DNA of 60,194 bases from Blastocatellia bacterium (GCA_043719385.1 JAYSTY010000438.1:1-60194), one strand, 5' to 3'. Shown: positions 1 through 60,194, counted from the first letter of the stretch. Notes: a model not told the origin generated them from the sequence alone. Numbers and translations are program-made.

Positions 1-31
1 ACAACCACTTTAAATCATAACAGAGGGATCA

Positions 32-280
32 ATGCTTGCAAAAGTTTATGTAAATTTGAGGAATGGTGTCCTTGATCCACAAGGCAAAGCCATTCAACAC
101 GCCACGACTACCATTGGTTACCAGGGCATTACCGAAATTCGCCAGGGTAAATATTTTGAAATCACCTTTGCGGATTCGGTTGATAAAGCGCAGGCCTACA
201 GTCAGCTTGAGAAATTAGCGCATGACGTTTTATCGAATCCGGTCATCGAAGATTATCAAATTGATCTGGTGGCCGACTAA
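32..280 (+). CDS. purS: phosphoribosylformylglycinamidine synthase subunit PurS
   Basis: 82-aa ORF. Its size and the N-terminal VYVNLRNGVLDPQGKAI motif are typical of PurS. Confidence 0.85.
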   Translation: MLAKVYVNLRNGVLDPQGKAIQHATTTIGYQGITEIRQGKYFEITFADSVDKAQAYSQLEKLAHDVLSNPVIEDYQIDLVAD

Positions 281-318
281 CGCAAAATTTTATTAACTGA
301 TTTTACCAATAAAAGCTT

Positions 319-1770
319 ATGGCACTGGATGCAAAAATAGTCGCTGAATTGCGTACCATCTGTGGAACCGATGGGGTTTTGACAGACGATGCTGATCTGC
401 TGGTTTACGAATTCGATGCCGTCACCACTCATAAAGCAAAACCTTTAGCCGTTGTCTTTCCCCAAAATACTGAACAGGTCTCCAAACTCGTCCGCTTGTT
501 GTGGCAACACGGTATTGCTTATGGGCCGCGTGGCGCGGGCACCGGTTTGAGTTCCGGCGCGATTGCGATTGGGTGTGAAAAAGACCAGGGCGCAGTCATT
601 GTTGAAATGGCGCGGATGAACAAAATCCTCGAAGTTGATTATGCGAATCAACGCGCAATCATTCAACCTGGCGTCGTGAATTTGCGGCTGTCACAGGCCA
701 TCGCTGCCCAGGGGTTTCATTACGCGCCAGACCCTTCGTCGCAGGCCTCCTGCACCATCGGCGGTAACGTAGCGGAAAATTCCGGCGGCCCGCATTGCCT
801 GAAATATGGCATGACCACAAATCATATTCTGGGCGTAGAAGTCGTGTTACCCGACGGCAAAATCGTCACCCTCGGAGCCGATGGAGCAGATTCAATGGGC
901 TTCGATTTATTGGGTATATTTATCGGCAGCGAAGGCACGCTGGGCATTGCCACAAAAGTTACGGTCAGGCTCAGCCGCAATCCGCAAACAGTTGTGACAA
1001 TGCTGGGCGATTTCATGGATGTTAACAATGCGAGCCGTGCCGTGTCCGCCATCATTGCGGCGGGGTTATTGCCTGCGGCGTTGGAGATGATTGACCAGCC
1101 AACGATTCAGGCGGTTGAATCGTCAATTTACAAAGCGGGTTATCCCACGGATGTGGCTGCCTGTCTGATTGTTGAGCTGGACGGATTGCTGGCGGGAATT
1201 GATACGCAGGTGCAAAAGGTCAAAGATATTTGTCTCGAACACGGCGCGCGGGCGGTGCGCGAAGCGCGTGATGAAATTGAGCGCAAAAAATTATGGGCTG
1301 GTCGTAAAGGCGCATTTGGGGCACTTGGTCGCATCAGCCCCGATTTATTTGTGCAGGATGCCGTCGTACCGCGAACGAAGCTCCCCTCTGTGCTGGCCGG
1401 AATTTATGAGATTGCAGCGAAGCATCATTTGCGCCTGTGCAATGTCTTTCATGCGGGTGATGGTAATTTGCATCCGAGCATAAATTTCGATGGTCGAAAT
1501 ACTGAAGAAGTCGAGCGTGTTCATGCGGCAGGGAAAGAAATTATGAAGCTCTGTGTTGATGCTGGAGGGACAATTACCGGTGAACATGGAGTCGGGATAG
1601 ATAAGATCGGCTATATGTCGATGATTTTCGATCAGGCCTCCCTTGATGCTATGCTGGTGGTCAAAGAAGTCTTCAATCCAACCGGGCTATGCAATCCGGG
1701 CAAAGCGATCCCCGCGCAAAAAATGTGCCGTGAGCATCGTAAAGTGCAAACCAATCGTTCGGTGGGATAA
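319..1770 (+). CDS. glcD: FAD-linked oxidase, glycolate oxidase subunit GlcD family
   Basis: 483 aa. Has an FAD-binding PCMH-type N-terminus (PRGAGTGLSSGA) and PDPSSQASCTIGGNVAENSGGPHCLKYG, which closely resembles GlcD/D-lactate dehydrogenase signatures. Confidence 0.8.
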   Translation: MALDAKIVAELRTICGTDGVLTDDADLLVYEFDAVTTHKAKPLAVVFPQNTEQVSKLVRLLWQHGIAYGPRGAGTGLSSGAIAIGCEKDQGAVIVEMARMNKILEVDYANQRAIIQPGVVNLRLSQAIAAQGFHYAPDPSSQASCTIGGNVAENSGGPHCLKYGMTTNHILGVEVVLPDGKIVTLGADGADSMGFDLLGIFIGSEGTLGIATKVTVRLSRNPQTVVTMLGDFMDVNNASRAVSAIIAAGLLPAALEMIDQPTIQAVESSIYKAGYPTDVAACLIVELDGLLAGIDTQVQKVKDICLEHGARAVREARDEIERKKLWAGRKGAFGALGRISPDLFVQDAVVPRTKLPSVLAGIYEIAAKHHLRLCNVFHAGDGNLHPSINFDGRNTEEVERVHAAGKEIMKLCVDAGGTITGEHGVGIDKIGYMSMIFDQASLDAMLVVKEVFNPTGLCNPGKAIPAQKMCREHRKVQTNRSVG

Positions 1771-1797
1771 CCAAATTGAGGGTAATCAGGCTTAATG

Positions 1798-1841
1798 AAA
1801 ATGGCGTCGCTTTTTTGTTTGAGCGACGCCATTTTTTATTT
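1798..1841. terminator. bidirectional intrinsic terminator between convergent glcD and HU genes
   Basis: 13-bp perfect stem aaaatggcgtcgc / gcgacgccatttt (1798-1810 and 1823-1835). An A-run lies on one side and a T-run (ttatttt) on the other. Confidence 0.7.
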
Positions 1842-1859
1842 TCGAGCCGACCGATAGTA

Positions 1860-2162
1860 CTACTTTTTGGGTGGTACAACGGCCTCTTTCGCGGCTTTGG
1901 CGACGCGGAATTTAACCACAGTCTTGGCCGGAATTTTGATTGCTGCGCCGGTCGCCGGATTACGACCAGTTCGGGCTTTGCGTGAAGCCTTCACCAGTTT
2001 ACCGATGCCAGGCACAGTGAACTGACCGACCTTCTTGGTTTGCGTGACCGCAACTAAGGCGATTTCGTCCAGGATCGCTCCCGCGACTTTCTTTGAAACA
2101 CCAAACTTTTCTGCGAAATGTGTAGCGAGTTGACCTTTAGTCATTGGTTTTGCTGCTGCCAT
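1860..2162 (-). CDS. HU family DNA-binding protein
   Basis: 100 aa. MTKGQLATHFAEK...FTVPGIGKLVKASRKARTGRNPATGAAIKIPAKTVVKFR matches the HU/IHF fold signature (RNPxTG arm). An AAGGAG SD lies upstream. Confidence 0.9.
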   Translation of the reverse strand: MAAAKPMTKGQLATHFAEKFGVSKKVAGAILDEIALVAVTQTKKVGQFTVPGIGKLVKASRKARTGRNPATGAAIKIPAKTVVKFRVAKAAKEAVVPPKK

Positions 2163-2921
2163 AATAGTCTCCTTTGTTTTGAGTGATCTTGCTGCAACCT
2201 CTTCGCACAGATTTTGCTCATTTAAGCTGAGTAAAAATTGTCAAAAAGGCCACTGTCATGGGGAAAGGAACCAGGTAGTTCCTGTTACATTCTCACAGTC
2301 ATATCGGCCTGAATTACCGGCAGGTAAAAGCCACCTGCCATAAACCGTTGCCACCTTCAGGTACTGATCCTGCTTTGGTATCTTTGCCAGAAAAATTGCG
2401 CGGCAAAAACATCAATACGGCGGGGGAACCCTGACTGTGAAATTAAAAGAGCGCGTCCTGATTTTGCTTTAATTCCAAACTGACTTTTTTTCAGCCCGAA
2501 TAAGCAATTTCGATAAAACGACTGTATGTTGTGCTAAAACGCGGCGGAGTATACAGCAGCTTGTAGTTGAGCGCAAGCCCAATATGGCCTGTTTTATTGA
2601 GCAATTTTAATCATTATCAACGTTTGACTGCGCCAGCATTGGCTTTCATGCAATAACGATTCGCGCAGGCCTTATGCCAAAGAAAATTATGAGTCAGCAA
2701 TCCCGCTCCAGAGGCAATAAAATTTACAGCAAAACTGCTTTTCAAATGCAAATACAGATTGCCAAACAGCGCGGGAATAGTTTAGATTTCCGCCGCGATG
2801 ATTTAAGCATCGCTGCATTTGAAATTATCACACGAAGAAATTCAGGCAATGATGATGGGCTGTTGCTCACCAGATATTGCCTGTTAATAAATAATTTTAT
2901 TTCCTTAGGAGGAATTTTATT

Positions 2922-3110
2922 GTGCCATTAGCTGCCTGCCCTGAATGTGACGCCGACATTCATGTTGAAGAAGATACCGATAAAGGCGATGTTGTCCGCT
3001 GTCTTGAATGTGAAATAAAACTGGAAGTGGTCGGCCTTGATCCGATTGAATTAGACCTGGCTTCAGATGATGACGATGATGATTACGACGATGACGATGA
3101 CGATTATTGA
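2922..3110 (+). CDS. LysW-type zinc-ribbon protein with polyacidic tail
   Basis: 62 aa with a GTG start 8 nt after GGAGGA. CPEC...19 aa...CLEC followed by LEVVGLDPIEL resembles the LysW/ArgW carrier protein. The C-terminus is DDDDDDYDDDDDDY. Confidence 0.6.
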   Translation: MPLAACPECDADIHVEEDTDKGDVVRCLECEIKLEVVGLDPIELDLASDDDDDDYDDDDDDY

Positions 3111-3119
3111 GCTGGCTGA

Positions 3120-4148
3120 TTATTTATCAGGAGCAATAAAAGTCGTGCGATTGGTGCGCAATTTGAAGGCTGAATTGATGGCTTCAATCTGGACATTATG
3201 CTGTTTGCCGTCGCGCATTTCAGGATAATACGCCAGGCCATAGCTGGCTCTGATCTCCTCAGCCAGGGCTTTAAAAACCGGCGAGAAATCTCTGGCGTTG
3301 GCGGCAAAATCACGCCCGCCGGTGGCAGCTACAATCCGCGCCGCATCAAGTGGTGTAATGACGCGTTCGGTATTGTGACTAGCGGTCAGCATATAGGACG
3401 GCAGGGTGATGGAATAAACGGTCACGGCGGCGGCGTTGGCGCGCCTGATTAGCTCCCGCGTGTCAATCAGGCTGGATGAGTCAAAGCCATCGGTAATGAC
3501 AATCACGACGCGGCGCAGCGGTTTATTATTTTTGGAGAGCCGCGCCCGCCGACTCAGCATGGTGACAGCTTTATCAAGGGCGTCATAAATTCGTGTGGAG
3601 CCGCCAAAGTTATCCATTTTGGTGAAAGCCCGCTCAATTTTTTTCGCATCTGCGGTGAAATCCTGAAAGACTTTGACTTCAAAGTTGAAAGCCAGGGCCG
3701 CAAAAAATGACTCACCTTTCATCAACTCAGTAAATTTAAGTGCCGCCGCTCGCAGGGTCGCAATTTCATCGGGTTTAAGACTACCGGAAAGATCAAGCGC
3801 AAAAACCAGCGAGAGCGGGCGCGAGGAGGTTGTCTCGTCCGTCACGGTGAAAAAATCTATCTTGCGTGGCTGCCCATCAATCAGCAGGCGAAAATCTTCC
3901 GGCTTCAGATTGCGAACATAATTACCTGCTTTATCCGTCGCGGTGACCTCAACTGTCACCAAATCCGTATCAATTCTGAGAACATCTTTATCGGTGGGCT
4001 GTTTTTTCTCCTGTGCTGGCAACGAAGACGAAATAATTGTCATCATGAACCAGGCAAGTAAAAAGCCCGCAACAAGAGATTTTCTGGCAAGCAATAAAGT
4101 CATCAGCAACAACCTTTGAGAGAATAAACAGATGTTCATCAATCGCAT
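3120..4148 (-). CDS. VWA domain-containing secreted protein (TIGR03436 acidobacterial VWFA-related type)
   Basis: 342 aa with a hydrophobic N-terminus. Has the MIDAS-like motif VFALDLSGS and VIVITDGFDSSS. The true start may be an internal Met (MTLLLARK...). Confidence 0.75.
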   Translation of the reverse strand: MRLMNICLFSQRLLLMTLLLARKSLVAGFLLAWFMMTIISSSLPAQEKKQPTDKDVLRIDTDLVTVEVTATDKAGNYVRNLKPEDFRLLIDGQPRKIDFFTVTDETTSSRPLSLVFALDLSGSLKPDEIATLRAAALKFTELMKGESFFAALAFNFEVKVFQDFTADAKKIERAFTKMDNFGGSTRIYDALDKAVTMLSRRARLSKNNKPLRRVVIVITDGFDSSSLIDTRELIRRANAAAVTVYSITLPSYMLTASHNTERVITPLDAARIVAATGGRDFAANARDFSPVFKALAEEIRASYGLAYYPEMRDGKQHNVQIEAINSAFKLRTNRTTFIAPDK

Positions 4149-4232
4149 TTACCCGCCGCTTGCTGTAAGAAGATTGATGCGCGATTATAGATTTTTACAG
4201 CCCCGGCTGCCAGTCCATTTTTCCAGGGAGTT

Positions 4233-4877
4233 ATGATGCGAAATATTTTACGCGGATTCATAGGTTTTAGTTGCAGCCTCGCGCTGTGCGCAGTGGCCTT
4301 TGCCGATAGCGCTAAAATCCAGGGCAGGGTCAAAGAAGAAAATGGCAAGGCGCTTAACGGCGTCACAGTTAAAGCTACCAGATCTGTTACCCGCACCCTC
4401 GACAATCCTAACAAAGACGACAAATCATACGATACAAAAACGGATGACAAAGGGGATTTTGTGCTGGAGGGATTGGCGGCTGGCAGCTATGTCATAACTT
4501 TTGAATTAACGCGCTATAAAACTTTCATCACTCGTCGCTTTGAAATTCAACCTGGGGAGTCCTTCAAAATACCGCGTGTCATTGAGATGCGACGTGAAGA
4601 GGAACCGACCAGCAAAATTCGCGGCTCCGTACTCGACAGTACCGGATATTCTTTGCCCAATGTGCGGATCACCCTTGAACGAATTGATGGGAAGAAATTT
4701 AAAAAAGTGGAAAAATATTCGGTAGACGGCGGAGAATTCGGATTCAGCGTTCCTTCTGAAAAAGGGAATTATCGCGTTACAGCTTCGGCTGATGGCTTTG
4801 TGACCGCCTCTAAAGAAGTTGAAATCGGTAATGAAGAAATAAGAAATGTGGTGTTACAGCTTGAGAAGAAGCCTTAA
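4233..4877 (+). CDS. carboxypeptidase-regulatory-like domain protein, secreted
   Basis: 214 aa with signal peptide ...CAVAFADS. Contains two IxGxVxDxxGxxLxxVxV-type beta-sandwich repeats (KIQGRVKEENGKALNGVTV, KIRGSVLDSTGYSLPNVRI). Confidence 0.7.
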   Translation: MMRNILRGFIGFSCSLALCAVAFADSAKIQGRVKEENGKALNGVTVKATRSVTRTLDNPNKDDKSYDTKTDDKGDFVLEGLAAGSYVITFELTRYKTFITRRFEIQPGESFKIPRVIEMRREEEPTSKIRGSVLDSTGYSLPNVRITLERIDGKKFKKVEKYSVDGGEFGFSVPSEKGNYRVTASADGFVTASKEVEIGNEEIRNVVLQLEKKP

Positions 4878-4890
4878 AAATTTGAGCGAC

Positions 4891-4941
4891 AGAATGCAAA
4901 AGGTCGGAACGTGAAATTACAGTTCCGACCTTTTGCATTCT
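4891..4941. terminator. bidirectional terminator hairpin between convergent genes
   Basis: Perfect 20-bp stem agaatgcaaaaggtcggaac / gttccgaccttttgcattct with an 11-nt loop. Confidence 0.75.
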
Positions 4942-4954
4942 GGCTTTGAGTTTT

Positions 4955-6286
4955 TTACTGATTCATTGAGTTAAGGAAATCACCATTCGATTTGGATTTT
5001 TCGAGGCGATCAAGAACCAGTTCCATCTGCTCTACACTTGAGAGCGGATTCAGAACGCGCCGCAACACCCAAATGCGGTCGAGGTCTTTTTTCGGAATCA
5101 GCAATTCTTCTTTGCGAGTGCCTGATTTCTGCAAATCAATTGCCGGGAAAACACGCTTGTCAGAAAGCTTGCGGTCAAGATGGATTTCCATGTTGCCCGT
5201 ACCCTTGAATTCTTCAAAGATCACGTCATCCATGCGGCTGCCGGTTTCAACGAGAGCAGTGGCGATAATAGTGAGTGAGCCGCCCTCTTCGATATTGCGC
5301 GCCGCGCCAAAGAAGCGCTTGGGACGCTGTAAAGCGTTGGAATCCACACCACCGGATAGAATCTTGCCCGAAGGTGGAACGACGGCGTTGTGAGCGCGTG
5401 CCAGACGCGTAATAGAATCCAGCAGAATCACTACATCGCGGCCATGCTCAACCAGGCGTTTGGCTTTTTCAATCACCATATCAGCAACCTGGACGTGCCG
5501 CGAAGCTGGTTCATCAAAGGTCGAAGAAATCACTTCACCATTGACCGAACGCTGCATATCGGTGACTTCTTCCGGGCGCTCATCAATCAACAACACAATC
5601 AAAGTCACTTCGGGGTGATTTTCAGTGATGGAATTGGCAATCGTCTGAAGCAAAACTGTTTTACCTGTCCGTGGTGGCGCGACGATTAATCCGCGCTGCC
5701 CCTTACCAATCGGCGTGACGAGGTCAATCACGCGTCCCGATAAATTGTCGGGATTGGTGGTTTCCATCTTCAACTGCTCGTTCGGATAAAGCGGCGTCAG
5801 GTTATCAAAGAAAACTTTATCCCGCGCCAAATCAGGCGTTTCAAAGTTAATCGCCTCAACCTTGATCAGCGCAAAATAACGCTCGCCTTCTTTCGGCGGA
5901 CGGATTTGCCCGGAGATTGTGTCACCGGTGCGCAAATCGAATTTACGAATTTGTGAAGGGCTAACGTAAATATCGTCAGGGCCGGGCAAATAGTTATATT
6001 CCGGGGCGCGCAAAAATCCGAAGCCATCGGGCAGGGTTTCCAGTACGCCTTCGGAAAAAATCAAGCCTGACTTTTCGGTTTGCGCCTGTAGGATTTTGAA
6101 GATCAATTCCTGCTTACGCATTCCGGTTGCGCCGGGAACTTCGAGTTCCTTGGCAATCCCGGTCAGTTTTGAAATGCTCATCTCTTTGAGTTCCGAAATG
6201 TCGAGGAGATTGGTATCCAAAACTTCCTCTTCTTCTTCGTAGTACTCGACTTCACGTTCACGTGATTTTGCTGATTTTTCTGCCAT
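4955..6286 (-). CDS. rho: transcription termination factor Rho
   Basis: 443 aa. Has the Rho N-terminal domain ([21 protein letters not shown]), the RNA-binding OB region, Walker A (PPRTGKT) and the conserved C-terminus. Confidence 0.95.
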
Positions 6287-6630
6287 AAGTTTAATTTTAT
6301 TGCCGCTCGGGGTACCTCAGCCTGAGGCGCGGGAGCCGCGTCATTGGTTAATATTGGGTCAAGCTAAAATGGGAATTATCAAATTTTCTCTTCGTGTGCA
6401 TCCGTTGCACAACTTCTGCGCTATTAATTAATCCGCGTGGTTCGGGAATAAGTTGACTGGCTCAGTGAGCACGAACATTCATCTTGGAGGTTGATTACCG
6501 CTTGAGAATTTATCGTTAGCCGCAGGACAATTTAAGCCGATAAACTAACGATGTGAATTGGGATTGATAGAGAGTAAAAATACCGCTCTCGCGTGAAGCA
6601 GACCATCCTGTGGGAGAAATTCAGCGCTGC

Positions 6631-7263
<633 letters not shown>

Positions 7264-7367
7264 GTTAAAAAAAGGGGAGAAACTAAGCTGGGAGAAGACT
7301 TAGGCAGGAAATATTATAAAGCTCAGCAACAAAAAAATTTGGGGACTGAGCGTTGTTCTCATAATCG

Positions 7368-7793
7368 CTAAAACTCGCTCACATTATGAAATGAGTCACG
7401 ACTGATGGATTCACAAGCATGAATGCACCGCTCGCATATCTGCGAATGACTACTCGCCATTAGATACTCGCCTTTCACTCGCTCAGCGCCACAAAAACTG
7501 CAACAAATCGTCCCGTTTGGAGCGCCACGAAACAGGCGCATATACCAGGGCGAACGGTACCAGCTCGGCGTATAGCCTATCGCCTTATAATCCGATAAAA
7601 GGTCTGAACATACCAGAATACATTCATTACAAATATATCGGCTGCGGCCTTCAAAGAGCCGCAGCACCTGACCTTCGCCTAAACCACAAAACGAGCACCG
7701 CGTTCCGTGCATTTCAAGCTGATAATTCACGGATTTAATTAGTGCGGTACTCGTCAGGTTAAGTTCTAATGTGTTACTTGCCATCATCACCAC
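7368..7793 (-). CDS. stand-alone protein with two ClpX-type C4 zinc-finger domains
   Basis: 141 aa. CSFCGLGEGQVLRLFEGRSRYICNECILVC and CSFCGAERVKGEYLMASSHSQICERCIHAC both fit the ClpX N-terminal ZBD pattern CSFCG-x18/19-IC-x-x-C. No AAA+ module is present. Confidence 0.7.
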   Translation of the reverse strand: MVMMASNTLELNLTSTALIKSVNYQLEMHGTRCSFCGLGEGQVLRLFEGRSRYICNECILVCSDLLSDYKAIGYTPSWYRSPWYMRLFRGAPNGTICCSFCGAERVKGEYLMASSHSQICERCIHACESISRDSFHNVSEF

Positions 7794-7815
7794 CTTGCTT
7801 GAATATGAGTGAGTT

Positions 7816-8415
7816 TTATTCGCGCTTCCTGATTACGGCATCAACCAGGCCGTATTCCTGGGCCTGGCTCGCGCTCATAATGTAATCGCGCTCGACATCC
7901 CTTTCGATATTTTCAATTGGTTGTCCGGCATGATGAGCCAGAATTTCGTTCAGCCTTTGCCGCATTCTGAGAATTTCTTCAGCAGCGATTTTAATGTCAG
8001 TTGCCTGACCACCAATTCCTCCGGCTGAAGGCTGGTGAATCAAAATACGTGCGTTTGGTAAAGCATAACGCTTACCTTTCGTCCCCGCCGCCAGCAATAC
8101 TGCCGCCATTGAGGCGCACTGCCCAACGCACAACGTTGAAATCGGGGCGCGGACAAATTGCATTGTATCGTAAATTGCCATGCCCGAAGTCACTGAGCCG
8201 CCCGGCGAATTGATATACATCTGAATTTCCCGATCAGGGTCTTCAGATTCAAGGAACAACAACTGCGCGACCACCAGATTGGCCAGCGTGTCGTCAATCG
8301 GAGTACCGATAAAAATAATATTTTCTTTGAGCAAACGAGAATAAATGTCGAAGGCGCGTTCACCACGTGGCGTTTGCTCAACCACCATAGGAACTAAATG
8401 AGCGGATGGATTCAT
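7816..8415 (-). CDS. clpP: ATP-dependent Clp protease proteolytic subunit ClpP
   Basis: 199 aa. [27 protein letters not shown] and GQCASMAA (active-site Ser) are canonical ClpP signatures. Confidence 0.95.
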
Positions 8416-8442
8416 AACTTCTAAAAACCTTTACTGCTTAAT

Positions 8443-8465
8443 AAAGCAAGTTTTTCACTTGCTTT
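8443..8465 (-). terminator. hairpin in the tig-clpP spacer (possible attenuator)
   Basis: Perfect 9-bp stem aaagcaagt / acttgcttt with a 5-nt loop. On the minus strand it is followed by a U-rich AUUAAG. It lies 28 nt upstream of the clpP start. Confidence 0.3.
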
Positions 8466-8595
8466 CCCCTGTTACCAGCAACGCAAGTTTGACAACTTAC
8501 GAAATGAATAAAGTAAGGCGGCACGAGGTATTAGCTCGGAGCCGCCTTGATACCTTTTAAACGCGAGGAGCAACAACTCTATCTTTCGGGGCCAG

Positions 8596-10005
8596 CTAAG
8601 CGCTCTCACCTGCTCCATCAATCTTATCATCACCACTATTCTGAGTGCTTACCTCATCAGCAGGCTGCTCCGTCGCCGGAATATCGTCAAATTCTTCAAC
8701 CGTAACTTCTGACTTACTGATTAGTAAATCAATTACTTTCTCAGAACGTAACCGATTTTCGATACTAGACAGGCTGTCATCCTTTGTCAAGCGGGCTTCT
8801 ACCTCCTCTGGCGACTGCCCCACCGACTCGGCAATTCGTTCGATTTCCTGATCTAAATCCTCGCGCGTGACTTCAACTTTTTCGGCCTCGGAAATTGAAC
8901 CAAGAAGCAGGGCAATGCGCACATCACTTTCTGCTCGTTGCCGTTCCTCCGTCTGACGCTCGGCCCAATTAATATTTTGGGCGGCTTGGGGTGAAACGCC
9001 GCTCCGCATCAGGCGCTGCACAAATTCCTGTAAACGGGTATTGGCTTGTCGCTCAACCAACGGTTCCGGCAAAGTGAAATCGTATTCTTTCGCAATGGCT
9101 TCTAATAAATCATCGCGTAAACCGATCTCTGCATCCTGCTCCGCACGCTCCTGCAAATTTTCACGGATACGCTCTCGCATGGCGGCTAACGTTTGATATT
9201 CCTCTTTGTACTCTTCGGCGATTTCCTGAGCGAAATCATCATCAAGTTCAGGCAATTCTTTGAACTTTACTGAATTAATAGTCGCCGTAAATTCCAGCGT
9301 TTTTCCAGCCAGTCCCTGCGAGGGAAAATCTGCCGGATAGACGACCGTAAAATTCTTCACCTCGCCTTCCTTTAGGCCCGATAAATGCTCATTAAAATCA
9401 GTCTGCACTCCTTCACCACCAAGTTCAATCACCAGGTCTTCGGTCGTGAGGTCTTCTTCCTCAACGGGGGCAATAAATTTGCCGACCAGATTCACGGAAA
9501 CAAAATCGCCTGTTTGCGAAGGGCGATCTTCAACCGGGACAAGCTGTGCGGCTCTATCGCGTAAATCAGCCATGACGATCTCAACGCTTTCATCCTTAAT
9601 GCGAGCCACGCGCTTGGTTAGCTTCAAACCTGAATAATTTTTCAACTCATAATCAGGGACAACCGTTACCCGTGCAGTGAACTTAAGTGTGGCCCCTTCA
9701 ACTAACACTATTTCATCGGGATTCACTTCTGGTGAGCCGATGACTCGGAGCTTTTGCTCTTCCATCGCATGCCCAAGCGCATGAGGTACTAATTGATTAA
9801 TGACCTCGCCTTTAATGTCTTTGGCAAAGCGTTGCTTGACCACAGCTTTTGGCACTTTGCCCTGCCGAAAGCCCGGTACTTTGGCATGGCGAGCATACGT
9901 TTCATACGCTTTATCGTATTCCGTCTGAACATCATCAACGCCGATTTCAAGGGTAAGCTCTTTCAGGCAATCGGTTAAATTGGCAACCGCAACTTGTAAA
10001 TTCAA
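8596..10005 (-). CDS. tig: trigger factor
   Basis: Has GFRQGKVP and the overall TF architecture. I trimmed the listed ORF to the in-frame TTG at 10005, 6 nt after GAGGAAG, because the longer ORF runs into the tRNA gene. Confidence 0.9.
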   Translation of the reverse strand: MNLQVAVANLTDCLKELTLEIGVDDVQTEYDKAYETYARHAKVPGFRQGKVPKAVVKQRFAKDIKGEVINQLVPHALGHAMEEQKLRVIGSPEVNPDEIVLVEGATLKFTARVTVVPDYELKNYSGLKLTKRVARIKDESVEIVMADLRDRAAQLVPVEDRPSQTGDFVSVNLVGKFIAPVEEEDLTTEDLVIELGGEGVQTDFNEHLSGLKEGEVKNFTVVYPADFPSQGLAGKTLEFTATINSVKFKELPELDDDFAQEIAEEYKEEYQTLAAMRERIRENLQERAEQDAEIGLRDDLLEAIAKEYDFTLPEPLVERQANTRLQEFVQRLMRSGVSPQAAQNINWAERQTEERQRAESDVRIALLLGSISEAEKVEVTREDLDQEIERIAESVGQSPEEVEARLTKDDSLSSIENRLRSEKVIDLLISKSEVTVEEFDDIPATEQPADEVSTQNSGDDKIDGAGESA

Positions 10006-10056
10006 AACAATCTTCCTCGCTATAAATGTGATTTGAGACCAGGCGATATGAACTAA

Positions 10057-10141
<85 letters not shown>

Positions 10142-10264
10142 AAGCTCAAACGCGAAGGCTAACAAATTTCTGAAATAGTCGCAACTGTAGCCAAAGCACC
10201 AGGGCAATGCTAGAATGCAATTTATCTGTCGTAACAATAAATTTTCCGTCGAGCCAGAGATTGA

Positions 10265-10717
10265 GTGATGGAGCAAGAAAAGGAAATTTTTTTCGAGCAT
10301 CTTAAAAAGGAAGGTTTTAAAAAAACCTCCCAGCGCGAAAAAATATTAGAGGTTTTCCTCAAAACCGAGGGACATTCCAGTGCTGAAGATTTATATGCGC
10401 TGATTAAAGCTGAAGACCCTTCAGTTGGATTCACCACCGTTTATCGCACCCTTAAGCTTCTAACGGAATGTGGACTGGCTCGTCAGGAACGCTTTGCCGA
10501 CGGTTATACGCGCTACGAACATAGCTATAATCACCAGCACCACGATCATCTGATTTGCACCCAGTGCGGCGAACTGATTGAATTTTATAGTGAGATTATT
10601 GAAAACAAGCAGGACGAGATTGCGCGCAAATTCAAATTTCAACCCACGCATCACAGCCTCCGAATTTTCGGCATCTGCAATCAGTGTCAAACCAGTCATC
10701 AAGCGGTCGCCAGCTAA
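10265..10717 (+). CDS. fur: Fur family transcriptional regulator
   Basis: 150 aa. Winged-helix N-terminus, the [11 protein letters not shown]-x-IEF metal-site motif and a C-terminal CxxC. Confidence 0.85.
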
Positions 10718-10730
10718 TCCCAAATATTGC

Positions 10731-11192
10731 ATGCTAACCATGACGCAACGATTCGTATTTTTGTCTCTGACCTTACTTTTATTTTTGCTTGGCGCCTGCT
10801 CCGGTAAACCCGAATCCAATGCAACAGAGGCTTTGGCCTCCGCCAGCAGCACACCTGCCAATGCTAATTCCACCGCGCCTGACAGTGGGCCGAATTCAGT
10901 CGAACTGGCTCCCGTGATGCCGGAGAAAGTTCAGGTTGCGTTTGAACGTTCGTGCAAATCATGTCACGGACCGGAAGGCCAGGGCATTACCAATCTCGCC
11001 CCGGATTTACGCCGCGCTCCGCGTCGCGGACTGGCCAATTGGGTTAAATATTTGAAAGATGAAAAAGGCGCTCACGCCAGCGCTAAAATTCCAGCGATGG
11101 CCTCGCTCACAGATGAGGATTACGAAGCGATTGGCGCTTATCTGGCGGACCTTACGCAAAATAATGCACTCGCCCCAAATGCTCCCAAATAA
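10731..11192 (+). CDS. c-type cytochrome lipoprotein
   Basis: Start set at the ATG at 10731, since the listed ORF start overlaps fur. Has signal/lipobox LLLGAC and heme motif CKSCH. Confidence 0.7.
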   Translation: MLTMTQRFVFLSLTLLLFLLGACSGKPESNATEALASASSTPANANSTAPDSGPNSVELAPVMPEKVQVAFERSCKSCHGPEGQGITNLAPDLRRAPRRGLANWVKYLKDEKGAHASAKIPAMASLTDEDYEAIGAYLADLTQNNALAPNAPK

Positions 11193-11219
11193 ATTATCCG
11201 GCTCATTCTGATTTCGCTT

Positions 11220-11645
11220 TCAAAGCTTACACTGCATTACTGTCTGCAAAATGTCAGCGATTGTCCGGCGTGCCAGAGACTGCTCCATTTCGTGCTGTGC
11301 CTGCGCAAAAATGCCCTCCAACGCACCCTGAATATTTTTACCAATCTGACAATTCTGGTTCGGCTGATTGGGATGCGAGGGAAACATGCAACCTGTTTCT
11401 ACAGCCTGATAAACGTCCAGCAGCGTAATTTTCGACGCCGCTCGTGCCAGCCGCGAACCGCCCGTTGCGCCAGTTCGTGAAGTTAGTAACCCAGCCTTAG
11501 CTAACGTTGACCAGATGCGCCGCACAACCACCGGGTTCGTGTTGATGCTGCACGCCACATACTCAGATTTGAGCGGCTCATCATTCGCATTTGCCAGCAT
11601 CGTGAGGATGTGAACGGCAATGGTAAATTTACTATTGGTCGCCAT
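11220..11645 (-). CDS. Rrf2 family transcriptional regulator
   Basis: 141 aa. FTIAVHILTMLA... and GLLTSRTGATGGSRLA are typical of the Rrf2 wHTH. Confidence 0.8.
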   Translation of the reverse strand: MATNSKFTIAVHILTMLANANDEPLKSEYVACSINTNPVVVRRIWSTLAKAGLLTSRTGATGGSRLARAASKITLLDVYQAVETGCMFPSHPNQPNQNCQIGKNIQGALEGIFAQAQHEMEQSLARRTIADILQTVMQCKL

Positions 11646-11661
11646 AACTTCGCCTGCACGC

Positions 11662-12111
11662 TCAATAACGTTGAATCAACCAGACACCAGCCATCAATAA
11701 TCCCACACCAATCATTCGGGGCGTAGAAATCAAATGTTGCGCCAGACCAAACCATCCGAAGTGATCCACAATGACCGCGCCAAAAAGTTGGCCGGCAATG
11801 ACTGCAATAGAAAAACCTGTGGCCCCAATGTGTGGAATTGACAGCACGGAGACAGTAACAAACAACGCTCCCACAAATCCTCCGCACCACGCCCACCAGG
11901 GAGCCGCGCTCGCCCCGCGCCAGCTACTTGCCTGACCCATCACAACTGTAACGAAAGTGACGGCGATCAATGCGATTGCACCTATGCCAAAGTTGAGCAG
12001 CGAACTGTACATGGGGTTCAGGACAAACATCCGCATTTTTGCATTCATTGCCGCCTGGGCCGGAATCAGAATTCCAGTTGCCAGCACAAGTATCAGCCAG
12101 CCAATTTTCAT
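11662..12111 (-). CDS. DMT-superfamily membrane protein (DUF606/YdcZ-like)
   Basis: 149 aa with about 5 TM helices. The pattern resembles the DUF606 family. Confidence 0.6.
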   Translation of the reverse strand: MKIGWLILVLATGILIPAQAAMNAKMRMFVLNPMYSSLLNFGIGAIALIAVTFVTVVMGQASSWRGASAAPWWAWCGGFVGALFVTVSVLSIPHIGATGFSIAVIAGQLFGAVIVDHFGWFGLAQHLISTPRMIGVGLLMAGVWLIQRY

Positions 12112-12167
12112 TGTAAGTATCCTTATATTTTCGCTGCGGCCTTTCGGTAAACTGCCGACTTATCAGC

Positions 12168-13157
12168 CTAAAGATTAGCGACAATTTCGTAAGAGCGAAG
12201 CCGCGCTGCGTGATCAAAAATAATTGCATTCACCATCAATTCATCGGCCTTTGTAGAGTCCAATAATTTTCTCAATTCTGCCTCGACCGTCGCTGCACTG
12301 CCGATGATTGAACCGCCGAGCCGTGCTTCGACCAGAACTTTTTCCTGCTCCGACCAAAGTCCGTCCATCTTGTCTACTGGCGGCTGGATTTGTCCAGGCG
12401 TGCCGCGAATCAGACGCAAAAAAGATTGAAACTGTGAAGTCGCCAACCGCCACGCCTCTTCGTCAGTGTCAGCCGCAATAATATTTATCGCCAGCATCAC
12501 ATAGGATTTTTCGAGCGTTGCTGAAGGCTTGAAAGACGTGCGGTAAAGTTCAAGTGCAGGCAAAATATTTTCCGGCGAAAAATGTCCGGCAAAGGCGAAT
12601 GGCAACCCCAATTGTCCGGCAAGCTGGGCGCTGAACCCGCTTGAGCCTAACAGCCAAATCGGAATATCCAAGCCCGCTCCCGGCACTGCGCGGACACGTT
12701 GCCCGAGTTCCGGCTCGCGTAAAAAAAATCGTAGCTCTTCCAGTTGCTCAGGGAAATCGTCGTCGGCATTCAGGCTCCGACGCAAAGCCTGCATCGTTGC
12801 CTGATCGGTTCCCGGAGCGCGTCCCAAACCTAAATCAATCCGATTGGGGTAAAGTGATTCAAGCGTTCCGAATTGTTCAGCAATTACCAGCGGCGCGTGA
12901 TTTGAAAGCATTACGCCGCCGGAGCCGACACGGATTTTTTTTGTGTTTCCCGCTACATAACCAATCACAACGGAAGTTGCTGCGCTCGCAATGCCGCGCA
13001 TATTGTGGTGCTCCGCCAGCCAGAATCTTTTATATCCAAGTTGTTCGGTATGCTGCGCCAAACTCAACGTATTGCGCAAAGCATCCGCCGCAGTTGCACC
13101 CAGCACAATCGGTGACAAATCTAATACTGAAAATGGAATATCTGAAAAATTGCTCAT
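12168..13157 (-). CDS. LLM-class flavin-dependent oxidoreductase (luciferase-like, YhbW type)
   Basis: 329 aa. FSVLDLSPI...[13 protein letters not shown]...IASAA is the classic luciferase-like monooxygenase opening. Confidence 0.8.
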
Positions 13158-13181
13158 TACTAAAATCCCTTACAGGTGGCG

Positions 13182-14147
13182 TCAAAGATCAAACAACGAA
13201 GCCTGTCTTTGATCTTCATTAATCGTTGTCGTGAGTAATGTTTGGGAAATTTTATTTTCGTTTATTTTAGCTTCACCTTTTTTCCAGCGTGCCTGTTTGG
13301 CTTGCGGTTCAAGGGAACGGTAATTGCACTTGACGCCACGTTTTTCAAAGGCTTCACGCGTTTCTACCATCATCTTTTCTACATAGTTTTCATCCAGCCA
13401 TTCGGGAAAATATTTTCTAAATAATTCATTCGTTAATTGTTTGTGATTCATTGCCGCGATCCAAACTCTATTAGTAATGAATGGTGCAAATCTTTCTGCA
13501 TACTTTTCAGGATTGAGCGGCAAAATCGGCATACACGATAAGCGAGTTGCAATGCCTGCTTTGTAGTAAAGTTGCAGTCCGCGTTCACGCTCAATCAAGC
13601 TCGGTGCTTTCGGTTCAAAAATTCGCTTAACGTCATCGCGATCCGTATGAATTGAATAACTCACCCGCACACTTGTTTTCTTAGCGAGTTGTTGCAGCAA
13701 TGGAATATCGCGGGCCACATCACGGGAAGTCCCGCGCGTTTGTATCTCTAATTCAAGCGGTGGATTGTCCAGAAAAAATTCTAAGATCGGCGGCACCAAT
13801 TTTAATTTTTGCTCAATCGGCATGTAAATGTCAGTCGCATTGCCGAAATAAATTTTTGATTTCTTTACTTTCTCGCGCTCCTTGTGAAGCAATTCAATCA
13901 AATTTATTTTGTAATCAACCCATTCACCCCAACCTGTTTTGTCCCATTTTTCTGCCGTGCGCTGAGTGAAGTAATTCATCTTAATCGCTGAACAAAATTC
14001 ACAGGCAAACACACAGCCTTGATAAGGATTGATAGCAATATTTGAGCCGTATGTTGTAGATAAAGCGTGTCGCGCAAGAATCGGTTTGAGTGCAAAAGCC
14101 ATGTTCAATATTATAACAAAAATATAGCCCAAATAATTTGCCAGCAC
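13182..14147 (-). CDS. radical SAM protein (COG1533 SplB / DNA photolyase-like)
   Basis: INPYQGCVFACEFCSA contains CxxxCxxC in the context typical of COG1533 proteins. The start may be the internal Met (MAFALKP...). G+C is lower than in the neighbouring genes. Confidence 0.65.
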   Translation of the reverse strand: MLANYLGYIFVIILNMAFALKPILARHALSTTYGSNIAINPYQGCVFACEFCSAIKMNYFTQRTAEKWDKTGWGEWVDYKINLIELLHKEREKVKKSKIYFGNATDIYMPIEQKLKLVPPILEFFLDNPPLELEIQTRGTSRDVARDIPLLQQLAKKTSVRVSYSIHTDRDDVKRIFEPKAPSLIERERGLQLYYKAGIATRLSCMPILPLNPEKYAERFAPFITNRVWIAAMNHKQLTNELFRKYFPEWLDENYVEKMMVETREAFEKRGVKCNYRSLEPQAKQARWKKGEAKINENKISQTLLTTTINEDQRQASLFDL

Positions 14148-14240
14148 CTAAATCTTCGAACAATCCATCAATGACTAAAATCCTGATTAGGTGTCAGGAA
14201 TACAACCTTTAAATTGTCTTTTACCGCTAAAAAAAACAAC

Positions 14241-15317
14241 CTATTGGCGGGTCAATGAAATTGCACGACCATATTGTTTGGGAACAGCGGTCTGTGCTTC
14301 TAATTCCTGCGCTGCACGAAACGGAAAATACGGGTCACGCAAAAATTCTCGTGCGATTAAAACCGCATCCGCTTCGCCTTTAGTGAGAATTTCTTCGGCC
14401 TGTTTTGGTTCGGTAATCAACCCGACTGCTCCGGTTGGAATGCCAACTTGCGCACGGATTTCTTTCGCAAATGGAACCTGAAAATTTGGCGCGACAGGGA
14501 TAGTCGGGCGATGTACATTGCCACCGGAGGAAACATCAATCAAGTCAATCCCGATCATTTTTAGCTGCTGACAAAGCGCAATTGATTGCTCTAAATCCCA
14601 GCCGCCCTCCGCCCAATCCGTTGCCGAAATCCGCACAAAAACAGGCAGGTTTTTGGGAACTGTGGCGCGGACTTCACTGGCAACTTCAAGCGGAAAACGC
14701 ATTCGATTTTCGAGGCTTCCACCGTATTCGTCCGTTCGATGATTGGAAAGTGGCGAAAGAAATTCCTGCAAAAGGTAGCCATGCGCGGCGTGAATTTCGA
14801 CGACTTCAAAGCCTGCGGCGAGCGAGCGTTTGGTCGCCGCGACAAAATCATTCTTCACTTTTTCGAGGTCAGCTTTGGTCATCTCACGCGGGTTGGGGTA
14901 AGTGTCAGCGAACGCAATCGCAGAAGGCCCAATAACTTCCCAGCCGCCATCTTTTTCATCAACTTTTTTGCCACCGTTCCAGGGTTCAGCCGTCGAAGCT
15001 TTGCGTCCCGCATGCGCCAGTTGGATGCCTGCGACCGCGCCTTGTGATTTGATGAATTGCGTAATTTTCTTGTACGCCTCGGCGTGAGCATCGCTCCAAA
15101 TTCCAGCGTCCGCCGGAGAAATTCTGCCTTCAGGAGAAACCGCCGTTGCCTCCATCATTACCAGCCCCGCACCGCCGACAGCGCGGCTGCCAAGATGAAC
15201 GAGATGCCAATCTGTCGGCATCCCGTCCACGCTTGAATACTGGCACATCGGTGAAACCCAAATGCGATTGCGAAATTCAACTTCTCGTAATTTTAATTTT
15301 TCAAATAATTTGCTCAT
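14241..15317 (-). CDS. namA: NADPH dehydrogenase / Old Yellow Enzyme family (NamA-like)
   Basis: 358 aa. SPMCQYS...DWHLVHLGSRAVGGAGL and EIHAAHGYLL are OYE signatures. Confidence 0.85.
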   Translation of the reverse strand: MSKLFEKLKLREVEFRNRIWVSPMCQYSSVDGMPTDWHLVHLGSRAVGGAGLVMMEATAVSPEGRISPADAGIWSDAHAEAYKKITQFIKSQGAVAGIQLAHAGRKASTAEPWNGGKKVDEKDGGWEVIGPSAIAFADTYPNPREMTKADLEKVKNDFVAATKRSLAAGFEVVEIHAAHGYLLQEFLSPLSNHRTDEYGGSLENRMRFPLEVASEVRATVPKNLPVFVRISATDWAEGGWDLEQSIALCQQLKMIGIDLIDVSSGGNVHRPTIPVAPNFQVPFAKEIRAQVGIPTGAVGLITEPKQAEEILTKGEADAVLIAREFLRDPYFPFRAAQELEAQTAVPKQYGRAISLTRQ

Positions 15318-15326
15318 AGCGATTGC

Positions 15327-16082
15327 CTACTGCGCGGTAAACCCTCCATCCACTGCGAGCGTCTGTCCGGTGATGAATGATGATTTTTCCGAACATAAAT
15401 AAATCACGGCCTGCGCGATTTCATCAGGCTGACCGATGCGACCAATCGGATGCATAGATTCCATCATTTTTATCAGCTCAGGAGTATTCAAAAAATCAGA
15501 CAGCATCCGCGTTTCGACTCCACCTGGCGCAACAGAATTCACGCGAATATTTTTCTTTGCTACTTCCAGCGCCGTTGCTTTTGTTAAGCCAATCACCGCA
15601 TGTTTACTGGCGTTGTAAATTCCTACGCCCGCCATTCCGATCAATCCTGCCACGGAAGAATTATTCACAATCGCGCCACCGCCGGTTTTCAGCATCGCGG
15701 GGATTTCGTATTTCTGCGACAGCCAGACGCCTTTGACATTAGTGTCCATCACGTGGTCATAAAGCTCTTCAGTTTGCTTCGCAATTGGCGTCGCAACCTG
15801 CTCAACTCCAGCATTATTGAAGGCGTAATCCAACCGCCCAAACGCTTCGATAGTTTTCTCAACCATCGCTTTAACGTCGGCTTCTTTGGTGATGTCAGTT
15901 TTGATGAAGATCGCTTCACCGCCTAACGCTTTGATTTCGGCAACGACTTCGTTGCCTTCTTTTTCACGGCGACCAGAGAGCGCAACCTGTGCGCCTTCCT
16001 TCGCAAAGGCTATCGCCGTAGCCTGTCCGATGCCTGCGGTTCCGCCCGTAATTAATGCTACTTTTCCTGTCATGTTTCCCAT
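15327..16082 (-). CDS. SDR family oxidoreductase
   Basis: 251 aa. Has [12 protein letters not shown] and YNASKHA (YxxxK). Confidence 0.85.
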
Positions 16083-16107
16083 AATTTCTCCTGCTTTTCC
16101 TAATAAT

Positions 16108-17049
16108 TTATAACCAGGTTTTCATTTGTTCTGAGGTCAAATTGCCGCCGCAGATAATTGTGGTGACTATTTTATCAGCAAATCTTGCGCGGTTTTCTAT
16201 TAACGCCGCGACACCAACTGCGCCTGAAGGTTCGACGATTAATCCGGCGTATTGATGCAAAAGTTGCATCGCTTCGATAATCGAATTTTCTGTGACCAAA
16301 ATGCCGTCGTCTATTAAATTTTCCATATCCTGCAAGGCTTGCTGCACGGGCAAGCGCACGCCGATTCCATCCGCAATCGTCGCAATTTTTTCGTAACTCA
16401 CGAGACGTTTTTTGCGCCACGAATCAAGCATCGCAGGCGCACCTGCCGCTTGAATTGCGATGAGTTTTGTCTTTGGATTTTTTGCCTTGAAGTACGTCGC
16501 AATGCCGTTAAATAAAGCTCCGTTGCCGAGCGGGATTAACAAATAATCAATTGGTTCGGGAAAGGTACTTAACTCCAAGCCAATCGTCCCCGCGCCAATC
16601 ACCGTTTCAATATCCAGGCAATCTTCGACAAAACGAAGGTTAGATTTTTCAGCAAATTTTCTGGCTTCGATTTTCGCGGCGTCAAAATCTTCGCCAGCTA
16701 AAACAACCTTTGCATCCAAACTTTTCATCCGCTCAATTTTGAAAGAGTTCGCGGTTTCGGCGGCGAAAATTGTCAACGCAATTTTTCGCTTGCGGCAAGC
16801 ATACGCGATAGCTTGCCCAAAATTTCTGGCACTCGCGCAAACTAATTCTTTTTCATTTGTATTCGTGCAAAGCAAATCCGCGCCGCGACCTTTGAAAGAA
16901 CGAATCGGATTCTGCGTTTCGATCTTCAAAATCGTCCGGCAGCCGAGCACATCACCCAAAGGTTCGTTCACATATTGCGGCGAATTTAGAAACACTGCGT
17001 CAATAATTTTGGCAGCATTTTCGATGTCTTGTACGTTGAGTCTTTTCAT
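16108..17049 (-). CDS. PLP-dependent threonine/serine dehydratase family protein
   Basis: 313 aa. Has [14 protein letters not shown] (PLP lysine) and a glycine-rich PLP phosphate loop. Confidence 0.75.
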
Positions 17050-17138
17050 ATGACCACTGAATCACTACCGCGAGTGGTAACAAGAGTAGCTATCAATGAA
17101 AACCACGCTCCCTACCACTCGCAGCACTGACCCGGAAA

Positions 17139-17873
17139 TTACCACGGCAACGTTTCGCCCAAATGAATATATTTTCCTGTCACGCCATCCGCAGGCAAGG
17201 TCGCAAGATACACCGAAGTTTTTGCGCCATCCACTATTTCCATCGGCGCAGCTTCGCCGCCCATATCCGTTTTGACCCAACCCGGATGCGCGGAATTCAC
17301 TTTGATCGGCGTGTCTTTCAATTCATTCGCCAGTTGAATCGTGAACATATTTACCGCAGCTTTTGACGCGTGATACGAAGTATTGGCGCCTCCGCTTGCA
17401 GCAATCGGCGAAGTCGGATCGCTGTTCAATGTGAGCGAGCCAAGAATGCTGGAAAGATTGACGATGCGACCTGCTTCACTTTTTTTGATGAGTGGTAACA
17501 TGGTTTGCGTCAACTCGACCAATGAAAAAACATTCGTCTCAAATGTTTTGCGCCAGTTGGCGACAGGTACAACGGAAGCTGGAACGGTATAATCGAGCAA
17601 AACGCCTGCATTATTAATAAGAATATCCAGCTTGCCGAATTTTTCTTCGATGAATTTCGCGGCGTTGGCGTGTGTCGCTGCATCGTTCACATCAAGATGT
17701 AAAAAGTGTGCGTCAACGCCTTCTGCCTGTAAAGTTTTTGCGGCTTCGGTTCCACGCGCTTCATCACGCGCACCGACTAAAATTGTAGTACCCTGTTTGC
17801 CAAGCTGTCGCGCAGTTTCAAAGCCAATGCCTTTATTTGCGCCAGTAATTAATGCTACTTTTTTCTCACTCAT
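17139..17873 (-). CDS. SDR family oxidoreductase (carbonyl reductase-like)
   Basis: 244 aa. Has TGANKGIG, NNAG and YHASKAA. Confidence 0.85.
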   Translation of the reverse strand: MSEKKVALITGANKGIGFETARQLGKQGTTILVGARDEARGTEAAKTLQAEGVDAHFLHLDVNDAATHANAAKFIEEKFGKLDILINNAGVLLDYTVPASVVPVANWRKTFETNVFSLVELTQTMLPLIKKSEAGRIVNLSSILGSLTLNSDPTSPIAASGGANTSYHASKAAVNMFTIQLANELKDTPIKVNSAHPGWVKTDMGGEAAPMEIVDGAKTSVYLATLPADGVTGKYIHLGETLPW

Positions 17874-18031
17874 ATTTTTTATTCCTTATCAAAGTTTACT
17901 CGCTTATTGATTGCAGCCATTGCGACGAGTTTTGCAATTCGTACCGAGCGAGTTTCAGCACGTTTCGCACTATTCAGCCATTGTAAAATTACTTTCTTCA
18001 CTCCGTTGTTATCGGTGGCAATTCGCCCACA

Positions 18032-18496
18032 TCAAATTTCCCAGATTGTTTCGTAATTGATAATTGGACGCTCAAACGTGACACCCATTTGCGTAAAATC
18101 TTTTGCTAACGCCAGCATCGGTACGAGCGTTTCCATTTGTTTTGCATCCGCCAATGATCGCCACACGCTGACATTAGTCATTGTATTGGAAACAGCATCA
18201 ATACCTGTGTAGTAATGCAACAAGCCATTTAATTTTTTGATGGCAGGCACTAATGATTCCTGTGATGTCGTCAGGCGTATTTTTACTTTTTCATAATCTG
18301 TTGCAGCAAATGAACCGCGCGAAATTCTTACCACTGGCATAGTGCGTTTTCTCTTTCGTTGCGACAGCGAAGTCATTGGAGCTATAGCAATCAACGACAA
18401 CATTTCAATCAATTTGATGAGCCAATGACGACGCGAGGTAGTTTCAAAAAACATATTTTTTATCTCGTGTTGTTCGATCTCTCTTAGTGGTATCAA
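18032..18496 (-). CDS. hypothetical protein (possible Tat signal; small alpha+beta C-terminal domain)
   Basis: 154-aa ORF with a TTG start overlapping the upstream stop (TTGA). TSRRHWLIK resembles the Tat motif. No confident family assignment. Confidence 0.4.
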   Translation of the reverse strand: MIPLREIEQHEIKNMFFETTSRRHWLIKLIEMLSLIAIAPMTSLSQRKRKRTMPVVRISRGSFAATDYEKVKIRLTTSQESLVPAIKKLNGLLHYYTGIDAVSNTMTNVSVWRSLADAKQMETLVPMLALAKDFTQMGVTFERPIINYETIWEI

Positions 18497-19431
18497 CTCA
18501 CCTGCAAAATAATTTTGCCACGCGTGCGACCGCTTTGACTCAGTTCGTGCGCCTGACGAATTTCGCTCAGCGGCAGAACCGTTTCGACGAAGGTTTTAAG
18601 TTTTCCTGCCTCGACCAGTGCGGTTATTTCTTGCAGTTGCCCGGTATTAGGCTGCACTCCCATCATGGTACCTTTGACATCATATTTTATTAGCGCTTCC
18701 GCATCAGGCGCAGCGACAACCGACACCAAAAACCCGCCTTGTTTCAGCACTCCGAAAGAGCGTGTTTGCGTTTCGCCGCCAATCAAATCAAACACCACAT
18801 CTGCATCTTTCACGACCTCTTCAAATTTAGTCGTCGTGTAATCAATCACTTCATCTGCGCCGAGACTTTTGACAAATTCCGTATTGCGCGCCGAAGTTGT
18901 GCCAATCACATACGCGCCTTTGGCTTTGGCTAATTGCACGGCTAAAGAACCAACTCCACCCGCCGCGGCGTGAATCAGAACTTTTTGCCCAGTTGTCAAA
19001 TTCGCGTTATCGAAAAGCGCTTGCCACGCAGTCAAGGCACCAACTGGAATCGCAGCGGCATTAATAAAATCTACGTTGGCGGGCTTTGCAGAAATTTCTT
19101 TTTCTTTAACGGCAACGAATTCAGCATACGTGCCACATCGCATCAGACTGGCGTAGCCATAAACTTCATCGCCTACTTTGAACGATTTTACATCTGCGCC
19201 AATTTCAGCCACCACGCCGGAAAATTCGCAGCCCAGTGTCAACGGCAACTGATGTTGCAGCCAGTCGCTCAGATAGCCTTCGCGGATTTTCCAATCCACT
19301 GGATTGACCGCTGTAGCGTGAATGCAAACTAAAATTTCATCAGCCAGGGCTTCGGGTTTTGACACATCCGCATACGTTAAAACATCTGCCCCGCCATAAA
19401 AATTGATCTGAATTGCTTTCATCGTACTCAT
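18493..19431 (-). CDS. NADPH:quinone oxidoreductase / zinc-type MDR alcohol dehydrogenase family
   Basis: Has the MDR fold and the AAGGVGS nucleotide-binding motif. Start set at the ATG at 19431 (MSTMKAIQ), 7 nt after AAGGA. Confidence 0.8.
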   Translation of the reverse strand: MSTMKAIQINFYGGADVLTYADVSKPEALADEILVCIHATAVNPVDWKIREGYLSDWLQHQLPLTLGCEFSGVVAEIGADVKSFKVGDEVYGYASLMRCGTYAEFVAVKEKEISAKPANVDFINAAAIPVGALTAWQALFDNANLTTGQKVLIHAAAGGVGSLAVQLAKAKGAYVIGTTSARNTEFVKSLGADEVIDYTTTKFEEVVKDADVVFDLIGGETQTRSFGVLKQGGFLVSVVAAPDAEALIKYDVKGTMMGVQPNTGQLQEITALVEAGKLKTFVETVLPLSEIRQAHELSQSGRTRGKIILQVS

Positions 19432-19588
19432 AGTTTTTCCTTTTGAGATAATTGAGGAGCGCATTTGTAACTAAAATTGTTACAAATGTCAAGAAGGCTT
19501 TTCAGATTTAAGACAAGCTTAATAATTATTTGATGCTTCACTGCTGATTGCGTGATTCGGCAAATCGCGTTACAACGTCAACAACCTT

Positions 19589-20518
19589 ATGAATACTGAA
19601 CTATTAAAAAATAGGGCGAGTGATTTCTTTGCTGCGCTACAAAATAAAATCTGTACAGCGCTCGAAAATATTGACGGACAAAATAAATTCCGCGAAGACT
19701 TATGGACGCGCGAAGGCGGCGGCGGTGGGCGTACGCGAGTCAGGGAAAATGGCGGCGTCTTTGAAAAAGCGGGCGTGAATTTTTCTGCGGTGCATGGTGA
19801 ATTGCCGGAAATTCTGGCGCAGCAGATGGCTTCACAGCTCAGCACAAAAATGGGCAAAAACGCTGACAGCATCGCCGCCGGACGCGAATTTTTCGCTACC
19901 GGAGTTTCGCTTGTCCTGCATCCGCACAATCCGTATGTGCCGACCGTGCATGCAAATTTTCGCTTTTTTGAGCAGGGCGAATTGCAATGGTTTGGCGGCG
20001 GTGCAGACATCACGCCGTATTACAGTTCACGCGCTGACATCACACATTTTCATCGGACTTTCAAAGCGGCGTGTGACCTTCACAATGCGGAGTATTATCC
20101 GAAGTACAAAAAATGGTGCGACGAATATTTTCACATCAGGCATCGTCAGCAAATGCGCGGTGCGGGTGGGATATTCTTTGATTATTTGACGGAAGATTTA
20201 GAAAAAACTTTTGCCTTCGTCCGCGACGCTGGCGAAGCATTTTTGCCTGCTTATTTGCCCATCGTCGAACGCTGCAAAGATTTTCCCTTCGGAGAACGCG
20301 AACGAGATTTTCAACTCATTCGGCGGGGACGTTATGCGGAATTTAATCTCGTCTATGATCGCGGAACTACCTTTGGATTGCAGACGAATGGACGGACGGA
20401 ATCCATTCTGATGTCGCTGCCAGCGCTCGCAAAATGGGTTTACGATTATCAGCCGGAACCTAATTCGCCAGAAGCGGAAGCGTGGGAATTTTATCAGCCG
20501 CAGGAATGGGTAAAATAA
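19589..20518 (+). CDS. hemF: oxygen-dependent coproporphyrinogen III oxidase
   Basis: 309 aa. REDLWTREGGGGGRTRV, GVNFSAV and WFGGGADITPYY are HemF hallmarks. Confidence 0.92.
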   Translation: MNTELLKNRASDFFAALQNKICTALENIDGQNKFREDLWTREGGGGGRTRVRENGGVFEKAGVNFSAVHGELPEILAQQMASQLSTKMGKNADSIAAGREFFATGVSLVLHPHNPYVPTVHANFRFFEQGELQWFGGGADITPYYSSRADITHFHRTFKAACDLHNAEYYPKYKKWCDEYFHIRHRQQMRGAGGIFFDYLTEDLEKTFAFVRDAGEAFLPAYLPIVERCKDFPFGERERDFQLIRRGRYAEFNLVYDRGTTFGLQTNGRTESILMSLPALAKWVYDYQPEPNSPEAEAWEFYQPQEWVK

Positions 20519-20524
20519 TAACCG

Positions 20525-21295
20525 CTAATGTTTATGGGAATGAAAATTCTCTTGATCCAAATCAACCGTTCTGGCAACCAGTGGCAAAAGTGCGGTTGGA
20601 ACTTTAGGAAATTCGTGATGAACGTGGTGATAAGCAAACGACGAAATGACCGGAGTCCAGAAGCGTGTAAATCGTGCGGCTCCTTTGACCATTGGATTAT
20701 GTGGAGCCAATTTATGAGGTATGTATGATGCCCAGAGAGGAATCGTCGCACTAATAATTGCCGCAACTGCCCAATATATCAATCCAGCTAAAGACCCAAA
20801 CTTGACGAATAAGCAAATCGCTACCAGCAACAAAAAGACTGTCGCGGCAGTTTCAAGTAACTGAATATTTCTTGTCCGAGGCGACATGCGTAGGGCGTAA
20901 AATCGCATCGTGAAAACATGAAATGGCCCATCAAATAGAACACGTGACAGTGACCAGGTAGCGGGCGCTCCTTCCACATCATCTTCCTTCAAACAACGTC
21001 CATGATGTCTTAAATGTGTAAACTGTATGCTGTGACCACTCTTGAGAATCAGCAATGCGCTTAATGTTATTAAGATTTCGTGAGTTTTTTTCGAGAAACC
21101 AAGCGATCTGTGGATGGAATCATGCAATTGCACAAACCCAGCTAAACAAGTAGCAACAGCAAATGCAACAGCAACCACCCACCAACCATTGATTGCCGCT
21201 ACCAGATAAAAACCAAATAACAGCCAGGGACGCACTAATTCAACGATTTGCTGCAAGCGCCCAAGTTGAAGGAGAGGGAATGTTGACTTATCCAT
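20525..21295 (-). CDS. membrane di-iron fatty acid desaturase family protein (CrtW-like size)
   Basis: Three His boxes: HDSIH, HLRHH and HHVHH. Multiple TM helices. Start set at the ATG at 21295 (MDKSTF), which overlaps the upstream kinase stop as ATGGATAA. Confidence 0.7.
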   Translation of the reverse strand: MDKSTFPLLQLGRLQQIVELVRPWLLFGFYLVAAINGWWVVAVAFAVATCLAGFVQLHDSIHRSLGFSKKTHEILITLSALLILKSGHSIQFTHLRHHGRCLKEDDVEGAPATWSLSRVLFDGPFHVFTMRFYALRMSPRTRNIQLLETAATVFLLLVAICLFVKFGSLAGLIYWAVAAIISATIPLWASYIPHKLAPHNPMVKGAARFTRFWTPVISSFAYHHVHHEFPKVPTALLPLVARTVDLDQENFHSHKH

Positions 21296-22256
21296 TTGCC
21301 ATTTCCTGCGGCGTATCATCACCGACAGGAATCATAATTGTAAATGTACTGCCCTTACCTTTTTGCGAGCGGACAGAGACGTTGCCACCGTGTGCGACGG
21401 CGATGCGTTTGACGATGGCCAGCCCCAAGCCTGTGCCAGCTTTGCGCTTGCCGTTTTGTGCCTGCCAATAGGCGTCAAAAACATAGGGCGCTTCGTCCGG
21501 TGCGAGGCCTTCGCCGGTATCGGTCACGGCAATCAACACATAATCGCAGAGCGCGTCACGTCGTTTTTCGTTGAGAAAACTGGCGCGAATGGTGACTGAG
21601 CCGCCAGATGCCGTAAATTTAATGGCGTTGCCAACGAGGTTCATCAAGGCACGGTGCATTTGCTTACGATCAAGCTGCACATTCGGCAAATTCGCCTGTA
21701 TTTTACAACTGAGTTTCACTCCGGCCTGACGTGCGGCTCCGCTGGCAACCTGCATCACGGATTCTACGATTTCAACGGCGGACATCGGCTCAAAATCAAG
21801 CGCCAGCAGTCCCTGTTTGGTCATTTTTGACAGCTCAAGCATATCGTTGAGCAAGTCAGCGACCTCACGGCAACTGCGCAGCGCATCGGTCAGCAGGGAG
21901 TGATAATACTTCTCATCAATTATCCGTTTGGCCTTGATGTCCTCGTTCATCAAATCAAGGACGCCCAAAACTACGGTCAGCGGCGAGCGAATGTCATGCA
22001 CGACCGCATTGATAAAGCTGGCCTTCAGGCGACCTTCTTCGCGCAATTCTCCGAGTTTATCCTGCAATTCGGTCAGGCGTTTTTGTAACTCGACGCCTTC
22101 ACTGATATGTGGCCAGGTCGAGTTCAGCAAAGCAGAACTAAGTTCTTTATTTTCAATTAATTCATATCCTGATAAAGCTTTGGTGAGAGTTGGCTCGGTA
22201 TCAGTCCCAAAAACGATAGCAGGTGAGGAAGTCAACAGGACAAGATTTTCATTCAT
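21288..22256 (-). CDS. cytoplasmic sensor histidine kinase (HisKA + HATPase_c)
   Basis: 322 aa. H-box FINAVVHDIRSPL, N-box NLVGNAIKF, G1 DTGEG and G2 GTGLGL. No TM or recognisable sensor domain. Confidence 0.85.
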   Translation of the reverse strand: MNENLVLLTSSPAIVFGTDTEPTLTKALSGYELIENKELSSALLNSTWPHISEGVELQKRLTELQDKLGELREEGRLKASFINAVVHDIRSPLTVVLGVLDLMNEDIKAKRIIDEKYYHSLLTDALRSCREVADLLNDMLELSKMTKQGLLALDFEPMSAVEIVESVMQVASGAARQAGVKLSCKIQANLPNVQLDRKQMHRALMNLVGNAIKFTASGGSVTIRASFLNEKRRDALCDYVLIAVTDTGEGLAPDEAPYVFDAYWQAQNGKRKAGTGLGLAIVKRIAVAHGGNVSVRSQKGKGSTFTIMIPVGDDTPQEMANG

Positions 22257-22676
22257 AGCAGTAGTAGTTCTCTAAAAGCGCAATTTGGCTGCGAAAGTTG
22301 GAATTCAGGGTTGTGAAGTCGGCAGTAACGATTTCGGGGAAATCAAAGCGTGGAAGGTGGGGCTTTTGCGGGAGGGACCGATTGCCCACTTTGAACATGT
22401 CTATCTTATTTCATTTTGGTGGTAATAGTACAGAAATTTTTACATCTCCGAAAAACTGAAATCAGGATACGAAATTTTGGATAAATGGCGAGGAACTGGC
22501 AAGTAGTAAGGTCTGCTGTTAATCCTCTAAGTTAGAAGCATTGCAAGAGATAACCAGAGTTTCGCGGTTGGCTGGAGTTGTGGCACTGAGCTTGCACTGG
22601 ATATTGCGTGTGTGCGACGACAAAATTGTTGCACCAAAGTCTTCCGAGAATTTCATCCCAGCAAAGCTAGATTGAC

Positions 22677-22710
22677 GGAGAGGTCGTAAAAAAACCTCTC
22701 CTATTTTTTG
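22677..22710 (+). terminator. plus-strand-oriented intrinsic terminator hairpin
   Basis: ggagaggt-cgtaaaaaa-acctctcc followed by TATTTTTT on the plus strand. It abuts the stop of the convergent minus-strand PLP enzyme gene. Confidence 0.5.
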
Positions 22711-22712
22711 GC

Positions 22713-23894
22713 TCAGATAGTTTGTAAAGCCTGCGCAAAATCAGCCAGCAAATCCTTCGTGTCTTCCAGTCCGACTGAAATCCTGACCAGACTTTCGCTG
22801 ATGCCAGTTGCGCGCTGTTGTTCCGGCGTGAGTTGCAACGCCCACATTGCCGCCGGATGCACAACTAAAGTTTCAAAACCTCCGAGGCTGGCAGCACGCG
22901 TGGCTAATTTGAGGGACGAAATTAATTTCTCTGCGCCGGAATAATCACCTTTGACATCTACGCTGAGCATGCCGGTAAATCCGTCCATTTGTGATTTTGC
23001 CAGTTCGTGCTGTGGGTGAGAGGCAAGACCAGGGTAATAAACTCTGGCGATTTTTGGGTGTGCGACCAGAAATTCTGCTAAGGCCTGCGCATTTTGATTA
23101 TGCCTTTCAACGCGTAACCCCAGCGTGCGTAAGCCGCGCAACAATAACCATCCATCAAACGGACTCAGAACACTGCCTGAAACAACGGCAAATCTCCAAA
23201 TCTGTTCAATCATGGCTTTTGCGCCAACAATTGCCCCAGCCGTCGCGTCGTGATGTCCGCCGATATACTTCGTCGCACTGTGCAACACGACATCGAAGCC
23301 TAATTCAATCGGACGCTGATTGATCGGAGTGGCAAAAGTGCTGTCCACCATGCTGATCAGGTTGTGCTGTTTTGCCAACGCCACAATCGCCCGCAAGTCG
23401 GTAATTTGCATGAGCGGATTTGTGGGAGTTTCGACGTAAATAATTTTCGTATTCGGGCGTACCGCCGCGGTGAATTCTTCGTTGCTGGTATTGTCAACCA
23501 GTGTGCATTCGACCCCGAAACGCGGCAGGATGTCACGAAACAAAACTGTTGTCGCGGCATAATGATTGCGCTGTCCGATGACGTGATCGCCGCTTTTTAG
23601 CTGGCTCATCACCGCCGCGAAAATTGCGCCAATACCGGAACTTGTCACCAGCGCAGTTTCTGCACCTTCCAACGCGGCGATGGTCGCCTCGACCTGTTGA
23701 TGATTCGGATTGCCGTAGCGCGTATAAAATTCAGCGTGGCGCGGTTCGGTCGCCATGGCATAAAAATGCTCGGCGTTGTCCGCACTAAAGGTAGTTGTTT
23801 GATAAATCGGCGGACTAATAGAAGTCGTTTGATTGAATTCCTGTGATACGTGGACAGCTTTGGTTTGCGGACCTTGTGATTCGTGCCTGGACAT
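22713..23894 (-). CDS. Cys/Met-metabolism PLP-dependent enzyme (cystathionine gamma-synthase/lyase family)
   Basis: 393 aa. YTRYGNPN and the [13 protein letters not shown]-lysine motif. Confidence 0.85.
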
Positions 23895-23898
23895 AAAT

Positions 23899-24324
23899 TT
23901 AATGTTGCGATAAATGCGTATGTTGTAACATCACCAGTGCGTGGCGCACGGCTTTGACGGCGCGCTCAAAGGTTGCTTCGTGAACTAAAATTGCATCCGT
24001 GCGATAGGTTGACAGGCTGAGAATGCTAATATCCGCTTCCGCCAGAGCGCGACTGATTTCCGCAATGAAACCAACGACTGAAAAATCCAGCACCGTATCA
24101 AAGCGAATCATTCGCCGCCGCAATTGCGTTTGCGAGTCAGGAAAATTTGGGGCGAGCGCGTCCCATATCTCTTCCGTCAAAATAAGCGTAATTTCGTCCT
24201 TATCGCGGGTCAGAGAAATAAATCCCTCGACCACGCGCACGGCATTAATGATTTCGCTATAATGTTCCAGCGGCAGGCTGACGACAGCGAATAAAGTTTT
24301 AGGCAGATCGAGTTTTATTTGCAT
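23899..24324 (-). CDS. ACT domain-containing protein (ACT_7/CASTOR-like)
   Basis: 141 aa. The FAVVSL...[13 protein letters not shown] and [23 protein letters not shown] patterns fit an ACT fold. It lies 4 nt upstream of the PLP enzyme gene. Confidence 0.55.
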
Positions 24325-24473
24325 AAACTTGAATGTTGATTGCGGAATGCGAAAGGCGGAATTATGCTTACCGCAGCTTTGTTACCTGAGCAAATATACA
24401 CTGCTCAAGAGTCAAGACCAAAGAATTGAAAGGATTTATTTGCCCAAGATACGTAAAGCGTAAAATCCCAACC

Positions 24474-25304
24474 ATGAAAAGCATTCTGGTAGTTGATGAC
24501 GACCCAATGATCCCGGCGATGATTAGCGCGGCTTTAAAGGCTGATGGCTGTGAATTGATTGCGGCGGCAAACGCGGCGCAGGGGCTGGAAATCCTTAAGC
24601 ACCGACAGGTTGATTTACTGATTGCCGATGCAGAAGCGCCGCAGGACGAGGGTTTTGAATTAATTGCCGAAGCACATCAGATCAATGCCAGAACTAAAGT
24701 GGTGATAATGACTGAGGCGAAAGCGCCGGAAACAGCGATTGCGGCGTTACGCCATCATGTTTGCGAATTACTTTTCAAACCATTTTCGGTTGCTGAGTTA
24801 CGGGATACCGTTCATTCGGCGCTCGCAGCGCCTGATCTCACCCAGGGCATCGAAATCCTGTCAGCGAATCCAGCCTGGCTGACGCTAAAAATTCCCTGTC
24901 ACCTGGGTGCAATGCAACCGCTTTATCGCGTCATTACTAATCTTGACCCCACGCTTGACCTTGATATCCGTGAATCACTTGGCATTGCGTTCCGCGAATT
25001 GCTCCAAAATGCTATCGAACATGGATGTAAGTGCCAGGCGGGTAAGTTTGTTGAAGTCAGTTACATCCGCCTGCAACGCGCGATTGTCTGCCATATCAAA
25101 GACCCTGGCAAAGGCTTCAAAATGGAAGAATTACCACACGCGGCAGTTTCAAATCCCGCCGATGAACCGTATTCACATTTGACGAGGCGGGCTGAAATCG
25201 GCATGCGCCCAGGTGGTTTTGGTTTATTACTGGCCGGGCAAATGGTGGATGAAATGGTTTACAACGAATCCCATAACGAAGTCATGTTTGTGAAGTATCT
25301 TTGA
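24474..25304 (+). CDS. response-regulator receiver fused to an RsbW/SpoIIAB-like HATPase domain
   Basis: Start at the ATG at 24474 (MKSILVVDDD). The REC domain has DLLIAD. The C-terminus has N-box ELLQNAIEHG, DPGKGF and GGFGLLL. Confidence 0.7.
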   Translation: MKSILVVDDDPMIPAMISAALKADGCELIAAANAAQGLEILKHRQVDLLIADAEAPQDEGFELIAEAHQINARTKVVIMTEAKAPETAIAALRHHVCELLFKPFSVAELRDTVHSALAAPDLTQGIEILSANPAWLTLKIPCHLGAMQPLYRVITNLDPTLDLDIRESLGIAFRELLQNAIEHGCKCQAGKFVEVSYIRLQRAIVCHIKDPGKGFKMEELPHAAVSNPADEPYSHLTRRAEIGMRPGGFGLLLAGQMVDEMVYNESHNEVMFVKYL

Positions 25305-25335
25305 ACATGACTGGAGAGTAACGCCCACAGGTTTT

Positions 25336-25980
25336 ATGGACATCATCGCAATTTTTCAGCCTGCTGCCATTCCGCTTACCCCTGATTTCACCGCCCCGCA
25401 CTGGCAAGCAGCAATCAGTCATCCGATTAATCATAACTGGCGTGGAGACGTGGCTCCTGAGGAATTGAAAACGACGGCGCGAATTTTATGGACTGCGAAC
25501 GAAATCATTTTTGGTTACGAATGTCATTATACCGAGCTTGATATGGACGAGCAGTTTAATGTCAGCGAAGAGCGGAACGCGTTGTGGGATCGTGACGTAT
25601 GCGAAGCCTTTATTCGCTCGCCGCTGGAAACAGATCAGCGCATTTATAAAGAGTTTGAAGTTGCGCCAACCGGACAATGGGTAGATTTGCGCATCAATCG
25701 CATTACTGTCACGCACGACTGGCAATGGAAAAGTGGGATGCGAACGGCGGCACAAATTGAGGAAAAAATTTGGCGTGTAGTAATGGCAATTCCCTTTACT
25801 GCTTTTGGATTGACGCCCAACGCTGGCGATGTTTGGGACGCAAACTTATTTCGTGTCAGTCGGCTCAACGGCGCAAGACAATTTTTAGCTTACGCCCCGA
25901 CTTTTACTGAAACGCCGAGTTTTCACGTGCCAGAAAAATTTGTCAGATTGCGGTTTGAGAATTCGCCAATTCAAACATAG
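25336..25980 (+). CDS. carbohydrate-binding family 9-like (DOMON-like) protein
   Basis: 214 aa. The pattern resembles CBM9-like proteins (ARILWTANEIIFGYEC..., WDANLFRV). Assigned from memory only. Confidence 0.4.
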   Translation: MDIIAIFQPAAIPLTPDFTAPHWQAAISHPINHNWRGDVAPEELKTTARILWTANEIIFGYECHYTELDMDEQFNVSEERNALWDRDVCEAFIRSPLETDQRIYKEFEVAPTGQWVDLRINRITVTHDWQWKSGMRTAAQIEEKIWRVVMAIPFTAFGLTPNAGDVWDANLFRVSRLNGARQFLAYAPTFTETPSFHVPEKFVRLRFENSPIQT

Positions 25981-25993
25981 ACGAAAAGAACCA

Positions 25994-26665
25994 ATGAGAA
26001 ATACTGTCGCATTTATCAGCCAAATTATTTTCGCGGGAGCCGTTTTTTTTGCGTGTTTTATCTGCTCGTATGCGCAGGGAGAAGTGACGGATCGCCTGCT
26101 GGTTCTGGTCAACCGTGAAGTCATTACTGAAAGCGATGTGTTATGGGCGTTGGCACTTGACCCGGAATTGCCAGGCCTTGCCCTGAGCGTCGAAAATCGG
26201 CGTGCCATGCTGGAACGATTAGTAGATCAAAAATTATTGTTGCAGGAAGCCGAGAAACTGCCACGCAATGAACCAACTGAAGAAGAAATTTCCGACCATA
26301 TCAACAAAGAGTTGATCGCCAAATTTGGCAGCAATGAAAAGTTTGTCGAGCGGGTGAAAAAAGTTGGACTCGAACAATCCATGCTGCGCGAAGTTGTCCG
26401 CCAAAGGCTGGAAATTCTCAAATATGTAGATTTTCGCTTTCGCTCTTTTGTCTTCGTCAAGCCGGAGGACATCGAAAATTATTACCGCAATTCAGTGCTT
26501 CCAGAAGCCGCTCGCAAAGGTCTGGGGGCGCCAGAACTGAACGAAGAGTTACGGGTAAAAATAGAAGCTCAACTCGTCAATGACCGCGTCAACACAGAGC
26601 TTGATCGTTTTTTCGACGAGGCACGAGCGCAAGCTCAAATCACCCGCCTGGCGCAAATTCAATAA
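25994..26665 (+). CDS. SurA N-terminal domain-like periplasmic chaperone
   Basis: Start at the ATG at 25994. Has a signal peptide, then VNREVITESDV...LVDQKLLLQEAEK, typical of a SurA_N/PpiD-like chaperone domain. No PPIase domain. Confidence 0.6.
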   Translation: MRNTVAFISQIIFAGAVFFACFICSYAQGEVTDRLLVLVNREVITESDVLWALALDPELPGLALSVENRRAMLERLVDQKLLLQEAEKLPRNEPTEEEISDHINKELIAKFGSNEKFVERVKKVGLEQSMLREVVRQRLEILKYVDFRFRSFVFVKPEDIENYYRNSVLPEAARKGLGAPELNEELRVKIEAQLVNDRVNTELDRFFDEARAQAQITRLAQIQ

Positions 26666-26683
26666 ACCTCGCAGGCAAAATTT

Positions 26684-29600
26684 ATGTTGTCCTCAAATTC
26701 TTTCCGCTTATCACTTTCCTTCGCCCTGATTTTTTCCCTCGTCATTTCGCAATGCTCCTGCACACGCAGCAAAGCTTTCGTCAAACGGTATGTCAATGGT
26801 GAAGCGTCTCTCGCGCTGGATTCGTCTTTTGATGCGACCGTGCAAATTCCATCTGCTCCAACTAATCAGCCTGCGCTCAATGTGCCGCTCACAATTTTGC
26901 GCCAGCCGGCCACAGCGGGAATTCCGCTCGCCGAAAACTCAAATGTGCGGGACATTACGCAAGTAGCTTTGGTTGATGCCGCCAACAAGGCTGTCCCCGC
27001 GCAATTTCGCGTTTTGTCGCGTTGGCGCGGACCAGTGAATGACGCAAACCGTCCGATCAAATGGCTGCTGGTTGATACCGATTCCCCGGCAGGAGATTAC
27101 CATCTGGTCTTAGGCAATAATCCTGCGCCAGCAATCAAAGTCAGCAGCGGCACGCCTGCATCAATGGCAAAAAGTGGTTCAGCTTCACCGCCCGCCAAAG
27201 ATTCGTTTGAAGCTACCGGACGTGACCCTGGAACGGCGGCGCGACCAACAACGACGGCACGCACGGCTGCACCAGCTAATAATTCGTCCGTCGGTAATTT
27301 GCTCCTTCAGGCGGGAAGAGTGCGGTTGACAGCGGCGGCAAAAGGCAGTGATTTACTGACGAGCCTGGCGATTGATGAGACCGAAAGATTGACGCAACCG
27401 CTGACGATTACGATTGAGCAGCCACGCTCGACAATCCTGATCGGTGAAACGGCAGCGGGAACCAACACGCTGAAAGTCACCGATGCCAATGCGCTGGCAA
27501 TTGGCGCTAACCTGCATTTTGAGCATCTCGGCGAATTGCCTTATGAATCACCCGCCGGAGCCAGTCGCGTCGCAGCCCGCGAGGAGGATCAGATGTATGA
27601 ACCAAATCGCACTTACCGAATTGAAGAAAGGACGCCACGGCAGGAAGATGTGTTTGTTATTCGCCGCGATGATGGCGGTTGGATTTATACGCGCACACCG
27701 CTGCGCTATACACATCCACCGCGTTCGCGCATCCGTGATACTGGCAGCGAAGAAGAAATTGCTGCCGTCAAATCCATCCGCGAGCAAATCGTGACGCTTG
27801 ACAGACCGCTCAAGCTGAAACACAACGCCAATGAAAAAATTATTGCCGCCGCTCCAGCTTTGACGCTGACCGCAGTCGTTGATGAAACCAGGTTTGAAGA
27901 ATCAGGGCCGTTACGTGTCGTGCTGCGGCAGGATGGACATTTTCAAAGTCCTGATCGTGCCGCGCCTGCCGGACAAATGTTGCGCTTCACAATGCGCTAT
28001 CACGTTTACGCAGCCCAGGCTTTTGTGCGAGCGCAACTCAGAATCCTCAACACCGGGCCATTTGGCTTTGGGGGCGAGCGCAACGGTGTTCCGCCTTATG
28101 CCCAGCACGCACTGCTAAAATCGCTCAACGTCAACCTGCCATTTGCTGGCGGCAAACAACACCGCATCGAAGCCCGCAATGAAGACGGCGCTAAAATCGC
28201 AACGCTCATCGGCGGCAAAGGAATTGAAGTCACAGCCCCGGAATTTGCGGAAAACTTTCCGAAAGCTTTGAGCGCGGATGCCAGTGGCGTGCGTTTTGAA
28301 ATCCTGCCAAATGGGCTGGGCGAAAAGACCGGCGATTATATTTTTGATGGAGCACGCGCCAAAACTACTGATTTTTATTTCGGGCTGGAAACAAAAAATG
28401 CGGCGGCACTCACTAATGCGCCGGGCATTTTGATTGACCCTGAATACGTCGCATCAACCCAGGCTGTCCGCCCTTTGTTAGTTGAAAAACGTAACTGGAC
28501 AAAAGCTTTTCCCGAAGATCGAACCCTCGGAGTAGCGGCGATGCGCATGGAACGCTGGCTCTCAGGCCTGTATGCAAATGAAGCCAATGAAAGTATTCAG
28601 CCACGCCCTGCGGAATCAATTTTTGAAGTGCGTCGGATGAGCCGCGAAGGTTACGCCGAAAAAGATAACGGGCATTTCGGCTGGCGCAATTTCGGCGACC
28701 TGACCTGGGCTGACGGCTATACAAATTTGCATTACGATATTCATTACATTGCCTTGCGCGAATATTTGCGGACGGGCGACAAACGCGCCTTTCAACTGGG
28801 CAGCGAGATGGCGCGGTTTCGGGCTGACTGGGGACAGCATCACGCCGTGGATTATTGGGATTCGTCGCGCACCTTCAATTTTAAAGGTTTTGCTTTTTAC
28901 GAAAAAGGCGATCACGGAACCTATAAACCACCGCTGCCCAGCCATCACTGGGTGGAGGGAATGTGGCTTTATTACGTGCTGACTGGTGATGAATCCATGC
29001 ACGAAGTAGCGCTGGAAGCCTCGGATGTTTTGCGCACGCATCCGATGGACAATTATCTGTATGGCTTGAATTATAACGAATCGCGCTGGGTTGGCTGGCC
29101 GGCGCTGAATATGATGGTAGCGTGGCGTTACAGCGGCGATGTCCGTTATTTTGAGCAGGCGAAAAAATTAATTTATCTGATGGTACAGGCCGAGGAAGGC
29201 GCCGGACGAAAAGGTTATTTTATTCCCGCCGGTTCAAGTTTCGGGCCAAAGCTTCAGCCGTTTATGTGGGGTGGATATGCACAGCTTGGGACGATTGAAT
29301 ACTGGCGTGAAACCGGCGACAAACGCGTCGCGGATTTTCTGGTGAGAATTGCCGACTGGCTGATCGGCGCTAAAGGTCAGCGACCAGTTTTGACCGGAGG
29401 AAAAATACGAGCGGATGGTAATTATGAACCACTCGGCGCAAATTTTTTCTGGGCACCTGAACCATTGCCAGACCCGCGCATCACTGAATTGGCGATGATG
29501 AATTTGCCGGTGCTGACCATTGCCGCACGCATTACGGGAAGGGCTGATTTCCAGGATAAAGCGCGCCTGTTATTCAGGGATGTCACCTATTTCCGCGATG

Positions 29601-29755
29601 CGCCGGACAACGCTGCTCTCGCCCCCGCCGCGCTCAGCCAGATAAATTTTCGCTCGCCACAATTCAGCGGAAGTTATGTCAAAGCCTACGGACATTTTGG
29701 CTTATTCGTGCCTGATTATCTGGCAGATTATGTGAGTAAGGCAAAAAATAAATGA
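26684..29755 (+). CDS. large secreted protein of unknown function
   Basis: 1023 aa. N-terminal signal peptide, a Pro/Ala/Thr-rich linker near residues 150-200 and an aromatic/His-rich C-terminal half (HHWVEGMWLYYVLTGD). No family recognised with confidence. Confidence 0.6.
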   Translation: MLSSNSFRLSLSFALIFSLVISQCSCTRSKAFVKRYVNGEASLALDSSFDATVQIPSAPTNQPALNVPLTILRQPATAGIPLAENSNVRDITQVALVDAANKAVPAQFRVLSRWRGPVNDANRPIKWLLVDTDSPAGDYHLVLGNNPAPAIKVSSGTPASMAKSGSASPPAKDSFEATGRDPGTAARPTTTARTAAPANNSSVGNLLLQAGRVRLTAAAKGSDLLTSLAIDETERLTQPLTITIEQPRSTILIGETAAGTNTLKVTDANALAIGANLHFEHLGELPYESPAGASRVAAREEDQMYEPNRTYRIEERTPRQEDVFVIRRDDGGWIYTRTPLRYTHPPRSRIRDTGSEEEIAAVKSIREQIVTLDRPLKLKHNANEKIIAAAPALTLTAVVDETRFEESGPLRVVLRQDGHFQSPDRAAPAGQMLRFTMRYHVYAAQAFVRAQLRILNTGPFGFGGERNGVPPYAQHALLKSLNVNLPFAGGKQHRIEARNEDGAKIATLIGGKGIEVTAPEFAENFPKALSADASGVRFEILPNGLGEKTGDYIFDGARAKTTDFYFGLETKNAAALTNAPGILIDPEYVASTQAVRPLLVEKRNWTKAFPEDRTLGVAAMRMERWLSGLYANEANESIQPRPAESIFEVRRMSREGYAEKDNGHFGWRNFGDLTWADGYTNLHYDIHYIALREYLRTGDKRAFQLGSEMARFRADWGQHHAVDYWDSSRTFNFKGFAFYEKGDHGTYKPPLPSHHWVEGMWLYYVLTGDESMHEVALEASDVLRTHPMDNYLYGLNYNESRWVGWPALNMMVAWRYSGDVRYFEQAKKLIYLMVQAEEGAGRKGYFIPAGSSFGPKLQPFMWGGYAQLGTIEYWRETGDKRVADFLVRIADWLIGAKGQRPVLTGGKIRADGNYEPLGANFFWAPEPLPDPRITELAMMNLPVLTIAARITGRADFQDKARLLFRDVTYFRDAPDNAALAPAALSQINFRSPQFSGSYVKAYGHFGLFVPDYLADYVSKAKNK

Positions 29756-29764
29756 CCTGTTCAG

Positions 29765-30430
29765 TTACACGAAAGTGGCTATTTCGTGGAGTGGTTTCCG
29801 ACTGATATTCGGCACGGTTGCAGCGGCGGCGGGATGGCCTGTCACCAGCAACAAATAAGGTTTTTCATTGACCGGGCGCTTCAGAATTTCATTCAAAAAT
29901 CCCATTGGACTGGGCGTATGTGTCAGCGCCGCCAGGCCTGCATTGTGCAGGGCAGTAATTAACATTCCCGTTGCGATACCGACCGATTCGTTCACATAAT
30001 AATTTTTCACTTTGCGGCCATCAGGCAACAAACCAAAGCTCTGCGCAAAAATCGCAATCAGGTAAGGTGCAGTTTCGAGAAAAGGCTTATTCGCATCCGT
30101 CCCCAGCGGGGCAAGCGCGTCAAGCCATTCCTGGGGAGCGCGGCTCGTATAAAATTCGTGTTCTTCTTTTTCTGCGCCGACCCGAATTTGTTGTTTGATG
30201 TGCGGATCGCTGATCACCACAAAATGCCAGGGCTGGAGGTTGGCTCCGCTCGGAGCGCTGCCTGCGACGGCGAGACAAGCTTCAATAATTTCCCGTGCGA
30301 CCGGACGATCCGAAAAATAACGCACAGTCCGGCGACGCAGCATCTGCGCCTGAAAATCTGCCGCACGTTGCAACATCTCTTCCGACCCATATTCAGGCCA
30401 ATCCCTGAGTGAAATAAATCCATTACTCAT
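29765..30430 (-). CDS. nitroreductase family protein
   Basis: 221 aa. [12 protein letters not shown] and [15 protein letters not shown] are nitroreductase-fold signatures. Confidence 0.8.
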
Positions 30431-30578
30431 AAGCTACAAAAGACAGGATGAACAAGCCGGACTATTTTTTTGCGCCCATAAATCCTGTTCATCTTGTCAA
30501 TCCTGTCTGATTTCTTCTTCGTGAACCTTCGTGTGGCTTCGTGGATGAGAAAGACTGTTGCTTGAACCCCCAGGCCTT

Positions 30579-32102
30579 CTACCACCAGCCCAGCAACTTC
30601 CACCACAAAAATCCAAAGCCCGACCAGATCAAAATATTAGGAATCGTCGCGATCAGGCCGAGCCGCCACCACGTTTGTTGTTTGACGTAACCCGTGCCAA
30701 AAAATATCGGACCCGGCGTCGTTCCGTAATGCGTCAGGCCAGCGCTGAGATTGGAAAAATAAGCCAGGACCAGGGCGGCAAGATAGGGCGGTGCGCCGGC
30801 GGCAAGCACGACAACTAAAAACGGAATGAACATCGCCGAAGCGTGCGCGGTGATGCTGGCAAATCCGTAATGCGCGTAAAAATAAAGTAATGCCAGTGCC
30901 GCCAGCGCTGCACCCCATTTCCATCCGGTAGTAAAACCTGCCGCAACTTCAGCAAAACGTTTTGTGATTCCGGTTTCGCCCAGTGCTTCTGCCATCCGCA
31001 CCATGCCGCCGTACCAGATAAAAACATCCCACGCGCCGCGTTCATTGATTACGTCTTCCCAATCAATGACTTTGGTCAGCAACAGCGTACTCATGCCAAT
31101 CAGCGCCACGACTGAATAATCAATTTTGTGGAGCCAGTTCGTCGTCGCCCACAACCCGGCGACCGTCAGAAAAACGCCCAGCATCAGTTTTTCATGGAAA
31201 GAAGCGGCTCCCATTTGGTTAAGTTCCTGATTGGCAAAATCGCGGGCGCCCGGGGTGTGCGTGACTTCAGGTGGGAACAGACGATAAATAATAACGCCCG
31301 TGACAGCCAGCGAAATCAGGCCGGGGACGATGCCGCCCAGCATCCAGCGTCCGTAATTCAAATCAACAACTCCCTGCGTGGCCTGGGCGGCGAATTTTTG
31401 AATCAGCAAATTACCAGCTTGCCCAGTCAGAAACATCGCGCAGATGATGACTTCGCATTGATAAATAAACACCATCAGGAATGCGCCGAGGCGTCCTGCT
31501 GTCTCGCCAGGCCTGGAGTCATAAGCCTCCGCGACGCTTTTGGCGATAGGAAACGTGATGCCGCCGCACCGCGCTCCATTGGACGGAATCACCGTCGCCA
31601 ATAACATATCTGTACCAACCAGCGCATAGCCTAAGCCTAACGACCGATGACCAATCGCCCGAATGAATAACAAAGCGATACGCCTGCCCAAACCTGTTTT
31701 GAGCATGCCACGCGACATAAAAAATGCGGCGAGGACCAGCCAGACAACCGGATCAGCATAGCCGCCCAGAATAGATTTGAGCCGTAATGTCTCAATGGCT
31801 TTGAGGTCAGTCGGATTCGACAATGTTTTAATTGCGGCGTCCGAAAGCGGCATTGATTTGGTTAAGGCAATTGCCGTAAGACCAAACAACACCATGGCGC
31901 TGCCGGATAACGGCCTGACGATGGAGCCAATAATTGTTGCCGTAAAAATTGCCAGCAACCGCCACGATTCGGGCTTAATACCATCCGGCGGCTGGATCAT
32001 GGCAATGGCCAGGCCGCTGCCAATTACGACCGTCCATTTGAGGATCAGGGTTTTCGTTGAAGCATTGCTTGTGGGTTCTGGGGAAGGGGCTACGATTGAC
32101 AT
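30579..32102 (-). CDS. DASS family (SLC13-like) anion symporter
   Basis: 507 aa polytopic membrane protein. The two SNGAR/SAGLTHYGT-type hairpin motifs are typical of DASS/anion permeases. Confidence 0.75.
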   Translation of the reverse strand: MSIVAPSPEPTSNASTKTLILKWTVVIGSGLAIAMIQPPDGIKPESWRLLAIFTATIIGSIVRPLSGSAMVLFGLTAIALTKSMPLSDAAIKTLSNPTDLKAIETLRLKSILGGYADPVVWLVLAAFFMSRGMLKTGLGRRIALLFIRAIGHRSLGLGYALVGTDMLLATVIPSNGARCGGITFPIAKSVAEAYDSRPGETAGRLGAFLMVFIYQCEVIICAMFLTGQAGNLLIQKFAAQATQGVVDLNYGRWMLGGIVPGLISLAVTGVIIYRLFPPEVTHTPGARDFANQELNQMGAASFHEKLMLGVFLTVAGLWATTNWLHKIDYSVVALIGMSTLLLTKVIDWEDVINERGAWDVFIWYGGMVRMAEALGETGITKRFAEVAAGFTTGWKWGAALAALALLYFYAHYGFASITAHASAMFIPFLVVVLAAGAPPYLAALVLAYFSNLSAGLTHYGTTPGPIFFGTGYVKQQTWWRLGLIATIPNILIWSGFGFLWWKLLGWW

Positions 32103-32115
32103 GAAAATATTATGG

Positions 32116-34977
32116 TTATTCGTCGGAACTGCTCACTGAAATTTCGGTCACATCCTGACTTCGGCCTGCCTGTTCAAGTGTTTCGCGCACTTTATTGAGC
32201 AGCGCTTCCAGCGTAAAAGGCTTTTGCATAAAAGCCGCATCAAATGGCACTGTCTCTGGCCTAACGCTCGAATAATTGATCAGGGAATCGGTGTAACCAG
32301 ACATATACAGTATTTTCATCTCCGGTTGCAAAGCCACAGCCTGCTTTGCCAGTTCATAGCCACTTAAATTCGGCATCACGACATCGGTCAGAAGCAAATT
32401 CACCTTGCCCGCATGCTGCCGTAAAATCTGTAAAGCGCCTAACCCGTCTTCCGCCACCAGCACAGAATAACCGCTGTCGGTCAGAATGCTGTGCGCCATC
32501 TGGCGCACCATCTCCTCATCTTCGACCAGTAAAATTGTTTGTACACTGGCGTGTGGTGCGGCAGTAATTTCATCAGCGACCAGCGCCGTTATCGGCTCAT
32601 CAGAGTGCGGTAAATGGATCGTAAAAATTGTCCCGCGCCCAACTTCGCTGGCGACCTGAACGGAACCGCCGCTTTGATTGATAATCCCGTAAACAGTGGA
32701 CAATCCTAATCCGGTGCCTTTGCCCTGCGGTTTGGTCGTAAAAAACGGCTCGAAAATTTGTGCCTGCATTTCGGGCTGCATCCCACAACCATTATCGCTG
32801 ACAGTCAGCCGCACATAACGACCAGCTTCCGGCAATTGGAAAGCACGCGCCGCGTCTTCGTCCAATTCGACCGTCGCAGTCGCAATTACCAGCGTCCCAC
32901 CATTAGGCATTGCATCACGAGCATTGACCGCCAAATTCAAAACTACCTGTAAGATTTGCCCCTGATCAACTTTGACTTTGCCCTCGCCTGCATCCAGCGT
33001 CGTTACCAACTGAATATTTTCACCGATCATTGGTTTCAGCAACTGCGCCGTTTCCGCAATTACACGACTGAAATCAATCACTTTAGGTTGCAAAATTTGC
33101 TTGCGGCTAAAGGCCAGAAGCTGTTGCGTCAGGGCCGCTGCACGTTCGCCCGCACGTTTGATTTCGGTCGCACGATGACGACGCGGATCAGTTTCGCCAA
33201 GCTGATTAATCAGCAATTGACTGTACCCATTAATCGCCGTCAACAAATTATTAAAATCGTGCGCGATGCCACCAGCCAGCTTGCTGATGGCTTCCATTTT
33301 CTGGGATTGTCGTAATTGTTCTTCCAGTTTTTTCCGCTCGGTGAGATTGCTGGAAGTTGTCACAATCCCGGTCAATTCGCCCCTGGTATTTTGAATAGGC
33401 GAAGCTGTTACCCACACGGGAATTTTTCCCCCGCCGTGCGCCTGCCAAAGGTCTTCCCCTGACCAGCTTCCACCGTTTTGACAGCGGGCGATCATATCGC
33501 AATCCATGGCCCCGTCCTCTGCTACTGGTATCAATGCAGTAATTTCTCGCCCAATGGCAGCGCCGGTTGACCAGCCGTAAAGTTTTTCGGCAAAATTATT
33601 CCAGTAAATTACCCTGCGTTGTAAATCAGTAGCAATGACTGCCTGCTCTACAACATCCAGTAAGTTGGCCTGGAAGCCAATTTTTTCGAGCGCTTTCCGT
33701 TGCTCGGTTTGGTCATGCACAACCAACAGTACCGAAGTGTCGGTCAGGGGTGAAAGCGTCCCGGTAAACCATTTTATTTCATTGCCGATAGGCAAACTAT
33801 ATTCCAGTTCGACGACCTGCCGGGTGAATAAAGTATGCTGAATTTGCTTGAGAAAATAACGAGCTTTTTCCGGCGGGAAAATTTCATGCAGCGTCTTCCC
33901 GACTATATCTTCAGGTGGCTTATAAAAATTAGTCGGATCAGTGGGCGCAATTTTTAAATAGCGCCCTTGTGCATCCAGCGTCGCAATGACATCTTTCATC
34001 GCGGCAAACAAGGCACGTAATTCTTCTTCTGATTTCTGCAAGGCCTGCTCGGCATATCTGCGCTCACTAATGGCAGCGCCAAACAATAAGGGCATAGCAG
34101 ATAGTGAGCCGAGGAAAATCTGTAAGGATTTCAAATCATCAAGATAATTAACACGCTGAGAAAATGGCCCGTGTCGTCGGGCAGTTTCCGCCACAGCAAT
34201 GGCCGTAATCATAAACGTCGCAACAACACCGCCCACCTGTCCCAAACGTAAAACACAGAGCAGCACCAGGGGAAAAGTAAAGTAAGGATATTCCTGCAAC
34301 TGCAAATACCTTGTTCCTTCCAACTGTCCAAAGATCAGCCAGGTAACAGTCATCAGGCCCACGAGCCAGGCTGCCATTTCCATTATTTGTCGTGCCGTCC
34401 AGGTGCGAAAATTCTCCGTAAATAAAATCAATAACAAAGGCGTACCAATCAAAATCCCCAAGCCATCGCCAATTCCCCAGCGCCCCCAGTTCACGGCAAA
34501 ATCCTGCCAGGGAAATCTCCCGATCAAACATATTGCGCCGACACTGATGGCTGCCGTAATCACAGAACTAACGCTCACACCAAGTAAGAGAAAACTCAGC
34601 ACATTTCTGAGCCGATCTATCCGATTATCAAATCCTACCAACCGTTGCAGTAAATACGCGCTCAGCCACGCGCCTAAAGTTTTGCCGATCATGCCCCCGA
34701 TAAAAATTATTGGACTAGCCCAATAACTCACCAAATACGCACCCAGCATCACGCCCGGCCACACTCGCAAACCAAAAATTAATAACCCTGCCAGGGCCAC
34801 ACCTGATGGTAACCAAACGGCGGAAACCGCTGGCGCAGCTCCGATGTAGTGCAAGCCAATTTTAGAGGTAGCCCAATAGGCGAGTGCCAGCCCTGATACT
34901 TTTACTAAGTACACGACAGATTGAGATTTCATAAAAGGCTGGATGGAAAACGCTGAGTTGCTGAAAAGAAAATGCAA
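32116..34977 (-). CDS. hybrid sensor histidine kinase (MASE1-PAS-PAS-HisKA-HATPase-REC)
   Basis: 953 aa. Multi-TM MASE1-like N-terminus and two PAS-like regions. H-box [12 protein letters not shown]-box [11 protein letters not shown]2 GTGLGL and a C-terminal REC (LLTDVVMP). It ends 13 nt before the DASS gene. Confidence 0.85.
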
Positions 34978-35058
34978 TCGTACTTTCTTTTCAGTAACTC
35001 ACGATAATTTTTAATTTATTTTCACGCAGATAAATTTTTAACCATTGAAGATGGTGAC

Positions 35059-35236
35059 AGCATAAAGCCCCGTGCGTGAGCGCGGGGAAGCCGTGGCACA
35101 ATATTTATTGCCCGTGATAACGGGCGACAGCCATTACACTTGGAAGGCTGCCGCTCTCTTCGAGAGCTTCGTCGAATTTATCAAGCTTACCCCGCGCTCA
35201 CGCACGGGGCTTTATGCTAACGCCCGTTTCACGGGC
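35059..35236. repeat. hairpin-string palindromic element (29-bp perfect inverted repeats)
   Basis: 35059-35087 is the exact reverse complement of 35190-35218. Interior hairpins are gcccgt-gata-acgggc (35110-35125) and gctctc-ttc-gagagc (35153-35167). A trailing hairpin gcccgt-ttc-acgggc sits at 35222-35236. Confidence 0.85.
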
Positions 35237-35276
35237 TAAAATCCTAACTTGCGTAACTTGAATTTTTAATTCATGT

Positions 35277-37544
35277 TCACGCGCCTGTGCATTCCAACAC
35301 GAGTTCACTATCTTTTTCGTCAACCAAAACCTGACCGCCATTTTGCAGCTTACCGAATAACAATTCATCCGCCAGCGGCTCTTTAATTTTGGCCTGAATG
35401 AGGCGCGCCATTGGACGTGCGCCGTAAAGTTTGTCATAGCCTGTTTTGGCTAACCAAATGCGTGCCCTTTCGGTGAGTTCCAGGGTCACTTGTTTTTCTG
35501 CCAGTTGCGTTTTGACTTCGCTGATGAATTTGTCAACGACGCGTTCAGTAACTTCAAATGACAAAGCATCAAACGAAATCCAGGCATCCAGACGGTTACG
35601 AAATTCCGGGCTGAAAGTCCGCTCAATTGCGCCCCGACCTTTGCTGCCACTGGCCGCCGTCACATTTTCACCCTGCTTGAAGCCAATGCCTTCAGCACTC
35701 ATTTCACGCGCTCCGGCATTCGTCGTCATCAATAAAATCACATTCCGAAAATCGGCTTTCTTGCCGTTGTTATCGGTGAGCGTGGCGTGATCCATCACCT
35801 GCAACAAAATGCTAAAAAGATCGGGATGCGCTTTTTCAATTTCGTCCAGCACCAGCACAGAATGCGGCGTTTTATTGATGGCATCTGTCAGCAAGCCGCC
35901 CTGATCGAAACCGACATAACCAGGCGGCGCACCAATCAGGCGCGAGACCGTATGCTTTTCCATGTACTCGCTCATATCAAAACGCAAAAATTCGATGCCC
36001 AGCGATTTGGCTAACTGCCTGGCGAGTTCGGTTTTTCCCACGCCGGTCGGCCCCGAAAGCAAAAAGGAACCAATTGGTTTGGTCGGATTACTCAGACCTG
36101 AACGCGAGAGTTTGATCGCACGCACCAGTTGCGCAATGGCGTGATCCTGTCCATAAATGACGCCGCGCAATTCTTTTTCCAGATTTTGCAAACGATCCTT
36201 GTCCGAAATCGAAACCGTTTTCGGAGGGATTTTCGCCATCCGCGCCACGACCGTTTCGATGTCGTGCGCAACAATTTCTTTGGGGCGCTCATTCGCAGGC
36301 ATCATCCTGACCGCCGCGCCTGCTTCGTCAACTACGTCAATCGCCTTGTCCGGCAACAAACGATCATTGATATGTTTCGCGGCAAGTTCAGCGGCGGCAG
36401 TAATCGCTTCGTCCGTAAATTTGACGCCGTGATGCGCTTCGTAATGCGGCTTCAAGCCCTGCAAAATCTGAATCGTATCCGCAATGCTCGGTTCACTAAT
36501 TTCGATTTTTTGAAAGCGCCGCGCCAGCGCCCGATCACGCTCAAACGAAGCCTTGTATTCAGGATAAGTCGTCGAACCAATGCAGCGAATTTCACCTGTC
36601 GCCAGGGCTGGTTTGAGAATATTTGAAGCATCCATCGAACCACCGCTGACTGCGCCTGCGCCCACAATCGTATGAATTTCGTCAATGAACAAAATCACGT
36701 TCGGCTTTTGTTTCAGCGCCGTAATGACAGCTTTCAATCGTTGCTCAAATTCGCCACGATATTTTGTTCCGGCCAGCAATGCGCCCATATCCAGCGCATA
36801 AAATTCTGCGCCCTGCAAAACTTCCGGCACCTTGCCCTGTTGAATTTTGAGCGCCAGACCTTCAGCAATCGCCGTTTTTCCAACGCCGGGATCACCCACA
36901 TAAATTGGATTATTTTTACGGCGCCGACATAACACCTGAATCGTGCGCGTAACTTCTGCTTCGCGTCCAATCAACGGATCAATGCGGCCCTCAGCCGCAC
37001 GCTCAATTAAATTTGAAGTGAAGGCTGCCAGCGGATCGTGGACAGGAATATCCTCCTCTTCTTCAGGCCTGACTGGTTGTGGCAAAACAGATTCCCGCTC
37101 GCCATCGGTTTCGATTTTCGAGACGCCGTGCGAAATAAATTTCAGCACATCCAATTTCGTGACACCTTCTTTTTCGAGCAGGTACACCGCATGCGAACGC
37201 TTTTCCTGATAAATCGCCGCGAGGATATTGCTGCCATCAATTAACTCCTGACCTGAACCCTGGGCCTGTAACGTCGCCCGTTGTAACACGCGCTGAAAAG
37301 CCGGCGTCTGATCAGGCAAACGATCTACGCCCGGCGGCAATTGTTCGGTTTTCTCGACCAGAAAAGCTTCCAGTTCGCGGTTGAGTTTTTTGATGTCGCC
37401 ACCGCAATGCCGAATCACTTCGCGGGCAGTGCGATCCTGCAACAACGCCAGCAGGATATGTTCTAACGTCAGAAATTCGTGGCGGCGGTCAACCGCTTCA
37501 TTAAAAGCACGGTTCAGGGTTTCTTCTAATTCTCTGGTAAGCAT
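35277..37544 (-). CDS. clpA: ATP-dependent Clp protease ATP-binding subunit ClpA
   Basis: Clp_N repeats and two AAA+ modules (GDPGVGKT, GPTGVGKT). There is no middle coiled-coil of ClpB length. Start set at the ATG at 37544 (MLTRELEETL). Confidence 0.9.
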   Translation of the reverse strand: MLTRELEETLNRAFNEAVDRRHEFLTLEHILLALLQDRTAREVIRHCGGDIKKLNRELEAFLVEKTEQLPPGVDRLPDQTPAFQRVLQRATLQAQGSGQELIDGSNILAAIYQEKRSHAVYLLEKEGVTKLDVLKFISHGVSKIETDGERESVLPQPVRPEEEEDIPVHDPLAAFTSNLIERAAEGRIDPLIGREAEVTRTIQVLCRRRKNNPIYVGDPGVGKTAIAEGLALKIQQGKVPEVLQGAEFYALDMGALLAGTKYRGEFEQRLKAVITALKQKPNVILFIDEIHTIVGAGAVSGGSMDASNILKPALATGEIRCIGSTTYPEYKASFERDRALARRFQKIEISEPSIADTIQILQGLKPHYEAHHGVKFTDEAITAAAELAAKHINDRLLPDKAIDVVDEAGAAVRMMPANERPKEIVAHDIETVVARMAKIPPKTVSISDKDRLQNLEKELRGVIYGQDHAIAQLVRAIKLSRSGLSNPTKPIGSFLLSGPTGVGKTELARQLAKSLGIEFLRFDMSEYMEKHTVSRLIGAPPGYVGFDQGGLLTDAINKTPHSVLVLDEIEKAHPDLFSILLQVMDHATLTDNNGKKADFRNVILLMTTNAGAREMSAEGIGFKQGENVTAASGSKGRGAIERTFSPEFRNRLDAWISFDALSFEVTERVVDKFISEVKTQLAEKQVTLELTERARIWLAKTGYDKLYGARPMARLIQAKIKEPLADELLFGKLQNGGQVLVDEKDSELVLECTGA

Positions 37545-37640
37545 AAATACAACTTGTGAATGATGATGTCGTGAATAAATTTTTAAATTGTCCAAACGGC
37601 GTGTATCTTATCACGCAAAAGCTCTCTGCTAAATATAACC

Positions 37641-38711
37641 GTGATTAACCTGGATAAATTGAAAGCAAAAAAATTTATGCGACTCCCCCGACAATTCGCC
37701 GCCACCGGATTAGCGTTTGTACTGCTCAGTTGCGCCTTAGCCTTTGGGCAGGAAACATTTTCAAAAAAAGATTTTGAGATTACCGAAGGGCATTTTCACG
37801 ATGGCCTGGGAACATACACAGAACTTGTTTTAGCAAATGCTTTGATTGCGCAGCAAAAACTGACGCAGCCGCCTTTTGATGTCACGCGCAGCCGCAATAA
37901 AATGCAGGCCGCGATTGATTCCCTGCCCGCAGAGCATCCGAGCCGAACAATTTTCCCCACGGAAATCGCCAACATCGAAAAAGCCGCTCCCGTCGGAGCC
38001 GCTGAAATTCTGAGCCAAGCGAGGGGAAATTTAATTCACGTGCGCCATACAGCGCTGGAATTTGCCGACGCACACGCAGGTGATTTGCGACTGGAATTTT
38101 CTGATCGTGCGCCGCTGCCGATTTCCGTCAAAACTGACAAATCCAATTGGGTTGCCGTCGCCGAAGGTCAGACGCCCGACATCGCGCACAAATGGGCAGA
38201 GCGATATTTTCGTGTCTCCGAACAGGAAATGAATGCCATGCTGAAAGAATCAGGCTTTGCCTCACTTGCCGAAGCGAAAGCGGATTACCTGAACATTGCC
38301 GCCTTAGTAGCGCAAATTTTAATTTCCAAACTGGAACTGAAAAATTGTGAACCTACCGATTTCAAATCTGCCCAGGTCGGAAATATTGAGGCGGCAAAAT
38401 ATTTATTGCGCCAGCTTCGCCACTACAAACACGGCAACGACAACAGCCGCGTGATTATTTTTGATCGTAAAACCGGCGGCGTGAAATGGGATTCGTTGCT
38501 GGACGCGATTGAGCTTGAGACTTTGACTGCCGAGCAAATTTCCTTTTTGCCTGCTCACCCTCGCAAAGGTCATCGCATCGCTTCAGAGTTCGGAATCAAG
38601 ATTGACGGGCAAACGATTGTGTCATTTCAAATCAAACACAAACGCGGGAAAGCACGCGGGACGGAACGTCAAAATGAATTCAGTGATATAACTACGCGGC
38701 TGAGAATTTAG
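37641..38711 (+). CDS. hypothetical secreted protein
   Basis: 356-aa ORF. The likely start is the ATG at 37677 (MRLPRQFAATGLAFVLLSCALAFG-QE, a Sec-type signal). No family recognised. G+C is host-like. Confidence 0.55.
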   Translation: MINLDKLKAKKFMRLPRQFAATGLAFVLLSCALAFGQETFSKKDFEITEGHFHDGLGTYTELVLANALIAQQKLTQPPFDVTRSRNKMQAAIDSLPAEHPSRTIFPTEIANIEKAAPVGAAEILSQARGNLIHVRHTALEFADAHAGDLRLEFSDRAPLPISVKTDKSNWVAVAEGQTPDIAHKWAERYFRVSEQEMNAMLKESGFASLAEAKADYLNIAALVAQILISKLELKNCEPTDFKSAQVGNIEAAKYLLRQLRHYKHGNDNSRVIIFDRKTGGVKWDSLLDAIELETLTAEQISFLPAHPRKGHRIASEFGIKIDGQTIVSFQIKHKRGKARGTERQNEFSDITTRLRI

Positions 38712-38962
38712 CCTCAGTAGAGCCAAATTTAGTTTTCTTCGCGGCTCTGCCGCCCGGATGTGCGGAAAGGCTGTGCCTTTCCGACAGCGACTCCCTCTCC
38801 AGGGCTACGCCCACTACTGACCGTGATGACTTAAATCGCTGGCAATAAGGCTTTGCACAGTGACAAAACGGGCGCAGCCCTTACCCGTTTGACCTACTGG
38901 AAGGGCGCAGCCCTTCCGCACATCAGGCGGCAGAGCCGCAAATTTGGAACTACTGAGCCTGT
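38710..38962. repeat. ~250-bp imperfect palindrome at the islet boundary
   Basis: The left arm (38710 to about 38785) matches the reverse complement of the right arm (about 38899 to 38962), apart from a 10-nt insertion (agttttcttc) and a few mismatches. Each arm contains its own 8-bp/3-nt-loop hairpin. Confidence 0.8.
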
Positions 38963-38981
38963 AAATAAAAGAGGAAATCAA

Positions 38982-39215
38982 ATGTCTGACAAAAAACCAA
39001 CCATTACAACGCATATAGCACGGATGGCAATGAACAACGACTCCGAAATACGAACGTGGGTTGAGCAATGGCTCAAAAATCGTGAGCGCGAAAAATACCT
39101 GGCAACTGGAGCAAGTGAAGATACATTCGATAACCATTGGCTCTACGTGAAACCTGAGACGATGCACGAAGGCGCGGTCGAAGCATATACAGCTTATGTG
39201 GAGCAATTGAATTAA
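38982..39215 (+). CDS. small hypothetical protein (77 aa)
   Basis: ATG at 38982, 6 nt after AGAGGA. No recognisable domain. Convergent with the PIN gene. Confidence 0.45.
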   Translation: MSDKKPTITTHIARMAMNNDSEIRTWVEQWLKNREREKYLATGASEDTFDNHWLYVKPETMHEGAVEAYTAYVEQLN

Positions 39216-39359
39216 GAGTAGTGTTTGTAGCGTTATTTACGAGTTGATTTTGGTATATTGTCGCAACGCGACTGAGAGTTTAAAATTGAGAGCAAAACAG
39301 TACTTGAGTGTAAGCGAGTGTACGCCCAGAAAGATTAACAATTCAGGGTAACTAATAAC

Positions 39360-40172
39360 CTACGGAGACTCAACTGATTTCCCTAAAGCTTTGGCGAGAT
39401 CGTTATGATCTATTATATTTGTTGTTAATATAACTGAATCATCAGGTGCAAAATAAACAATGATAGCGTCGCCCAAATCTCGACACATTTGTTCAGTAAT
39501 TTGTAATTTGGGTTTACGTAGTAGGTCTGTAAGAATTTGACCTCTTTTTTGGTTTTCTCTTTTTGAGGGCTGATCCTTTACTGCATCACATAACAATTTT
39601 AATTTAGCTGGATCACTTCTTAATTTATCTGCAAGGCAACATTCAGTCTTCACTTTGCATTTTAACTGCCTTAAATCAATAAGGCCTCTGTTCTCTACCA
39701 AGTCAACCTCCTCATAACAATCTAAGTCTTGCACAACAAGTGTTGTCAGTTTTCTTCTTTTTTTCCAAGCTTTATATACTAAACTTTTGATGGCTAAGCG
39801 ATAACAATCTGTTGTGATTGATCCTAGGTTTGCACTATCTCCATAAGTATTTATCAACTTACTCATCGGAGTTCGGCTTGTAGCGTTTACAACCTCTATT
39901 ATTGATTCAATTGCTGTTGAAGTTCGATATCTACGCGGAGATCGAGAAACACCATGTAAAACTTTTAATGCCTTTTCAAACGAACCTAACAAAACTAATT
40001 TATCATGAAACCAAGCAAAGGTTTGTAATGGCCCAGCCTTAAATTCTTTGATAGCGTATACAGGCAATTGCGTCTCGCTGTACTTTTTAAGGAGTGCTTT
40101 AGTCGGCTGATTTGAGCTTGGCTTTAATAACGCATTAGTAAGAATTGTTGTGTCAACAAAAGCTTTAGTCAT
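39360..40172 (-). CDS. PIN-domain nuclease with large Cys-rich insertion
   Basis: 270 aa. N-terminal AFVDTTIL (PIN motif 1 Asp), IKEFK (Glu), and a C-terminal DLGDAIIVY...VILTTNIIDHND that resembles the D-A-L-I / T-x-N-x-x-D-F PIN endings. Its start overlaps the upstream stop (ATGACTAA). Confidence 0.65.
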   Translation of the reverse strand: MTKAFVDTTILTNALLKPSSNQPTKALLKKYSETQLPVYAIKEFKAGPLQTFAWFHDKLVLLGSFEKALKVLHGVSRSPRRYRTSTAIESIIEVVNATSRTPMSKLINTYGDSANLGSITTDCYRLAIKSLVYKAWKKRRKLTTLVVQDLDCYEEVDLVENRGLIDLRQLKCKVKTECCLADKLRSDPAKLKLLCDAVKDQPSKRENQKRGQILTDLLRKPKLQITEQMCRDLGDAIIVYFAPDDSVILTTNIIDHNDLAKALGKSVESP

Positions 40173-40776
40173 TTGTTAGGCTTAATAAATCATCTGCAAG
40201 GAAATCAAGGCCTGTAGGCAGAATATTTAAATCTACATCTTCTAGAATATCTGTTATATCAATTGCCCGCTCAAAGTTAATAAACGGTTCTTGGTGAAGG
40301 CTAAAAAAAACTCTATTTATAGCAATCACCTGATTTTCTGCAAGCGGTATACCCTGTGTATTTTGAAGAGCATGCATCACAGATGCGACAATATGCCCAA
40401 ATCCATCTCCAATACTACGGCAGCAAAAAAGCTCGGATAGCAAAGCCTGCACCTTTTGAATCTCATTATCAGCTAAAATTAACTCTTTATAGCTATGATA
40501 TTTAATTGATTGATCTATATGCACTCGCGCTTCTCGCATTAGTCGTAGTGCTGTGCTGAAAAAAGGATTTAGTGTTTGCCAATCGGGATATAGGTCTTCC
40601 GTAGTTATTGAAGCTTCCGTCTCTTGGCTCTTTTCTGGGTTTTTGACGATGTATAGTTTACTGCGCATCGTACTTCCCGTACTGACCTCTTCACTGTCCT
40701 GACGATTTGTATTTAAGCGACTATAATCTACTCCTGTATCATCAGATCTAGGCACTGGCATTATTGCGGCTGGCAT
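40165..40776 (-). CDS. hypothetical acidic protein (middle gene of PIN operon)
   Basis: 203 aa with no recognisable motif. The start shares TAATG with the upstream stop and lies 6 nt after a GGAGG inside the upstream gene. Confidence 0.55.
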   Translation of the reverse strand: MPAAIMPVPRSDDTGVDYSRLNTNRQDSEEVSTGSTMRSKLYIVKNPEKSQETEASITTEDLYPDWQTLNPFFSTALRLMREARVHIDQSIKYHSYKELILADNEIQKVQALLSELFCCRSIGDGFGHIVASVMHALQNTQGIPLAENQVIAINRVFFSLHQEPFINFERAIDITDILEDVDLNILPTGLDFLADDLLSLTND

Positions 40777-41519
40777 TATTTACCTCCTAAAATTTTATTT
40801 ACCCCTCGTTTGATGATTTGATCGGCTTGATTAAGCCAAATAGGGATATTTAATTGACCAACAGAAATAGCCACCTTTGTATAATAATCTACGTCAATTA
40901 CTATTCCTGTTTCTTCAATTTCTTGCCGTGTAAAAACTTGGGAACCTGGAGCATCCAATATATGATGTATCCCTTCAACCTTCATTCTTAGCGTAGTGCC
41001 AATTTTTTTATTTTCCCATCGCATGGCAACCTCAGGGAGTACAGGTAATTCTTCGATGCCAAAGTTGGAGGAAGAAGGAACATTAATTAAGTTAGTTGCA
41101 AAAAAAGAAGCACTTGCCTGATCTTGATTCTTATATTGCTTAAAATATTGTTGTCTATGGCCTAGCCGAGTGAAGCTGGATACTTCAAGATATTTAATAA
41201 CAATTTGAAAGAAATCTTTAATAATTTCAGCATAGGCATTCTCTCCCGATTTTGATGGCTGTAGATCAATCACACCAGATTTATCGATTGATGTAAATAT
41301 TGAATACCGGTTATTGAGAATAAATTGAGTATGCGCAGGGTCTATTTTTGCTGATTCTAACTCCGGCCATTTACGCGAAAACTCACTCCAGATCGCGCCA
41401 GATTTATCCCAATGCAGAAGTGAAAATGGATGCCGAGCCTCCAATATAGATTGGTTGCAACGAAACTCAGAAATTAAGCCAAGCGGCTTTGCTGATGATA
41501 ATTCATCTTCCTTTGCCAT
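40776..41519 (-). CDS. TIGR04255-like protein (sporadically distributed family)
   Basis: 247 aa. The size and the opening KPLGLISEFRC resemble the P-[IL]-x-E-[AV]-x-x-E-[IL]-R-F start of TIGR04255 proteins. This is from memory and needs HMM confirmation. Confidence 0.45.
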   Translation of the reverse strand: MAKEDELSSAKPLGLISEFRCNQSILEARHPFSLLHWDKSGAIWSEFSRKWPELESAKIDPAHTQFILNNRYSIFTSIDKSGVIDLQPSKSGENAYAEIIKDFFQIVIKYLEVSSFTRLGHRQQYFKQYKNQDQASASFFATNLINVPSSSNFGIEELPVLPEVAMRWENKKIGTTLRMKVEGIHHILDAPGSQVFTRQEIEETGIVIDVDYYTKVAISVGQLNIPIWLNQADQIIKRGVNKILGGK

Positions 41520-41598
41520 AGTAAATACCTAATAAGTGCTGATAAATCACACGCTCGAAGGAACTTAATTATGATTAAGCGATAGGGCCAAGTGATGG

Positions 41599-41627
41599 TT
41601 TATATACTAACGCCAGTGAAATAGCAA
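41599..41627 (-). promoter_or_regulatory. sigma70-like promoter candidate for the three-gene PIN operon
   Basis: On the minus strand, TTGCTA (41627-41622), a 17-nt spacer, then TATAAA (41604-41599). It lies about 80 nt upstream of the ATG at 41519. Confidence 0.3.
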
Positions 41628-41652
41628 TTTCTGTATTAAGCGGAGTGGTGAA

Positions 41653-42702
41653 CTATGTGCATACTTTTACATAATGCACACACTCAATCGTTGCATCTTT
41701 TTTGTATTCGCGTCCGTTGTCGGCTTTGAAACGATTGTAATTTGTCTGAAAAAATTTTGGCTTGCCGCGCAATTTTAATAGCTGCTGAATTTCTTTCATC
41801 GGTATCACACCTTCACCGTTGTAACTCACGAAAATATGTTTTGCCTTCGCATGGCGAATTAAATTTTCCATTGCATTGTACGCGGCGTCTTTACGGCAAT
41901 AATCGCTTTTCGGATATTCACGCAGACCTGTCACACCTTTTAATGCGGGGTTATCGTAAGCTGCGATGGTTTCCAGCACGTGATAGTTTGCGCCGTATTG
42001 ACGGTGGTTGTAAGGCGGATCAAGGTACAACACATCACACTCAATTTTTTCAATCAGTTCACTAGCATCCTCATTCCACACACGACAACCCCGCACGCGA
42101 TTCGTTAATTCCAGGGGTTTTAATCGTAGCGGTTTTAATGCGCTCGCCTTAAATTTTTTCAGGTATGCACCGTATACGCTGGCAGTGTTGGCGACCTTGT
42201 CTATGGCTTCGAGCAACGAACACAGGACGTAAAAATATTCCTGCTCCGTCAACAATTTCTGCTTGCGCCATGCTTCAATTTTTTGGCGAATCGCGTCCGC
42301 CTTCTCAGCATTTTCTGTCGTGTAATATTGCCTGTCACCAACCGGAGAATAATTTTCTGTGATGAATCCTGTTATTCCTGGCAACGCATTGATAAAGGCT
42401 AAAACTTCCTGAGCGGGAGTGTCGGGCAATGTCGGATACGCAGCAATTTCTTTTTTAAATTCGCGCCGCAAGCCTGCAAAATCAGGCGTTTCGTTGATTT
42501 CCAGATAGGCCTTGTTCAGCGCGTAAGCGTAATACTGCAAATCGTTGGCGATGACTGTAAATCCCAGGCCTTTGAAATGTCTGCCAACTGCGCCTGTGCC
42601 GGCAAAAATATCGCAGAAAGTTTTTTCAGTTCCATCAGTAACTTTACGAAAAACGTGTTCGAGAAAAGGGAGTAGTGTCAGCTTCGATCCGATGTAGTTC
42701 AT
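41653..42702 (-). CDS. site-specific DNA adenine (N6) methyltransferase, alpha/D12 class
   Basis: 349 aa. MNYIGSK (D12-class opening), DIFAGTGAVG (motif I) and LYLDPPY (motif IV), in alpha-class order. Confidence 0.85.
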   Translation of the reverse strand: MNYIGSKLTLLPFLEHVFRKVTDGTEKTFCDIFAGTGAVGRHFKGLGFTVIANDLQYYAYALNKAYLEINETPDFAGLRREFKKEIAAYPTLPDTPAQEVLAFINALPGITGFITENYSPVGDRQYYTTENAEKADAIRQKIEAWRKQKLLTEQEYFYVLCSLLEAIDKVANTASVYGAYLKKFKASALKPLRLKPLELTNRVRGCRVWNEDASELIEKIECDVLYLDPPYNHRQYGANYHVLETIAAYDNPALKGVTGLREYPKSDYCRKDAAYNAMENLIRHAKAKHIFVSYNGEGVIPMKEIQQLLKLRGKPKFFQTNYNRFKADNGREYKKDATIECVHYVKVCT

Positions 42703-42781
42703 TTGCTTAAAATTCGGGTTGCTTCGTTGGGAGTAGCCTCATATCATACGCGTCAGTTATTGATTATAAAAACCAGGCACT

Positions 42782-44638
42782 ATGAAAATACGACCTCTGC
42801 TGACAGGAATTTTAATTTGTTTGCTCGCGGCCTTTTGTCTCGCGCAGGAAATCTCCGGCTTTTGGCGCTGGCAAAACCCACGTCCCCAGGGCAATCCGCT
42901 GTATGCGATTCGTTTTCGTGATGAGCGCAACGGTGTTGCTGTCGGACGCGACGGCACAATTTTACACACGCACAATGGCGGCCAGGAATGGAATACAGCT
43001 CGCAGTCCCGTGCGAACTCCGTTATACGGCCTGGCATTTTTAGGGCGCAAACGCGGCAAGGCTTTTGTGGGCGGCGGCGAATTATGGATCGCCGTTGGTG
43101 CGCGGGGTGCAATCCTGCACTCACGCGATGATGGAGCAACCTGGTCGGAGCAACGCTTAGCCACCAAAACAATCCTGTATGCGGTGGATTTTGTGAGCGA
43201 AAAACGCGGCTGGGCAGTCGGGTTGGAGGGGACGATTTTAAGCACCAAAGATGGCGGCGGAAAATGGCAAATCCAAACAAGCGGCGTCCAAAAAACTTTA
43301 GCTGCGCTTGCGTTTGCGGATGAAAACCATGGAGTGGTGGTGGGCGCAGACGGCACACTGCTCACAACCGAAGACGGCGGCGCAACCTGGAAAATTGCTA
43401 ACTCCGGCACAAAAAATAATTTGCTTGGAGTGGTCGCGCCAACCCCTGCGCAATTTGTCGTGGTCGGAGCCAGCGGCACAATTTTGCGCAGTCAGGATGC
43501 AGGCGCAACGTGGCAGGCACAGGCAAGTAACAGTTCACGCGATCTTTACGCCGTCGCTTTTCTTGACAGTCAGCACGGAGCCATCGCCTCATCCGAAGGA
43601 GTTATTTTGCGTACCGACAATGCTGGTGAAAAGTGGGAAGCGCAAACCACAACGGAGCCGCAGATTTTCAAGTCCCTGAGCTTCATTGATGAAAAGCGCC
43701 TCTGGGTCGCGGGTGAGGCAGGAGCGATTTATGTCTATGACGGAGCGAAATGGATTCCGCAAATTCAGGGCTGGCAAAAGGCTTTATCAGCGGTCAATTT
43801 TGTGGACGGAAAGCGCGGCTGGACAGTAGGAACCAACGGCACAATTTTGATGACCGACAGCGGCGGCAAATATTGGAATTTGCAGGATTCAAAAGTCGAA
43901 GCGAATTTGCGCGGCGTCCAATTTCTGGATGACAAGCACGGGTTTGTGGTCGGCGAGCGCGGCGTCATCCTGCGGACAACCAATGGCGGCAACGAATGGG
44001 AAGTGCTTGTCAGCAAAACGGATCGCAGCCTGCACAATCTTTTTTTCGTAAGTGAAAAAGAAGGCTGGATTGCCGGAGAAGCAGGATTGATTTGGCACAC
44101 CGAAGACGGCGGCAACACGTGGAAACCGCAAAACTCAACCACGAAAGCCTGGCTCGAAGCAATCTGGTTTACGGATAAAAAACACGGCTGGGCAAGCGGC
44201 GAAACGGGAACAATCGTTGTGACAGCCGACGGCGGCGAGACCTGGAACGCACAGGAAAGCGGCACACGGCGCGGATTATTCGGACTGCATTTCGTGAGCG
44301 AAAAAGAAGGCTGGGCAGTTGGCGAAGACGGCTTGATTTTGAAAACGAATGATGGCGGCGAAAATTGGCTGGTACAAATCAGCAACATCACCAGCCATTT
44401 GCTGGGGGTTTATGCGGTTAATCAAAAACGTGCGTGGATCGTTGGCTTGAACGGCTTCATTTTGTCAACGACGGATGGAGGCAACACCTGGAAACGCGAT
44501 TTAAGCAGTACCAGTACGCCGCTCCGCGCAGTATTTTTCAAAGGCGATGACGGCTGGACAGTCGGCAGAGACGGCGCGATTTTGAAATATGCCGGGCTGG
44601 GAGCTGGCGAATTAAAAACTGTCTTTGGAAAGGACTAA
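42782..44638 (+). CDS. Ycf48-like / BNR-repeat beta-propeller protein, secreted
   Basis: 618 aa with a signal peptide. About 14 repeats of G-x-I-L-x-T-x-D-G-G-x-x-W follow, enough for two propellers. Confidence 0.8.
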   Translation: MKIRPLLTGILICLLAAFCLAQEISGFWRWQNPRPQGNPLYAIRFRDERNGVAVGRDGTILHTHNGGQEWNTARSPVRTPLYGLAFLGRKRGKAFVGGGELWIAVGARGAILHSRDDGATWSEQRLATKTILYAVDFVSEKRGWAVGLEGTILSTKDGGGKWQIQTSGVQKTLAALAFADENHGVVVGADGTLLTTEDGGATWKIANSGTKNNLLGVVAPTPAQFVVVGASGTILRSQDAGATWQAQASNSSRDLYAVAFLDSQHGAIASSEGVILRTDNAGEKWEAQTTTEPQIFKSLSFIDEKRLWVAGEAGAIYVYDGAKWIPQIQGWQKALSAVNFVDGKRGWTVGTNGTILMTDSGGKYWNLQDSKVEANLRGVQFLDDKHGFVVGERGVILRTTNGGNEWEVLVSKTDRSLHNLFFVSEKEGWIAGEAGLIWHTEDGGNTWKPQNSTTKAWLEAIWFTDKKHGWASGETGTIVVTADGGETWNAQESGTRRGLFGLHFVSEKEGWAVGEDGLILKTNDGGENWLVQISNITSHLLGVYAVNQKRAWIVGLNGFILSTTDGGNTWKRDLSSTSTPLRAVFFKGDDGWTVGRDGAILKYAGLGAGELKTVFGKD

Positions 44639-45184
44639 ATGCAAAGCACCGCAAATATCACGAATAATTTAGCCGCTGCAATCCGCTCCGCCACACCAGC
44701 CGACGCGGCGATCTTAAATGAATTAGGAGCCAGCACTTTCCGCGAAACTTTTGACGGGACGACTTCGCCTGAAAATATGGCGGCGTATATGTCTGCGGCG
44801 TTCACGATTGAGGTACTCGCAGCAGAATTGGCTGATCCAAAATCTACTTTCTTCATCGTTGAAAGCAAACAGGAAGCCATCGCGTATTTAAAATTGTACG
44901 ACGGCGGAGCGCCTGACTGTGTTAGTGATCCCCAGGCGATTGAGGTGGCGCGTTTATATGTGAAGCAGGAATTTATCGCCCAAAAAATCGGCGCGATGTT
45001 AATGCAAAAAGCTTTGGATGAAGCGCACCACAAAGGCTGCCAAACAATTTTTCTGGGTGTCTGGGAACATAACGAACGGGCGAAAAATTTTTATCACAAA
45101 TGGGGCTTCAAAAAAGTTGGTGATCATATCTTTCAGATGGGTGACGATCCGCAAATTGACTGGTGGATGGAGCGCAAATTATGA
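44639..45184 (+). CDS. GNAT family N-acetyltransferase
   Basis: 181 aa. Has the acetyl-CoA motif Q-x-x-G-x-G/A-like (IAQKIGAML) and the conserved C-terminus NERAKNFYHKWGF. Confidence 0.8.
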   Translation: MQSTANITNNLAAAIRSATPADAAILNELGASTFRETFDGTTSPENMAAYMSAAFTIEVLAAELADPKSTFFIVESKQEAIAYLKLYDGGAPDCVSDPQAIEVARLYVKQEFIAQKIGAMLMQKALDEAHHKGCQTIFLGVWEHNERAKNFYHKWGFKKVGDHIFQMGDDPQIDWWMERKL

Positions 45185-45609
45185 ATTTATCGTATTGGCC
45201 TGTCGTCATCATTGTGGCCGGCGGGTTAATTTACCAGTTCGCGCAAAAATCTTTAGCGCCAGGCATCAACGCATATTTTGCAATTATTATTGCCTATAGT
45301 GCAGGCATTATTTTGTGCCTGCTAACTAATCTGATTGCTCCGGCAGAGGGTTCGTTGCTGGAAGCTTTCAGGAAATCCGGTTGGGCGGTGTATGGCATTG
45401 GCGTGGGTGCTGTACTGGTCGAAGTCGGATTTCTCGTGGCTTATCGTCAGGGCTGGCGTCTCAGCCTTACTTCCATGCTGGTCAATATGATTATCAGCGT
45501 GATTTTAGTGCCAGTTGGTGTCCTGTTTTATAAAGAAAAAATTTCTGGTTGGAACGCACTCGGCATTTGTTTTTACTTCGTCGGATTGATTTTGATCTCG
45601 AAAAAATAA
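45181..45609 (+). CDS. small EamA-like membrane protein
   Basis: 142 aa with about 5 TM helices. The start ATG overlaps the GNAT stop (ATGA). Confidence 0.5.
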   Translation: MNLSYWPVVIIVAGGLIYQFAQKSLAPGINAYFAIIIAYSAGIILCLLTNLIAPAEGSLLEAFRKSGWAVYGIGVGAVLVEVGFLVAYRQGWRLSLTSMLVNMIISVILVPVGVLFYKEKISGWNALGICFYFVGLILISKK

Positions 45610-45610
45610 T

Positions 45611-45656
45611 CGCCACAGAGGTCACAAAGAATATTTTAGCTGTGACCTCTATGGCG
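45611..45656. terminator. bidirectional terminator hairpin
   Basis: 16-bp stem with one mismatch (cgccacagaggtcaca / tgtgacctctatggcg), between convergent genes. Confidence 0.65.
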
Positions 45657-45663
45657 CAATGAA

Positions 45664-47859
45664 TTACTTCACTGACACTTTATTTCCATTCTCCGCATTG
45701 CCATTCACTTTCATCTGATCGCGGAAAAGATTCAGCAGCAACAGCGTTCCTAAATTACCAGCACCGTCTCCGTTGCCACCGCTTGAAGCCATGACATCGG
45801 GTGTAATCCGCACGCCTTTTTCGCCAATGACTCGCAACGTCTCCACCAGCGCAACGCCGTTGGCGCCGAGTGCGCTCACTTGCTCGTGGTAGGCGACGCC
45901 CTGCGCTTCGCCCATCAAGCGAACTTTTTCAGCTTCGGCTTTACCCGTAGATAAAATGTAGTGCGCTTCGCCGTCGCCTTCCGCTTTGCGCTGTTCGGCG
46001 CGTTTGCCGGAAATTTCTACACCAACAGTAGCCACCATCAAATCGCGTTGGTTATCAGCCTGCGCCTTAATTTTCTCAAGCTGGATGCGCTTGTCTTCGG
46101 CTTCGCGTTGCGCGTCGTACATGCTCTGGCGTTGCTCGGCGAGAATTTTTTCCGTCTGCGTTTTCATCAATTCCTCTGGTAAACGAATGTGGCAGATCAG
46201 GACGTTCACGACATCAACGTGATATTTCAGCAGGTGCGCACGAACACGAGCTTCAGCGCGTTCCTGTTCTTCATGACGATTTTGCAGGTATGCCATCGCG
46301 CTGGATTCCGAAGCCTGATTTCTGAAAATCGAATCAATCAGCGGGTGCATCACATTTTGAATCAAGCGTTCAATGCCGCCGATTTTCGCCACCATAAACG
46401 GCGCATCCTGTGGCCTGACGCGGAAGACTACGCGGACTTCCAGGCGCATCGTGAAGCCGTCTTTGGAAATCACCTCGAACGGATCGAAGGTGTTTTGAAT
46501 TTGTTCCGTCGTCCATTCGACTGTCTGGTTGGTCGTTGGAATGATAATCGGCGACACCGCCAGCGTGTTGACGTAATACTTGCCGGGGCCGACTACGCGC
46601 TCCTGAATGCCGCGAAAACCATCGGGTACAACGTAGGCTTCGTGCGCACCCTGATCCAGACGCTTGTCCATCGGGTCACCAACTTTTTCGGCTTCCTGCA
46701 AACTTTCAATCACCTCGGTGACATGTTCTCCGGCGCGGGCAATCTGTTGTTGTTCTTCGCGTTCAAGGCGTTCCCGCACTTTCGCTGCCATCTGGCGACG
46801 AATTTCTTCTGACGGGTCTTTGCCGGTATTGGAAACGATGACTGCGACTTCGCCGGGTTTTACTTCGCCCGCTTTTTCAGGGATCACTTTGAAAAGCAGC
46901 GGATTGACGTAATAAGTACCGGGCAGCAGGATGTCCTTTTGCGGGCCGCGCTGACCACCGTGTTTGATGAATTCATCGCCGTCCTGGAAATTGTCGTGCC
47001 CTTCCACCGGGGTCGCCACGTAATCGCGCGGGTCTAACTGTGATCCGTCGAGCGCTTCGACCAGCCCAACTTGATTTTCGGTGATACCTGTTGCATTGAA
47101 TACCTGCACCGAAAACAAGCCTTTTTTCAGGTCGCTTCTGACATCGGCATTATTTCCGGCAGAAATTCCGGCGGGCAACGAATCCGTCAGAATACGATAT
47201 GTACCCGGAGTCAGTATTTCTAACTGAGGCCCTTTTTGCCCACCTGCAGAAATGAATTTTTCTGCATCCTGATAACTGTGATGCGCATCAATCGCTTTGC
47301 CCAGCAAGCGACCGGGATCAAGCGCAGTGCCGTCAGCAGTGATGACGACGCCGACTTTGCCTTGCGGAATCACCGTCGCTTTCGCAATTGAAACGCGAAA
47401 CAGATAGGGATGAATAGGCCACAAGCCCGGCGGCAAAGTGCGAAGCTGGATGCCCTTGACGCCGCCCTGTTTGATAAACGCAATCGGGTCCTGAAAATTG
47501 TTGTGTGCGTTCTGGGCGCGATCCGGTGCGAAGATGCGACCAGGCTGCAACGGTTCGCCGTCAACCGCCTCAATGATGCCTAATTCATCAGCGCCGATTT
47601 CAACGAGCGGAACTTTTCTGACGACGGATTCAAACGGCCATTTGATGAAATGCAATCCGGGTTTCAAAACATCAGCCTGAATCCCGACTTCGCCTTCGGT
47701 TGCAACGACGCGACCGGGAGGCATTTTTTGTCCGATGTAACGCCGCTCTTTAATCGCGATTTCTTTGGCGCGGACGTTGACTAAAATTCTGGTCGTAAGG
47801 AACAGCAGCAATAACAATGCTACTATTCCCAGCACAGCAAGGGGAATCATAATTTGCAT
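45664..47859 (-). CDS. SPFH/flotillin family protein with three internal repeats
   Basis: 731 aa. N-terminal TM anchor, and an SPFH core resuming at VRVVFRVRPQDAPFMV with a flotillin-like EA-rich coiled coil. Three ~90-aa repeats carry FQD-x3-FI-x-x-GG-x-(K/R)G-x-Q-x3-L-x-PG-x-Y. Confidence 0.8.
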   Translation of the reverse strand: MQIMIPLAVLGIVALLLLLFLTTRILVNVRAKEIAIKERRYIGQKMPPGRVVATEGEVGIQADVLKPGLHFIKWPFESVVRKVPLVEIGADELGIIEAVDGEPLQPGRIFAPDRAQNAHNNFQDPIAFIKQGGVKGIQLRTLPPGLWPIHPYLFRVSIAKATVIPQGKVGVVITADGTALDPGRLLGKAIDAHHSYQDAEKFISAGGQKGPQLEILTPGTYRILTDSLPAGISAGNNADVRSDLKKGLFSVQVFNATGITENQVGLVEALDGSQLDPRDYVATPVEGHDNFQDGDEFIKHGGQRGPQKDILLPGTYYVNPLLFKVIPEKAGEVKPGEVAVIVSNTGKDPSEEIRRQMAAKVRERLEREEQQQIARAGEHVTEVIESLQEAEKVGDPMDKRLDQGAHEAYVVPDGFRGIQERVVGPGKYYVNTLAVSPIIIPTTNQTVEWTTEQIQNTFDPFEVISKDGFTMRLEVRVVFRVRPQDAPFMVAKIGGIERLIQNVMHPLIDSIFRNQASESSAMAYLQNRHEEQERAEARVRAHLLKYHVDVVNVLICHIRLPEELMKTQTEKILAEQRQSMYDAQREAEDKRIQLEKIKAQADNQRDLMVATVGVEISGKRAEQRKAEGDGEAHYILSTGKAEAEKVRLMGEAQGVAYHEQVSALGANGVALVETLRVIGEKGVRITPDVMASSGGNGDGAGNLGTLLLLNLFRDQMKVNGNAENGNKVSVK

Positions 47860-47877
47860 AATTTACCTTTCAAATAT

Positions 47878-47977
47878 TTAGCCGCGAATTACGCGAATTT
47901 GGGCGAATTTCTCCCAAGTCATTCAATCACTTGAATGACAGCCAGGATGCGTTTTGATTCGCGTAATTCGCGGCTAA
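47878..47977. repeat. 21-bp perfect inverted repeats enclosing a 9-bp hairpin
   Basis: ttagccgcgaattacgcgaat (47878-47898) is the exact reverse complement of 47957-47977. The inner hairpin is gtcattcaa-tcac-ttgaatgac (47918-47939). The right arm overlaps the upstream gene's stop codon. Confidence 0.85.
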
Positions 47978-48624
47978 GTTTCAACTCTTTTCCTCGCCGC
48001 ATTCAGCAATTCGCGGCGTACCTGAGCCAGAAAACTCTTCAGCGCCATATTCGTTTCTCGTGCAGCAGGCACAAGCAACCAATATTCTGTTTCGATGACG
48101 GCTGATAATTCGTGGTTGGAAACCTGTAACAATTTTTGCTCGCGCCAGGCCTGCATTGTCGTTTCGACTGCCAGAAAATAAATTTCTGCGTCGTCACTCA
48201 GGGCTGCGAGATGCAGCATGCGCCCCAGCCCATTGCGGGTTGGCGCTTGCCTCCATGCCTCAATCAACGCTTTGGCAAATTGCGCGTTGGTGCGTAATTC
48301 GTCATTGCCTGCAATATAAGCAGCTACGCCGTGCAGGTCATGTTCGGCTAAAATTTCTAAAATTTCGCCATACAAAACCTGATCAGATTTGGCCTGTGTA
48401 AGTGCAGAGCAGTCACCTTCGTTCGCACGATTCAGTAATTCAGCGCGCAGCATCTCGGCATCCAGCGCAGCCATCATTTGGGCTGACGGTGGATCGAATA
48501 AACTGTTTGGAACTACAGTCGGTGTGTCCGGTAAATACTTTTGATGGGAGTCACGCTTCCAAAAGAAAGTGGCTAAGACAAAAGCTGTGAACAGGAGAAC
48601 CAGAATAATTAGTACAGCGCTCAT
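47974..48624 (-). CDS. hypothetical membrane-anchored protein
   Basis: 216 aa with a single N-terminal TM helix. It lies upstream of, and in the same direction as, the flotillin gene. Not recognisably NfeD. Confidence 0.5.
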   Translation of the reverse strand: MSAVLIILVLLFTAFVLATFFWKRDSHQKYLPDTPTVVPNSLFDPPSAQMMAALDAEMLRAELLNRANEGDCSALTQAKSDQVLYGEILEILAEHDLHGVAAYIAGNDELRTNAQFAKALIEAWRQAPTRNGLGRMLHLAALSDDAEIYFLAVETTMQAWREQKLLQVSNHELSAVIETEYWLLVPAARETNMALKSFLAQVRRELLNAARKRVET

Positions 48625-48938
48625 CGAAATGGCGCCTCGTGCAATTTCTCAAAGGCTGGGTCAATCGCCCATTGCCGCTATTCGGAAATTGCTCGGGAGG
48701 CTTGCTCCTTTGTATGATACGACGCGGCTGAGAAAAAAGTTCACCAGACCAGGGTGGCTGCCAAAAGCAAGCCAGCAATATAGCTGAAGATTCATTGATC
48801 TTTCACATAATTTTTCCAGCAACTTCGGACAGCCGCAAACGTATACCTTGCATCGAATTCGGTATATCATTTAATTTTGACTGGTGATTTATTCGGCAAT
48901 AGTAAGAAAATTAGTGGAAATCTTTTTGTGGAGTATTT

Positions 48939-50126
48939 ATGAAAGCATACCAAATTTCAGCTAAACAACTGGTCGGGCTGGCGTTGCTCACAGCATTTTT
49001 CGCGGGCAGCGTAGTTGTATTTTATGATCGGATTGCCCCCTCGCTGTTAGGACGCTGGGCGGGCGCGAAAGAAAACGGAAAAGTACCTGACCCGCCCATT
49101 GCAGGAATCACTGATCCTTCCGTGACTACCGATGAGAAAAACAACCGCGAAGTTTATGAAACTATGAGTCCGGGTGTGGTGAACATTACTTCGACGACGT
49201 ATGTCCGCGACTTTTTCAGTATCCAACAACAGGAAGGCAGCGGCTCCGGCTCAATTATTGATAAAGAAGGTCATATCTTAACCAACTTTCACGTTATCCA
49301 GGGCGCAGCCGAACTGGATGTTGCGCTTTCCAACGGCAGGCATTATAAGGCAACCAAAGTTGGCGAAGACCTCGATAACGATATTGCCATTATCAAAATT
49401 AGCGCTCCGAAAGAAAATTTGACGGTCGTGCCGCTGGGTTCGGCCAAAGATTTATTCGTTGGGCAAAAAGTGCTGGCGATTGGCAACCCGTTTGGACTGG
49501 AAAGAACATTAACGACGGGAGTCGTTTCCGGGCTTTCACGTCCACTGCGTTCAGAATTTACCCGGCGCTTAATCGAAGGTGGAGTTATTCAAACTGATGC
49601 CTCGATCAATCCTGGCAACTCGGGCGGCCCGCTGCTTAATTCACGCGGCCAAATGATCGGCATGAACACGATGATTTACAGCCCGTCGGGTGGTTCCGTC
49701 GGCATCGGATTTGCCGTTCCGGTAGATACTGCCAAACGGATTGTGCCTGATTTACTGGCTTATGGTCGTGTGCGCCGTCCGCGCCTTGGCATTGCCCCGC
49801 GCGAAGTGACGCCGGAAATTGCCGAACAACTGAACCTGCCGGTGGCGCAGGGCCTGCTGGTGATGAAATCTTTTCCTGGTGGAGCCGCCGAACGAGCCGG
49901 AATTAAAGGCTTGCAATTAGAACGGCGCGGCTATGAAGTTTATTATTCCGGCGGCGATGTCATTACTAAAATTGGCGATCAGCAAATTGCTTCACCTGAT
50001 GACCTCGACAAAGCATTAGGACAAAAAAACCTGGGTGATAAAGTGCAGGTGGAACTGATTCGCAACGGTAAGAAAGTCGTTATACCATTGATCTTAACTG
50101 AAGGTCAGGACGCCAGACAGCAATAA
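48939..50126 (+). CDS. htrA: HtrA/DegP family serine protease (trypsin domain + PDZ)
   Basis: 395 aa. Catalytic triad context TNFHVI, DIAIIK and GNSGGPL, with a C-terminal PDZ. Confidence 0.9.
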
Positions 50127-50149
50127 GAAAGACGGCTCAGGAACAAAAT

Positions 50150-50190
50150 AAAGTTGGGAAAATACCCGGGCCAGGTATTTTCCCAACTTT
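50150..50190 (+). terminator. terminator-like hairpin downstream of htrA
   Basis: Perfect 17-bp stem aaagttgggaaaatacc / ggtattttcccaacttt with a 7-nt loop. The stem ends in TTT. Confidence 0.6.
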
Positions 50191-50283
50191 GCAGGCAGAA
50201 ATCTTACTAGCAAAATCCCACCTGCTCAGGCACAATGAATCATTATTTTGCCACTAACTTTACTTCCTATTGACGAGATTAAA

Positions 50284-50742
50284 ATGGCTAAAGCAGGATC
50301 ACAAGTCGGACAACTCGCACCTGAAATTGATTTGCCGGACGGAAATAGCGAACGCTGGCAACTGAGCCAAAGGCTCGGTAAGGTGATAGTTTTGCTGTTT
50401 TATCCCGGTGATGAAACCCCTGTTTGCACGAAACAATTGTGTAGTGTCCGCGACAATTGGGAGCGTTATGAGCAGGCTGGAGCCGAAGTGATTGGCATCA
50501 GTGCCGATTCCGTTGAAAAGCACCGCAGCTTTGCCAAAAATCACGCTTTACCTCTACGATTGTTGTCAGACAGCGCGGGGAAAGTGATTCGGGCGTATGA
50601 AATGAATTCTTTTCTGGGGACAAAACGCGGCGTCGTCGTGATTGATAAAGCCGGGGTGATTCGCTATCGCAAAACTGTGGTGCCTATTTTCCGCCCCACT
50701 GACGACGAGATTCTGACCGCAATCGCTAAGGCGCAACAATGA
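50284..50742 (+). CDS. bcp: peroxiredoxin (Bcp/AhpC-TSA family)
   Basis: Start at the ATG at 50284 (MAKAGSQVG). Has the FYPGDETPVCT peroxidatic-Cys motif. Confidence 0.85.
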   Translation: MAKAGSQVGQLAPEIDLPDGNSERWQLSQRLGKVIVLLFYPGDETPVCTKQLCSVRDNWERYEQAGAEVIGISADSVEKHRSFAKNHALPLRLLSDSAGKVIRAYEMNSFLGTKRGVVVIDKAGVIRYRKTVVPIFRPTDDEILTAIAKAQQ

Positions 50743-52550
50743 CTATGAGTGAAACCTCTTCCATGGCAATGACTGCCGAATTCAATCCAGCAAATCGGCT
50801 CCAGGATTTAATTAACGAGCTGAGTGTGGAATTTATTTCGATCCTCGACCTTGACGAACTGGTCGAGCGAATTGCGCTGCGCATTAAGGAAGTGATTGAT
50901 TATAAATTCTTCAACCTGCTACTCGCCGATGAGGCAAACAACTATCTGGTATGGAAAAAATCCATCGGTTACAAGCCCGAAGAAGTAGCGCGAAATCGTT
51001 ATATTCCGTTTGATCGCAGTATCGCTTCCGCAGCGTGGCGGCACGAACATACGATTATCGTGCCGGATGTCCAGCAAGACCCGCGCTACCTGAAAATTGA
51101 CGTGGAGGGAAATGACGAACCACGCGGAATGATTGCCGTGCCGCTGAAATTGATTCGTGAGCAAAAAGTCGTCGGCGTGTTAACCATCGAAAGTGTCGAA
51201 CCGAATTACTTCACCCGCGAGCATGAACGCATCCTCAATGTTCTGGGCAATCAGTTAGCTGTCGCCCTGGAAAATGCCCGTCTGTACGAGGAATTACGTG
51301 CTCGAACAGATGAGATGGAAACGTTGATTGACATCGGACACGAAATCAACTCCATCCTTGATCTGGATCATTTGCTGGATCACATTACCCCGCTGCTGCA
51401 CCGTGTTATCGCGTTTGATAATTTGTCGGTTGGCTTGATTGACGAAGACCCGGAAGAATTTGTCTGGCACATTGAAGAAGGTTTCAATGCTCCCAACAAA
51501 TCACAAGCCTCGCGCACCCACATCACGCAGGGCATTGTCGGGCGCGCCGTGCAAAATCGCCATCCGGTGATCGTGGGTGATGTCTCGCACGATACGGATT
51601 ATCATGTCACGAAAGGTTGGGAGGAATGCGCCCACCATTCAGAAATGGCTGTGCCGCTCATTTACAAAGATAAAGTGATCGGCGTCATCGCGCTTGAAAG
51701 TCGCCGCACCAATGCGTTCGGACATAATCACGCGCATTTGCTGCAAAGTGTCGCCAACAATTTAAGCATCGCCATTGCCAATGCTCGTTTGTATGCAGAG
51801 CAGGTCGAGCGCGAACAATTACTGGAACATGAAATCCTGCTCGCCCGCGACATCCAGCGTGCCATGATCCCGGACAAGCCGCCTGCCCTGAAGCGGTTTG
51901 AAGTCGCAGCCAAGCTTGAACCAGCCTTAAATTTGAGTGGCGATTTTTACGATTACATCCGACTCGCTGATCATAAAGTAGGCATGATGATTGGTGATGT
52001 AGCCGGAAAAGGGGTACGCGCCGCGATGGGCATGGCGGCCTCGCGCAGTATCACGCGTTTGATGGCACGAAGCGGATTTGGTCTGGCGAAAATGATGCGG
52101 GCGACGAATTCACGTCTCCACCGCGATCTGGGGCGGCAACTGCTGGTCACGATGGTTTATGGCGTCCTGAATACCGAAGCGCGGACTTTTCAATATTCCA
52201 ATGCCGGACATAATCCGCCAATTTTGATGCGCCCCGACGGTAAGTGGCGTGCCTTAAAAACAGGCGGCTTGATGCTGGGCATCTTCGATCAGCAACAATA
52301 CAAAAGCGAAACGATTTACCTGCAAAAAGGGGATGTGCTGTTTTTTTATACGGATGGTTTAAGCGAAGCTCATACCGCGCCACCGGAAAGACTGGAATTT
52401 GGCGAGCGCCGCATTGTTGAAGTGCTCCGCGAACATCGCCGCGAAAAAGCTTCGGTGATTGCTGATGCTGTCCTGAGTGCCGTCAAAGAGTTTTCGATGG
52501 ACGCTCACCAGCACGACGATTTGACTTTAGTAGTTTTGAAAGCCGTGTGA
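50739..52550 (+). CDS. GAF-GAF-PP2C (SpoIIE/RsbU-type) protein phosphatase
   Basis: 603 aa. Two GAF-like regions followed by a PP2C domain (SGDFYDY, GDVAGKG, YTDGLSEA, DDLTLVV). The start overlaps the bcp stop (ATGA). Confidence 0.85.
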   Translation: MTMSETSSMAMTAEFNPANRLQDLINELSVEFISILDLDELVERIALRIKEVIDYKFFNLLLADEANNYLVWKKSIGYKPEEVARNRYIPFDRSIASAAWRHEHTIIVPDVQQDPRYLKIDVEGNDEPRGMIAVPLKLIREQKVVGVLTIESVEPNYFTREHERILNVLGNQLAVALENARLYEELRARTDEMETLIDIGHEINSILDLDHLLDHITPLLHRVIAFDNLSVGLIDEDPEEFVWHIEEGFNAPNKSQASRTHITQGIVGRAVQNRHPVIVGDVSHDTDYHVTKGWEECAHHSEMAVPLIYKDKVIGVIALESRRTNAFGHNHAHLLQSVANNLSIAIANARLYAEQVEREQLLEHEILLARDIQRAMIPDKPPALKRFEVAAKLEPALNLSGDFYDYIRLADHKVGMMIGDVAGKGVRAAMGMAASRSITRLMARSGFGLAKMMRATNSRLHRDLGRQLLVTMVYGVLNTEARTFQYSNAGHNPPILMRPDGKWRALKTGGLMLGIFDQQQYKSETIYLQKGDVLFFYTDGLSEAHTAPPERLEFGERRIVEVLREHRREKASVIADAVLSAVKEFSMDAHQHDDLTLVVLKAV

Positions 52551-52562
52551 GTTGCAAGTAAT

Positions 52563-53234
52563 TCAAAATCCTGGCTCAAACCCAATCAAGCTCGCGACAA
52601 TTTCATCAGCAGCTTTCAACTCTTCGGCGGCATAGCTATTCGTCACCGCCACACAGCGCATTCCCGCCCGTTTCGCGGCTTCCACTCCGGCAACTGAATC
52701 TTCAATCACTAAACATTCATGCGCCTGAATTGGTGCATCGGAAATTGCATTGAGCAAATCCAAAGCGCTCAGGTAGCCTTCGGGATCGGGCTTGCACTCG
52801 CTCACATCTTCTGCTGCAACAATCAATTTAAAACAATCGCTGATGCCACCGCGTGCCAACACAAATTCGATCTCCGGGCGCAAAGCCCCGGAAGCAATTG
52901 CCAGCGGATATTTTTCAGCACAGCTTTTAATAAATTCTACGACGCCGGGAAAGAGCAAAAATCTTTCTTCTATCGCCTGCCGATAATAGGCAGCCTTGCG
53001 CTCAATCAATGCCTGAATAAACTCCTCATCCGCCGCGTCAGGAGTGCGATTGTTATCTTTCAAGGCTTCCGTAAAACAACCGCGATCATCAAAACCCAAA
53101 TATCGTTCGTGATAGTCCTCATCCGTCAAAAAAAGCCCTTCTTCAAGTAAGACTTTGCGAAACAATTCCAGGTGCAATGGCTCGTCATCAACAATCACGC
53201 CATTAAAATCAAAAATAATTGCTCTCAGTTGCAA
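52563..53234 (-). CDS. HAD family hydrolase (beta-phosphoglucomutase-like subfamily)
   Basis: 223 aa. Motif I IFDFNGVIVDDE, with motif III/IV EDSVAGVEAAKRAGM. Confidence 0.85.
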   Translation of the reverse strand: MQLRAIIFDFNGVIVDDEPLHLELFRKVLLEEGLFLTDEDYHERYLGFDDRGCFTEALKDNNRTPDAADEEFIQALIERKAAYYRQAIEERFLLFPGVVEFIKSCAEKYPLAIASGALRPEIEFVLARGGISDCFKLIVAAEDVSECKPDPEGYLSALDLLNAISDAPIQAHECLVIEDSVAGVEAAKRAGMRCVAVTNSYAAEELKAADEIVASLIGFEPGF

Positions 53235-53251
53235 ATGAATAATCCTTTTCG

Positions 53252-53857
53252 TTATGGCATCAATTTTACGTTGAGACCAGTCAAAACCTTATCGCTGGCA
53301 TCCACAAATCGCAAACATCCCTGCCAGTTATTTTCCTGATTGACGACTTTAAAAACAATCGTATTCACACCTTTGTTGAGCGTAAATCCTTTGGAAGTAT
53401 CCTGATCTTTTTCCAGTGTGCGCGTATCCTCAAAGGCGATGACCTGCACTCCATTCACATACAGTTTCGCTTGATCGTTGCTGCCGATTTTGGCTTTGAC
53501 GCCTTTCATTTCCTCGTCAGCTACGATGTATGTCACGGCATACGCGACAACCTGTTCGCCTTTTCCGCCGTTTACATATTTGACGAAATCTATCAAGAAA
53601 TCAGGCGTTTGATGCACTTTCCATTTCATCTTCGCCGCGCCAATCGTGGCTTCGTCGCCTTCCTTCGGCTGAAGATTTCCTTCGTCTTTAATTTGTTTTT
53701 TATTGAGTTCTGCCGCGCCCTCGTTTTCTTCTTCCATCGCAATCGGAGCCAGAATCAGCCAGTTACGAATGAAGCCGTCTTTGTCAGGGCTTTGCTGTGT
53801 AGCAAATACAAAACCTGTGATTGCTAACGTTACTAAAAATGTCAAAATTAATTTCAT
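53252..53857 (-). CDS. hypothetical secreted beta-sandwich-like protein
   Basis: 201 aa with a signal peptide. Has a GFIRNWLILAPI opening. No confident family assignment. Confidence 0.5.
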   Translation of the reverse strand: MKLILTFLVTLAITGFVFATQQSPDKDGFIRNWLILAPIAMEEENEGAAELNKKQIKDEGNLQPKEGDEATIGAAKMKWKVHQTPDFLIDFVKYVNGGKGEQVVAYAVTYIVADEEMKGVKAKIGSNDQAKLYVNGVQVIAFEDTRTLEKDQDTSKGFTLNKGVNTIVFKVVNQENNWQGCLRFVDASDKVLTGLNVKLMP

Positions 53858-53920
53858 CTCGGTACTCCTTTAAAATTTGTTGATTGATAATTCATGAGCA
53901 ACCAGCGAATTTAATCATTC

Positions 53921-54820
53921 CTAATCGAAAAATGGAAACAGCCGCTTGATCTCTGCTTTGTCAGGTCTGCGTCCGTATTCGCAAATCTCGAAAGCTTCCG
54001 CATGCTGCACCCTCGCAGCGCGATCTTTACCGTACCATTCTTCGAGATTCCTGCGATATTTATTGGCAATATCTTTCTGGCGATCCACAAAACGCGCACG
54101 GACAGTTGCCCACCGCTTTTTCACAAATTCCGGGTCTTTATTCAGCAGGGATTCGTCACCGTTCGCGCCGCCTTCGTAAAACTGCGACACCATGCCGAGC
54201 AATCCGTCGAGCTTCTTTTCCATCACGGAATCAATGTCTACGATGATGTCCGCCGCGAATGGATTTGGTTTATCGAAGCGATCTGACGAATATAAAAACA
54301 CTGGATTCTTTGTCAGGTGTGGCGTCTCCGGCACGAAATTCGGAACTGTCACCATATACGCCGCATCCTGTACGAGTACGCCAGTGTAGCGATGATCGGG
54401 ATGGTAATCGTTCGGACGATGACTGATGACAATATCGGCTTTCCATTCGCGGATCAGCTTCACTAATTTTTTGCGATTTTCGAGCGTCGGCAATAATTCG
54501 CCGTCGTGATTATCGAGCAATTCAACCGTGTAGCCATTGGCTTTTGCAGTACGCTCAACTTCGGCTTTGCGGCGTCTGAATAATTCTCCACCGGATTCTT
54601 TCCAGTGTCCGATGTCGCCGTTGGTGACTGCGACTAATTTGACGAGATGCCCTTTCGATGCCCACAATGAAGCGACTCCTGCTGTTCCGATTTCAGGATC
54701 ATCAGGATGCGCGCCGAAGACGATGACGCGGACTTTTGCATCCTGGGCAAAAATTGATGAAGAGCTGAGGCAAAGAAAAACGAATATTTGAAGAGCGATA
54801 ACGGTAGTTTTATGTTTCAT
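53921..54820 (-). CDS. PIG-L family deacetylase (LmbE-like), secreted
   Basis: 299 aa with a signal peptide. Has the VFGAHPDDPEIG metal-binding motif and an HPDH motif. Confidence 0.8.
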   Translation of the reverse strand: MKHKTTVIALQIFVFLCLSSSSIFAQDAKVRVIVFGAHPDDPEIGTAGVASLWASKGHLVKLVAVTNGDIGHWKESGGELFRRRKAEVERTAKANGYTVELLDNHDGELLPTLENRKKLVKLIREWKADIVISHRPNDYHPDHRYTGVLVQDAAYMVTVPNFVPETPHLTKNPVFLYSSDRFDKPNPFAADIIVDIDSVMEKKLDGLLGMVSQFYEGGANGDESLLNKDPEFVKKRWATVRARFVDRQKDIANKYRRNLEEWYGKDRAARVQHAEAFEICEYGRRPDKAEIKRLFPFFD

Positions 54821-54837
54821 AATTTCTCCAAAAAAAT

Positions 54838-54918
54838 GTCCAACAAACTTTAGCTTGTTGAGGCTTCACAATAGAAACACAGTTGCTAAGAGAAGCAGCA
54901 AACTGAAGTTTGCTGGAC
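54838..54918. repeat. paired hairpins bracketed by a 13-bp inverted repeat
   Basis: gtccaacaaactt (54838-54850) pairs with aagtttgctggac (54906-54918) with one mismatch. Inner hairpins are caacaaac-ttta-gcttgttg and cagcaaac-tgaa-gtttgctg. Confidence 0.7.
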
Positions 54919-54931
54919 ACTAAAATCCTTT

Positions 54932-56122
54932 CTACTTAATGCTGCCGTGTGGATCAATCACGTATTTCTTCGCCGCACCTTTATCAAAATCTGAGTAGCC
55001 TTTCGCCGCCTCATCCAGCGAAATTACTGTCACGTTGCAGGCTTTGGCGACCTTGATTTTATTGAATAAAATCGCGTTCATCAATTGGCGATTGTATTTC
55101 AGCACGGGAGTTTGCCCGGTGAAAAAGGCGTGGCTCTTCGCCCAACCCAGGCCAAGGCGAATGCTGAGACTGCCGATCTTTGCGGCTTCGTCTACGCCGC
55201 CGGGATCGCCCGTCACATACAAGCCGGGAATACCGAGCGAACCTCCAGCGCGAGTGACTTCCATAATTGAATTTAATACGGTTGCCGGACGTTCAACGCC
55301 TGAATCTGCGCCGTGTCCGCGCGCCTCAAAACCTACGGCATCAACCGCGCAATCCACTTCAGGAACGCCGACGATTTGTTCAATCTGTTCGGCGAGCGTC
55401 GCTTCTTTCGTCAAGTCAATCGTTTCGCATCCGAACGATTTTGCCTGTTTCAAGCGAGCTTTGTTCATATCACCGACAATCACGCAAGCCGCACCCAACA
55501 GGTGCGCCGAAGCCGCAGCGGCTAATCCAACCGGCCCCGCTCCTGCGATGTAGACAATCACACCGGGGCCAACACCGGCGGTTACACAACCGTGATACCC
55601 CGTCGGCAAAATGTCCGACAGACAGGTCAGGTCTTTAATTTTTTCCATCGCCTGCGCAGCATCAGGAAATTTCAGCAGGTTGAAATCGGCGTACGGAATC
55701 AACACGTACTCAGCCTGTCCACCAACCCATCCGCCCATGTCTACATAACCGTAAGCCCCGCCTGCGCGCGCCGGATTGACGGTTTGGCAAATGCCGGTTT
55801 TTTGTTCTTTGCAATTGCGGCAACGTCCGCAAGCCACATTGAAAGGTACAGAACAAAGGTCGCCCACTTTCATGAATTTCACATCACGTCCGGCTTCGAT
55901 GATTTCGCCCGTGATTTCGTGACCCAGAACCAGTCCGGTGGGAGCCGTTGTCCGACCACGAACCATGTGCTGATCACTGCCGCAAATATTGGTGGAAACT
56001 ACTTTGAGGATCACTGCATGTTCGGCTTTCTTGCCGTCGGGCATTGCGAGTTTCGGATACTTGATGTTTTGCACTTCGACCTTGCCGGGGCCGAGATAAA
56101 CTACACCACGATTGTCTGCCAT
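54932..56122 (-). CDS. fdhA: glutathione-independent formaldehyde dehydrogenase (zinc MDR)
   Basis: 396 aa. The opening NRGVVYLGPGKVEVQNIKYPKL and the motifs CGSDQH and GHEITGEI, together with the length, are typical of FdhA. Confidence 0.85.
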   Translation of the reverse strand: MADNRGVVYLGPGKVEVQNIKYPKLAMPDGKKAEHAVILKVVSTNICGSDQHMVRGRTTAPTGLVLGHEITGEIIEAGRDVKFMKVGDLCSVPFNVACGRCRNCKEQKTGICQTVNPARAGGAYGYVDMGGWVGGQAEYVLIPYADFNLLKFPDAAQAMEKIKDLTCLSDILPTGYHGCVTAGVGPGVIVYIAGAGPVGLAAAASAHLLGAACVIVGDMNKARLKQAKSFGCETIDLTKEATLAEQIEQIVGVPEVDCAVDAVGFEARGHGADSGVERPATVLNSIMEVTRAGGSLGIPGLYVTGDPGGVDEAAKIGSLSIRLGLGWAKSHAFFTGQTPVLKYNRQLMNAILFNKIKVAKACNVTVISLDEAAKGYSDFDKGAAKKYVIDPHGSIK

Positions 56123-56342
56123 AGCTGTTGTCTCCTAAGTTTAAGTGGATAAAGTTATGCGGGGCAATTCAAACCAGAGTCATTGCCCCGCAGTCGTGAC
56201 TCCATAAAGCTGCTGTCATCTGTGTACTACTGCTTCTAAAAAATCGTTTTGTAAATGGTGGGCAAATAGTAGCGAGAGATTTGCTGTAAGTCGAGAGAGT
56301 CGCCCACGAAAGACACGAAAGAACGTGAAAAAAATGTTTTCT

Positions 56343-56522
56343 GTCATCGAAGATGACTAACACTATAGCCTGGCGAGAATCGCCAGGAAGGCAGAAGGTA
56401 AATCTATCGCTCGCTGAAAGCGAGCAACATCTGAATTGTTCGACGCCTTCAGCGTCGGAGGGTATAGCTATCGTTAACCCAGCGATTCTCGCCGGGCTAT
56501 AATGTTGGTCGCCGTTGGCGAC
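56343..56522. repeat. hairpin-string palindromic element (same grammar as 35059-35236)
   Basis: Five short GC hairpins at 56343-57, 56369-87, 56409-25, 56441-57 and 56508-22. A 20-bp inverted repeat pairs 56364-56383 with 56482-56501 (one mismatch). Confidence 0.8.
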
Positions 56523-56547
56523 AAGAATCGAAATTGAGAATAGATTT

Positions 56548-58074
56548 TTAGTCGTGACGCAAAGCCTTAATCGGGTCAACCCGCGCCGCCTGTGAAGCTG
56601 GATACAACGCCGCCAGCAGTGCAATTAGAATCGCAAACAAAATCGCGCCAATCCATAGATACCAGGGGATTGAGAAAAATTGAATGTACGTCGTCGCTGA
56701 TTTCACGATGTATTTATTGACTAACGGATTCGCAATGCTCGTCAGCCCCCAGCCAATCAGGACACCGAACAATCCGCCCATAAATCCGATCAGACAAGCT
56801 TCAAAGAAAAAGATTTTCATGATCTCGCTGTCTGATCCGCCAATCGCTTTCATAATGCCGATTTCGCGCGTGCGTTCGCGGATAGACATAATCATCGTAT
56901 TGGAAATCCCGAACGAAGCGACGAGCAAAGCTATGCCACCAATCAAAGCGAGCGCCCCGTTGATGAATAAAAATACGCGCTTGATTTCATCCAGATTTGG
57001 CAGTGGAAAAACATTGAAGCCACGTTTTTTCAGTTCCGTATGAACGATCTGCGTTTGCGTCGGATCAACCACTTGCACTGTAACCTGACGATAACCCGCA
57101 TCGCCAACCAGAGCCGCGCCCATTTGCGACATCGAATCCTGATTCGTCTCCGCAAAACGTTTCGCCTGCTCAATCGGAATCAGCAAACCTGCCAGCCCGC
57201 CGAATGGATTGAAGTTGCGTTGTTCATTCGGCAACACGCCAACGATTTTAAAGACGTGGCGATCAAATTTGGTATCAAGTTCTGATGGGGATTTTTTCTC
57301 GTTGTCCTGACCTGGAGCGTTCATTAGTGGAATGCCGAAAATGCTGGTTGGAGCGGCGTCACCGCCCTTGAGCGTCAATAATATTATTTCTTTGCCGAGA
57401 ATTTTTTCAGCGGCGGCAGTCCGCTCTTCATCACTTTTATCCGGCTTTTCTAAACTGGCAAATGGTCCGCGCCGTTCGCGTTTTTGCGGTTCCGTAAATC
57501 CCTGGGCAAAATTTTCATTGACGATTATTTCCTCCGCGTCATCGCTGCTGAAGCCTTGTCCTGCCAGAAATTTTTTGAAGCCAGGAACGCGTTCAAGATT
57601 GGCAAAAGCTCCGCTGATGGAACGGCGACGCGTGTGATCTTCATAGCGCAGGTAACTGGAAAAATTGATATTTGGAACCGCGTATTTGACGCCGGAGATT
57701 TTTTCAATTTCGACTAATGCTGCGTCATCTAAAATCCGTCGAGGTTCAGGCGTGGGGCTTGGGCTTGGATTAATTTCTGGCGTCGGTGTTGGAGTCGGTG
57801 AAGCCTGTTTCTCTTCCTCTTCATCAAACGGAGTCCGCGCCTCGCTGATTTCAAGCAGCGCGTCTACATTGACTCCAGAAACCGTAATCGTCGTAAAAAT
57901 TTCCAACCGCGCCAGTGCACTGGTGATGATATTGTTTTGTAAGCCCAGCCCAAAACTAACCATCGTGATAATCGCCGCTACGCCCACGACTACGCCCATC
58001 ACCGTTAATGCGGTGCGGAGCTTTGCTTGGCGTAAATTGCGAAGTGCGAGTTTGAGAAGGTCGGTGAGATTCAT
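56548..58074 (-). CDS. ABC transporter permease (MacB/FtsX-like)
   Basis: 508 aa. N-terminal TM helix, a large periplasmic domain with a PTPTPTPE linker, and a C-terminal FtsX-type 3-TM bundle. Confidence 0.8.
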   Translation of the reverse strand: MNLTDLLKLALRNLRQAKLRTALTVMGVVVGVAAIITMVSFGLGLQNNIITSALARLEIFTTITVSGVNVDALLEISEARTPFDEEEEKQASPTPTPTPEINPSPSPTPEPRRILDDAALVEIEKISGVKYAVPNINFSSYLRYEDHTRRRSISGAFANLERVPGFKKFLAGQGFSSDDAEEIIVNENFAQGFTEPQKRERRGPFASLEKPDKSDEERTAAAEKILGKEIILLTLKGGDAAPTSIFGIPLMNAPGQDNEKKSPSELDTKFDRHVFKIVGVLPNEQRNFNPFGGLAGLLIPIEQAKRFAETNQDSMSQMGAALVGDAGYRQVTVQVVDPTQTQIVHTELKKRGFNVFPLPNLDEIKRVFLFINGALALIGGIALLVASFGISNTMIMSIRERTREIGIMKAIGGSDSEIMKIFFFEACLIGFMGGLFGVLIGWGLTSIANPLVNKYIVKSATTYIQFFSIPWYLWIGAILFAILIALLAALYPASQAARVDPIKALRHD

Positions 58075-58112
58075 AGGATAGGTGCTGGATATTAGGTTTT
58101 AGATGTTAGGTT

Positions 58113-58490
58113 TTAGGAATTCGCAATTGCTCGCATCAGTCCATTAAGCATGCGCCCGATTTCATCCATTTCAGCGCGAATCCTTAGATAATTTTCCTGG
58201 GTAATAAAGTTTAGCTGGAAAGCGATTTCGATATGTGTATCAAGCTCCAAAAGAGAGCCGCGCCCATTACCAAGAAACTGTTGATATTCACCTTTCAATC
58301 GTCGCCCCTGTCCTTCAGCTATATTCGCTGGAATCGAAACAGCAGCACGTTTTATTTGACTGACTAATCCGTAAATCTCATCTTTGGGAAACTCTTTCAC
58401 TGTTTGATACAGATGTAACACAAGTTTTATTCCCTTTTGCCAAACCAACAAATCCCGATGACTCTTTATTGCACCACTCGCTTCTTTCAT
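58113..58490 (-). CDS. four-helix-bundle protein (TIGR02436, 23S rRNA intervening-sequence protein family)
   Basis: 125 aa. DLLVWQKGIKLV...FPKDEIYGLVSQIKRAAVSIPANIAEGQGR...GSLLELDTH is the canonical family signature. Confidence 0.9.
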   Translation of the reverse strand: MKEASGAIKSHRDLLVWQKGIKLVLHLYQTVKEFPKDEIYGLVSQIKRAAVSIPANIAEGQGRRLKGEYQQFLGNGRGSLLELDTHIEIAFQLNFITQENYLRIRAEMDEIGRMLNGLMRAIANS

Positions 58491-58533
58491 CTCATCCTCC
58501 TCTTACTTTTACTCTTTCACTAACATCCAATAT

Positions 58534-59211
58534 CTAACATCGAACATCTAATTTCCCATCTTTCAGTCTAATAATGCGGTCTGCAAATTTGTCGGCCAGT
58601 TCCTGATCGTGGGTGACAATCACAATTGTTTTTCCGGCTTGTTGCATTGCTTTCAGCAAGTCCAGAATTTCAGTCGCACGGGCGCTATCCAAATTTCCGG
58701 TCGGCTCATCCGCCAATAAAACCTGTGGATCATTCGCCAGCGCACGAGCTATCGAAACGCGCTGCTGTTCGCCGCCGGAGAGTTCTGAAGGGCGATGTTC
58801 GGCGCGTTCACCCAATCCGATTTGCTCCAATAATTCCTGTGTACGTTGCTGGCGTTCGCTCTGTTTCATGCCGGCGAACGCTAATGCCAGCGATACATTT
58901 TCACGCGCCGTCATGGTCGGAATCAGGTTGAAGCTCTGAAAAATCATGCCGACATTTTTCAGCCGATACCGCGACATTTCGTAAGCAGAAAGCTCCGCAA
59001 TACTTTTTTCGTCAAAGCAAATATCTCCTGAAGCCGGACGATCCAACCCGCCGAACAAATTCAGTAACGTAGACTTTCCTGAACCGCTCGTGCCGAGAAT
59101 TGCGACGAATTCACCGGGTTCGATGGCGACTGACACGCCAGCTAAAGCATGCACGGTTTCACTGCCCATTACATATTCTTTGGTGACATTTTTGGCTGCG
59201 AGGATTGACAT
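58534..59211 (-). CDS. ABC transporter ATP-binding protein (LolD/MacB-type)
   Basis: 225 aa. Walker A GTSGSGKST, signature LSGGEQQRVSIARAL and Walker B LLADEPT. Confidence 0.9.
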   Translation of the reverse strand: MSILAAKNVTKEYVMGSETVHALAGVSVAIEPGEFVAILGTSGSGKSTLLNLFGGLDRPASGDICFDEKSIAELSAYEMSRYRLKNVGMIFQSFNLIPTMTARENVSLALAFAGMKQSERQQRTQELLEQIGLGERAEHRPSELSGGEQQRVSIARALANDPQVLLADEPTGNLDSARATEILDLLKAMQQAGKTIVIVTHDQELADKFADRIIRLKDGKLDVRC

Positions 59212-59424
59212 GATTTTACCTGCTGCGTTCGTAAATTACGTTATCGGCGAATACCGTTATCACAAATAACCTTTCCAGCAGACTGGAAGCCTCCTGTACT
59301 TACTTTTCCGCAAACGCTCTATAGACAAAATAATCTCAGCAATAGAAAATGTCCGTGGGATTTTCGTTACATTGTCAGATTTCAATTTATCTACAAATAG
59401 TTTTTCTTTCAGTCTCGAGGGATT

Positions 59425-60194
59425 ATGTCTACACGAAAGCTTTATCTCAACCGTTGGCGCTTAGTTCTGGTTGTTTTATGCCTGGGAATCGGCAGTGCGC
59501 TGATTTGGAGCAGGCACAGCGAAGCCGCCTGGCAACCGTCAACTGTGCCAGGTAATCAGTTACGCTTCAAAGCGATGCTACAATTTTCCCGCCCGTGGGA
59601 AAAACGTTTTGAACTAAAGCGTGGCGAGGTGTTCGAGCTTTCCGTCAGCTTACCAAAACCTGCTGCATTGCCAGAGCATGGGCGCATCAGCGTGCGCTGG
59701 ACGCTGCTCGAAGAAAAGCCGGAGCCAGCCGCAGCAAATTCTGCAACCAGTTCGCCATCGCCCAACATCGTGCGCAAGCCGGATGCGTTTGGCATCTACG
59801 CCAATCCGACTGCCAACTGGAAAAAAGTCCTACACGCGCTGGATGCGGATGTTTACACGGTCTATCGCGCGCCAGTCACGGGTGTGTATATGTTGGAAAT
59901 TGCTCCCGTCACAAATGAAGCGACAGTCTTTGAAGGCTCCCGCTGGCGTGAAGAGGGCATTGCTCCCCAGGCAGTTTCCTTTCCTCGCCAGACAGCATGG
60001 CCGACGGGGAAATCCGTTCCGCTGAACCTGAATATTAATCCGCTTGATTTGCACGACGCGCAGCAAAGCGGTTCATATATTGAGCAGGAGCCGAACGACA
60101 CGCCCGAACAGGCGCAGGAAATCGTGCTGCCCGAAGGTGAAGGCGTTCAGGTAGCGCGGATTTCAGGCGGCACGGATGACGTTGAATATTTCGA
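59425..60194 (+). CDS. hypothetical membrane-anchored/secreted protein (3' partial, runs off the window)
   Basis: Not in the supplied ORF track because no stop is reached. ATG at 59425, 3 nt after GAGGGA, and open for 256 codons to the window edge. Has an N-terminal TM helix (WRLVLVVLCLGIGSALIW) and an EQEPNDTPEQAQ motif. Confidence 0.6.
   Translation, partial: MSTRKLYLNRWRLVLVVLCLGIGSALIWSRHSEAAWQPSTVPGNQLRFKAMLQFSRPWEKRFELKRGEVFELSVSLPKPAALPEHGRISVRWTLLEEKPEPAAANSATSSPSPNIVRKPDAFGIYANPTANWKKVLHALDADVYTVYRAPVTGVYMLEIAPVTNEATVFEGSRWREEGIAPQAVSFPRQTAWPTGKSVPLNLNINPLDLHDAQQSGSYIEQEPNDTPEQAQEIVLPEGEGVQVARISGGTDDVEYF

Follow-up and report, generated by a model that had tools for sequence, protein, structure and literature searches.

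Four adjacent minus-strand genes in the genome of a Blastocatellia bacterium raise the question of whether a DNA methyltransferase and a putative nuclease operon make up a single system or whether a self-contained module has come to lie next to an unrelated methyltransferase. Both possibilities were put forward in a sequence-only reading of the 60,194-nucleotide stretch of DNA that was analysed (hereafter, the window), under the heading of a candidate four-gene system. The analysis described here favours the second possibility.

Layout of the locus and the strain-variable slot

All four genes of that reading are present as ORFs on the minus strand: gene 4, coding for a predicted PIN-like nuclease of 270 aa (39360-40172), gene 3, coding for an acidic protein of 203 aa (40165-40776), gene 2, coding for a 247-aa protein with a predicted tandem TBP-like/AdoMetDC-like fold (40776-41519), and the gene for a D12-class methyltransferase of 349 aa (41653-42702). 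The junctions within the gene 2-4 cassette are as had been described: the gene 2/3 junction (...GGAGGTAAATAATGCC...) contains a TAATG overlap preceded by GGAGG at a distance of 7 nt, and the gene 3/4 junction (...AAATGACTAAAG...) contains an 8-nt overlap, ATGACTAA, in which the stop codon of gene 3 lies over the start codon of gene 4. The islet is indeed compositionally foreign, with a GC content of 0.35-0.40 across ~39250-41750 compared to ~0.50 in the flanks; the methyltransferase gene, at 0.45, falls between these values. The 5′ non-coding leader of the cassette (41520-41668, minus strand) includes a near-palindrome, CTTAAT-CATA-ATTAAG, at 41564-41579, and contains no excess of consensus promoters over the shuffled expectation.

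This leader is the upstream end of a segment, 39227-41668, that is a strain-specific insertion or replacement, as delimited by blastn breakpoints and gene tables. Sister contigs with 91-94% identity retain the methyltransferase and carry other cargo in the exact slot of the cassette, namely a 317-aa gene in L048 and a DUF3644/HEPN gene in L047 (nucleotide identity of the methyltransferase orthologues, 91% and 77%, respectively), and homology to the sister contigs is regained at 41663-41669. On its opposite side, the slot is bounded by a 77-aa ORF (38982-39215, plus strand) that is convergent with gene 4, as previously noted, but does not belong to the module: it adjoins different cargo across contigs L046-L058, some of which lack the cassette, and has no homologue near other cassettes. 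Judging from this distribution, it belongs to the host and is conserved. A further variant, seen in L049 and contigs like it, which end short of the methyltransferase position, has TPR, XisH and XisI after the 77-aa gene. The slot is a strain-variable accessory or defence hotspot in which several cargos, the cassette among them, replace one another.

The methyltransferase matches Pfam PF02086 (E-value of 1.3e-46; 159.9 bits, cut-off 22) and PADLOC MTase_II (6.8e-107), and its translation contains the FAGTG and DPPY motifs; by these signatures it is a genuine D12-class N6-adenine DNA methyltransferase, in agreement with the class originally assigned. The designation "Dam-like" is apt only if taken broadly, for the D12 class, because the score against the Dam (GATC) subfamily, TIGR00571, is 16.2 bits compared to a cut-off of 114.85. 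No recognisable endonuclease lies beside the methyltransferase gene. The ORF at 37641-38711, which has no family match and a paralogue (60% identical) convergent with the methyltransferase in L048, could be a candidate endonuclease.

The three-gene cassette and its proteins

Genes 2, 3 and 4 occur in the same order, usually overlapping, in ~22 of 26 genome loci, and all three are found in 50 of the 53 informative metagenome loci, i.e., those with at least 1.4 kb of upstream sequence. In almost every locus, gene 3 immediately precedes gene 4, and the two ORFs overlap by 4-20 nt in most; the cassettes in L001, L003, L005, L044 and L045, according to gene calls, encode proteins of 239-288, 187-214 and 274-279 aa. 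Being seen in more than 70 independent loci, the three-gene arrangement is far beyond chance. Because homologues of genes 2-4 co-occur elsewhere, the claim that they form a coupled unit has withstood the main refutation test attached to it.

The hosts belong to four phyla (Acidobacteriota, Syntrophia, Alphaproteobacteria and Bacteroidota), a sporadic distribution of the kind produced by horizontal transfer. Some copies are frameshifted or split (L022, L029, L030 and L031), and others are reduced to genes 3 and 4 or to gene 4 only (L009, L062, L115 and L027). Most cassettes are solitary insertions amid housekeeping genes, and there is no clear enrichment in defence islands, with few PADLOC matches and only 2 integrases among 138 neighbouring ORFs. 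Integrases adjoin the cassettes in L003, L039 and L110, and ParD adjoins the one in L005; in the IMG/VR contig L043, a type I restriction-modification (R-M) operon is immediately upstream of the cassette, which also adjoins phage capsid genes. Genes 2, 3 and 4 have no match in Pfam, NCBIfam, PADLOC or PHROGs, including no match at E<=1 in PADLOC-DB 2.0.0, and the cassette has none among sequenced phages or plasmids. Thus the original statement that the gene set corresponds to no named system holds, and genes 2-4 are, on these comparative data, a conserved, mobile and so far undescribed cassette.

The predicted effector or toxin of the cassette is the product of gene 4, a basic protein (pI 9.4; family median, 9.55) that appears to be a divergent member of the VapC-type PIN proteins. 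Its family includes 659 representatives at 50% identity among 1.84 billion and is uniform in length. The acidic tetrad consists of D7 (D/E in 126 of 128 sequences), E43 (128/128), D235 (127/128) and D255 (124/128), accompanied by a T251-N252 motif in which T251 is conserved and N252 is kept in 127 of the 128; these counts are over 127 representatives at 50% identity, and conservation was also seen over 64 sequences. In PIN domains, the metal-binding active site is built from three to four such residues, located after beta1, at the start of alpha3 and after beta3/beta4. The PIN-like character and the conservation of the acidic residues, both anticipated from the single sequence, are thus supported across the family. 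An insert of ~136 aa, helical/hairpin in structure, is associated with four near-invariant cysteines, C152, C172, C178 and C230, each present in at least 126 of the 128 sequences. In the AF2 model (pLDDT 94.3), strands 3-6, 33-37, 145-147, 246-249 and 266-268 could make a five-stranded sheet; solved PIN structures have a Rossmann-like alpha/beta/alpha fold around a central parallel sheet. Six of the seven best Foldseek matches in the PDB are VapC/PIN proteins, with VapC20, PAE0151 and VapC as the best matches; the E-values are weak (0.5-2.4) and the TM scores low (0.13-0.24) because of the insert. At the sequence level the assignment is sub-threshold: the window protein matches no Pfam PIN model, PIN_3 and PIN are the best Pfam families among 64 members with E-values of 0.0039 and 0.034 (2.3e-4 and 0.0061 once the insert is deleted), and no member's E-value alone establishes homology.

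The gene 3 protein is acidic (pI 4.6; family median, 4.59) and, as described before, has no recognisable domain: no family or PDB sequence match was obtained, the 24 family members compared to Pfam contain no AbrB, RHH, HTH or Phd-type DNA-binding domain, and similarity to any antitoxin was not found. An N-terminal region of ~60 aa is variable and is followed by a conserved domain of ~130 aa (LYP ... ELFCCR-LGDGFG). This protein is predicted to be the inhibitor or antitoxin of gene 4. The charge complementarity between the acidic gene 3 and basic gene 4 products is typical of antitoxin/toxin pairs.

The AF2 model of the gene 2 protein (pLDDT 86.8) displays a tandem beta-alpha-beta4-alpha, TBP-like/AdoMetDC-like fold, for which Foldseek retrieves AdoMetDC first (3.7e-5), followed by RepDE, YwmB and TBP; the role predicted for the protein is that of the partner that binds nucleic acid or a ligand. 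It has no Pfam match. The earlier label "TIGR04255-like" is weakly supported by sub-threshold matches to this uncharacterised, sporadically distributed NCBIfam family, of similar length, in 4 of 17 members of the gene 2 family (best E-value, 9.4e-5), but the window protein itself has no match to it at E<=1, which indicates a distant relationship rather than membership. The literature searched contains no mention of TIGR04255.

Competing interpretations

Under one interpretation, the methyltransferase and genes 2-4 would form an R-M-like system in which the former marks self DNA and the PIN complex cleaves incoming DNA that lacks methylation. Indeed, the methyltransferase gene lies 133 nt upstream of the cassette, on the same strand, both in the window and in 11 or more contigs from the same population, the sister slots beside it hold other nuclease-type genes (DUF3644/HEPN and the 317-aa gene) as if these were exchangeable effectors, and the distant L043 cassette follows a type I R-M operon. 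However, a D12 homologue is found within 6-8 kb of none of the ~106 other loci (26 genome and 80 metagenome), and a crude motif scan around these cassettes detected no further methyltransferase except HsdM in L043. Furthermore, the GC content of the methyltransferase gene does not match that of the cassette, its plasmid relatives sit in arrays of two methyltransferases and a ~470-aa gene, and VapC-type PIN enzymes are typically RNases. Because the recombination junction is exactly at the 3′ end of the methyltransferase gene, the two were joined secondarily, and because sister contigs keep the methyltransferase and swap the neighbouring cargo, discrimination by methylation is unlikely as a general mechanism. 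From this combined evidence, the methyltransferase is a neighbour that resides in the hotspot and anchors it, rather than a cassette member; the proposed four-gene system is not borne out, and we consider the R-M-like interpretation highly improbable. Less improbable, though still unlikely, is an interpretation in which the cassette would be a selfish element and nothing more, acting by addiction (post-segregational killing) or stabilising the genome, and would take no part in defence against phages: the location of most copies outside defence islands, the overlapping genes for an acidic/basic pair, a classic type II toxin-antitoxin (TA) architecture, and the common decayed copies all fit this possibility, against which stand the DUF3644/HEPN gene among the alternative cargo of the slot, whose domain family includes a validated defence protein, the L043 copy, which has a type I R-M system on one side and genes for phage structural proteins on the other, and the conserved third component, which is unusual in simple addiction modules. 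Addiction and defence are, moreover, not mutually exclusive.

The three proteins might also constitute a cellular nucleic-acid-processing complex uninvolved in conflict, or gene 4 might encode a catalytically inert PIN-like scaffold. Such roles would agree with the failure of toxin, antitoxin and defence HMMs to match any of genes 2-4, with the mostly housekeeping neighbourhood, and with the uniform length and strong purifying conservation of the family. They appear quite improbable given the rarity of the family and its patchy spread over four phyla, presence and absence that differ between contigs 91-94% identical, the existence of pseudogenised copies and the full acidic tetrad retained by gene 4.

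With slightly better than even confidence, we favour the view that genes 2-4 are a self-contained, horizontally mobile, three-component TA or abortive-infection module, which, of the alternatives originally offered, is the best supported one. Under this scenario, the effector encoded by gene 4 would be a VapC-like endonuclease of the PIN type that depends on metal and for which RNA is the likeliest substrate, and the predicted Cys4 (probably zinc) site in the insert would brace or regulate the active site. The gene 3 protein, made in fixed proportion via the 8-nt overlap, would be a stoichiometric inhibitor of the basic nuclease, whereas that of gene 2, as a tandem TBP-like nucleic-acid- or ligand-binding subunit, may target the complex, sense for it or regulate it. 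If the nuclease were released from its putative inhibitor, for example, when a phage infects the cell or the element is lost, nucleic acids would be cleaved and growth would stop. The methyltransferase would be a separate resident of the hotspot.

Relationship to known systems

Among the closest known counterparts of the cassette is VapBC. The tetrad of gene 4 (D7/E43...D235/D255) has the same spacing at both ends as that of the Shigella VapC (D7/E42...D98/E119), and VapCs are its best structural matches; as in VapBC, the gene for the basic nuclease is preceded and overlapped by the gene for an acidic protein; mobility and a sporadic distribution are further common traits. Unlike VapC, however, gene 4 encodes a protein of twice the usual toxin size, with the ~136-aa insert and the Cys4 site, that reaches Pfam PIN models only below threshold at the family level. 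VapBC antitoxins combine an N-terminal DNA-binding domain with a C-terminal toxin-binding tail, whereas the gene 3 protein, with its variable N-terminus and conserved C-terminus, has no AbrB, RHH, HTH or Phd-type domain and no similarity to VapB, and the cassette includes a conserved third gene. Tripartite TA systems, such as omega-epsilon-zeta, PaaR-PaaA-ParE and the TAC HigBA-SecB, in which the third protein regulates or assists the TA pair, resemble the cassette as three-gene operons, but their folds are unrelated to those of the cassette proteins.

A likeness to RnlAB/LsoAB is one of analogy only. These systems, like the cassette as predicted, bring together an RNase-type effector, a pair of TBP-like domains and a protein dedicated to inhibiting the effector, and they provide a precedent for the role proposed for gene 2: RnlA, an RNase directed against phages, needs its two TBP-like domains to bind the substrate, as documented for TBP1, which is required for both binding and activity (PMC8266594). 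However, RnlA consists of TBP1, TBP2 and a HEPN RNase domain, a type characterised by an Rx4-6H motif, with RnlB as the antitoxin, whereas the cassette has a PIN-like rather than a HEPN effector and carries its TBP-like domains on a polypeptide of their own; sequence similarity to the cassette was not detected, and RnlA is absent from the top 50 Foldseek matches of gene 2. Finally, HEC-07 and HEC-08, two validated defence proteins encoded by genes embedded in Hma systems (bioRxiv 10.1101/2024.01.29.577857), show parallels to the cassette in their described domains; the PADLOC-DB 2.0.0 models give no match to genes 2-4. Both work as single proteins, with RelE or HEPN as the effector. In HEC-07, an AdoMetDC-like domain, the fold of the best structural matches of gene 2, is fused to the RelE RNase toxin, and HEC-08 is a DUF3644/HEPN protein, like the gene that fills the slot of the cassette in L047.

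The three-gene cassette and its distribution

The sequence-only reading of the window outlined four genes on the minus strand, and all four are present where it placed them: those for a methyltransferase (349 aa, 41653-42702), a TBP-like protein (g2, 247 aa, 40776-41519), an acidic protein (g3, 203 aa, 40165-40776) and a PIN-like protein (g4, 270 aa, 39360-40172). The gene overlaps and the embedded Shine-Dalgarno sequence behind the proposed translational coupling of g2-g4 are real as well, because the g2/g3 junction reads GGAGGTAAATAATG and the g3/g4 junction reads AATGACTAA. The GC content is 0.35-0.40 over approximately 39250-41750 and approximately 0.50 in the flanks, with the methyltransferase gene (approximately 0.45) intermediate between the islet and the flanks. 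The 5′ leader of g2 contains a near-perfect palindrome, CTTAAT-CATA-ATTAAG (41564-41579), and two copies of the motif CGCTTAAT (41574-41581 and 41635-41642) located 61 nt apart; judging from the sequence, the palindrome and the repeat could be a candidate operator. Promoter and terminator scans yielded counts not above the shuffled expectation, an Rfam search of the islet returned no matches, and a search of the window for flanking direct repeats, att sites, a nearby tRNA gene or an integrase detected none.

Several hundred homologues of g4 exist, with a uniform length of approximately 270 aa; an exhaustive profile search among 1.84 billion proteins recovered 659 representatives (50% identity level) at E≤1e-3 and 236 at E≤1e-30. 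The proteins encoded upstream of these homologues show 26-31% identity to g2 and 31-38% identity to g3 of the window. The loci of the g4 homologues P0006 (248, 214 and 279 aa), P0042 (240, 193 and 275 aa), P0114 (239, 187 and 274 aa), P0086 (240, 190 and 279 aa) and P0120 (288, 188 and 279 aa) each contain the three-gene unit surrounded by unrelated genes. When the three family profiles were compared with the six-frame ORFs of the fetched loci, g2-g3-g4 were found in this order in approximately 22 of 26 species-representative genome loci, and all three genes were detected in 50 of the 53 metagenome loci that have at least 1.4 kb upstream, which bears out the proposal that these genes belong together. 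In two loci (L009, 5601-6819, and L062), a gene for pyruvate dehydrogenase E1-alpha is directly followed by just g4 and, of g3, the C-terminal domain; the same two parts without g2 occur in L115, and L027 (2427-3338) has a solo g4 behind an M20-like peptidase gene. An apparent 551 aa g3 fusion in L009 was dismissed as a naive-ORF artefact caused by read-through from the E1-alpha gene. In four further loci (L022, L029, L030 and L031), the cassette is split or frameshifted.

The hosts are mostly Acidobacteriota, along with Smithella/Syntrophaceae, several Alphaproteobacteria and Bacteroidota, and all host genomes that carry the cassette are metagenome-assembled. A tblastn search with g4 found nothing in the plasmids of PLSDB or the phages of INPHARED. 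The 138 ORFs flanking 26 cassettes are mostly housekeeping genes (AdoHcyase, tRNA synthetases, an RND pump, ribonucleotide reductase and others), with integrase arm-binding domains in just two of them and scattered PADLOC-type matches. The island that holds the closest relative (L039, 69% identity) also encodes an integrase and an HTH_17 excisionase-like protein; downstream of the L003 cassette lie genes for RHH, AlpA and integrase proteins, an integrase homologue lies on either side, approximately 4-6 kb away, in L110, and ParD adjoins the cassette in L005. In the viral contig IMGVR_UViG_3300044824_000306 (L043, 845-11137), an HsdR-HsdM-HsdS type I restriction-modification (R-M) operon directly precedes g2-g3-g4 and genes for an HK97-type capsid and a prohead protease lie downstream; here, a prophage or satellite-like element carries the cassette as cargo.

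Predicted folds and conserved residues

Scans of g2, g3 and g4 against Pfam, NCBIfam, PADLOC-DB 2.0.0 and PHROGs produced nothing significant. For g4, an AF2 model (pLDDT 94.3) retrieved VapC/PIN structures as six of the top seven Foldseek matches in the PDB, including VapC20, PAE0151, mycobacterial and Rickettsia VapCs and a Pyrococcus PIN protein, at E-values of just 0.5-2.4, as expected when a large insert splits the domain. Among 64 g4 members, PIN_3 and PIN were the most frequent Pfam families (best E 0.0039) and remained at the top when the insert was removed in silico (best E 2.3e-4); PDB sequence searches with the profiles of g4 and of insert-deleted g4 gave no meaningful matches. In an alignment of 127 diverse representatives (128 sequences counted), the D7 position is occupied by D or E in 126, and E43, D235, N252 and D255 are conserved in 128, 127, 127 and 124 sequences, respectively, which supports the earlier assignment to PIN-like nucleases with conserved acidic residues. 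The canonical VapC residues are D7, E42, D98 and E119, and the acidic residues of g4 share this spacing at both ends, which implies an insert of approximately 136 aa. Four cysteines, C152, C172, C178 and C230, are each kept in at least 126 of 128 sequences and suggest a Cys4 metal site, with zinc the most likely metal and an Fe-S cluster the alternative.

In the g3 proteins, a variable N-terminal stretch of approximately 60 aa precedes a domain of approximately 130 aa that is conserved and forms the C-terminal part. They were described from the sequence as acidic and lacking a recognisable domain, and this description stands: the median pI is 4.59 (9.55 for g4), and profile searches with the family found neither a family match nor a PDB match. 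The AF2 model of g2 (pLDDT 86.8) has the secondary structure beta-alpha-beta4-alpha followed by beta-alpha-beta3-alpha, and its Foldseek matches to AdoMetDC (3.7e-5), RepDE, YwmB and TBP indicate a tandem TBP-like sandwich; a PDB sequence search with the g2 profile gave no meaningful matches. The earlier label "TIGR04255-like" is weakly supported: four of 17 g2 family members show sub-threshold matches to TIGR04255 (best E 9.4e-5), but the window protein itself has none.

The methyltransferase gene and the variable slot beside it

The 349 aa protein is, by sequence, a D12-class N6-adenine DNA methyltransferase (Pfam PF02086 at 1.3e-46; PADLOC MTase_II at 6.8e-107), in agreement with its initial identification; the epithet "Dam-like" applies in the broad D12 sense alone, as the protein scores 16 bits with the Dam subfamily model, for which the cut-off is 115. 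The four-gene methyltransferase and nuclease system originally proposed is also unsupported as a general unit: no homologue of the window methyltransferase occurs within 6-8 kb of any other cassette, and in a crude motif scan near the other cassettes the sole other methyltransferase was the HsdM of L043. The methyltransferase gene is therefore outside the cassette, and g2-g4 are the conserved cassette. Psychrobacter and Bartonella plasmids (L041 and L042) carry two adjacent D12 methyltransferase genes, the second of which encodes a relative with 38-40% identity and precedes a hypothetical gene of approximately 470 codons. This layout resembles that of a type IIS R-M system; the window has a single methyltransferase gene.

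In blastn comparisons with sister contigs, the side of the window with ClpA, a 356 aa ORF (ORF356, 37641-38711, plus strand) and a 77 aa gene (38982-39215, plus strand) is 91-94% identical, and in L048 the opposite side, with the methyltransferase, BNR-repeat and GNAT genes, is also approximately 91% identical; the window-specific segment is 39227-41668. The slot of L048 (2221-3174) holds a plus-strand gene for a 317 aa protein, a 60% identical paralogue of ORF356, convergent with the methyltransferase gene, and that of L047 a minus-strand gene for a 440 aa DUF3644 (HEPN) protein (1874-3196), followed by a diverged methyltransferase gene (77% nucleotide identity). Six other contigs (L049, L050, L053, L055, L056 and L058), which stop short of the methyltransferase position, continue beyond the 77 aa gene with a 66 aa gene and one for a TPR protein; in L049, the longest, this cargo (5711-8169) runs on into XisH and XisI. 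In L048 and L047, where both flanks are visible, one junction lies within approximately 15-25 nt of the stop codon of the 77 aa gene and the other among the final codons of the methyltransferase gene, and therefore the methyltransferase gene is a resident anchor and the cassette one exchangeable cargo. These alignments identify the locus as a strain-variable hotspot in which the cassette is one of several such cargos. DUF3644, a family of HEPN proteins, has been linked with R-M operons (PMC3710099), which lends the slot a defence flavour. At least 11 short contigs, obtained in several sequencing runs, show the identical arrangement of methyltransferase gene and cassette, which is thus stable in that population.

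A frameshift close to codon 141 splits the orthologous methyltransferase gene of L048 (3152-4214) into called pieces of 141 and 218 aa; either the gene is a genuine pseudogene or the assembly is wrong at this point. The 77 aa gene, whose protein cluster includes members on sister contigs, and ORF356 were rejected as cassette members: both are kept in cassette-less sister contigs and have no homologues near other cassettes. Neither has a significant match in Pfam, NCBIfam, PADLOC-DB 2.0.0 or PHROGs. ORF356 contains a GD...x14...SVK stretch, a putative PD-(D/E)xK motif, and may be a restriction endonuclease; kinship of ORF356 and its 317 aa paralogue with the approximately 470-codon genes beside the plasmid methyltransferases was discarded for want of significant similarity. 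Between ORF356 and the 77 aa gene lies a MITE-like element of approximately 240 bp (38715-38955) with terminal inverted repeats of approximately 45 nt (38738-38782 and 38899-38942), which is single-copy in the window, present in L046 and L047 and missing from L048-L058.

Possible mode of action and relation to known systems

We regard the cassette as a PIN-nuclease conflict module, and the best-supported interpretation is a tripartite module of the toxin-antitoxin or abortive-infection type. The observations consist of the order, coupling and co-occurrence of the genes, the conserved residues, the predicted folds and the variability of the hotspot, and we infer every functional step: g4 would be a metal-dependent PIN endonuclease, g3 its acidic inhibitor, co-translated stoichiometrically, and g2 a TBP-like partner that binds nucleic acid or a ligand and might act as a subunit for targeting, sensing or regulation. 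The role of g2 has two precedents: RnlA, in which the HEPN RNase follows two TBP-like domains and needs TBP1 to bind its substrate (PMC8266594), and HEC-07, in which an AdoMetDC-like domain is fused to a RelE RNase (bioRxiv 10.1101/2024.01.29.577857). There is a realistic chance that the cassette is a genuinely new three-component defence system. A more specific and rather doubtful possibility is an undescribed immune system in which g2 would sense a phage nucleic acid or metabolite and free g4, with its zinc or Fe-S insert, from g3, resulting in abortive infection; if true, this would place the TIGR04255 superfamily in a functional context for the first time.

If validated, the tripartite module would represent a new toxin-antitoxin or defence architecture with three components and a PIN nuclease as its basis, and the first functional handle on two orphan families, those of g3 and of g2 with its distant TIGR04255 link. 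Its sources are uncultured soil and sediment bacteria, mainly Acidobacteriota, which are underrepresented in defence catalogues based on cultured Proteobacteria and Firmicutes. Two aspects of mechanistic novelty are testable, namely a Cys4-bearing insert within a VapC-type nuclease and a separate tandem TBP-like protein paired with an RNase-type effector, and the locus offers a clear-cut case, in nature, of a hotspot that varies between strains and has a methyltransferase gene as anchor.

As the sequence-only reading had surmised, the cassette matches no named system: it is absent from PADLOC-DB 2.0.0, and literature searches found no description of it. It falls outside VapBC by antitoxin type, toxin architecture and HMM thresholds, and yet would work most like a VapBC-type module to which a third component has been added.
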